Shown here in pieces: positions 1 to 64,000 of a stretch of DNA of 64,000 bases (within the stretch, counting starts at the first letter, position 1; each line of letters starts with the position of its first letter). Below the pieces are notes generated by a model. That model was not told the DNA's origin and did no database searches. It was given only the letters and a program-made list of their open reading frames with translations. The position numbers and the translations under genes are program-made. Source of the stretch: Auanema rhodensis (Eukaryota > Animalia > Nematoda). The DNA lies in contig OZ059896.1 of NCBI GenBank assembly GCA_964057225.1, forward strand, positions 16,430,001 through 16,494,000, read 5' to 3'.

Positions 1-210
1 CTATGCTCGTTTGCAAATGGTCAATGTCTTTTTCATCATCCTCCTTTTCATTATTCTATTCATTGAGAACAAATTGAAGTGATTATATAGATGAAAACTA
101 AGAAAAAGCTTTTATTTCTTTTTTCTTCACTTTCTTCTTAACTCTTGTCTCTTTAGTTTTTGACTAAAAATTCTCTTTAATCTGTATATTTGTTCCTTTT
201 TGCCAATCTA

Positions 211-212
<2 letters not shown>

Positions 213-253
<41 letters not shown>

Positions 254-272
254 TCTCTCCCTCTCTTTCTCT
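213..272. repeat. (CT)n microsatellite
   Basis: Direct reading of a CT dinucleotide run. Similar tracts occur at 2024-2045, 3601-3672 and 4540-4621. Confidence 0.95.
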
Positions 273-3200
273 ATAGTCATTCAATTTTTTTTTCAAAATA
301 GATTTATCCCTGGCATTGTTTCAACACCAATCTAAAGCTTTTTTTTTCATTTATGCCTTATCACATTTCCCATTTGAAACATCGAATTGGAACAGCAATT
401 TCTAAAATGAAATCTGAGAAGCTATTCAATCTCAACTCAATTTTCTACTTTTTCTTCTCTCTCCTTCGTCTCCATCTTTTATTTTTTTCTCTTTTACCTA
501 TTTCAATCAAGTATACACACATCTTATTAAAAACTCAAAATTTATGCACCTCCAAGATAATCCACGAGAAAAAGAAAATCTTTTTCAACTTTTTCCCTTT
601 AAAATGGAAATTATTTTTGAATTCTGAGTTGTAGCTGCTGTTATCCTATTAGAAGTAGGCATATACAACGTATGTATCTCATCACATAGTGAAGGAAAGA
701 AGAATCTAAAACCTATTTGTTTTCTTACAATCTAGCCATGTATTGTTCTTAAATTTTCAATGATATAGCTTACGAAGAAGTTTGTTCATGGAGGAGTGTA
801 AGAAAAAATGCAAAGTTGCCAAGATTAGACCAGAAACATTACCTTGAAACTGAAAAATTCCGAAAAAAAAATTTTTTCACCTACTCACTTGCGTCCACCT
901 CTTCTCGCATTCACTTTCACGCTTTGCTAAACTCCCTCGCATTTTCTATTCATGTTTTGCATAATCCAGCTACATCACGATTTCAGGTTGTAATAATTTT
1001 TATTTTAAATTATTTATATAATTTATCATTAAGTATATGCTTAATGAATATCTTATAATACTAGACAGACGTTTTTTTCCATTTTCTTTCACTGTAATAT
1101 AGTCACCATAGTAGTCACTATATAGTATAATACTTCTACAGATCATGTACCTTCTTCTATCAGTTACAATGTTCAAAATAATAAATTCAGCTGTCTTGAA
1201 TCTTATAACCATTGACAGAGCTAGTCAATCAATCTATTATATGAAGTTTGATAACATGTCATATCATGCATGTATATAAGCTATTTCTTAAAAGTAGGGG
1301 AAGACGAAGAAAAAAAAAGTTGAAAATCATTTTCATCTCTTGGAATGCAATTTCATCATTCTATCTATCTACATCTATTTTACTTTTCAACATTGTGTTT
1401 CAAGAAAGAACATAGAGAGGCCAACTTTCATCGAAGCAACAGCTTAAAGCATGATTCCTCTTGTTTTCTTTTGTTTTTCTGTTATGTAACTATTATCAAG
1501 TCAGCTAAAGCGGTTCGTATTCCCTATTACACTGCTTTAGCTATTCTAGGCAAGTTTGTGTTGTTTCAAAGTTTAAGCATGTGGAAGAAGAGATATTGAA
1601 TGAGGATGTAAACGCATATAGATAGACAACAGAAATACTCAAATATGAAAGTTGTAAAACAGGAAAAAAGGGAGAAATAGTCAGGGGGGTAGCCTAATTT
1701 GGTAGAACATGTTGCTCATGTTCCTAGCAGGCAATATAATTTCATCAGTTATCGTCAAGCTTTCACTGTTCTTGCTCGTTTGTGCTTTCATTATCAGCTT
1801 TGTTGTATCTCTATAACAGCAGATTTGGTATGTAATATTAGTTATGAGTGTTATCTGAACATGATTCGAATATGAACTTGTGAGCTTGTGTGCTGTTTGA
1901 TTTAAGATTGAAATTTTATTCATATTTGAATTGAAAAATAAAGTTCAGAGAGAAAAGATTAGAAAGACGTTGCTTTCAGGAAATAGTGAATGTTTTGATT
2001 CGAAGCATATGAGCCTCTATACATCTCTCTCTCTCTCTCTCTCTCAAAGAGGTTTTTCCTATTAATCAATGTAATTTGTCAATTTCTTTCGTTTTGATGT
2101 ATTTAATAGCTATTTCCAATAGATTTTACTGTCTGTCCTTCTTTCGTCCTCGTTGTTCTCACCTACTCAGTTAGTCTAGTCAATCTGCTTGTTATTCAAA
2201 CCTTCTATTCTTTTGCTCTCTTCGATCTGTTTCTTGTATCTATATACTGCTTGTTCATTGGCCAGTATGAAGATCATGAAACCTTATATCTCAGATGATA
2301 TTGAATTGATTAATTATGATTTTATTCATTCTTAACTATATGTTTCTTATAACTATACATATAGTATATTTTATGTTTCCATCCGTTTTTAACGTTTTTT
2401 TTTCTATTTGATTGTCACGTCAACATTCATTTTTGATACTGACTTTGTTAAAAATCCAATATGATTTTGAAAGCTATTTCATTTCATGTGATGTTCCTTT
2501 GTTTTTCATTTTAACTAATCATCCGTTTCCTCTTTTATATAGCTTTTTGCTTCTCTACTACTACTATCTTTTCAATCTTTTCCTTTTTTTTCCCTTTTAG
2601 ATAGAAAGTGAAGGACAATCTCTTTTTGAACTAAAAATTTTTGATATGTGAAATATATATTCATAAGACGGTCTGGTTCATTCCATTTTCAGCTTAATAC
2701 CACTAGCATTACACTTTGCTCACTGACCTCATAAGGTTCAATCAAGAAACGAATACATTTCCGTCTCTTTCTCTCTCTTTCTCTCTCTTAATTTTCTTCC
2801 CTTTCTGCCTTTCAACCCTCAGTCTTCTTTTTAGATTTATCCATCTTTCTTCATATATTTTCATCATATTCAGATCTTTTGTGGATATTGTTGATTCTCT
2901 TAGAATAACATTTACAATGTTATGCAATTCTAAAACATCCATTTACCATTCATATGAGGCTTTGTACCAACATTCCGAATTGAATCTTGAGCTCGTTGAC
3001 TTATTCGATCATTTCCACGTGTTGATTCTCCATCTAAGGCTTGCCTGCTTGCGTGTAATCAAAATCAGTTTTTATCTCCATAATGCTCATTCATATTCTT
3101 GTTTATCTTGAACAACCTTCTACCTTATCCAACTATATCCGTCTGTCATAGTTGTCGTTGCAGTCATTCTTTCTTATACTTCCACATCGCCAATGACTTT

Positions 3201-3595
3201 ACTAATGTTGAAGGCTTACTGTTCGTTATGCTCATGTTCATGAATGTCGGGAGTTTTCTCTTATTGACTAAAAGAGTTTATCATTTGCTTCGTATTAGCT
3301 TCTTATTTTATCATGATAGATGAACTGATTATACCTAGTCATGCATCCTAAGCATGATCTCTACCTGGAAACACAGCAACATTCGCGTTTTTTTCTTCCA
3401 TAACAGTAAACATTAGAGGATGGAATTCAAAGAGCAATCTAATCATACTAGATTCTCTTTTGTCAAACTTTTCGAGAGAAGCTTTAACATCATATTTGTT
3501 GTTGAAATTTTGAAAATTGTTATTTTTAATTTCGTCTATTCTTGTTGTCTTGTCTCCAGACCCTCACTTCTCTTCTTTATTTTTCTCACCCTCTT

Positions 3596-3600
<5 letters not shown>

Positions 3601-3666
<66 letters not shown>

Positions 3667-3672
3667 CTCTCT
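3601..3672. repeat. (CT)n microsatellite, imperfect
   Basis: Direct reading. It accounts for the SLSLSL-type spurious ORFs in the track. Confidence 0.95.
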
Positions 3673-4539
3673 TTAGTATTTCTTTTTTTTCATTACATTA
3701 GTATTTTATCTTAGTAAAATATCTTCTCATCACTTTTTCTAACTCATTCGATCTTTAACCTCTTTAATTAACTCTTTATATATGTATATAGTTAAATATA
3801 TTTTGTTAAAACTATTAAAAAACTTCTTTTCTTCTATTTTTGATTAACAACTTGATGTTTTTGTATGTTTCAACTTATTACGTTATACATTCCATTTTCA
3901 CTCGATTATAATAATTTATCCAATTGCATTAGACATAATGTGAACAAAAAAAAAGTTTTGTTGGATAGAAAAATAATTTTTTTGCGCATTTCAATCAAAT
4001 TATTTCTTTTTTTATATTTTATTTTACAAAAACATCTAATATAATCTTTTTTTTGTTGAAAGAAAAACAACTGTAATACCTGTAATGCTTAATAATTTTT
4101 ATAATATCGTCTATTCTTCAAATTTCTCACAGACACTTTATATATAATATTATATGGAAAATTTTGATTTATATGAAAGTTTATTATCATGTTTCTTACA
4201 TCACTAATCTAATTTTTACATATTTTTACCTTTTTATATGATATAAATTAAATATTAAAATGGTAGTATTAGTAATTTAGAATTACAAATATTAACAGAT
4301 TGTAAATAAGAAAAACATCATCATCAATCTTAAGTTTAAGATAAATTGATAGAAGCATGTGTATGTAATCAAAGTTTAGTTTTCTTCAATTTCTTTATTT
4401 ACATATACTATATATATGCTTATCTATATTAATATAAATATATATTTTATATATACGTATACGTACGTAAGTGTATGAAGTGCAGTAGAATAGAGATTGA
4501 TGGCCATTACATACATATGTGATTTCTGTTCTCACCGTT

Positions 4540-4604
<65 letters not shown>

Positions 4605-4621
4605 CTCTCTCTTTCTCTCTC
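4540..4621. repeat. (CT)n/(CTTT) microsatellite, imperfect
   Basis: Direct reading. Confidence 0.9.
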
Positions 4622-7481
4622 CAGCTTTTCCAATTCAGCTATCTCAGTTTCTTTCTAGCATGGCATTTTGTCCTTTTTTCAACTCATTCCCATATTGATG
4701 TTATTCCTTCAAATAGTTCTTGTTCAGTTCTATATATTAAATTCCATGTTGTTTCATCAGTTGGTTTATGATGTTTGTACAGAAATATTCTGAACATTCA
4801 TTTATTTTCACTACAAGTTTCATATGAGAAGAAAAAGGAGGAGAAGGATGAAAACTGATGGGTGGTGGGGGAGGAAAAGACTAATATGAAAGCTTATCGT
4901 CATGATGGCATATGAGAGAACAGTTTGACTTTTCTCATCCATTCAACATATATTCCATAAAGCTATTTAAAATAATAAGTATTATGATAATATTTGAATA
5001 ATAAGTTTTCATACGTATTATCTGTTTAAATTTTTGGACGATAATCGTCCGCTTTCAACGAGATCGAGCAAGCTTCACAACATCATACAGCAACATGATG
5101 TCATTTAGTTGAAATTACTAGATCATAACAGTTAAAATCTTAATTCTTTTATTCATTTTCTTGTTATTTTTGTTGTTTCATTAAAGATATTCGTTAGAAT
5201 AATAATACGTGTTATCTACATGATTAAGAAGTTCTTCACATGTTACACCACATCAACACAATCAGCTTCACATATGTCATCGGCTTCTTTCATCATAACA
5301 AGTAGTTCAGGTAAAATGATTGAAGAAATAATATAAATTAATAAGATATAGGGAGAGAAAGAGAGAATACTAAGGCTTCATATATACTATGAAAATATAA
5401 AAATAGTTAAAATCTACAAGTTCAATGATAATAGATAAGATGAGATTAAATTTCTATTAATTTTCAAACTACTACTTCATTTCATATATCCTTTCTTGAA
5501 TCACTATATGTATATAGTCTTCATAGTACGCTTCTCACACATGTTTTCAAGAATTAAATAAGAAATTTCCATTTTAATTATATAATATCTGTATATTGAT
5601 GTCATCATTGCTTGTTTATTCATTATTTTACATTAACTACCTACATGCATACATGTACATACGGTGTGTTGTATGTACAAGTATTTCAGAGGTCATGTAA
5701 CCTTGTTCTGCTCTCAACTTCACTTACCCGACTTTCAACTCCACTCCAATCTCATTTTCTATATTTTCTTCTTGTTGGAATCATCGTCACTCGCACGTTG
5801 CTCTGCTTCATGATGTAGACAAACAGCTCAAGAGCAACATCCAAATGCTCGGTGGAAAAATAAATTTTTTTCTCGACTTCCCTCTTGAATAGGGTCTGGT
5901 CACATAGAGTAAGCTTTCTTGTTTTCTTGATTTATTTCATTTTATTTTCTCATTTTGACTTTCCCATTTAATCTCTCCTCTAAAGGATCTTCTCTTTCAT
6001 TATACATTATTTCGTATTAAGAAAAAAACTCTTCTTATATCATCATGGTTGGTGCCTTTATTTCAAATTTTTTTGCTTCCTGTCAGTATGTTTATGTGGC
6101 TTTTTCATATAAAACATGAAAGAAACATCTATGGAAACAAGATATATGGGAAGAAAAGAGTTAAAGTTGTAGAAAAAACTGTAGAAAGAGAAGAGAGAAA
6201 GGATATATGTATGCGATTGTAGCGTACAACGCCAATATGAAAACATGATTGCTTTTTGAAGTGTTCAAGATGCTACTATGGGCAACTAAATCTTCCAACC
6301 AGGTAATGAAAATAAAAAAAATGAAATTAAAAGATGAAAGCCCTTATATTCTCAAATAAATCTTGTTCTGGTAAAAATGGAATAGAGAGGCATAGGTGAA
6401 AGTTGATTCGTGTGAGGAGACCAAACGAATGATTGAAAGAAGGAGGAGGGTCGGAAGGGTCGAAGCCATATCCAGCTCATTTTGCCCTTTGTGCTTTCTA
6501 TCTCTCTTTCTCTCTTTGTCTCTATCTCTCTCTTTCTTTTTCTTTGTCTTATTTACAAAAGCTTGTGTAGATTATTAACCAACTTTTTCTTTCATTTGTT
6601 CAATTTTCTTTTTATACTTTTAAACTTATTTTCAGAATTCTTCATACATACGTTTCATAAAACGTATGATATCTGTTCTTCAAGTTGAAACACACGTGTA
6701 TTTCTAGATGATTACCAGAATTGCACAGAAATTATTCATTAGATCTTGAAAGAAACCGAACTTTCAATTCAAATTAAAATCTTGAAGATTGAAAACAAAT
6801 AGATTTTACTAATAAGGGATGAGCGAGATAGAGAGAAAGAGAGGGAAAGGGAAAAAGAGAGAGAGAGAAAGCGAGGGAGAAAAATAACTGTTCTCTGATA
6901 ATATTTTCAAAATGTGTTCTTCTTCATATATTTACTTCCTTCGCAATCATCATGTATGTTTTTTTTAATATTTTTATCTTATTTATTTAAAAATAAAAAA
7001 TAATATAAAAAGAAATGTTTTATCAAATCTTTCTATATTAATTTTTATTAATTATAATATTTTATTATATGAAATAAGGAAGAATATTAAAGAAGAATAA
7101 TACATGAAACTCTTTTTCTTCTTCACATCATATAAATTGATTAGCTTCTATAAAACTCTTTTAGAACTTAGAAAAATGTACAAATCGGATGGCCATCGAA
7201 TGGAGTTTTGCAATTCAACTTTGACATTCATCATTTTCAATTTCTTTTTTTTAGTTCTTTCTTTCTTCTTTTTCGCCTTCTTTCATCTCATTTTCGTGGT
7301 TTTTGTCTGAAGTTTAAGTCAATTCCTTCATCCTCATTATCGTTGTTGAAACTTTTCTTGTATTTTTCTCGTCACACTCGTAATTTCATTCGGCTTTCGG
7401 AGTGTTACTTTTATATTTTTGTTTCTTGATCCATTCATCCATCGCTTTACCTAACTTTGCCCTCTTCTTGTCCACTCTTTA

Positions 7482-7637
<156 letters not shown>

Positions 7638-8664
7638 ACGATGTCTAAACGGTTGTTAGTAGCCCTGTGGGACCAGAAGGTTGGATGAGCTTGTTCCAAA
7701 TTTACATAGAAAAAGGAAATATGTTCCAAAAGAACAAAATATGTTGGATGAAAATGGATTGAAGGGCATTAGTTGAACCTGACCCCATATGACAAAGTTT
7801 CACTTGATGTAAGTCGTTTGTCATGTTTCAGCAACTTGATCAGTATCGGGATTATTCAACTTAACAACCATTACCATGAATTCTTCTGAGAGAAACCAGG
7901 TTTACTTTGTGTACTTACTATCATACGACGACGTCAACTTGTTGATAGTTTCATCTACTCCTTCTGAGATATTCGTTGTTTTCAAGAGCTAAATACAAGA
8001 TATGATGACCGTCAAGTATCTTAATACCTCATCATCATCTCAAGAAACAGCAGAAATCTTTCATATATTTGAATTTCAAATCAATTTAAAAGAAAATTAC
8101 CTATGTCTAAAACCTTTAACTGAAAGCCTAATTGTTTTTATCAACATGATTGTCAGCTTAAGCTGGTAAACTGAAACATAGATTTCTCATAATACTCTCT
8201 AATTAATTTTTAAGGCCAATATTTTCTTTTTTTTTTTTCGATTTTCAACTCCTTTCATCTATTAACCGTTGATCTTAAACATCAGTGCCTTAACTCATTG
8301 CTTCTTTTTTCGAATATGAAGAACATGTTGTGTTTAACCTTATATCATACCGCTATTTGTCTCTTAGGATCTCTAACTTTAAAACTTTGTCAAAGATCCA
8401 ACCTAATTGCCGCAATCCAATTACTATTGAATGCTCTTTACACCATTTGTCTTCCAGCTCCAAGTGACGAGTTGATTCCATCTCACGTGTTCTGTATCCA
8501 GTATTTTCTTACGTCATAACGCAATTTTTACATTTTTTGTCTTCTCATTTGTGGTTTTTTATTTTAACCCATTTATTTTAATTTGTATGTCTTTTCGTCT
8601 TTCATTACTATTCTCTTCTTTTATATAAAAATTGAATTGTCCCTATAACGAAATATCTTCAGGA

Positions 8665-11600
8665 ATGCGTCCCAACTCCTCTGGGGATTGGATAGATGTA
8701 CAGTGTGATTGGTTCGATACAGTGAAATCAAGACAGGTACGAAAATTCTTATAGTTAAATTCATTTTTATGTATATTGAAGTTGAAATCGTTAATTATAC
8801 AATATAGTATATGGATCATACGGGTATTGTATGATTTCTCATTGGAATTATATCCTTTTTAAGATTTTAACTTATGTTTTAGGAGTAAAAACTTGATATG
8901 CCCATACTCCAACTTGCTTAAAAGTTTATAAATAGACAAAAGACATTTGATCTTGATCATATAAAAGTCGAGCGACTAATAGTTTCTAGTTGGTTGAGTT
9001 TATGCACAGCAAATGAGTCCATCTGCATTTTTCTTTTCTCATAATTTCTTCCTGTTTCTCATTCAATTGTTTCAACTTATAGTACTCTCATATATTTCGT
9101 TTAGTCTTCTATTCTCTCTCCCTCAGGCATAATTGTAGGCTCTTCTTAATCTGTCTCCCTTGTCGTTAAACGTCGAAGACGAAGCAACAGTTCATGAGAG
9201 ATGACAGAAACATCTGCTAAAAGGAAAAAAAGTTTAAATTTTAAGAAAACGTTGTTGAAAACTTGAAAAGAATATGTTTTCATTACATGCCATCATCAAT
9301 AGAATTATATAGACTAGATATTTCTTTGTGAAGACAAGTTTTTCAATATATTCAAAGATAAGTCAATCAGTAATTAAGATCCTCAGATGTTTTATGATCA
9401 ACAATGAGAATTCAGTACAACGGAAATAAAGAACATGAGTAGAACAGTTCAAGAAATGAGACCCAAAAACAATAAGAAATGAATGTGGCAGCTTATAAAT
9501 TATGATTTTTGATCAGAAAAACAGCCGCAGCTTTCAGAATTCTTTCTATTCAAATTATCCTTACATTAAACGTCAAAGGCATTTTCTTTGCTCTTTTCCG
9601 CCAAAAAAAAGTTTTCATTTTAAAGTACCTGTCACTGAACCGTGCTCTATTATGAAAAAGGGCAACCAAAGTGAAAATGTATTATGCTTTCTCTCTCTCC
9701 TTTTCCCATTCTCTGAAGAATTCTTCAATTTAAACTAATCTGTACATGTTATATACATGTTATATATATTATATATTATGTTATAAATGAATTAATCTTT
9801 AAACAGTGATTGAGGAGAACTGATATGAGTGTTTGGCTCAATTCTACTTTTAGAAAGCAAGTTTTACCCGTTATCAAGTTTTAGTTGAAACAACATTCGA
9901 AATTGGCTAGTATAATCGAATATTATAAACTAAAAACAACAAAATCTCTTTCAATATAAACTATATTTGATTTTATTTGCGTAAGAATATTATAAAATAA
10001 CGTCATAATGCGGACTATTCTCACCCTTGGGTATAAGCTTGTCCATCTCACAAACTATTCAAACAATTGTTCCTTTTCCTAATAGTTAACTACTAGAAAG
10101 GTTGGCGATTAAAGTTATTTAATGTGTCTACTAATCATACCTAAACAGGTAAATGCTCATAATTGCCAGAGTATTGATCAATCTGTCAAATATTATGACA
10201 TACTATACTCATATGAGTTATTAATATGTGTATATTTATAAATAAATTTTTATAAATATCGGATCATATATTGTGATCTGGCATCACTCAAGATGGACTT
10301 ATATATGTTGCCATGACATGAATGCATCCTTCCATCAAAATGAAAACCTTCAACAACCGAGAAGGAAATTACTTCTATCGAAGAGCAAACAATATTTACC
10401 CACCCATATCACATACGATACTTAATGAAAAGCACTGGCTCGTTATGTTGCACATGCATCCTCTGGTTCCTTTGCAATTCTCCGTGAAAATCTTTCGCCT
10501 TTTACTAAAGATTTCCGTGCATAGGGACGCATATGAGTAAATTCATTTTTTGGAATCCCCTCGAAAGAGCGGGAAATAGTTGTAGATGCCAACAAGGTTG
10601 TTTGTGTGGAGTTGTTGGGAAGTTTAAGGTAGAAGGTCTGATTGAAAATAGTTTGAATCTTATTCGTTGTTTTAAAAACATAGAAATTATTTCAGAATTT
10701 CAACCATTTTATCACTATATTCTACGTTTCTCGAAAAGAAAAGTAATCTTATATCATAAAGGTAACTGATGACATACTATATGAGAAAATGAGAAAAAGC
10801 TTACGGCACCCGGGATTCCCAAGCCGTCTCCGATCCAAGTACTAACCGGGCCCAACGTTGCTTGACTTGCCAGATCGGACGGGATGGCGTACTTTCAACG
10901 TGGTATGGTCGTAAGCGAATGCTTACCTTTCTTTTCGGAATATGTATGCAGTGCAACCGTTCGTTCTAGTTTGATTTTGAAAATTGACGTCTTTTCACGT
11001 GGAACATTCTTCCATAATATGCAAATCAGCCTTATCAGGCATTCAAAAATTGCGTATATCACCCATGTTTCAACACATGAAGACCGCTTTCTTAGTTCGG
11101 AACAGCGCTACACTCAACTCAAGTACGTCACAGCTAAAGGTTCAGGAATTTGGTACATTTCCAAAACTATCCTCTGGTTCCTTTGCAATTCTCCGTGAAA
11201 ATCTTTCGCCTTTTACTAAAGATTTCCGTGCATAGGGACGCATATGAGTAAATTCATTTTTTGGAATCCCCTCGAAAGAGCGGGAAATAGTTGTAGATGC
11301 CAAAAAGATTGATTCAAAGATAGAATTCAATTGTACATTGAAATATTCAAAGAATCAGAATTTGACTTAAAGTCGAATCCTGTAATAAAACAAAATTTTA
11401 AAACCTAAAATAATTTTCTATATACAGAGTATAATTATTTTTATAAATATTATATGGTAGCTCCTTAATAAATAGGAAAAAAGCACAAATAATAACTATA
11501 TTTATATTTTAACTTCAACACAAAAATATAATTTTAGTTTCAATTAGATTCCATTTCTACATTTTTTCACGAAAGAATAAGAATCACAAAAATCCTTACC

Positions 11601-14600
11601 CCGGCAATCGTTTACCATCTGAAGAATTTTTTCCACTTTATATGGAGTTGATATTCTATCGTAAGAGTTATTTATCTTGGCTTCTCCACTGCTCGGAAGA
11701 TAAACTTCCTCAACCTTTCCATTTACCACTGTTGCCATTTTGCTTCCAGAAAGAGAAGTAATTATTCCGTAAATCTGAAAAATAAATTTATAAATCTCCA
11801 AATGAATTATAACAAATTCTTACGTCTACTCCTAATTGGATAATAGATCCAAGTTCCAAATGCTTGATAAGTTCCGATATAGTCATGAACGCCGTTTCTA
11901 ATGCTATAGTTCCAATAGACTGTGAGGTAGAAGCAACAGACGCCATTGTAGAAGCTACACTTCCCATTGTTGTTTTTCTAAAATTTAAAAAGATTCGATA
12001 ATAAAATGTACAAAATCTTGAAACGATAGATACGTAAAGGCAGCACAAAACTGATAAACTCGAAAATTTAAAAACATTCATTTGCTCATTTATACATTAA
12101 TGAATCTTTAGCGACTTGAGCTTTGCTTACGAGATAAATTGTTTATTAGAACTGCTGGAAGACTGATCGGGGCCGTCAACCATACGCGTAGCACTTGGCC
12201 ACTCTCTTTGTGACCGTACCGACACCAATTAGCAAAATGTTCACAATTGTTGCCTAATGTATGGTAGTCGTACGGTCCAAGTGATTGCTTGGCTCTTCTT
12301 ACTATTTCTTCAGGGGGATATGGTGTATATTTTTTGTCCAAACGGTTACGGATGATAACATCTCGATTCCCAGCATATTCCGCAACCAGTTGCCTAATGA
12401 CTTGATGTTCATTTGTGACGTGAATCATGTAGACATCATCTCCGTTTACTTCCACAATTATACCGAAATGCTGAAATTGAAAAAAAACTTTTACATCTAA
12501 ATTTCAACAAAAACTCACTTCAAAAAAAAAATTGACGCCGATTTCTATGCAGCTTCCAATTAGTTCCTTGTTCGTATATTTCCTAGTGATTTGTTCAGCC
12601 TTACAGGTATCGGCAATAATAACCATCTTAAATCTCCGTTATAATATGATAAGAACCTTCTTTAAAAGTTTATAAAAATCAACAAACATGTTTATTTTGA
12701 ATAACATAACCCTTGGTTATTCTCTCAATGTCGGCAAAGGCCAAAATTTCGAAATATTTTCTAAAATTGTTTATTATTATATGAACTAAATGTATATTTC
12801 GATGTCATGGAATCTCAATCAATCATGGAATATATTAAAGATTTACAGAATATTAAAAGAATGAAATCTTCAGTTTTCTTACAAACTTGTTTATACACAC
12901 TAGTAACAAGTTTTAATTTATAATTAACATATTATAATTTGATGACAACTTAAAAAACTTTAATATATGATATATAGTTAACTTATTGTTATTTTGTTTA
13001 GAATAATTACTATTGGGTTCGCCAATTTGATGGATCTCCAATAGTTTTCTTATATGGCATCGTATGTACATTTGGAGCTTTAGCCAACTTTTTTGTTTTG
13101 TTTGCATTCATTCGAACCGAAAAATTAAGAAATTTACGGAACAGGTGAGTACCAAAGTAGTGTTAATATTGAAAACAAACTATTTCTAGTTTTATTGTTA
13201 ATCTGGCAGCTTCTGACTTATTGCTATGCGTTGTTACAGCACCTGTAACCTTATATACTAGTGTGAATCTATTCTGGCCATTTGGAAACATCTCCTGCAA
13301 AGTGGTTAGTATTTACAAATATTTTTCTTTTGAAATACCTTATATAAGAATATAAAGATAAATAATTAAATTTTCAGTTAGCATCAGTACAAGCTGTTAA
13401 TACGTTTGTATCGTCATTAACACTAGCATTAATAGCTCTTGACAGAGTTCTTCTGACATTATGTCCAGTGAGATGGTTAGTTCGTAATGATACTTTTTTT
13501 ACTTCTTTATTGTAATAGCTTTAGTTACAAATGTTATTTATAGGCGATTAGCAGCAACAGCTCCCATTGTCTGTTATTGTATCGTGTGGATTGTATCCAT
13601 GCTAGTTGCATTACCATACTCATTAGCTGTTCGAGCTCAACAAGTAACTCATTTTGAACCATGGAATGATGCAAATACACCCGATATGGTATGCAAATAA
13701 TCAAATAGGATCATATTATTAGTTTATATACTTCTAGCTGGCTACATGTCAAGAATCTTTCCCAGAAATATGTGTCGAAATGCAAGAAACATGGGATCGA
13801 GCATATATAAGCAAGATGACATTCACTTTGGTTGTATTAGCTATACAGTATGTAGTGCCATTGGTAGCATTAGCTTTTGCTTATGTTCAAATTGGCTCCA
13901 CCATTCGTCGTCGTTCCAAATTTTCTCGAACTATTGACTCTACTCGTCGTATGAACAATCAAAATCGAAATAGGTATGTCAAGACAAGAAACCGTTTTTA
14001 TGAATTTTAAAAAGAAAAAAGTTGTATTGTCGTATGTGTCAACATTTTTTTCCATCAAAGTTTTAATTAGAAAAACTTTTAAAAAAAGAAAAAAAATTCT
14101 GCTCTCCAGTACAAAAAACTCTGCGAATGTTATTATAAACTTTACTTTCTATTTTAGACGAGCACTTTTGCTTCTGTTTCTACTAGTTCTTACATATGCC
14201 ATTTGTTGGGCTCCCATGAATGTGTACAATGTGCTGAACGGGTTTGAGGTCATTGACTATTCTCAATATAGGTTAGCTTCTACATCTACTTATCCACCTG
14301 GTTAACTATTTATTATTGAAAGTCAAAACAAAAAACGATTTTCTCAGGCTTGAATGAACTGAACATTAGCCATTTTCAGGTATCTTTTCTGCCATTTGGT
14401 AGGCATTTCATCTGCTTGTGTCAATCCAATAACATATGCTCTTGTGAATGAAAGCTTCCGAAATGCTCTGCATCATATGCTCATCTCATTCCGCCCATTC
14501 AATGCAGCAACCAGTGTAATAGCAGCTCATCCATTTACGAATGCAGTTCAGAATAAGGTCCAGAAGAAGCAGGTAGATTATAGTATGAAGTTTACTAAAA

Positions 14601-14704
14601 ACTTACTTTGAAGTCTCTTCCAGACAACACGGACCCCATTCTCTTATAACGGCGAGCAATCATTGACAGATGATATGAATGCATTGGCCAACTCAAACCT
14701 GTAA
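8665..14704 (+). CDS. Rhodopsin-family neuropeptide Y/F-like GPCR (npr-11/npr-12-like), multi-exon
   Basis: Exon 1 (8665-8736, MRPNSSGDWIDVQCDWFDTVKSRQ) is preceded by ttcag and ends at a phase-0 GT donor. It joins phase-0 exon 13002-13144 (NNYYWVRQFDGSPIVFLYGIVCTFGALANFFVLF). Later exons give FIVNLAASDLLLCVVTAPVTLY (TM2), LFWPFG, IALDRV (DRY position), QYVVPL (TM5), CWAPMN (TM6) and SACVNPITY (NPxxY). Stop TAA is at 14702-14704, with AATAAA near 14799. The exon 1 link is inferred; the rest is solid. Confidence 0.88.
10458..10576 (+). ncRNA. U5: U5 spliceosomal snRNA, copy 1
   Basis: The 5' end is ATCCTCTGGTTCCT. The stem AAATCTTT/AAAGATTT closes the invariant loop I GCCTTTTAC, with CCGTG motifs on either side. 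It has an Sm site ATTTTTTGGA and a 3' hairpin CCCCTCGAAAGAGCGGG. Confidence 0.93.
10794..10798 (-). terminator. Pol III T5 terminator of the 5S gene
   Basis: TTTTT on the minus strand immediately after ...GTAAGC. Confidence 0.8.
10798..10916 (-). rRNA. 5S: 5S rRNA gene (single copy in window)
   Basis: The reverse complement reads GCTTACGACCATACCACGTTGAAAGTACGCCATCCCGTCCGATCTGGCAAGTCAAGCAACG...TTAGTACTTGGATCGGAGACGGCTTGGGAATCCCGGGTGCCGTAAGCT (119 nt). This is the typical nematode 5S sequence with its internal control region. Confidence 0.97.
11169..11287 (+). ncRNA. U5: U5 spliceosomal snRNA, copy 2 (identical to copy 1)
   Basis: 11169-11303 is base-for-base identical to 10458-10592. Confidence 0.9.
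11544..11967 (-). CDS. Divergent LRAT/PLAAT-like protein lacking catalytic residues (putative pseudoenzyme), 124 aa, 2 exons
   Basis: Exon 11967-11824 (MGSVAS...ETAFMTISELIKHLELGSIIQLGVD), a 49-nt GT-AG intron, then exon 11774-11544 (IYGII...KINNSYDRISTPYKVEKILQMVNDCRGKDFCDSYSFVKKCRNGI*). It aligns by eye to the neighbouring LRAT gene with the same phase-0 intron position. A ttttag acceptor lies 10 nt before the ATG. Confidence 0.72.
12108..12626 (-). CDS. LRAT/PLAAT (HRASLS)-family permuted NlpC/P60 phospholipase/acyltransferase, 156 aa, 2 exons
   Basis: Exon 12626-12519 (MVIIADTC...LIGSCIEIGVNFFFE), intron gtgagt...tttcag, then exon 12470-12108 (HFGII...MIHV...IRNRLDKKYTPYPPEEIVRRAKQSLG.YDY..LGNNCEHFANWCRYG). 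It has the H-box, the second His, the NCEHF catalytic Cys and a short hydrophobic C-terminal tail. Confidence 0.9.
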
Positions 14705-15631
14705 GCCGAAAGGTCAGAATGCTTCAAATCAAATCTCATCACAACGGGTTCATCAGATTTATCTTTCAAATTGTTATATAAACTAATTTATAAAATGAAA
14801 TAAAGATTTTAATAAATCATTATATTATTCTGTTCATCACTTTTATCGTCGTCCGTCTCATCCTCTTCAATTCTATTTTTTTCTAAATTTAAAGAAAAGA
14901 AAATATAAACAAAAAAAGCTTCAAAGATAGTTATAACATTTTATGTAATATAAACATTTTTTATTTAATTATTACAAATCAAAAATGTTCTATAGCGACT
15001 TGGCCGAAGGCAATTCTAGGCTATCGGAATGATATACCGCTTCCGTTTATTAAGATTTTCATTAGAAAAAGAACAGCTACTTTCATAGAAATTTGCAGAA
15101 TTATGATGATGGTAGTGGCTAATAGTTACAGTAGTAATAATACTAGTAGTAGTAGTGGTGGTAGTATTAGTAATAGTTTTGGTACTAATGATAATGAGAA
15201 AAAAAAGGTATTTTGTTTGAAAATTAAGTAGCAACGGAGAACTTTATATAGAAAAATATGTATATTATATCATCTCATCGTTGTATATAAGCCGTTGAAA
15301 TGAGATATGAGAACCCGTTTAATAAAGTTTCTCACAAATAGGAGAAATTATTATAAATATTAAAATTATAAGGCGCTTTTAACACGGGACAACAAGGACC
15401 GAACCTGTTAACAAACTCTAGAAAAAGAGAAAGATTTGAGCAAAATGAGAGCAAAATTAACAATTTGAAAAAGAAACTCGTGGGAAAATGTGAAGATAAA
15501 ACTGCAATAAAGGCTAACGTATGGTCAGTAATACAACAATTTCACGGAAATATATTTGGCAGAAGGAAATACTTACAGAAATCTAGCACTAGTCTAGAAT
15601 ATGAGGCGCATAGATTCTAAGATTCTGTGGC

Positions 15632-19675
<4,044 letters not shown>

Positions 19676-21626
19676 ATCTTTAAAATATTAAAGTATTAAT
19701 GAAGATAATAAAGAGAAAAAAAAGTAAACAGAAAGTAAAATGAACACGAAATGAACGATATGGTTTACGATACTAAAACATAAATATGTTCTTTGAAATA
19801 AAAAAAACTAGAAGCTAGTAGTAGACAAACAATCGATATCAGAGAAGTATCAAACGATAGAGTATTTAACGGAAAGAATGGCCAGAAATGTTGAAAAAAA
19901 CACACAAAGACAAACTTACAACCTTTAGGAAAGGGGATGAGAGAACAAAAAAAAGATAAATAGAAAAATGAAGAAGAAAAAGCAATTAATCAGGAATGTT
20001 AGAACGTAAATTAACCGTGATAGCATTTGATCATGAAGAATATGAGCTCAACGCGCGAAAAGCCAATGATGTTTGGTTTTTAAAACGAGATTTGAAAGAA
20101 GGCAGTTATATTAGGCAACTTAATTGAAAAACAGAACAAAGAAGAGGTGACAATGAGTTTCTTCATATAGGCATTGGCATGTAAATGAAACAAGAAGGAT
20201 AAAGAGGTCAAGGACGGTCTATATCAGGGCAGATAAAAAAGGCGACAGTTTATAAATGACCTGACGGTTTGTAAATCCTTGTGATATGTATGTGTAAACG
20301 AATATTTAACGGAATATTATTTATTCAAATAGGTTCGGGAGAGAAATAAAAAACAAGACCGGTTGCTGGCAAATGTTGAGAGAAAGGTTCAACAGAAAAT
20401 TCTTTTACATTAGCCTGCACAGCCTCATCCTACAAAAAGAACGGCAGTCGCCTTTTTTTGGCAATGGTCCATCTATGCGCTGATGACATTGGGCCAAGAT
20501 ATAGCCGTAGGTCAATCAATCTTGTGGATATGTCAAGCGATGGCTGAGGTGCTACAAGGAAAATGTGTGAACAACACGAAACCCTATGAACAACTAAGGC
20601 AAAAGTGAAGCAAGCAAATACGTTGACGAGCAGCGACATAACTAAAGATAGAAAAGTGGATTCAAATAGAAAATAACAAGAAAGATCGATAGTGCTGCCT
20701 ATGTGAAGTGTGCGGAGACAAGGCATGAGTCTAGGGCCTGGGGCGAGCTGACTAGCCCTGGCAGGCTGGTTGCAGATGGATGTCTGAGCATGAGAAGACA
20801 CAACAGGCCATGTGAGAATGGACAAAGGACATAAGGCCTTCGGGAGAAATGAGAAGAGACGAGGGAGACGAGACGCAACAATAGTTGTGATGGTCCTGAT
20901 TAGAAAGAGGAAACGCTTGGCATGTGGATTATACCAATAGAAGGAGAAAAGAAAGTGGTATTTGGTTCGATTAGACGTACACAACTGCGTAGATAGATAA
21001 ATATGCCCATTATATCATATATGAAGACAAATATAAAATATAAAAGAAAAGTAGTTAAATACAAACAAAAATAATGTGAAGATGATGAAAAAATGATAGA
21101 CCGATTGTTGATCAGTCTGATTAATCATCTAATTCTTGTTTTATTTGGAGTTTCCTTGTTTTCGTATAGCAAGTGGTTTACTAAGATTCTCTGATTTCAT
21201 CTTGCTAAGCATCAATTTCTATTGTTGCTTTGACGAAAAAATAAAAAATAAAAGAAATGTAACGATAGCTGGGAAAGAATATTCCTAATTTAAATATGCA
21301 GAAGCAGCATATTATACGGAAGAATGTTCAAACTTTGAGTGTGGATGTGGAACGATGGACGGAGATAAAATGACCGATTTCGAGAATGTAGCAAATTGAC
21401 TGCAACACAAAAAATTGATTGGAACTAGCTTTTGGAAAGCTGGATGATGGTGTGATGACAGCTCCAGGTTTAATTTGTGCTCCGTGACGGTTCCAAATAA
21501 TAGTGATTGGTGACGAAATGTGATCGTTTTGTTTAAACTCCAAGCAGAAAACAGATACAATGATGACATTATCTAAGTGAGAGAGAGGGAGGAAGGGGTG
21601 TCGATGGATGGAAACAAGATATTTAT

Positions 21627-21628
<2 letters not shown>

Positions 21629-21687
<59 letters not shown>
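21629..21687. repeat. (GA)n microsatellite followed by G10 run
   Basis: Direct reading. It lies upstream of efa-6 and reads as CT on the efa-6 sense strand. Confidence 0.95.
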
Positions 21688-24615
21688 AATGAAAGTGAAA
21701 ATTAAAACAAGAGAGAGAAAGTACGATTATCGGTTCATCTTTATGTATAAAATGATGAACTTAGTATTTCATTGAAGGCTGCTAGGCTTCAGTGACCAAG
21801 AAAAGGAAGAAGTAGCATACTATAAGAATTGAATAGAAACAATGAAATTGGTTGTTGGAGATCTCTTCGGAAAATAATTAAAAGAGTGGAAGATGCGGAA
21901 TGGCCACCCTTCCTATATACTCGATGAAGATATACGAAAAGAATGTAATAATAAGCGATAAGCTGAGTATGAAAACACACTTTTCTAATTGTAAGAGTGT
22001 AAGCAAACATCAAAACAGGAAATCCGGAATCCGGAAAATCTGATAGACTGGTCAATCGTAGACGATGAGCAAGTGAGTTTGACACCATGCGCAGCGTGAA
22101 TATGAGCCAGATTATGGAAAACGGTTTTCAGTCGAATATACTAGACTATGCGCTAGACATAGCTTTTCGGCAAACATTGAAGTAGAATGATACGAGGAGA
22201 GAAGATGAACTGAAAATTTCTAGAATGTGAACATATCAACGTTAAAATGAAAATTAGGAACCATAGGAGTTAACCTGTGCACATTTCATAACTGATATCA
22301 ACAAAAGCGTAAAAGAAAAATGAGAAGATGGAAGAAAGAGGAGGAGAATAGGTTGTAAAAGTTAAAAAGAACGTGGATGAGCACAAAGTGAATATGAAAT
22401 GTTCCAAGCTAAGAAAACTTGCAAATATGTAAAACTTTTGCTGAAAGTTGTTGTCGAGTGAAACGATAGATGAAGAAATGCATAGATGGAAAGAGATGAC
22501 CAGCTGAGAAGAAAAAATAATTACAGCAATGAGCTGTAAAGGGCCCTGAAATCAATAGACGGCTTGGCTTTCTAGAGCCTAAGGTCTGTCCAGAGGGGCT
22601 AATTCGTTGGACATATCGAGCAGTACTCTGGGGTCAATTCAGCTAGAATGGGTATCATGGCCGGATGATTGAACAGCTAAACATTTGGCTGGATGTTGTT
22701 TTGATGATGCACGCACTATGAAACTCTTAGCAATGAATAAACCCAGGATTAGAAGATTAACTCACATCTATCATATCGACAATTCATTTCAAAGTGAAAT
22801 AAACGTGTTAACGTTGATCGTCAACAGATAAAAACGTTGACCATGTTGTCAATGAACTGATTAGAGTTAAGAAAGATAAGGGGAAACGTGAGAGAGCAAG
22901 AGATGATTTGTAAAACATATCTTAAATCGTCTATCGAAAGAAGAGAGTAAAGAGCAAAACAGAAAGTAGTGATGGGCTAAAGAAAGACAGCTGCAACTGA
23001 CATAGTATTTGAAGATGAAACATACTACATATGACAAAAACTGCTCTCACGCAAATGTTCATGGTTCATATGATTAAGGTCGTATAATACTGAAGAATAT
23101 GAGTACATGATGAGCATGTGGCTTAACAAAGACGAACAGAGCATTACAAGGTAGAAAGTGCAAGGCTAATTGATTAATGCATATTTGGGTTATTATGGAG
23201 CTGTATACAAATACGGAAGAATTGTGAGCAAATCTGTCAGATGAGTGGACAGAACAGGACAAACACAAGGCGACATATTACATATACATAGTCAAGGTAT
23301 GAGAATGAGAGAAATAAAGGGAATAAGGTAGAAGTCTGATTGACAAGTCAGAAGCACAGTTGATTCCGATATATTGAATTAAGCTTTAGCTGTGAATAAG
23401 ACAACATTATATACGTTTAATATTCAGAATCGAATGGGGTAATCTGGTTAACCTTCGAGCTGAGGCCAATGATATGACATAAAGTCCAATTATAGGCTGC
23501 ACGGACCACCAACTCTAACGAATAGTCCTTAACGGAGGTGATCGAAGATAACGATATAAATATATATTATTGTATGGAGATTTTATCGAGAGCAAAAGTG
23601 GAGGGAATATATGAAAAGCGAAAACAGACACTAATCATTAGTCGGACTATTACTTCTTAATTATAGGTTTATAAGCAAATGTTTTAGAGGTTTCCCAAAG
23701 ATATAACGTGCTTAAGTATAATATCGTTTAGTATTCTCTCTTTCTCCTTGCTTTTACTCTTTTCTCGAGAAGCAGCCTGGTGGTGGTAGCAATACTCATT
23801 GCCTAGAGAAGAATCAACAAACGGCAAACGATACAGCTGTTGCCAATACATTTATCGGACGTCAAAGAAGAAATGCCGTAAACAGATGATGTTGAGACAT
23901 AGAACAGCTACTACCTAATATATGTTGCCACTAATAATTAAAACCCATCACACAACTTAAAGTACGACTGAACAATAGTAAATCGGAGATGAGAAAACAA
24001 TTTTGGTTAATTGATCAATCTTAAAATGAAACGTTTCGGAGGACGAATCTATAATCTACTATCAAACGGCTTATCGTGCTTATTGACATGACCAGGGACG
24101 GTTTCGGTAATACGACTAAAAGACAAAAGAAGAACTTAATCAGCAGATGATCCTCAAAGGTTCGAAAATGTCAAAAAGGTAAATAGGAAACAAAAGCACA
24201 CCGCCCACAACCGAATAGCGTACGCAGAACGTAACAACACTTTGCCGCACGACCGATTTCAGCTGAACCACTAATTAAAATGAAAATTCAAGACCAACTT
24301 AGCGTATCTATTTGAATACACAAATTTATTGCATTGAGGCGTATCCAAAACGATATTGGAAAGGGTGGTCTAGGAGGAGAACCGATTAGACGACCTCCAC
24401 GTGAAAAAAGATGAATCTAGAAGATTAGAAAGCGTAGCGTCCTGAGGCATAATAATCAGGGGGAAGCAAAAACAAAGCTACCACCAGTTGTAATTCCTAA
24501 CCTTACAAACAATGTTGATAAAAAATTTATTACAATTAATTTAAACCGGTATAGCCAAAAAAAACGCCAAATAAAATTTTCTCTAAAAAGCTAGTTCGTA
24601 GAAATGCTAATATTC

Positions 24616-25624
24616 TTATGGAGGCATACGGAGAGATCCGTCAAGACGGATAACTTCACCGTTCAAGTAACGGTTTTCAATGATATGTTTAACAAGGGCT
24701 CCATACTCTTCAGGGTTTCCCATGCGAGATGGGTTGGGAACAAGTTGAGAAAGGAATGTTTTTACCTAAAATATACCAATTTATCGATGTTCAGAAATAA
24801 CTAATAACCTTTTCTGGAAGTCCAGAAAGAAGAGGGGTATCAAAGAGACCTGGAGCAATAGCCATGAATCTAATTCCATCATCAGCGAAATCCCTAGCCA
24901 AAGGCAAGGTCATGCCGACGATAGCACCCTTGGAAGCAGAATAGGCAGACTACAAAAACAATGACTGTCATTATAAATAAATTTCAGTAAAACCTGTCCG
25001 GTTTGCCCATCAAATGCGGCAACAGAAGCAGTGCTAACGACGACTCCTCTTTGACCCATTTCATCCTTTGCGTTTTCACCCATGAGAGCGACTCCATGAC
25101 GAATAACATTGAAGGTTCCAACAACGTTAACCTGCAAATAGGTTTAAAACCAGATAAATCAAGCTGCAGAAATTTACATCCAAAGTTTTTTGGATCTTAT
25201 CAAGATCGGCCATCTTCTTCTTGTTAACATTGTAAAGCTTGAAAGCCATTGCAACACCAGCACAGTTAACAACAGCATCACAACGACCGAAAGTTGATTT
25301 TACTTCGGAGAAAGCATTAGCAACCTCAGTCTCGGATGTCACCTAAAAGTAGCATCATACAAAATCTGATTAATCATCATCAAATTACATTAGCTGGAGT
25401 AAAGATAACATTTTTTCCTAATTCCTTGGCTACTTCGCTACCTTTAGAGCTGGGAAGATCAAGAATAGCAACTTTAGCTCCGGATTGTACTAAAGATTGA
25501 ACAGTGCCACGTCCAAGACCAGAAGCGCCACCTGTTACGAGAGCTACTAAGCCCTGAAAAAATGGTTACAAAACATTCAAATAGTTAATTATTCTACCTG
25601 AGTATTACGGAGAACAGAAGCCAT
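24616..25624 (-). CDS. ard-1: Short-chain dehydrogenase, HSD17B10/3-hydroxyacyl-CoA dehydrogenase type 2
   Basis: MASVLRNTQ|[40 protein letters not shown]|SAYSASKG (YxxxK), and a C-terminal [16 protein letters not shown]. Confidence 0.96.
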
Positions 25625-26024
25625 CTTATAAAAGGAAAAAACGAAAATTAGCTCAAGATTAAAAACTGGAGTTAAAAAAAAAAACGGAAATGAACCGAAA
25701 AGCAAAAAGCAGGAAATGAATGATAGTACCAAAGTTTATCGACATAAAAATAAAAACAAATAAATTATACACATACAACTGATGAAGATCATTGGATGTA
25801 TAGTATCGCTGGGATAGCGAATGAGATGATAGGCTAATATTATTCACAGAACAACATACTTTTAAACAGCGTATATTAGTTCGTACAAAATATGAATGCA
25901 TGAATAAAACAAATTGGGATTACTCGTTATGCTCACTAACATGCAGGATTAATTAGGTAGACCGGCGTTATTAAAGAATACTTAGCTTTGTACATCCCGG
26001 CCCATCAAGAAACTAGTCCAGTCA

Positions 26025-31082
<5,058 letters not shown>

Positions 31083-31119
31083 CAATAGAGGCAAAGCTTT
31101 CTAATAAATTAGTTCCACC

Positions 31120-31513
31120 TAAAAATTTACATAATAAGAATATATCTTATTCATACTAATTAAACAACTGCTGTTATCTATTAATGTTGAGAAACTGTAA
31201 AACGTAAGAAAAGACTATAGAAGAAACTTTAAAAATGCAAAACGTAGAGATTAAAGTCTGCGTACGCGGGTGTTCCGCTAGCAGGCATTATGCCAAAATA
31301 GAACTACGGTAGTTCGCGCCAGGATCCTCCGTCCTATAACATTGGCCTCATTGCGTCCAGAACGGTTGCCAAGACGAAAATTTTTATAATTTCAAGAATT
31401 GGCGGGATTTGGATTTCTTTTCTTCCATTTGGGTTTTGATAATGACGTTTGAAGAAAAAGCTCATTTTTTGATTTTTTTCATTTCATGGGTCGTGTTTAA
31501 TGTAATCTTTAAG
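31120..31513. promoter_or_regulatory. Probable bidirectional promoter between swsn-4 and gtbp-1, with E2F-like sites
   Basis: The start codons diverge 445 bp apart and GC is locally elevated. TTCGCGCC lies at 31313-31320, TTGGCGGGA at 31399-31407, and the palindrome GAACTACGGTAGTTC at 31301-31315. Confidence 0.6.
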
Positions 31514-31526
31514 GTCCGGCTTCAAG

Positions 31527-33192
31527 ATGAAGATGAATGTTGTTGAAGAATTGATGAACGGGGGACCATCTGATAGAGAAGTGGATCCCTCTCCTAGTGG
31601 TATTTCAATTTTCTGCGAAATTTATAAAAATGTGATTATTCTTAAGCTATTGGCTCCGAATTTGCCCGCCAGTACTACACCCTTCTCGCTGATTCTCCCA
31701 ATAGCGTTCACAAGTTTTATAGCCATGAGAGTTCCCTCATTTTAAACGATAGAACTATCATTGGTCAGCAAGTAAGTTGATGTTATTTTGTCGTTTTCAA
31801 AATTTTAAAAATTTTCTTAGAATATAGGACGAGCTATCGAAGAACTTGTTGGTGAGAAATGCCGTATTAAGATCGTTTCCGTAAAGGTATTTTTTTTTAA
31901 TTCAAAATGTTTTGTAATTTTCCCAACTTAGGGCTTATCTACTTTCAATGGGGGAATCGCTCTTCAAATTTTCGGTCTTATGAGTGGAAAACGCTTTGTT
32001 CAAACTTTCATTCTTGGACAACAGGGAGCCAAGAAGTACTATGTACAAAATGACCTTCTTCATTTCTTGGATCAAATTTTCCAAGATAAGAGTGATACTG
32101 GAACTACCACCCCAGTTGAGCAGGAAAAAGTTGTCAAGGTTGGTTTTTATAATTTTTAAATTGCTTATAAGTTTTATTAAATTTCCAGACCGTTCAAAAT
32201 GGCTCTGTTCGTAAAATCCCTCATGAAGACAAGCCAGTGTCTCCACAGGTTGACCGCAGCGCTCCACAAAATGAGCGTTCCCTGAATGTCAGTAGCGATG
32301 GTAAACTTATTGAAATGTTAAGGTGTTAATTTTTATTTTGTAGAGAAATCTCATAAGCATAAACACCCTAAGAAGGATGACACCCCAAAGAAGAAAGAAG
32401 AGCCTAAAAAGGAAGAAGAACCAATTCCAGCCCCTGTTGATAACTCTCCTAAAACTTGGGCTAAACTTGTTGGAGGTGGTGGACAATCGAAAACAGCCGT
32501 TCACACTACAGTAACTGCTCCTACTCCCAAGCCTCAACCGAAACCATCCCCCTTGAAGCCTCAAGTTAATGGTATTTCACATTTATTTATTTGGAACTCA
32601 ATATTGCTATTGTAGCTGGCAACACCAACAATACACGCCCAACCCCTCCAGGAGCTAGTGTTCATCAAATTTATGTTGGAGGAATTATTCGCCAGATCAT
32701 TCCATCTACAACGGTTCAAGCTGAACAAGAACTTAGAGATGCCTTTTCAAGTAATTAAAAAAATTATTTTTTTTTCTCATTTATAGTTTTACAGAGTACG
32801 GCACTGTTGAAAATGTAGCTGTTCCAAGAAAGGTTCTTGATAATCCGGCTGATCAAAGTAAGCATGCATTTGCTTTTGTTACCATGAAGACTCAAGATGA
32901 TATTCAAAATGCTCTTCAAGCTGCTCGCAAAGATGTGAGTTATATTGATCATTTTGATCAAAAACTTATTTTTAAGGAACGTGGACATCATTTCCAACTT
33001 AAGTTGGACTCCTTTGGATTTGATGGAGAAGTTCTGATTTCCGAGCAAAGATCTGACAGAGATCGTCCAGGTGGATATCGCCCACGGGGTGGATTTTCTG
33101 GACGTGGTAACAACTTCAATGCTCGTGGTGGAAGAGGAGGAAGAGGTGGATTTAGAGGTGGACATGGAAATACCGGTGGAGCTCAACATTAA
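31527..33192 (+). CDS. gtbp-1: G3BP/Rasputin stress-granule protein (NTF2-like, acidic/Pro linker, RRM, RGG)
   Basis: NTF2-like: IGSEFARQYY...KFYSHES...FVQTFILGQQGAKKYYVQND. It also has the PKTWAKLV motif. RRM: IYVGGI...HAFAFVTM. The C-terminus is RGG-rich. Confidence 0.9.
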
Positions 33193-33771
33193 TTTACTGT
33201 TCATCGCTCTCTCTGCAACTTCTCGCCCCCTACCCCTCATTTCACTCTTGTAAATTTAACTGGTTCATATTACTATTAGCACGTTCTTGTTCTACATTCA
33301 AATGTTTAATATTTTTATTTGTTTTCCTCGCACTTCCCGGTTTCTTAACCCAGAAAGCGATACATGCCTTACTCAGAACCCGCGGGCTTTGGATAAGGGA
33401 TTTACACAGTATACGTTGTTTTGTAATAGATCTCTTGACATCGCTCGTCGATGTTAGCTCAATATCCGTTTTTTTTATCTTGGTCTTTGCGGGCTTTTGG
33501 TTTCTAATATATTATTTATTGTGGACCATGTTGCGGTCTGTTAGAGCGAAGATATGAGAAATTCACGGAGTTAACTGTCTTTTTGACATGAGGTGGGCTT
33601 TTGGTGCTTTTCCTGAGGTACACCCGTTGTTTTTCAAAACTGTTTCAACGTCGAAGAGTTATGTTGAATTGTAATAAAATGCAAATTAAATTTTTAATGT
33701 ATGATTTACGAGTTCGTTGTTATGCCTGTGAATGGTTGTCAATATAAATTTTTCATGATATATTAGACAGA

Positions 33772-36700
33772 ATGGATGATGAGTTTAATGTGATAGGAGG
33801 AGATGAGGAACTTGCTTACCCGTAAGGCTTCATCTTTTCCCTATTCTTTGATTATTCCTGTTGTATTTAAGATCAGATGAAGTCTTTGCAAACAATACCG
33901 CGTCAGTCCATGAACCTACTGTTTTAACTGAGCTAAATGGTATTGGACGGAAGTCTGTTAAACGACGTTTCAATGAAGAAGCTGATGATTCCTTCGTGCA
34001 CCCAATTGGTATGAATTTTCAAGATTATTTAAAATCTGTCTCACAACAATTGTTAAAGATTGGCATATGTCTATGTCTGTTACGTTTGAGGAGAGAGAAG
34101 CGAAAAGGCAGAAACAATTAATTGAAGAAGATGTTATTGATAGAATGACAAGCAAGATCATAGAAACCAGAAATAAGAGGCTATCTATTCAAAAAGTTGA
34201 AGAAATTGTTACTCCTGAAATAGCCGACGAAGACAAGGTATAATTCTAACTAGTACATCTGTCCCAAATTAGATATATCAGTTATTGCGTTATCCACCTT
34301 CTGATGGCTCAGATTGGATTGGTGTTAGTACAGATACTAATGATGCCAGGTGAGATTATCGTACAATAATGCTTAATAATGCTTTTCAGGTTTTATATCC
34401 GATATCGGAAGAAGAAAACACATTCACGAAATTTTGATGAAAATAAAAAATCTCTTAGATCTGTCGAAGCTTTACATCAACTTCTTACTGAAGAAAAAGA
34501 ATTACGGTATGTGTTGAATGATATTTTCTTTTCCACAACATTGTTTCAGCGAACAAAATACTAGGAAATTGGAAAATGAGCGTCTTCGTCAAACTCTACC
34601 GTCCACTTCCGCAGAGCCATCGGATACATTATGGGTAAACAAGTATAGTCCTACCAATTTCCCTGATCTTCTTGGTGATGATGTATATTCTTTTCCAATT
34701 TATTGCTTATATATTTGTCCTGATCTTCTAGGCCATCAATCGCAACGTGCTTATATGGCTAAAATTGTGGGATGAATGTGTTTTCAAAAAGAAAGTTAAT
34801 GAAATTGAAAACCTTGTAAGCGAGAAAGATAGAAACATATATTGCTTGGATGGCGGAAAACCCCGTAGACCAAACAATAAGATACTTCTTCTCTCTGGAC
34901 CTGCTGGTTTGGGTAAAACAACCCTGGCTGGTGTCATAGCAAAGCATTGTGGTTATGCCACAGTTGAGTTAAATGCTAGTGATAGTCGTAATATTTCTGA
35001 TTTCGATCGAGTTATCGAAGGAGCTTTAAGAAGTTCACGGAACATCGACTCTGTAAGTGAAAGTTGTCTGATTAAAGTTAATCTAAGTTTATTTAGAAAT
35101 CTGGAGGAAAGCCAAATTGTTTAATTCTTGACGAAATTGATGGAGCTCCTGTGGAAGCTATCAGATTTTTGGTTAAAATAATTCAGCTCACAGGTCGGAA
35201 AGCTATTCGAAGACCTATAATCTGTATTTGCAATAATTTGTACAGAAGAGTTGATGTAAATTAGCTTATTGTATTGCTTTCTAGATTCACTCCAGCTCTT
35301 CGAGAACTCCGAGCAATCGCTCTCAATGTTACAGTTCTTCCAACTAGAAAAGAACGATTGATTGAAAGACTGGTTCATGTACGATGTTTTAGATATATTT
35401 CGATGTTTTATATTTCTGCTTTTCTTTCAGATAGCAAATAGAGAGCAAGTACGAATTGACCATGCTGCTCTTGGTCATCTCATTGAACGTTGTCATTGTG
35501 ATGTTCGACTTTCCTTGAATTTACTCCAATACGTCTCATATGCCGCACGAGCAGAGAGGAAACTTATAACATTGAGTGATATTGAAAAAGTATTACAATA
35601 ACAGTATAACATTGCAAATATTTTCTGAATAATTATCTTTTAGGCTGCTGAAAGAGAAAATGTAGGCTCTGAATCCATATTTGAGAACTGGGCAACCATC
35701 TTGGATTTCACCCATCATTTAGACAAGTATTACTTGACTTACAGTAATTTGACAATAACGTTTGTCTTGTTTTTTAGCAAGGGTGTGTTACACACCACCG
35801 AAAAACGAATGAAAACAATAGAAAAAGTTGTTTCGTCCTGTGGGGACGATCGCTTTGTAACAGGATTACATTCGAATTTCATTCGTTTACCTCTCCCTAT
35901 CGGAATTTTGAATAGAACCATGGAGTTGTTTTTATTCTACGACAGATTGAACGTCACGGTAATTGGGGAATATAACACCGTTTTTAAAACTTTTTTAAAA
36001 ATAGATTGCTCAAACTCAAAATTATGGATTAATGAGATATTTATTTACTTTCTATTGCCAGTTACATATGGTTGTAGCTACTCATCATAAGTTAGAACAT
36101 TTCATTTGTTGAATATAAATTATATATTCTTACAGAGCTGCCTTAAAATATCCTCAATTGGAACAAACTGTAGTACAACGATCTCGAGAATCAATTGAAA
36201 CTGTAAATGCTGTACGAGCTACTTTGGTTATTCCAAATAATCCAACAAGTTTGATAACTGATATTTTGCCACTCCTGGTTACAATAGTTCAACCTGCCTT
36301 GAAGCCGGTAACTCGAATTATTAATGATAACTCAGTTAATGCATTTTTTTAGATGAACGAATATCTTTATAGTGCCAGAGATCTGAAAATAATTGCTAAT
36401 ATTGTGAAAATTATGTGCGGATTCAATTTAACTTATACTGCGTCGACAATAAATGGACAAGTCCAGTATACTTTCTTACCGTGAGTTTGTTTTAACTGTC
36501 AACTCTTAACATCTCAAAGTTTCTAAATTCACTAATTTGTTTTTCGAATACTTTGTTCTGAGCGCACACTTAATTAGCATACTATGTTTGCGTTATTCTT
36601 AATTTCAAATGTATTTTGAACGGTTGTTTTGTGCCCATCTTCCTAGTTATAGTATCATATTTTGAATTCCAGACCGGTTGATGTTTTAACTTTGTATAAT

Positions 36701-37025
36701 CTGAATGATGTTAATCATCGTGTTTGTTTACCAAATACTATGCGTCAATTAATAGTCAAAAAGGTTACCCTTTAAGTTTTTTGTCACACTCAACTTTAAT
36801 TTGTAGATCGACCTTTGTAAGAAAAATAGCAAGATTGAAGAAGCTTTGGGTTGCTCGGGAACTACAAATAATGACACAGTACCAGCTGTACCAAGTACCA
36901 AAGCAATGGATCATATATTACCTAAAAAAGAGCCTACTAACAAAGTTCCATTACATTACAAGTATAATCAAGGTTTCAGTAACGCTGTGAAAAAGAGCAT
37001 TCGCATGTCATATTTTGTTATGTAG
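33772..37025 (+). CDS. chtf-18: CTF18 (RFC-like clamp loader large subunit)
   Basis: LWVNKYSPTNFPDLLGDD, NRNVLIWLKLWD, Walker A LLLSGPAGLGKTT, ELNASD, Walker B CLILDEIDG, RRPIICICNNL, and the C-terminal Dcc1-binding-type motif YKYNQGFSNAVKKSI. Confidence 0.93.
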
Positions 37026-37247
37026 TTGTAAATACTAATACTTAAAAATATCATTACTATAACTTCCATTCCACTATCGCAATATCTACCAAGATCTTTT
37101 ACTTGTAAATGTTTTTCATAACTGGTAATGAATTTTTACATATCGATAGTCTTCTTTGTTATGAATTTCAGCAGTTGAGGTTACTTCAATCCTTTAAGAT
37201 CTAAATAATCCATGTAGTAAACTGGATTTGGATTTTTGCAGAGTTGC

Positions 37248-38649
37248 ATGGCGGACTCGAGGGAAATACAGAAACAAGCAATAAAGTCAATTGAAAGTAT
37301 TATTTTGAATTTTGTTAATATTCTCTTCTCTGAGAAAGCAAAGCGATTGATCCTGAAAAAGTTGTTTAGTTTTTGAATTTCGCTCTAAACATACATATTT
37401 CCAGATCAGATGATGTAACTCAGCTTCAACTAGAGTTTTCTTGCAAGAAATATCCGAAGTTGGCATATAATATGTGCACTTTAGCACAAGTATATAGGCT
37501 ATTAAGTTCCGACTTAGAAAGTACAAAACGGTTAGAACTTTAGATTTCCCCCCCCCCCCCCCGGTATTCACTTTTTCCAGTGATCTGTACTATGAACACA
37601 AATTGCTTTATAAACATCAAGTGAATTTGGACAGATCAATCTCTGCTGTTTGTGAACTTCTCGGGGAGCGACGCACTAATTTGAACATAGTGAGTAGTGT
37701 TCTGTGAACTCAAGTCAATAGAAATCTTTTGAGGTATCGAGTAGTAAAGGATTAATAGCAGGCTCTATCACATTTATGAATAATGAAGGCTTATTAATTG
37801 ATTGTAGGATTAAGCCTGTGCTAATAGTCGGTTAGTGCTTTAATAAAGAAAAGATTATAAGTTCAACTTTGAGCATTTAGAAAGTTTGATTGGTTTCCGA
37901 ATATTAAGTACTGCTCAATACATCATTGTTGTCGAGAAAGATGCTACATTTCAGAAGATTCTAGACGAACGATTTTCTGATATTCTTCCAGATGCTCTGC
38001 TTGTAACTGTGATACCGCATTGTTTAACCATGTGTTTACCCAGTATTTTTCAGGGTAAAGGCTATCCAGATATTTGCACTCGAAATTTTCTCAAATGGGT
38101 TGTTAGTGAATTGAAGTGTCCCATATATGGCTTGTTTGATGCAGATCCCCACGGTATCTGATACGTTGATACTCTGTTGTTCAATTCTATATTAGGTATG
38201 GAAATTATGTTAACATATAAATATGGATCAATGCAAGATAAAATGGAAGGAAAGGGAGCATTTATTTCAAATATGAAGTGGATAGGGTGGCGTAATCCTT
38301 CAGAATATCGAAAAACAGTTGTTTTTTGAATTTTAGGATGAAACCAACAGATGGTAAACTTTTCAATGTAGCTGACAATCAATATCTTCCTCTTTCTCAT
38401 AGAGACTATAAAAAACTAATAAGGCTTCGGAGACGCGCTATTATTCTCAAAGAATTTGAAGTTGCTGAAGAGGTTAGTCGTGTAAAATTTTTCATCTCTT
38501 AACGTAATTTGGAATTATTCTTTATAAAGGTTGATTACATACGTGAACTTCAAAAGAAGCTAGAATTAGAAGCTATTTCTTCCATTTCGCCTGAATTTTT
38601 GGTGAGAAATCTAATCATGCCCCGTGTGAACCCTTCAATGCTCGATTGA
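37248..38649 (+). CDS. spo-11: Meiotic topoisomerase VI-A-like double-strand-break protein SPO11
   Basis: STKR|DLYY (catalytic Tyr), SSKGLIAG, Toprim IIVVEKDATFQ, GKGYPD..TR.F, LFDADPHG and KLELEAI. Confidence 0.95.
37548..37562. repeat. C15 homopolymer (G15 on minus strand) in spo-11 intron 2
   Basis: Direct reading, inside the 50-nt intron 37531-37580. Confidence 0.9.
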
Positions 38650-39105
38650 ACAAGTAATCAATTTTTTTGAACTTATTTAGTCATGAACGTACCATAATCA
38701 ATTTAAAGAGTATTAAATAAAAAAATCCTTAAAGCTATAAGTATGAAAACTGTTGAATTTTCATTATATTACTGAATATATTACTTTATCTTGATTTGCG
38801 ATAATCAATATTTAAAATAACATTTATAAATTGGCTTTTAGTGGCACAAATAGATATGTACAATTATTAGTACGAGCAAATTATATCATCATCAGGTCGT
38901 ACGACCATAATTTTCAAATAATGAAGCAAAACAACTGAAGAATGATGATGCTGGTGAGTTGACTTATAAAACGACACAAAAGCAACAGAGACTGATTGAA
39001 AATATAGTAGTATTTTGTTATGATGAATGAGAGCAAGATCGCAGTACATGTACCCAGGAATTACACGATAAACGGCAGACTACTGGCATTACGGAAGAAG
39101 CCAAT

Positions 39106-42100
39106 TTATGGAAGATCACCAGTGTTCACAAAGTACTTCAACTGGTCTTCTGAGTTAACAACCACCAATCGTCGTTGGACCACATGATCTCCACTCAGAG
39201 CCATTAATTGCTGCTCAACTGAAACGGGAAATGCGTGTTGAATTAGAAAGTAGTTTGCTTACGGGATAAAGGTTTATTCGTCAGCATGCTCGCTGTTATG
39301 CCAAATTGACGAGCAAGATCGGGATCTCTTTCGAGAGCTTCGCGAATTTGCTCCAAAGATAGAGCGCGTTTAGGCCGTTCATTAGGACATCCATCAACTT
39401 CTGGGCACTTTTGCTGAAAAAAATTTCAATTATACGTAGAAATACTGTGGTGTAGCTTCATTAAGTAAGATTTGAATTTACCTTTGGACAAGCTCCAAAT
39501 GGACAAATTCGGATAAGACAAGTGTACAAAACTTGAGGGGTTGTTTGATAACGAAAAGACTCAACGACAACCTAAGATAATGCATTAAAAGTGAACCAGA
39601 TTCCAAACATACCTTTAGTCCATAGTCAGACTGTGATGGTGGACATACCAACCCTACAAAGTCAACAGGGCAACTATCCTTGATGATTGGTAAGACTTCT
39701 TTCTCCCATTCATACTTTGGATCAACAGGTTCCGATTGACATCCGATGATAGACATGTGATCAGCTAAAATTTTTTTATGGTGATGTGTGAATTTGAAAC
39801 TTAAAGCCTTACGTGGAATTGGATAATGTGGAGTGAAAGCAAATGATATCTTAGATCCTACGACAACTCCATCAACTGGACGACCATCCTTGTAGATATC
39901 AAAAGATACTGGTTCTTTAACGGTTGTTACAATTTTCTGGCTACAACAGATTTATTAGTGGTTTTTTTATTATCTGTTTTTACTTAATGGAAGCAGATGA
40001 GCCTGGTGGTGATCCTGGAGCTCGTTGAACAGGTCTCGAACTAGTTCTAACTGGGGTTGTTGTCTGAATAAAGAAGATTAAAAGTTAACTAGCGAATTCT
40101 TTCTGAGTTTCAAACGAACAATATAATACGAGTTAATTTCTTCTTCCTTCATTAAAAAATTAAGAAAAAGAACTTACGGAGTGTGTAGTTGTAGTTGTGG
40201 GGAGTGTAGTTGTAGTTGTAGTTGTTCTGAAAAACGAAGCAAATGAAATCATCTCAACAATCATAAAAGCATTATCCCAGTTAAAAAGCAAATTGTAATT
40301 TTTCTATCTACACTATATGGACTATGGACTAAGTTGAAAAAAAAATTTAGACATGCTGATACCTCTTCTTGCTCATCTTGGTATTCATATTGATATTTGA
40401 TTTCTCAGGATTTTCTTTTTCATCATGTTTCTCTATTGTTGTTGGTTGATTATCTACCATATGGCTTAATTTCAATAACATAGCCATAATATCTCCTTCA
40501 ATATCTTTCAATGGTAATGATGCTAAGCTTCTATATTCCGTTTTCTTAGGGGCTGGTTTCTGCTCTCTTCTGAGGGGAACTTTTGGCTTCGGGCTTGGGA
40601 CACGGTTTGATGGATGTCGTGGTAATGGCAATTTCTTATCGTCCTTTTGGATTACAGGTTGAACAGTTGTAGCTTTCGACGTACTATGAATAGGCTCGCG
40701 ACGGTGAACTACTCCTTTGTTAACTGTCAGAGTATGTCCTCGTCGAGGTACTGCAGTGCTTGTGCTTATAGTCAGTGCTGCCGTTGTTGTGGCTTCAGGA
40801 GCAACTTTCTTCTGAGTTTGACGAGCTATAGCAAATCCATTGGCTGGCTTTCGACTTTGATGATGCTGACGAGCTGTTCCCACATGACGTGTTGTCGATG
40901 GTATTCTCGATGTTGTCGTAGAAGGAGCTACAGTAGTATTTATTTGTTTATGAATTTTGGAAATTTGACGATTTGGTATAGGAACAGGGCGCTTAACAGT
41001 TGGCCGTGTTGCTCGGAATATTGGGGACAGAGGAGCGGACGTGGTAACTAAACCTCGCAGTACATCAAGATCTTTGAGATTAATATCATCAGATTTGAGT
41101 ATATCTTCAATCGGGGTTCCTTGTTCCAAGAGGTTAGAAATGCGCTCAAGGGTGGGATTCCATGGAACAGTAGGGACAGATTGAGTCGCCTTTGAAACTG
41201 TTGCGGAACTAATTTTTCTTTTCAAAGTTTTTGTGGTAGGGGTTACATTATGTGCAAGTGAATGTGTGGATGAACTAGCAGTGCTTCGTAGCGGCAGTTT
41301 GCTTTTTATTGGGTGAGCCGAAGTTGTTCGTAAGACAGGCTTTGATTTTGGTGTAACAACAGGCTTGGCCGCTCGAATAGGAGTTGTTGGTCTTTTCTTT
41401 GCAAGAGTAATAGGCTTTGGTACAGGGCTTGTCGTTGTAGCAGCGGTTGTTACTATAGGTCTTTTCTGTTGACGATTTATCTTTTTAGGTGGTCGACTTT
41501 GAGAAGATACTTTAGCGACTGCAATGGTCGGTTTAGGAATTTTCTTTTCTTGCTCAATGATTGAACGGGCTTTATTCTCTACTAATTGCATTTTACGAAG
41601 ATGTTCCTGAACAGGCTGAGAGGGTTCTTTCGTAATCACTTGAGGAATATGTCTGGGTTTGTTTGGAATTGTAGCTGCATGTGTTCGAATAGACGAAGGA
41701 GTAGTACTTGATGGGAAGCCAGTTGATGAGACTTCAGGAGTAGTTGAAGGAATTTCATTAATCATTGAAACTGGTGGATTGGATTTTAATGTGGTCGTAG
41801 TTGCAATAGCTGGTGTTTCGACCTTTTGCACTTGTTCACCTCGAGCTAAGACAGCTGGAATTGTGATTTCAACTACAGATGATGTTGTAGATGTTGGTAT
41901 ATTTGGAGAAGTAGTGGCAAACAATGGTTCTTTGGTAACATTCATTGAAACACCATTTTCAATCATAACAGTCTTCTTCTCTTCAAATGTTTCAACCATC
42001 TCTGTGTCGCTAAGAGGATTGGGTTCAGCTTGGATTATAGAACCATCCGGTTCGAATTGTGGTTCAAAAGAGCTTACAATGTTTTTATCTTGACTTGTTG

Positions 42101-45100
42101 TACCAGTTAAAGTGGTTGAAGGAGCTTCCGAAGTTGTTGAGGAAAGAGTGGTAGATGCGGAACTTACCGTGGTTGTATCAAACAGAGGTGACTCTTTCGG
42201 GCCATATTCTTGAGTTGGTTCACGATTAGCTAAAATCTCCTCTATAACAACTTCTACTGCCCGTTCTTTCTCTTCTAGGGTTTCGTTTGTGGTTACTTCC
42301 ATTTTTGGTACTTCTGTTGTTATTGTGGTTGTGGTTGTAGTTGTTGTTGTAGTAGTTGTTGCTATTTTTGTTGTTGTAGCTGCTTCTGTTGTAGTTGATA
42401 TTGGAACTGTTTGGGTAGGAGTAGTAGAGCTTGGGAATTCAGAAGAAGCGGATGCAGTGGTAGTGGAAGCGGAAGCAGTTGTCACCTTAGACATTTCATT
42501 AGTATTGGGGCGAGTGGTAGAACTAGTGATAGAATCAGTGCTAGTGCTCGAGACAATTGTGGTTTGAGTTGGATTGGCATTAGCAGGCTGTGCTGTCGAA
42601 GTGGTGCTAGATTCAATAGCGGTGGCATGCATGCTTGAAGAATTATTTCCAAAAGAAATCTCCAAAACCCCGTTATTGTTTTCAAGGCTAGTGTTTGGAA
42701 CCATTACAGGTTGATTATCTTTTTGTTCTCCTAGTTCATTTGTTTCGAAAATATTCAAATTAACTTGCGTTTGCGTTGTGGTCGTTGGTGGACGAGTTGT
42801 CGTTGATGTAGTTGTGGTAGGTGTTGTTGTGGTAGTAGGAGCTGGAGTTGTAGTTGCTGAAGTGGTAGTTGGAGCTCTTGTAGTGGTAGTGGTAGTGGTA
42901 GTAGTTGTTGTTGTAGTAGTTGATGGAGTTGGTGGTTGAACAGTAGTAGTGGTCCTTGGAACAGTACGTGGCGTTGTTAAAGGTAATGGGAATGTTTCCT
43001 TCTTTGGTTGTACTGTCTCCTTAGCCAACATGGAGAACAGAGCATGCGCTGAGGCTTCCATTTGCTTGGTTCTAAAATTTATTTTTACAGTGTTTTAACA
43101 AGCTGATATTATATTGACGTACGTAGTTAATTCGTTGATTGGCTTGATGGGAGTCACAGATGTCTTTGAGGAGGTTTGGATAGGACATTTTGCTTGATAA
43201 GTCAAGTCATCTGGAGTAATAAAGTAAAGAGGTTCAACACCATCAGTAGAAAGAACTACTTCCAAAACCATTTCATTTCCCTGAAATATGATTTCATTTC
43301 AATGTCATGTATATATTCGTTTTACCTTGAATCTGATACTGTCACTGCAATTCTTACTAACAGTTGGTGAAGGGAAGAAATATTCAAAAGAATCTTCTTC
43401 CTTAGGCTCAATTCGACAAGTGAAGAAATCATATAATCCATAAAGAGCTCCAGTGTATGGGAATTTACTCTTTACGCGAACAATGACTCCATCTTCTCTG
43501 CATTCTTGTTCAAATTTGAAAGATTCGGACACTGAAAATAGATTAAAATTAAAATAACATATTAACTAAATATAGATTATCAAATGTAAAATACATTTTT
43601 GTAGACAATTTGAATATTTAAATAAAAACAATGCTGTTAGCAATTTACGTATAAATTTCATTTTTCATTTTTTTGAGTGACTCGATATGCAGCTGTTTTC
43701 TTTAAATTCCAAAAACGTATCTAATAATAATAAAAAAAAAGTTTTATATTTCAGGAATTATACGATTCGTTTCAACTGACACAGTCATGATTATGAAAAC
43801 ATGAAGTGATCAAGGTAATCAAGTGTCACCCCTCTCTTCCCTTCAAATAGGTTTGTGATTTTAACCTTTTCGACGGGAATTATATTTGGTATCGATAATA
43901 CTTCTCTTTTCTTTTAGTTTTTTTCTTTTAACAAATCGAGACTACCGACAATTAGATTTCTTTTTTTCACAATAATCCGCTCACTTCCCTCTTTTAATAG
44001 TTTCGTTTGTATTGTGTCGAACACAAACGACTTAATATGATGGTTGATGAATGTCAGCACAATCCGAGCCTTCTCGGGTTTTTCTCAATTCAGGTCTATT
44101 CATCGTTTTTGAGGTCAAATACCGATATTGACTTCTCTAGCATATGTCTCCATAGTTTTTAGGATGAGCCGATTTCCGCACAACTTGACCGGATCAGGCA
44201 ATGTGCGTCGTAATCCATGTAAACTTCATAAAGTGTATCCAACTTCAAAAACTCATTTATGAATTTGAATAGTTAATCGAACTATCGATTACTTATTACG
44301 TCTCATATCTAGTATATATATATTTCAAATATTCTGTGCTGATGATGAATAATAGACCGGCTTAGCCCTCAGGAAATATTACAGACAGGTCAATAGGTAA
44401 TCAAGTCGATTACAAATGCATTGCGGATGTGACCAGTTTGAGATTTATACGGATGGTAAAATCAATTGAGGTACTCGTAACTAGTATTTGCTGATTTGGC
44501 ATTCAAAAGAATAAAGTTAAAGATAAAAAGAGTTTAACTTACTGTTATAGCAGTTATTCTCATAATAATCAATTCTGAAGTTGGGGTTGTTATTCAGTTT
44601 GACTGAGCCGGGCTTGGTCAGCTGAGAATTAGCTGATAGATGACATCCTCCATCAGTTCGGTTAAAACTAATTGAACGACATGGGAATCTAAAAAAAATT
44701 GGAAAATATTACATGAAAATAAGGAAATTATTACGAAGCTTCTTCGAGACATTCTGTCAAACATTCTTCTAAACTACTCATTTTCTTGACGTGAGTAACT
44801 TCGCTATGATCCATGTAACGATCAGAAAGGAAAGTAAAAGCATAATCAGCTCCACATTTCCTAGTCGCTATAAGAAAATATGAATCATTATTAGAAAATA
44901 AAAATAATATAAGCTTACAGTTCAGACAATATTTCCAATAGAAGGAATATCTGTCATCAGCCTCAACATATCCATCAACATTCTGAAGTTGATGTGGCTG
45001 GAATACATCACAGTGATGAGAGAAACCATCAGGAGATGGATGGTGATTTAAAGCAGCACATTCTAGCTTTCTACCTGTAAAATGAAAAAAATCTTATTTG

Positions 45101-45378
45101 AATATTTGAGAGTGATATTATTAACCTGGAACAAGTGGATCTTCTCCTAAACTGCAAGCACTTTCACAAGCTTTTAAATTCAAGCGAGCATTGGTTACAG
45201 CTTTGAAATTGAGTTTAACTCGTGGCCATCTAACATAATATGGATTACATGTTGGTTGTGCTGTAAAAATAATAAATATACCATTTTATATACATATCTT
45301 CTAATTGGGAATTTACAAAAACTCACTGGCATATGCCAACGGCAGTAAAACTAAGACGAAGCAACAAATGCTCCTCAT
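39106..45378 (-). CDS. let-653: Secreted apical-ECM protein: 2 PAN domains, ZP-N, mucin-like linker, ZP-C
   Basis: Signal peptide MRSICCFVLVLLPLAYA. PAN: YYVRWPRVKLNFKAV...QPHQLQNVDGYVEADDR. ZP-N: PYTGALYGLYDFFTCR...GNEMVLEVVLSTDG. The MEASAHALF segment leads into a Thr/Pro-rich linker. ZP-C: GCQSEPVDPKYEWE...VGLVCPP. There is an RPKR cleavage site, and the end is QRRLVVVNSEDQLKYFVNTGDLP*. Confidence 0.93.
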
Positions 45379-48300
45379 TCGTTGTTCAAGACTTTAAATT
45401 TGTAACGAAATCCTACTGAAAGATCCAGATAACAGGAAGTTGTAGAAGCCGCGAACGCTATGAACTAAATAAAGAAGACGGTATTTTTCATAGAAAAAAA
45501 AAGAAAAGAAAAAGAGGTTATACAAATACATTATTTCTGGCATATTACTGGCAGAGATGCGATTGAGCGACTAAAGGAGGTTGTATGGAAAAAACGTGAT
45601 GATGTTGATTATAAGAGGAAGATGGAACAAATACAAATGAGGCTATGTTACTGTGAGTAGTTGAATTGAAATTTTAAATGTCTTATACACATAGGACAAG
45701 AAGTAAATTAGAAGAGAACGTGAGTGGAGGGAAGGAAACAAAAATAATAAGAATGATACTTGCAATTCTTATCCAACACATACATCGTTTATGAGATATA
45801 TGTTTGAGATTCTTTCACTTTTTCGAAAGTAAATAGGGAATTCAGCGAATATCAAGACGAACTGAACAAGAAGGGAGGAAATGAAAGAAATGACATCGAG
45901 AGTTGTGCTTATTAAACAGTATTAAATTCAAGAAAAGAACACAGCTACGATTAAATGCCAATGAGATTATTATCTGAGATTAAAATTGGAACAATTGATG
46001 AAAATGTAGGGTCAAGGCTAGGATTTTCTTTTTTTAATTTCAAATGTATTCAGAAAACAGAAATGACCTCAACGAAACATAAAAAAAACAGTTTACGATG
46101 AGCATTGTAACATATTGGAATGTTTAACTTTAATATAAATTAAATATTATTAGTCGAGCAAAATATCAAACTGTATAAAAATTTCTTGGAGAATGAAGAT
46201 AATAAGGCAACTCGGTTTCATAAAGTCTAATGAAATTAAATGTGAAATGTTGTTCTAGTTTCATTCAAAAAATCACAAGACGTCCTCATTCAACAGTGAA
46301 GATAAGATTTAAAAAGGCTGGTAAAAAAACAGGAAATGAATGAAGCATTTTGAATATATTCCTCAGATTACAGCTGAATTAAGTTTGGATGAAATATAGG
46401 CCGTGAAAGACAAAGAAACACCACGATTATTGTCAGCCGAAACAGGGTTCGAAATTGGCGAAGAAAATGACTAAATGAAAGATTGTTCAGTTGCAGGCGT
46501 ATTATCGTGAACATATAACCATAAAAGACAAACTTAGTAAACGAATAGTGTTGGATTCTCTGGGCAGGAGCTTGTGCAGTTCAAGGACAAGCCGGCGGGA
46601 GGTCATTTTTGCGTGTAAGATGTATCGAAGACAGGTGAAATACGAACATAATTTGAATAAACGGCTAAGACATCATCTGACTTAGTTCGGGCTAACGATT
46701 ATTTCTCGGAGCAATTTAGTCCCGTTACGAAGACGACAAGATGCAGTGTTTTTTTGCATATGATGTTCATCTTGATCGGGCAAAGGGTCATGAGGCAACA
46801 CATTTAGAAAAAGATTAGAACATCATCAAACACTAAGAATACAAGCATCTACTTCTTTCCACTAAGAACGTCCAAAGCAAAAGAAATATCAAATCAGGCA
46901 GTGTCACGGTGACTATAGGGTAACTCAACCGTGTCACCATCAGGGTCGAGGTTCTCAAGCTGAACATGTTGATCCTGCGTAGGATACTGATGCAGAGAAG
47001 ATTATGTGACAGCATCTGTGTAGAACAAGTCACTTTACAACTCTATTTGGAGAGAATAATTCCGGGGTGAACGAGATCCAGAGGACAGCAGGCAAAGGAA
47101 AAAGAAAGGCGATTGAACCTGATGACCTACTCTAGCATTTACTACTGGAAAGCAGTCAAACATCTGATGAAAACAGGGTTAATTGATTAAGATAGTCAAT
47201 CTGGATAATATATTACAAAACAATTGAATAAAACTTGATCATTAAAAGACATTCATGAAAGAAAAACAAATATTATAATGCAAAAAGTTAATAATAAACT
47301 TTTTTATAAAACTTAATAAGCTATTACAAGTAATAATCTAATTTTAATAAAAAATTATATAATCCTTTAAGGAAAAACTTGAAGTAATCATTGGTTGAAT
47401 ATGGAATTCCTATGTTCGGAATGATGTGATGATAGATGATGCAGGATATGATAATCAAATAAGGACAACAAAAAGTTACTGCTAAAAGCAATATGGAATC
47501 AGAAATTTCCAAACAATATCTATATAAACTGAAAGAAAACTTTCAAATGACCATACATGGCGAAGACAATGAGAAGAAAACTGCATACTAACTGTGCAAC
47601 CGTTCAACGCAAATATTAGATTTAAAATGGAAATAATCGTTGAGCAGAACGTGACAAACGTCATTTGAAAGTAAATTAGAATATGCTGTGGGGTAGTAGG
47701 ATTCATTATGCACTTTATACGGACAAAATAACAGAAAATGGATTTATCGGGTTAGGTAGCATGCAGGTCAAATTATCCACGGTCTGGACTGAAAAAAGTT
47801 AAAATGACCAGCTATTGGATTCATCGATTATGCAACAATGAAATTCCGCGAATCTCAAACAGGAGACAGTAAAAAATTGCAAACCTATGAGAATTTACAA
47901 GAGTTAAATGAAAATAACTTCAAGAAAAGATTCATCAGCATATATGTTCAGTAAAATACTGACAGATGACTGAAAAAGTGAATCGGACGATTGCATTGTT
48001 AGTAAAACAGAATCAGACTAAATGGAATCTCGGACAACTGCTAGGCTACTGGACGTCAATGGCCTTGACCGCCTCACCTACACCATTCCAATGCCATCAG
48101 ACTGTTAGCCCCATTGGGCATTGTCCTCTTCGTTGTCAATTGATAGTAATGATCCATGTATATTTTTGTTTTCTGATAAACGACATATGTAAAAACTATC
48201 AAACCACCTCAGCAGAAAAATTTGTTTAGTATTAGGAATACATTAATCATTAGTTCATTTGAATACGATTAAGCTTAACAGGCATTTGCGGAGTTTTCAC

Positions 48301-48573
48301 TGAGGAAGACAAATAAAAAATTTAAAGTATTTCGATTGAATGGAAATGAATCTGGAAAAGACAAACTATATGTTTTCTCTTATAAGTTTTCAGAACTCCT
48401 ATAAGTTTTTACTCTTCTCTGCAATTAAATGAAATTTATGACACTTCAGTAAAATTAAATAGTCTATCACCAAAAAAAAACAAGATTTTGAGAAATTTTA
48501 TTAATTATATTCATACGAATTATAGAATACTCTGATATTGAATTAATTAAGCTATTATAGTCTTATAATTCGA

Positions 48574-51500
48574 TTATAAGGCCATGGTCTTAATATAACG
48601 ACTATCATCTGCTAGGGTATGATGTCTGAAATCAATGAGATCAAACGGATATCCTTTTTATAACAAAATGGCTTTACAGTATGCTTCTACCAGCAGCTCG
48701 TCGCCTATGCCTTAAGAATCCACTACCAATGGATATACACATTGCCAACATGGAGACAGTTAGTAGCAACAATATTGATATATACAAAACTGGCTGTACA
48801 CAAACTTCTGAAAAAAGTGACATCGTAGCACTACTTTAAGAGCTAGGATGGTTACGCGGAAGTTTCGGTCCTACTGAATTATCACCTCGCACACGAAGAC
48901 GTGAATCAACACGAACTTCCCCAATATCATCCAGTGATCTTACTATTCTATCGTTAGGAGGTGGGCATGAAACCTACAAATTATTTTTTATGAAAGTAAC
49001 TGAAATAAAAAATTAAACTTTTTGAGCTGAACATTTAGTTCCTTCTTCACAAACTGCTACCATACATATTATATCAATATGCTCACTACCGTCTATTCGA
49101 AAAGCTGATATGGTTGCTTGCCACCCATTCGGGCCGAGAAACATTGCTGACATAAGACTAGGAAGAAGAGCACAACTATAATAACTCATTTAAAAAATTT
49201 TTACTAAGCTTAATACAAACACTCACCCATCTGCTATCAGATGAATAGACGATGGAGTTCCTACACCACCTACTCTGTTAGCAGAACAATCAACTATTCG
49301 TAAACTTTCAGCTAAATACTAAAAATAGTAATGTTTCACAGAAATTAGTTTAATTACCAGGAAGATCACTCTCTACATTCGCTATCAAACTTTCTCCTAT
49401 AAACACACTATCAACCGGTTTTCCTTTCTTCGTGATTTTCAAAGAAATTTTCCGTCCAGGAGCATTTTGAGGCAAGGCGATTGGTGATGGACCACTGGAA
49501 AATAGTTTCACAACAAACAATTAGATTATTGGCTTACCCAACAACTAATCCATGCTGTAAACGAGTAGAAGATAAATTATTGAAAGTACACGTAGCGTGG
49601 TAAAACAGATCATTTACTGTGGTTACGTCAAAAGGTACAATTCTATCATTTGACATAACTATCATGACAGACATAGTACCATTCTGAAAAGAATACTAAA
49701 CAATTCACAAATACAGTAATATTTAATCTGTTATTTAGCATACACTTGCGTGGAAAATGGAAAACGTGCCTGATCTTCATATCATTTGAACTTAACGGAT
49801 GCACGAAGTGGTTGTTTATGAATGAAAGTAGTAATAACTTACAATTTCTAATGCATTACAGCAAGTGTTGTGCTTTGGTCTTGGAACAAATAAAGCAAAG
49901 TCCACTTTATCCCGAACAATAACTCTACATTGATCAAATCGTTCAGCAGCATATATAGCACCAGTATATTTTCTCTAAAAAACTTACTAGTATTAAAAAT
50001 ATGATTAGTACTACCGTATCGTTTATTTTAAATGTAATATTCATCCCATGGGTGTGACAGCTTGCATCAATTTTTATAAGTTCAGGTCGTGCATATCCAA
50101 TACCGCGAGAAGCAGGTATTAGCTCCGGCTCTTTTCCAACTTCCCCTTCTTCAAATATAGTTGTCACACTAAATTTATCGAATGATACTGAACTAAATGG
50201 AACAATAACAAACGTATTTGCTGGAGCAGTAACTTCAATTGGTTCAAAATCTCTTCCTTTTCCGAAGCTTGCAGCGATTCCCAAATTGGGTCGAATGAAA
50301 GCTTAATTCAGACATTTTATATACGTTTGAGCAGCGTTTCCTACTCAATTTACTTGGCGTCACTGGAGTTGTCGTAGAAATTGTCGTTGGCTGTTGATCA
50401 ACTCGTGTTGTTGACGCAAAAACTTTTGAGGTCGTGTCCGTACTTTCCATATCAATAGACTCTGTAGCAAACGGAAACGGATCATCTGCTCCAGCAGTGA
50501 ACTCAGAGCTCGCAAACATGAATATATTATCTTCCAAAGAATTATCATTTCGGGTAATAGGTGTAGAAGCTTGAGTGGAAGCTTCAGGGACAAGAGTGGG
50601 GAAGAACGTCGGATCCACAGTAGTGCTTGAAACCATTGGAATTAATTCATCCCCTAAACCTACATACAAGATACTTTCTATGCTAATGACAAAAGAGCTA
50701 ACTGGAAGATGTAGGTGGACTTAGAACACTGTATATAGAAAACTCTGGATGGTAAACAGTAAAGGAATCTTCGTCGTTGACAGATGTGTCTATGGAGCCT
50801 AGTTGACACTCAAACAAAGAAGATGAATATGCAAAGTAGTTACATGGAGAAGTCGCTTGGTGACATAATTGCCTACAACAACAAAATATTCTCCAATTCT
50901 AGTTTTGGTTAAAGAAAAGGCATACCAACAGAGGTCAACTGTTTTGATATTAGGGTGAGGAATATGATTGTATTCCGGCCGTAGAGCTCTTTCTTGTATA
51001 GAGATTTGATACTTGTCATCATGTAATGGTGATACAGTCAAGGATACTGGCTCACATGCTAATTCATAGAAATCGAAATTTTCATCCGGAGCTAAAAATA
51101 AACTATTATTCAGCCAAAGAAAGAATGGCTTACCAACGGAAGCTTCTGTACGAGTTTTATCTAAAAGAATGCAAGTTCTGGTTGTGACGTCATAGTTTAC
51201 CGCACGACAACGTCTGGCCAAGAGGCACTTATTAAGACATGGTTCAACCCCAATTTCTATAAATTCCAGAGAATATAAATTAGTGCTAGAGATGAACAAA
51301 AATACTAACTATCAAAATGCTGTAACTCAGCTTCAGTTGTCATTTTAGAAGTGATTAATTTTTCAAAAGAATAGGGACGATTACAGTTATTGGAATCGAT
51401 CTCATGAGGAACGCAAAAAGGTTCATAAAGATCTAGATTCACTGACGGAACGGCTACTTCAGATGATTCATCGGACACAAAGCATTCACTACTTGATGGG

Positions 51501-52529
51501 GCAAACTATAAATAGATATTAAAATTCAAAAAATATCCTCGATAAGAACACCTGGAATGATCTACAATGGAATAATGTTGTCTCGACACATTCTCTCATA
51601 CAGTTCCGGATGCTTCTTATTCCTACGGATACACCAAATGATTGAACATCTGATCGACGAGCTAAGATAAACTCCACTCTTCCTTGTGGACAACGGGAAG
51701 AAGCTGAAATACAAAAGTTGTAAATACAAAAGTAAATACCTTAATATATTAACGTACGATCTATACAATTATTTTCATAATAAGTAACAGCTTGTATTCG
51801 TTCTATATCAACATCTCTCCTAGTTTCACGATATATAGCACAAGTTCTACAGCAGAAAGGACAGAATACAAAAATGGCAAAATCAAAAATACCGTCTCAG
51901 ACTATTCCATTCGAAAGCTTGGCAATCCTCCATGAAGCAGGCATAAATACATTCTTCTTCGGAATAAGCCAGTCGAGTTTCCCTGTTGGTTTTCAATCTC
52001 ACCCCACGTCTTCCGTCTAGTGCAAATGCTGACTCTTCACAACGAGGTGGAATTCTAAATAATATTCAGAGCAAAGTGGTAAAAATATGTTTTTACCTAA
52101 TGCAAGATTTTTCAAAAAAGTATAATCCTTCTTTCAGTTCAATATCTTCCGAACTGATAATTTGATTCATCGAAAAGAATTCACAAGATGGATTACGTCC
52201 TGTCAGGAAGTTAAATCCACGACAGGCGAAAGGTTCACTAGTCAACGGGTGAGTGTTTCTTCTGCAGTGCATCGAGCAAGTCGATAAATCTATCTGAAGC
52301 ATCCCATGTTTCCGTGAAAATATGGAATAAACATCTCATACCTTGGCCACGAAGAGAGGCTTACTTGGCACAGCTCCTGTAAGTCGTACCATTGCGGGCC
52401 GCAGATCTTGTGGGCAATCTCCTACAGGCGTTATCAAGCAGAAGCCTAATATACGAAATAACAAAAAACTAAGCAAAGTTGAAACTAACCTTTCTCAGTG
52501 AGCAAAATAATGAGAATAACTATGAACAT
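48574..52529 (-). CDS. Cuticlin-like (NOAH/nompA-type architecture) protein: signal peptide, ~5 PAN/Apple domains, Ser/Thr linker, ZP domain, TM helix
   Basis: Repeated CxxxC...Cx(s/g/a)(f/v)x(y/f) PAN signatures (CSMHC..CRGFNF, CIYAC..CQAFEW, CMREC..CRSFQ, CLNKC..CRAVNY, CWQLC..CNYFAY). ZP: ASCHTHGMNITF, YTGAIYAAERFDQC, ADGCALLPSLMS, SAFRIDGS. TM helix VLYISILLLLTVSMLAMCISIG is followed by RHRRR. The last small exon is inferred. Confidence 0.85.
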
Positions 52530-53933
52530 TATTAAGTAAAACTAAGTTAGGAAATACAGAAATTTTAAAAAAATAGAATAGCAGAAGAATACAGAAGATA
52601 AATTGTATTAGGACGAGGTTTTCCAAGTGGTCATCCGAGTGCTAAGCAAAGGGTTGTCTTCAAGAGACCGGCAGGATGTATGAATAATGAAGACGTTGAG
52701 GAAGGAATGAAAGAGAGAGGGCTGATTGTCGATAATGAGGAGAAGACCAGCAAAATGGAGGTGCACGAAGAAAAGTGTCTGTCGCTGATCCGGCTGTCTT
52801 CCAAGTACTGTTCTTGTTATTCTATTCTCTTTTCGGCGTTAACCAGAAAAAGAATGATGGTATTACAAAGATGTTAAGGTTTGCGAAAGATGGCGATTCA
52901 AAAATCCTCATAACCATCAATCTATTGAATAGGCTATGTAATAAACATAGTGCATGAAGCCGGCTGGCATCCTCAGCTTTAAAGTGACCGTATAGTGAAG
53001 TACCTCAATGACCATCTTATCCATAGGAAAAAGCAACATAAATCATAAATGAATAAGACACATAAAAACGAAAATGCCAGTTTAAAAGGAATAAAAAACA
53101 AATATTAAAAAAAAAGTTTCAAAAGCTAATTTTAAACTGAACAGCAATGAAATATAAAATTTACAAGATGATTTTTGAATTAGTAACTTACTTAGAATGA
53201 ATTTTAATTATTGTCTAGATAATAATAAAATTTAAAAAATAAATAAAACATGAATAAAAATGATTAAAATTATATAAAAACCTCAAATAACTCAACCATT
53301 TAACACATATTAAAGTATAACTGACCTATTTGTCTTAAATTTGCATTTGAGCTAACATTCATAAGCAAGTCCTATACTTCTCGTGTTAATCTTCTTATCA
53401 GAGTAAATTATATATATTTTTTTAAATTTTGAACATTTAATCAGTTTTCATTAATCATAATACTCAAGTACAATATTGCTCACATGTTATGGTTAATTTT
53501 TCACATTTTCATCTTTGTAGCGAATACGAACACGTGAGATGGAACAGATGATCAATCTTACAAGTAAATTAGGAAAGTACTCCGATCAATTTATTAAAAC
53601 GACGAACCTATTTCAGATAGTCGATGACCTTTTAATTTGTGTTCAATAAGTCCGCCTCACCTTTACCATGCGTCCCAATTATTGTGTCGTCTATTGATTG
53701 GAGGATGTCTTATCGTGTATGTTATGAAAATAGTCCATAATTCTGGTGTTATTCCTGATTTTAAAAGATACTTTATCAGCTACCTCGTGTTAGTCACTAT
53801 TTTTGAATTCAAACATAATTAATATCAAATGACCAATATACAATTCTATAATCAGTCTGTTCTCCCCATAACTTGTTTATCCGTATCATCGAATTCAACT
53901 TCACCGTTATTATTTTCAGTCTAGCGTTAAAGA

Positions 53934-55019
53934 ATGAAGATTACACGTCCATCTTTCATTATTCTCCGTCAGGTACTATCTTATATCTACTAAATCACAT
54001 TTTACTATATCACTTCAGCTTTTTGAAAGGGAATCCTCAACATTCACTTATATTTTGGGTTGCGAAACTACTAAGGAAGCCGTTATCATTGATCCAGTTC
54101 AAGAAACTGCTAAAAGAGATTCAGTTGTAAGTTTATTTTAATAGAACTTCCTTGTTGAGAGTGCATTGATGGATAGATTTTCACATATATTTTTCCAGGT
54201 GATTCAAGAATTAGGACTTGAGCCTCTATTTGCTATTAATACTCATGTTCATGCTGACCATATTACAGGAACACATGCTTTAAGAAAAGTAAGTTACTTG
54301 AACTTGTTATTCTATTTTTGTTTTATTCTTCAGTTTTTCCCTAAAATTAAATCATGTGTATCTGCCGCTTCGGGTGGCAAAGCTGATGTTCTCGTGAAAG
54401 ATGGAGATGTCATCAATTTTGGTAATGAGACTTTAGAAGTACGTGGTACGCCCGGTCATACAGACGGTTTGTGTCCTGATAACTCATGACTATTTTGTTT
54501 TGTTTTGATATCACAGGTTGTGTCACATATGTAGATTTTACAAATAAGGCTGCTTTCACTGGTGATGCTCTTTTGATAAGGGGCTGTGGACGTACAGATT
54601 TTCAACAAGGTATGTCCCCAGTTTTGATAAAGTTATCTTTATAACAATTTATATTTGTATAGGTTGCTCTACCACATTATACCGATCAGTATGGAAGAAT
54701 ATTTTAAGTCTTCCTGAAGATTTTAATTTGTATGTTGGTCATAATTATGATGGAAATACCCTTACAACTGTAGTTTTAATTTGTTTTTATCATTCATGAT
54801 ATTTAAAATATATTTTTAGGTATGGGAAGAAAAAAAATGGAATCCTCGTTTAACAAGAAAAGAAGACGAATTCGTCGAATTAATGAAAAAACTAAAATTG
54901 GCCTATCCTAAACAAATTGGTTCGTAAAAAAAGACAAATTTATATAGACATTTATTATTATTTAATAACTTGCAGATACAGCTTTGCCGGCCAACCTAAG
55001 AGATGGTGCACCAGCCTAA
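53934..55019 (+). CDS. ethe-1: Persulfide dioxygenase ETHE1 (metallo-beta-lactamase fold)
   Basis: LRQ|[63 protein letters not shown] and ALPANL. Confidence 0.95.
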
Positions 55020-55437
55020 TCAAAATATAAGCTTCATTTGAGCAGTTTCGCATGATACCACAATGTATTATCTTAGGCACATCGAATGAATAAATAATTC
55101 TAAAATGAAACTAATAACCATAAAGACTAGCTGATGACGTGAAAAAGCCAAAAGACAGACGAGTCAAATTTGGAAAATAAATTGAAGGCATTATGGGACA
55201 TTGAATGAAAGAATTGACAATATCTTTAAAGAATCTACGAGACCACATTTAGACAGTCTTGTGCAAACCACGAGGAAAGAAAAGAAATGTAAAGCGTTTC
55301 AATTGAAGAACTAGGAGTTGCTAGAAAGAATTTAGTTGATTGTTCTTCTGGTTGCAAGAGAGCAATGAGCTTGGAATACACCGGTATGTCAGGAACATTA
55401 TGTTATATTTTGGACTTTTCAGGTCTTAATTTGGATT

Positions 55438-58372
55438 TTAGATGGAAACTTGGGCTGTGAAAAGCTTTTTGTATGAATCCTCTGTGAATGGTACATAAGT
55501 TTTCTCCTTGGCTTCATATATGTACACCTTATTTTTTGGTAATGATAATGAAAGTCCCTGACGCTGGAAATGTGTTTTTACTAGCTTGAAAGTTCCTAAA
55601 ATCAATTGTTTAAGGTTTTTTTTGCTTATTGTTAGAATACCTGTTCTGTCAACATCAGGACACAATCGAATGAACTGAGGAACCGCGTACGAAGCAAGTG
55701 ATGCCGATAACATTCGTCCCAAATCTTCTATGAACTTATCATCTTGTTTGATGTCATCAGATAAAACAACAGCAGCCATTCCAGCTCTTCCTTCATGTCC
55801 TGCAATAATAATAAAAAATAATAAATTGCGGAAGTAAAAATGATAGATGTAGTACCAGGAATTTGAACACCATATACGGTAGCATCAGAAATGCCTTCAA
55901 TAGGATGAAGAATAGCTTCAACCTCAATGGTACTGACATTCTCTCCCTTCCATCGGAAAGTATCGCCGGTTCTATCTTTGAAGTAAACATATCCCAATCT
56001 ATCCCAATGTAATAAATCTCCTAAATGATAAAATGTTCTGAAAGAGCTTCAATTCGTTATCCTACCTGATACGAAGCAGCTATCGCCATGTGCGAATACA
56101 TCGCGTATGATTTTCTTATTTGTTTCTGTCTTATTTAAGTAGCCTTCGAATTGAAGCAGTGGATTATTTTTGCGAATCGTTGAAACCATAGCTCCTGTCT
56201 CCCCGGGATTGCAAGAGATACAGAGGCCAGAAGGTGAGCGAAGAATTTCTCCTGTGATATCATCAACTTTGATTAATCGAACTGGATGCATTTTTTTGGT
56301 TAATGGACTAATTGGCAGGAAACCACAAGCTCCCACATGACCATCAATGTTAACTAAACAATATACTGTGTTATATGATATAATCATATGATTTCTGTAC
56401 CTAGGTTAGATGTACCCTCAGTAGAGCCATAAACTTCTCCGATGCGAACACGGAAGCGATCAACAAAGGGTTGCCATATCTCAGCACGAAGACCATTTCC
56501 ATAAAGAAGACGCATCTTATGAACTGATTCTTCTGGCACAGCAGGTTGTGCTAGAAGATAACGGCAAATTTCGCCAATATATTGAGATGCCTAAATAAAA
56601 AAAATATAATAAATTTTTTGTTTATTATATGTCATACAGTGCAATCGTATTTGACACAATCTTTCCAAAAATTACTGGCGGAGAATTTTTTACGAATAAC
56701 ACAGCAAGATCCACGAACGATAGCTTGTCCAATACCTAAATTGGTTATAAATATAAATTTATTATTAACTATGAATTTTATACCCAAAATTCCAGCAGCG
56801 GTATGATATATTGGCATGGATACATAGATTCTATCCGATGGATAGACTCGAAACGATTTCGCAGCTCCTACAGCCATGGAATAAAATCTAAAAAAAATTT
56901 AAATTATAAAAATGCTTCAAAACCGTAAATACCGAAAATGTTTCATCACGGCAGCCTTAGGAAGACCAGTAGTTCCACTTGTGTAGATGAAGCATAATAC
57001 GCTCTTGAAGTCAACATTGTCAAGTCGTTTTGGTTCAACGGTACGCTGCTTAATGAGCTCTTCATTCAAATCTGGATAGCAGTCATTCGAACGAAGTTGG
57101 AAAACTTGACGATCATCAATCTTCAGACATCCCTCATCTACACATTCTTTGAGAACTGTAAGTAATATAATAAATTTAAGAAACTGAATGAAGGAAGTTG
57201 AAGAGGCAACCGCTTTACGCTACTTGACAAGAAAAAATGAAGTGAATTCTGTGTGTAAGCTATATTTGTTATTTAGAAATTCTCTTTTTTCATAATCAAT
57301 GACGTGCCAACTGTTGATTAAAACCGCTCAGATGAGCGGGCTACAAAAGCCATCCGTTGCCGGTCAGCTCGCGGTCATCAACACCAAAGGTGTTCTTCAC
57401 GCTCGCAACCCGCTCTAATCCCGTTCACCGCGGACGACATGTGTCGAAGTTTTAAAGGGAATGTGAAATACAAACTACAGAAATGATTCTGTGTAGTATG
57501 ATTTCAAATAATCAAACTTTCAATTTCGGCCTGACAACTTTGCGCGCCGTATTTCATATGGGTTTCGCTTATGCTGGGCACTCTTACTATCTCGTTGTTC
57601 TTTACACCCGATGTAGAAACGAAATACAAACCTTTGCCAAGAAGCTTGCTTGATACAATAACTTTAGCATTGCTAGTCTGAATACAATGGGCAAGTGGTT
57701 CCTTTTTTAAATTACTGTTAATCCATGCAGTAATAACACCGATTTTAGCTAATCCCATCCAAGCAGCAACGAAATCAACTGAATTCTCCATAAATAGTGC
57801 CACAACATCTCCAGATCGTAAGCCTTGCTTCTGAAAAAAAAAAGAAAAAAAATTAAATTATTATTAAAATATATTGTAAAAAATGTGAATAAGTAAAATT
57901 TACTTGGAAATAGTTGGCGTATCGGTTGCACTCTTTGTTAAACTGGTCATAAGTGAAGCTGCGGCCGGTTTCGATATCAATCATAGCCGTTTTGTTTTCA
58001 TTTCTATAAGAAAAGGTTTTAGATGACAAAACTTAATGATTGTTCAAACGTTTTGTAACTCACTTTCTAACGACACTAAGGAAAATCTCATGTAAACCTT
58101 TGTTTTCTCGAAGTCGTCGCCATAAATCAAACTTGATTTCAAGTAATAAGTATAAGCCACTTAAAGCATAAACAACATTAATAGTGAGCTGTTGAATAAA
58201 ATCTGTACCTGAGATCACGATTGAGCGTTAAATACGAGCGATAAATGAAATCTCCATATACAAAGGTGATATAAATGGTAAGAACAAATGAAAGAACTAA
58301 ACCGAGTGGCATACTTTGGAAGAAAACTGCAGTAGTTATCAAGAAAACTGTCAGTAATTCTTCAACACGCAT
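55438..58372 (-). CDS. acs-20: Fatty acid transport protein / very-long-chain acyl-CoA synthetase (FATP1/4-like)
   Basis: [11 protein letters not shown]...[18 protein letters not shown]-binding [21 protein letters not shown], and the FATP signature [23 protein letters not shown] possible in-frame upstream exon would move the start to 58827. Confidence 0.95.
57323..57503 (-). ncRNA. U3: U3 snoRNA, inside an acs-20 intron
   Basis: The minus strand reads AATCATACTACACAGAATCATTTCTGTAG (boxes A'/A), GAGCGTGAAG (box B), TTGATGA (box C) and CTGA (box D). The terminal stem is CCGC/GCGG, followed by a T-run. Confidence 0.88.
57525..57570 (-). promoter_or_regulatory. snRNA-type upstream promoter (PSE/UM1-like) of U3
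   Basis: TGTCAG at 57536-57531 (about -30) matches the nematode TGTCNG core. GCGAAACCC lies at about -57 to -65. Confidence 0.6.
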
Positions 58373-61300
58373 ATGAGGCAAGATTCTGAAAATAAAATGA
58401 AATGATTGTTGAATAGTATTTGATTAGATGTTTTTTTGGATATCATTTGGTGATATTTATCAAACTAGAGTAGGTGAGTTTGCGGCAAATGGAAAGAAAT
58501 TTAGGATATTTTCATCTGGTTGAACACAATTCTCATTAGAAATCTTCGAAAGCCATTAAGAGAAATCCAGAATACATTCTTCATCAAGAATTATACAGAC
58601 GTAGCTATGTTTCAAAACTTTCAACATATAAATGAATTCATGAAAGGAGATTCATCAACTTTTTTTCATTCGGGTTTGTTTCAACCAGATCAGTCAGAAA
58701 TTCCAAATGGGCCTTTCGTGGCATTGTTTTAATTTTAATTGAGTAGTTAAAAAAGTGAATTATATAAAACTTACTTGGCAGATTTTTCCAGAATTTCTGG
58801 AGTCGTCATGGTGCGCGACTGCACCATGTTGACCCGAATCAACAGCTGCAAAAAAAAGAATTGAAAAACTTGATACATAAAGAAAACGAATAGAAAGAAA
58901 AAATTCGAAACTATCGGAGAAACCGCAAATATGTAGATCACCGGACAAGTGAATGATAAATTAGTTTCAAATAGAAGCTAAATTTTAATAAATAAAAATT
59001 AGAAAGTGGTGGAGAAGTTGAATGGTATTACAGGAAGTAAGACTTTGGTTCAAAGTATACATAATTGGTGAAACCAGCTTCTCATCTGATGTATAAGTTG
59101 TATGATTTGAGAATTATGATAAGGAAAATTGAATTTGAGATTCATATAGATTAAGCAAATGGTTCTCAAAAAATTTAAACAGATAATCTGGACAAAAATC
59201 TGAATGATGCTGATGTTGGAATAATGCGATTGAAGTATCAGATGACGAACGCTATTGGAATGGATGGCTAGCCCGGACACATCAGACGGTATCTGGCCAG
59301 AAATTGCTGAATTAAAGCTTAACTATGCCAGTATATGAAACATACAATGAAAAGGAAACAGTAATAATTGATCAAAACCGAATAGTGCCTGTATATAGTG
59401 AATAGGTCGAATGCACGGCGGGTCGGGGTCATAAAGAGAAAGATTTAGTAGGTGCCTTCATCGAAAGTGAAGTCAGAACAAGAGTAAAGTGGGATATTAG
59501 ATGTTCAGGTGGATGATGAGGGGGTAGATGATAGCACTGAAATCGAAGGTGAAAGAAGTAAAGGAAAAATAGAAGGAGAGCGAGGCAAGTAGATTAATAA
59601 GAAGTGTATTGGTTGTAGAGAGAGAGGAAGAGAAAATAAATTGCGAGAGCTGAAAAATAGATGGTAGTGGTGGTGGTGTCGGTTTGATGACCACACTTTC
59701 GATTTATAAATTGGGGACAATACTTCGACGATGAACGACGACGACGACGATGACAACGACAACGATGAAGAAGACAAGAAAGTTGCTGGAGATTCGAGAG
59801 AAGTCATAAGGATAAAGAACATTCAAAAACTCATGGATATACACGAAGAGATTTGTCGAAGAGGCAAAGAACAGTATTCTTCTATCATGAATTTGTTCGG
59901 TTAATCAGTACTGATTCCGTATTCCGAAAAAAAAGGAAAACTGATACTATTGATAGATGCATTGATAGAAAGTATGGTTTTGGTTTGCGTGATGTTAAAC
60001 ACTGATGAATCGATGTTCCAATTTTCCAAATAAATACATATATTTCTTTTAAGAAATATATAATATATATACTATATACTATGCGAATTATATGTATAAA
60101 ATAAAAGGATGTCAGTCATTTTAGCGTAAATAATTGAAGAATGAAATCTCATACTTAAGCTCGCATCCCAATTCACTGTCATTATCCACAGTCTTTTTTT
60201 AACCTTTCTAGTTAACCATGCAAAAATTAAAAAACAGGTAATTCAACCGTCGTTCATGTTGAATTGCTGTAGCTTTTGCTATAGCTTTTGATCTTTGTTA
60301 TTACTCTCATAACGCCTTCCTACTGGCTAGTTTTCACTGCTAGTTCTTCAATGTTTTCATCATAGATGTGGTGAGGTGATACAGAAAAACGAGACAATAT
60401 GAAAATAAAAAACGTTATGTACATCTAGTGGTAATATAACAAGCCCAACTACAACATCAACGATGGAGAAGATCACAGAGGACATGGCCGGATAAAGTGG
60501 GACACTCTCAGACGGTCTTGAAGGGGGGGCTGGGCTATTCATGTATTGTAAGAAGAACAGGAGGTCACGTCGCTTATACATAGAAGAAACAATTTAAGTT
60601 TAATCTGAACTATCATTGCGTTTTGAATAACAACTTCTAATGGACCATATGAAATAGCACAAACCTTTTTTTTAATTTCTCTCTCCTCCCTTCTCTCTCT
60701 CTCAAATCACCTCTATTGTTCTTTTCTATCTGTGATCACCAGGTAAACGACAACAAGCAGTCGAATGACCAGAATAGAAAATGCAATGAAACAGATAAAA
60801 AACAGTGGATGTTATTTTCCCCGTGTTAGATACAGTTGCTGTTCCAAGCAAAAACTTTACAGATTAGGCACCAATGCTATTGGACGAAAAGAATGGCCAG
60901 GCAATAAATTGACAGCTGTATGTAATGGCTTTTACCTATTTAACCATTTGCAGATAGGACAACAAAAGGTCTCTTCAGTTCCCGTTGATCAGAAAAAGGA
61001 AACTTGTCCTGATCGAAATGTTCAAGTTACATCTATAGTTTTGTAGTTTTAATCAATAGAATAAAAAAAGCTTTAGATTGAAAGCGAACATATGGAAAGT
61101 GAATAATTTACATTCTTGCTGGTCATAGTCAACGATATGATCTTCATATACTTTTTCCTCGTCTTCTTCTTGGTCGTCCTATGTTTCTACGTTTTAGTCT
61201 TCTTCTTCTTCGTCGTCGTCTTCTTTCTATTTGACACAGTCACCGGTTTTTATCATTATACGATGTGCATATTCTTTCCGATGTTCAAATCCATCCGAAA

Positions 61301-64000
61301 GAAGGATGATTCTGATGTTGAATGATGTTGGAATCAAGAGAAAGTTATATGAATTAAATAAAGCGGAGATGTTAATATCATTGGTTACATTCTCAATTAG
61401 GCAAAATTCACTTTGTAAAAGATGGAAATAGGCTAGCATACATGACTTCGTCTGTTTCATCAGAAAGAATACTTTGCCCGACTGTAAACATCGTGAACAG
61501 ATATTGCAAGAGTTAGGAAGAGTGGGGACATGACTGATAGATATGGTCAAGGGAGGTAAAGAGAATAATAATCCTCTTAGTACAATATAGTTAAAAACGG
61601 TCAGTATTTCTAGAACTACGTATTTGGCAGTAAAAATGAACTAAAAAGTGTTTCAGATCATGATTCGGGAAGTGAAGATGTAAAAAATCGGAACGGAATC
61701 AACTATAGACGAATATTCTTTAGCCATAAATGGAACATAACATAAGCTGCGCAAGAATTCTAAGCAGGTTATAAGATGAGAAAGTAACACGAAAAAACTG
61801 AAAGAGTGGACAAACAATATGAGAGTATCCAGGAATATCGTCTGGAGACTGAATAGTCCGACTTGCTGGCGAAAAAAAATGATAATGTTGACGTTGAAGT
61901 TGACAGAGTTGAAGAAAAAGAAGAAAAATATGATTAAGCTGATGATAATGATGTGGATCAGATGTTGATAACCACTAACAAGCCTTACTTGCTTTTATTT
62001 CTCCGTCAACTATCAAGATAGTAGATAGAGAGCGATTAAGGAGCTGATGGATGAAAGAAAAAAGTCTCTTTACAACTGGTAATCATCATATGGCTATCGG
62101 ATAGAAGCAGTATGACAGCCATATTTGTGGATAAAACCACGTGAGAGTAAGAAGTAATGGGTGAAATACAAAGCAAGATAGATAGGATGATCAGCTATAC
62201 TGGGGTTAGAAATTTGATGGTTGTACCACAGAAGTAGACAGCGAGAAGGGGAAGGCGAAAATGAAAGGAGGAATAGAATTGTGAGAGGTGATAGAAGGCC
62301 AAAAAGAGAGGAAGTGAGAGATAAAGAGAGAGAAAGTGAGTGAAAGAAAGAGAGAAAGAGAGAGGGATCTGATGGGGAGAGATTGCTATGTATGAACAAC
62401 CGATAACAGGTTCTCGGTTCGTCGGTCCACTACCATCATCCAACACCCGTATATGGATAAATGAAAATTCTGAAGCTGGTCTTATCTTCTCTCTATTCAA
62501 CCACCTATACGTCTCTTCTTCTTTTACACTCTCTCTAGTTCAGATAATCATTAAATGCTACCTGCTTCACACCTAATTCATTAATATACATAGCAAAGGA
62601 CACAGATAAGATACTTCATGAGTGATACAGATAGTGATTGGAGATTAAATAGAAGATTGTGTAGTATTGAAAAGATGATCAGATGGTCATTGAAATCTAG
62701 AGTATTATGACCAACACAGAATTTGGTGAAGAAACAATGAACATCAACCGTCAGGCAAAGGCAATAACAGGAAAATATTATTAAACATTGAAATATCAAA
62801 AAGTGGAAGAGACTTGTTGAAAATAATAATCACCAACTGATCAGGTATAATATTCAATTATAGTTATCAAAAACATCGTTTATCATCCTGGAAAAATACA
62901 GTTTATCGACCTTGACTAACTATATTAAGAAGATATGCAACAGCAAAAACCTTGTGTACGTTGAAACACTAAGTCCAGTTTCATTTAAATTCCAACAACA
63001 TCAAAAACAGCTGAAATTTTTTTAAACAATCAGGCTCTGAACATTACGATCTTTAAGACCAAATATAATTGCATATAATTGACAAGATCAAATTCTTTTG
63101 GTGGAATACGTTTAGAAAATGATCTGGATGGAGAAGAAGACATTGTGGCGTTGGCCGTATGTGTGAATGTTAGAATATCCGATATTTGGATATCAAACAT
63201 CAAAAGTGTGAAAACTATGTAAGAAGCATTTGGAGAAATATGTGTTAAGGTAGAGCAACACATTTAATGGAAACTGCCGTGTGTTATATTGGGTTTCAGA
63301 ATGATTGGGTTGAACATCAATACCTACGAATTAATGCTGGATAACGTTTGATTGAATAGATAGAGGCCAACAGTTATTTCGATTAGCCTTCGCACTGAGA
63401 ATGTGAAAAAAGAAGCAGAGCTGAGAATGAGAATATGTGATGATTCCAGGAAAAATGAAGACGATATGAAAGAAAAGAATAAGAAAAGACGGAGGAAAAG
63501 ATGCTAAGGTTCGACAGATATGGATTGAGGTCAAGAGAAATGGCCTCACATGTTTCACGAGGTAGTTCCATGAATACCGTCAAAGCAATCACATTAGTTT
63601 GAAACGGTAACTTCTTGTGGTTTTGACACATAAAAGGTAGAAATATCCCATATTTGGGAAACCAAATGAGTTGTGGTTTACTCTTCAAGCTTTAGTTAAA
63701 AACTCCAATGATGTACTGAAGCAAATGGATAAAACAAAACTTTACCTAGCCATGTCTGGAAATCACGCAAGCAGATAGAAACAAGAAGCCAATAAATGAA
63801 GAATTTAAGAACAAATATGGGCAGGAAATTGCGACAGGAAAGACAGGCTGAGATTGAGAAGATACGAAGGTATACATAAGAGGATTTCAAGCATAGTGGA
63901 ACAGGGAGGCTAGCAGGAGATGACGCGAAATCCGGCGTATAACCTGCTGAAAAGCTTTAAAAATCGTGTCTTTTTGGAATTCTATCCTTTGTACGTAGTT

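Follow-up and report, generated by a model that had tools for sequence, protein, structure and literature searches.

PLAAT/HRASLS1-5 and LRAT proteins (Pfam PF04970) are phospholipases/acyltransferases of the circularly permuted NlpC/P60 fold that work through an acyl-enzyme at a Cys-His-His site; exchange of the cysteine for serine inactivates them. The site combines a His in HxG, a second His some 12-15 residues further on and the Cys of NCEHF. PLAAT enzymes remodel and rupture membranes, and their restraint in the cell is poorly understood. For the inactive vertebrate proteins LRATD1/2, there is to our knowledge no agreed molecular role, and we know of no LRATD gene paired with an active PLAAT gene. 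LRATD1/LRATD2 (FAM84A/FAM84B) possess an LRAT domain devoid of the nucleophilic cysteine, FAM84B keeping H23 and H35 (PMC7140883); for both, N-terminal myristoylation has been demonstrated (PMC8689648). Dead and active LRAT domains also occur in a single chain, in the multi-domain repeat proteins of Panagrellus redivivus (P0013, A0A7E4UQ07) and Xenopus laevis (P0012 and P0016; LOC108699156 and LOC108700612), which combine inactive domains carrying NSENF, DNEYF or DELF with one active NCEHF domain. In nematode operons, same-strand neighbours lie about 100 nt apart and the downstream gene is SL2-trans-spliced from a polycistronic precursor; those of C. elegans frequently combine unrelated genes.

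The window, a stretch of 64,000 nucleotides of the Auanema rhodensis genome (contig OZ059896.1, positions 16,430,001 to 16,494,000), harbors two small LRAT-related genes, A and B, organized as follows (window coordinates):

12108-12626, minus strand: gene A, a two-exon LRAT/PLAAT gene with a product of 156 amino acids
12519..12626, minus strand: gene A exon 1, 36 codons (MVIIAD...NFFFE), coding the first β-strand of the LRAT domain
12471..12518, minus strand: gene A intron, 48 nt, phase 0, GT..AG, with the His1 codon immediately 3'
12108..12470, minus strand: gene A exon 2, 120 codons and stop, with HFGI, MIHV, NNCEHF, WCRYG and a hydrophobic C-terminal segment
11968..12107, minus strand: A-B spacer, 140 nt from the A stop to the B ATG, comprising the 3' UTR of gene A and the sequence 5' of gene B
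11544-11967, minus strand: gene B, two exons, product of 124 amino acids, 140 bp downstream of gene A
11824..11967, minus strand: gene B exon 1, 48 codons, with the MGSVAST start, the ETAFM..ELIK helix and the first β-strand LGSIIQLG
11775..11823, minus strand: gene B intron, 49 nt, phase 0, GT..AG
11544..11774, minus strand: gene B exon 2, 76 codons and stop, with IYGII, KMATV, KINNSYD..PY and DSYSF, ending CRNGI

Gene A is, by its motifs, a standard PLAAT/LRAT-type Cys-His-His acyltransferase/phospholipase gene. The full set of LRAT-family catalytic motifs assigned to it by the initial annotation is borne out by a Pfam LRAT match in exon 2 (E 2.8e-19, 70 bits for a cut-off of 24.3) and by the triad H37 (EHFGI), H52 (MIHV) and C113 (NNCEHF) of the spliced translation, which align with the same residues of its relatives. 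The nearest of these are nematode LRAT proteins with 53-55% identity, Diploscapter pachys included. With PLAAT/HRASLS1-5 and LRAT, gene A shares the domain, the HFGI, MIHV and NCEHF motifs and the C-terminal hydrophobic segment. This moderately hydrophobic segment (residues 127-145) contains proline and reaches a Kyte-Doolittle 19-residue maximum of 1.39, short of the customary 1.6; the corresponding values are 1.91 for A', the A-type gene of a second copy described below, and 1.16 for the D. pachys A-type protein.

The two gene models, drawn initially as small two-exon minus-strand genes 140 bp apart, agree with both the sequence and spliced contigs: all predicted splice sites are matched exactly by cDNA-type contigs from 3-4 runs. 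For gene A, the joint 12470|12519 (skipping 48 nt, CT..AC on the plus strand) is found in runs X1-X3, whose contigs join exon 1 to exon 2 in all three cases. Contigs X1 (to 12641) and X2 (to 12638) cover exon 1 fully, and X3 ends at 12623, three bases short of the ATG. For gene B, the joint 11774|11824 (skipping 49 nt) is present in all four runs of one study, in keeping with the frame and splice sites having been called intact; the contigs cover exon 1 and run down to 11549/11550, so that the final sense codon and the stop are left uncovered. A genome search returned no intronless copy of gene B. The introns of A and B do share position and phase, as first noticed, each being in phase 0 immediately 5' of the His1-equivalent codon. 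The same intron recurs in a third LRAT paralogue at another place in the genome; its position is thus a feature of the family as a whole and no sign of a particular tie between B and A.

Gene B is much more divergent. The LRAT domain is recognized by Pfam in A and not in B, both exons of which gave no match; its D. pachys orthologue P0009 reaches 13.8 bits for the cut-off of 24.3. Pairwise similarity alone is likewise non-significant, BLASTP of the second exons of B and A giving an E value of 0.16. Inclusion of the relatives of B brings out a significant homology: compared by hhalign with the A family, the B family obtains a probability of 93.3% and an E value of 2.7e-7 over 86 columns (B 38-123, A 22-122). 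This comparison reproduces the alignment along the whole length proposed by the initial annotation, placing I49 at His1, A62 at His2 and S113 at the cysteine nucleophile. A profile search of the PDB with the B family returned PLAAT/HRASLS structures as its best 9 matches (top E 0.0046). The AlphaFold2 model of P0009, which is 51% identical to B and was modelled from an alignment containing B exon 2, has a pLDDT of 80.7 and a pTM of 0.74. Its best 8 Foldseek matches are all PLAAT (target-normalised TM 0.52-0.69, probability 1.00), with target TM values of 0.66-0.69 for the five crystal structures at E <= 0.001. Gene B is hence predicted to be a remote LRAT homologue with the permuted NlpC/P60 fold, the fold being modelled on the D. 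pachys orthologue, in accordance with the one expected initially.

Throughout the B family, the triad positions are occupied by Ile/Leu (His1), Ala (His2) and Ser (Cys). With the triad absent, B belongs to the fold but is not an enzyme of this type; FAM84B keeps both histidines and B has neither. The hydrophobic tail is missing too, as reported from the first reading: the protein stops just after CRNG, at CRNGI. B thus shares the fold of the PLAAT/LRAT enzymes but has neither their triad nor their tail, and scores below the Pfam threshold; compared with LRATD1/2, the B family is a bare domain of 121-125 amino acids. It would represent a minimal triad-free LRAT-fold protein overlooked by current domain models. 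The ETAFM..ELIK helix of exon 1 is conserved in an alignment with the D. pachys orthologue and with B', the B-type gene of the second copy. At the N-terminus, B, P0009, P0011 and P0019 start with MGSxxS/T, which in P0010 is found at Met30. The G-S-x-x-S-T/H of these five proteins matches PROSITE PS00008, the N-myristoylation pattern, and B' lacks the motif. MGSxxS/T is an N-myristoyltransferase-type motif and hence a putative myristoylation site, matching the modification of LRATD1/2. The earlier reading had missed this conserved motif.

The repeat proteins of Panagrellus and Xenopus are the best matches of the B profile outside the family. None of the 8 matches retrieved among 1.84 billion proteins is of the LRATD type, from which an origin of B independent of LRATD seems likely. 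The B-family HMM gives A 25 bits and C-type LRAT domains 19-28 bits; scoring A no better than the C-type, it does not single out A as the partner. A recent dead duplicate of A was considered as an origin for gene B and rejected on this same score.

Orthologues of B were found in D. pachys, in P. redivivus and on one environmental contig, and an uninterrupted B-type frame is present in each of four sequences, which represent at least three species. Public records label these relatives as hypothetical or by unrelated names (DUF727, Methylase_S). Judged from these relatives, gene B belongs to an old nematode family. D. pachys and the second copy of the A. rhodensis genome both preserve the A-then-B order; adjacency is readable in these two species, Panagrellus not being among them, and in both places with readable context the B-type gene comes immediately after one of the A type. 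The Med19 and PA28 neighbours of the D. pachys pair are on other contigs in A. rhodensis, so the A-B adjacency persists while the wider gene order is lost. Between the two species the pair has the same order and orientation, saturated dS and dN/dS of 0.1-0.3; for B itself, dN/dS against D. pachys is 0.09-0.21, the measure by which its maintenance was to be judged. Together with the intact frame, the spliced RNA, the orthologues, the PLAAT-like predicted fold and the kept order, these values uphold the proposal that B is a maintained pseudoenzyme.

The second pair, A'-B', is located 1.67 Mb away (C4:18.114 Mb), the A-B pair having been duplicated as a unit. A' carries a nonsense codon and B' stays open, but B' has no MG start and evolves faster than B, with 21 unique changes on its branch as compared to 6 on that of B (p 0.004). 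From these features the copy looks to be decaying. B versus B' gives dN/dS of 0.7-1.1.

The spacer contains two blocks common to D. pachys, one at about 12055-12017 (CAGTYTTSTGCTGC..GTATCT.TCGTTT) and one at 12005-11978, whose end, TTTAAATTYTAG, is likely a trans-splice acceptor. The spacer shares 76% identity with its A'-B' counterpart. Between D. pachys and contig L008, 109 of 123 spacer positions agree, where the neighbouring B coding sequence has a dS of 0.32-0.39; the spacer is therefore more conserved than synonymous sites. The gene A RNA contig extends to 12045, and in three runs the contigs of gene B have their 5' limit at 11979, 2 nt upstream of the TTYTAG acceptor. At most 68 nt would then separate the end of the A mRNA from the 5' end of B, as judged by contig ends; no contig among those of the runs bridges the two genes, and neither a spliced leader, of SL2 or other type, nor a polycistronic precursor is seen in them. 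Because of this short gap, the conserved spacer and the TTYTAG acceptor, we infer that A and B form one operon-like expression unit. The 140 nt from stop to ATG resemble the spacing of nematode operons, in which SL2 trans-splicing marks the downstream gene; the A-B operon is proposed from gene spacing, the conserved spacer and contig ends.

The reading we favor, tentatively and at somewhat short of an even chance, is that A and B form one expression unit in which B is a membrane-anchored, non-catalytic partner of the A-type enzyme. Both would be expressed together from the operon-like unit, and B would be anchored through myristate instead of a tail anchor, as the motif match suggests. It would then set where or when A remodels membrane lipids, either through pairing with the enzyme or because it takes up the same lipid or acyl sites. 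That A and B have long been kept as neighbours across nematode genera suggests joint working. Regulation of A by B is plausible by analogy, given the close linkage and the natural fusions of dead and active LRAT domains, although the repeat proteins carry their domains on a single chain and A and B are two adjacent genes. As a counterpoint to the partnership, the natural fusions involve C-type and not A-type LRAT; the Panagrellus repeat protein belongs to the C-type (CRINN...CRNG) subfamily. If B does modulate A, pseudoenzyme control of PLAAT activity could be studied in nematodes with simple genetics, and a ready interpretation would follow for the repeat proteins with dead and active domains in frogs, birds and Panagrellus; otherwise, the locus is a well-documented, ordinary enzyme/pseudoenzyme neighbour pair.

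The latter outcome corresponds to a B that acts independently of A, in parallel to LRATD1/2: it would be a small scaffold or lipid binder carrying myristate, adjacent to A only because a tandem duplication has been preserved or an operon is shared, and functionally unconnected to it. This is a genuine possibility, if on balance a doubtful one. The myristoylation of LRATD1/2 and the missing cysteine of FAM84B provide a precedent which B echoes by its MGSxxS/T start and its serine at the cysteine position; the B profile is equally near to other LRAT subfamilies, and an operon in C. elegans often links unrelated genes. It accounts less well for an exact A-then-B adjacency that outlasts the surrounding gene order, for the copying of the pair as a unit and for the repeated fusion of dead and active LRAT domains in other animals. 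A more specific form of the partnership is unlikely: a conserved A-B operon encoding a tail-anchored PLAAT-type enzyme and a dedicated myristoylated pseudoenzyme that restrains or steers A at membranes. This would be a safety catch present as separate genes in some nematodes, and as fusions of dead and active domains in other nematodes and in frogs.

B might instead be a changed and not a dead enzyme, retaining a chemistry of its own with the serine as acyl acceptor or weak hydrolase nucleophile. The serine is indeed invariant in all five aligned family members, together with the Phe after it and with CRNG, and one of the dead domains of P0013 likewise shows serine at this position (NSENF). 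However, both activating histidines are replaced in every member, the residue two after the serine varies (Y, H, L, K) so that no new base is conserved, and cysteine to serine is the very change that inactivates these enzymes; we consider this reading very improbable.

Even less credence is given to the toxin-antidote-like pair raised by the initial annotation, in which a selfish element would link a membrane-damaging toxin, A, to its antidote, B. Tight linkage, duplication as a unit and a second copy with a nonsense codon in the enzyme gene next to an open B-type gene would suit such an element, and one study describes PLAAT enzymes as able to rupture organelle membranes (PMC10760033). Yet the idea fits poorly with an order and orientation kept under purifying selection between genera with saturated synonymous sites, and B-type genes are also present in Panagrellus. 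Those nematode toxin-antidote elements that we know of are young and species- or strain-specific. Finally, that B is a transcribed pseudogene drifting neutrally is barely conceivable: its dN/dS against B' and its escape from Pfam would allow it, but the excess of change falls on the B' branch, the comparison with D. pachys indicates constraint, and the frames, invariant motifs, spliced RNA and confident fold prediction all speak against it.

The gene B intron is unusually conserved: it is identical to the B' intron at 46 of 47 positions, for only 63-75% in the flanking exons, and alignment of its core to the intron of D. pachys gives a z of 5.1, a score reached by 0 of 5000 shuffles.

Genes A and B, an active-type LRAT/PLAAT gene and its catalytically dead neighbour, are small two-exon genes on the minus strand of the window, with 140 nt between the stop codon of A and the start of B. 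The initial annotation had proposed this arrangement, and the models read from the sequence agree with the RNA joints.

12626-12519, minus strand: gene A exon 1, from sequence
12518-12471, minus strand: gene A intron (48 nt, phase 0, GT..AG), from sequence and spliced contigs
12470-12108, minus strand: gene A exon 2, from sequence; whole product 156 amino acids
11967-11824, minus strand: gene B exon 1, from sequence and RNA contigs
11823-11775, minus strand: gene B intron (49 nt, phase 0), from sequence and spliced contigs
11774-11544, minus strand: gene B exon 2, from sequence; whole product 124 amino acids

Both genes are expressed as predicted. The RNA evidence consists of contigs from four public runs of a single study: joint 11774|11824 of gene B is found in 4 runs and joint 12470|12519 of gene A in 3, each skipping the predicted intron exactly and reading CT..AC on the plus strand, hence GT..AG on the minus strand. 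Since such joints arise from cDNA alone and a genome search returns no intronless copy of either gene, the contigs are cDNA. The A contig (12045-12641) includes the complete coding sequence; the B contigs span 11549/11550-11979, which leaves out the stop codon and the codon before it. Contig depth, which does not rank expression, is greater for B than for A in three runs (X1-X3). In three independent runs the B contigs share both end points: 11549-11550, inside the last codon before the stop, and 11979, 2 nt upstream of a TAG acceptor. This suggests graph branch points, caused for example by variant leaders or by alleles that differ close to the C-terminus.

Gene A reads as an ordinary active-type LRAT/PLAAT gene. 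It carries all the catalytic motifs of the family, as first noticed: the triad is complete (His37 in EHFGI, His52 in MIHV, Cys113 in NNCEHF), WCRYG is also present, and the C-terminal segment is moderately hydrophobic. Its nearest relatives are nematode LRAT proteins, including one of Diploscapter pachys at 53% identity. The Pfam LRAT domain, looked for in both proteins, is found in A (70 bits, E 2.8e-19) but not in B.

Family profiles are needed to place B, because neither Pfam nor BLASTP on B alone can establish homology: BLASTP between the second exons of A and B gives an E value of 0.16, and a word-index search with B exon 2 returns no matches, missing even the D. pachys orthologue. Members of the B family were found by a full HMMER scan and an alignment query. 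Compared by hhalign, the B-family and A-family alignments match with a probability of 93.3% (E 2.7e-7), B 38-123 covering A 22-122, and the nine best PDB sequences for the B-family profile are all PLAAT/HRASLS chains (best 4dpz, E 0.0046). Structure and complex predictions used D. pachys orthologues. The AlphaFold2 model of the B orthologue P0009, from an alignment including B exon 2, has a pLDDT of 80.7 and a pTM of 0.74, and its eight best Foldseek matches in the PDB are all PLAAT structures (best 4dot, E 1.6e-4, target TM 0.69), so that the expected fold is recovered in the orthologue. In the family alignment, B has Ile at His1 (Leu in relatives), Ala at His2 and, at the nucleophile Cys, a Ser that is invariant in 5/5 aligned members; the hydrophobic tail is missing, since the protein ends at CRNGI. 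The alignment of B along A, with loss of the triad and tail, is thus borne out, and B is, by sequence and model, a remote, catalytically dead homologue with the LRAT/PLAAT fold.

The B profile, scanned against 1.84 billion representative proteins, retrieves P0009 (hypothetical protein WR25_06594), P0010 and P0011 of Panagrellus redivivus, and multi-domain LRAT proteins; the alignment query adds P0019, on a JGI environmental contig. Public records list P0010 and P0011 under automatically assigned, unrelated names (DUF727, Methylase_S). Among proteins with tandem domains, P0013 (Panagrellus), P0012 and P0016 (Xenopus) and P0014 (Turdus rufiventris) have 3-5 LRAT domains each; NCEHF is kept by the last domain only in the first three, and P0014 has no domain with NCEHF, the Cys of its last one being replaced by Ser (NHSEHF). 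With the B-family HMM, A reaches 25 bits, its paralogue A' 24, D. pachys A 22, the C-type paralogue C' 19-22 and the three P0013 domains 21-28. As A is scored like other LRAT subfamilies, B shows no particular closeness to its neighbour. The initial annotation had stressed that A and B share the position and phase of their intron; the position is confirmed, but C' likewise carries a phase-0 intron at this point before His1, which makes it family-wide and removes it as proof of an A-to-B duplication. B thus belongs to an old family and is no fresh dead copy of A.

Selection was gauged by dN/dS, which is 0.09-0.21 for B against its D. pachys orthologue, 0.21-0.31 for B against P0019, and 0.38-0.53 between the D. 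pachys orthologue and P0019. These values point to purifying selection acting on a protein that evolves fairly fast. B', the second copy in the same genome, is 58% identical to B over exon 2, and the pair gives 0.7-1.1. In Tajima's test, B' has 21 unique changes vs 6 in B (p 0.004), A and A' being balanced (20 vs 16), and the excess falls on the B' branch.

The order, orientation and spacing of A then B are the same in D. pachys (LRAT gene L007:5648-6327, B L007:6519-6943), where the neighbours Med19 and PA28 have their counterparts here on other contigs (C3 and C6); among the genes of the D. pachys locus compared, only the A-B pair appears to have stayed together. A second copy with the same arrangement, A'-B', lies at C4:18.114-18.115 Mb, 1.67 Mb from the window pair (the window being C4:16430001-16494000). 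The 181-Mb genome searched thus contains at least two B-type genes, this count being a lower bound, and an A-type gene lies directly upstream of each of the two. The second copy seems to be in decay: B' has no MG start and evolves faster than B, and A' reads CAT TGA GGT at the place of HWG (HHWG) in D. pachys, a one-base nonsense change of TGG to TGA at codon 38. The rest of A' is well kept, NCEHF included (dN/dS against A 0.22-0.32), and the TGA may have arisen by recent nonsense mutation, be polymorphic or reflect an error in the assembly. C', the third LRAT gene, is oriented away from A' and lies about 190 bp upstream of the A' start codon. It carries PGDLIEI, HRAVAI, CRINNAFD, NCEHF and CGNG and is similar to the final domain of P0013; a gene of this type is absent from the window locus.

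L002:2413-2415 (C4 about 18115273-18115275), from the assembly sequence: in-frame TGA of A'
L005:1288-1794 (C4 about 18115622-18116128), plus strand, from sequence: C'
Window about 12055-11978, L002:1914-2000, L007:6410-6500 and L008:1-105 (the environmental contig), from sequence alignment: conserved A-B spacer

Two blocks of the spacer, CAGTYTTSTGCTGC..GTATCT.TCGTTT and TTTAAATTYTAG, are common to the four sequences. D. pachys and L008 share 89% identity in the spacer and are less conserved at synonymous sites of the gene beside it (dS 0.32-0.39). The spacer may be a signal for intercistronic processing or the promoter of B, and terminates in TTYTAG just before the B ATG. B contigs of three runs end 2 nt upstream of this acceptor AG and the fourth at 11977, a pattern expected of de Bruijn assembly if different leaders, or forms with and without splicing, diverge at this point; because of this pattern and a gap of at most 68 nt between the A and B contigs, an A-B operon is likely, if unproven. 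Inspection of the spacer by eye for a Ur-element (UAYYUU) did not turn up a clean match; what is present is a short CAG..CTG stem.

To note, the introns of B (window 11775-11823) and B' (L002:1738-1784) are identical at 46/47 positions, against 63-75% in the flanking exons. The core of the B intron can also be aligned with its D. pachys counterpart, L007:6651-6703 (TTATAAYTCA..TTTG.A..TTATAAATYTA; z 5.1, 0/5000 shuffles as high); no RNA fold common to the three species was found in it, and the B gene on L008 is intronless. A short gene-conversion tract possibly accounts for the B/B' identity but leaves the D. pachys match unaccounted for.

The N-terminus of B, on which the initial annotation is silent, begins MGSVAST, as compared with MGSGPST in D. 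pachys, MGSSAST in the environmental protein and MGSSSSH in P0011; MGSNNST of P0010 begins with an internal Met, probably the real start. N-myristoylation follows the pattern G-{EDRKHPFYW}-x(2)-[STAGCN]-{P}, which these starts fit. With such a start, B may be membrane-bound through a lipid at its N-terminus, in place of an anchor at the C-terminus. Modification by NMT has been proven for LRATD1/2, the inactive LRAT-domain proteins of vertebrates (PMC8689648).

The locus is thus a persistent unit of two genes, one of the active PLAAT type and one that has the LRAT fold without the triad and is both expressed and conserved, and what is new is a pseudoenzyme branch of this fold that carries no annotation and is kept beside an active member; the literature searched describes no LRAT/PLAAT enzyme-pseudoenzyme pair in nematodes. 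A and B would be expressed together, B being anchored by myristate and acting non-catalytically at membranes. The earlier proposal of a maintained pseudoenzyme regulating A holds for its expressed, conserved and triad-less part, the regulator part being plausible from fusions. That B partners with or regulates A is our tentative choice, which gains some support because dead and active LRAT domains are naturally fused: P0013 has NSENF, DNEYF, then NCEHF, and P0012 and P0016 have several dead domains, then one active. These fusions are of the C-type subfamily, which counts against singling out A. Complex prediction for D. pachys A (without the tail, each of the two exons as one chain) and P0009 20-123 scored 0.00, evidence neither way.

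An independent, LRATD-like role for B is possible, if somewhat doubtful. In action and fold B may be likened to the inactive LRATD/FAM84 proteins, but it falls outside their definition: FAM84B retains both catalytic histidines (PMC7140883), B neither. B is also a bare 124-residue domain, and LRATD proteins were not among the matches of the B-profile scan. Residual chemistry on the invariant Ser is improbable, and a toxin-antidote element made of the linked pair very much so; a drifting pseudogene is scarcely credible, as the dN/dS against D. pachys indicates constraint and not neutral drift.

Directly downstream of B lies a U5-5S-U5 cluster, the nearer U5 end being about 260 bp from the B stop codon.

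10458-10575, plus strand: U5 snRNA (Rfam)
10798-10916, minus strand: 5S rRNA (Rfam)
11169-11286, plus strand: U5 snRNA (Rfam)

Elsewhere in the window, open frames at 13780-14611 (plus strand) show features of rhodopsin-type GPCRs, such as SSACVNPITYALVNESFR, an NPxxY motif, and a long (GA)n / (TC)n microsatellite at 7457-7729 has open frames of poly(Arg-Glu) or poly(Leu-Ser).
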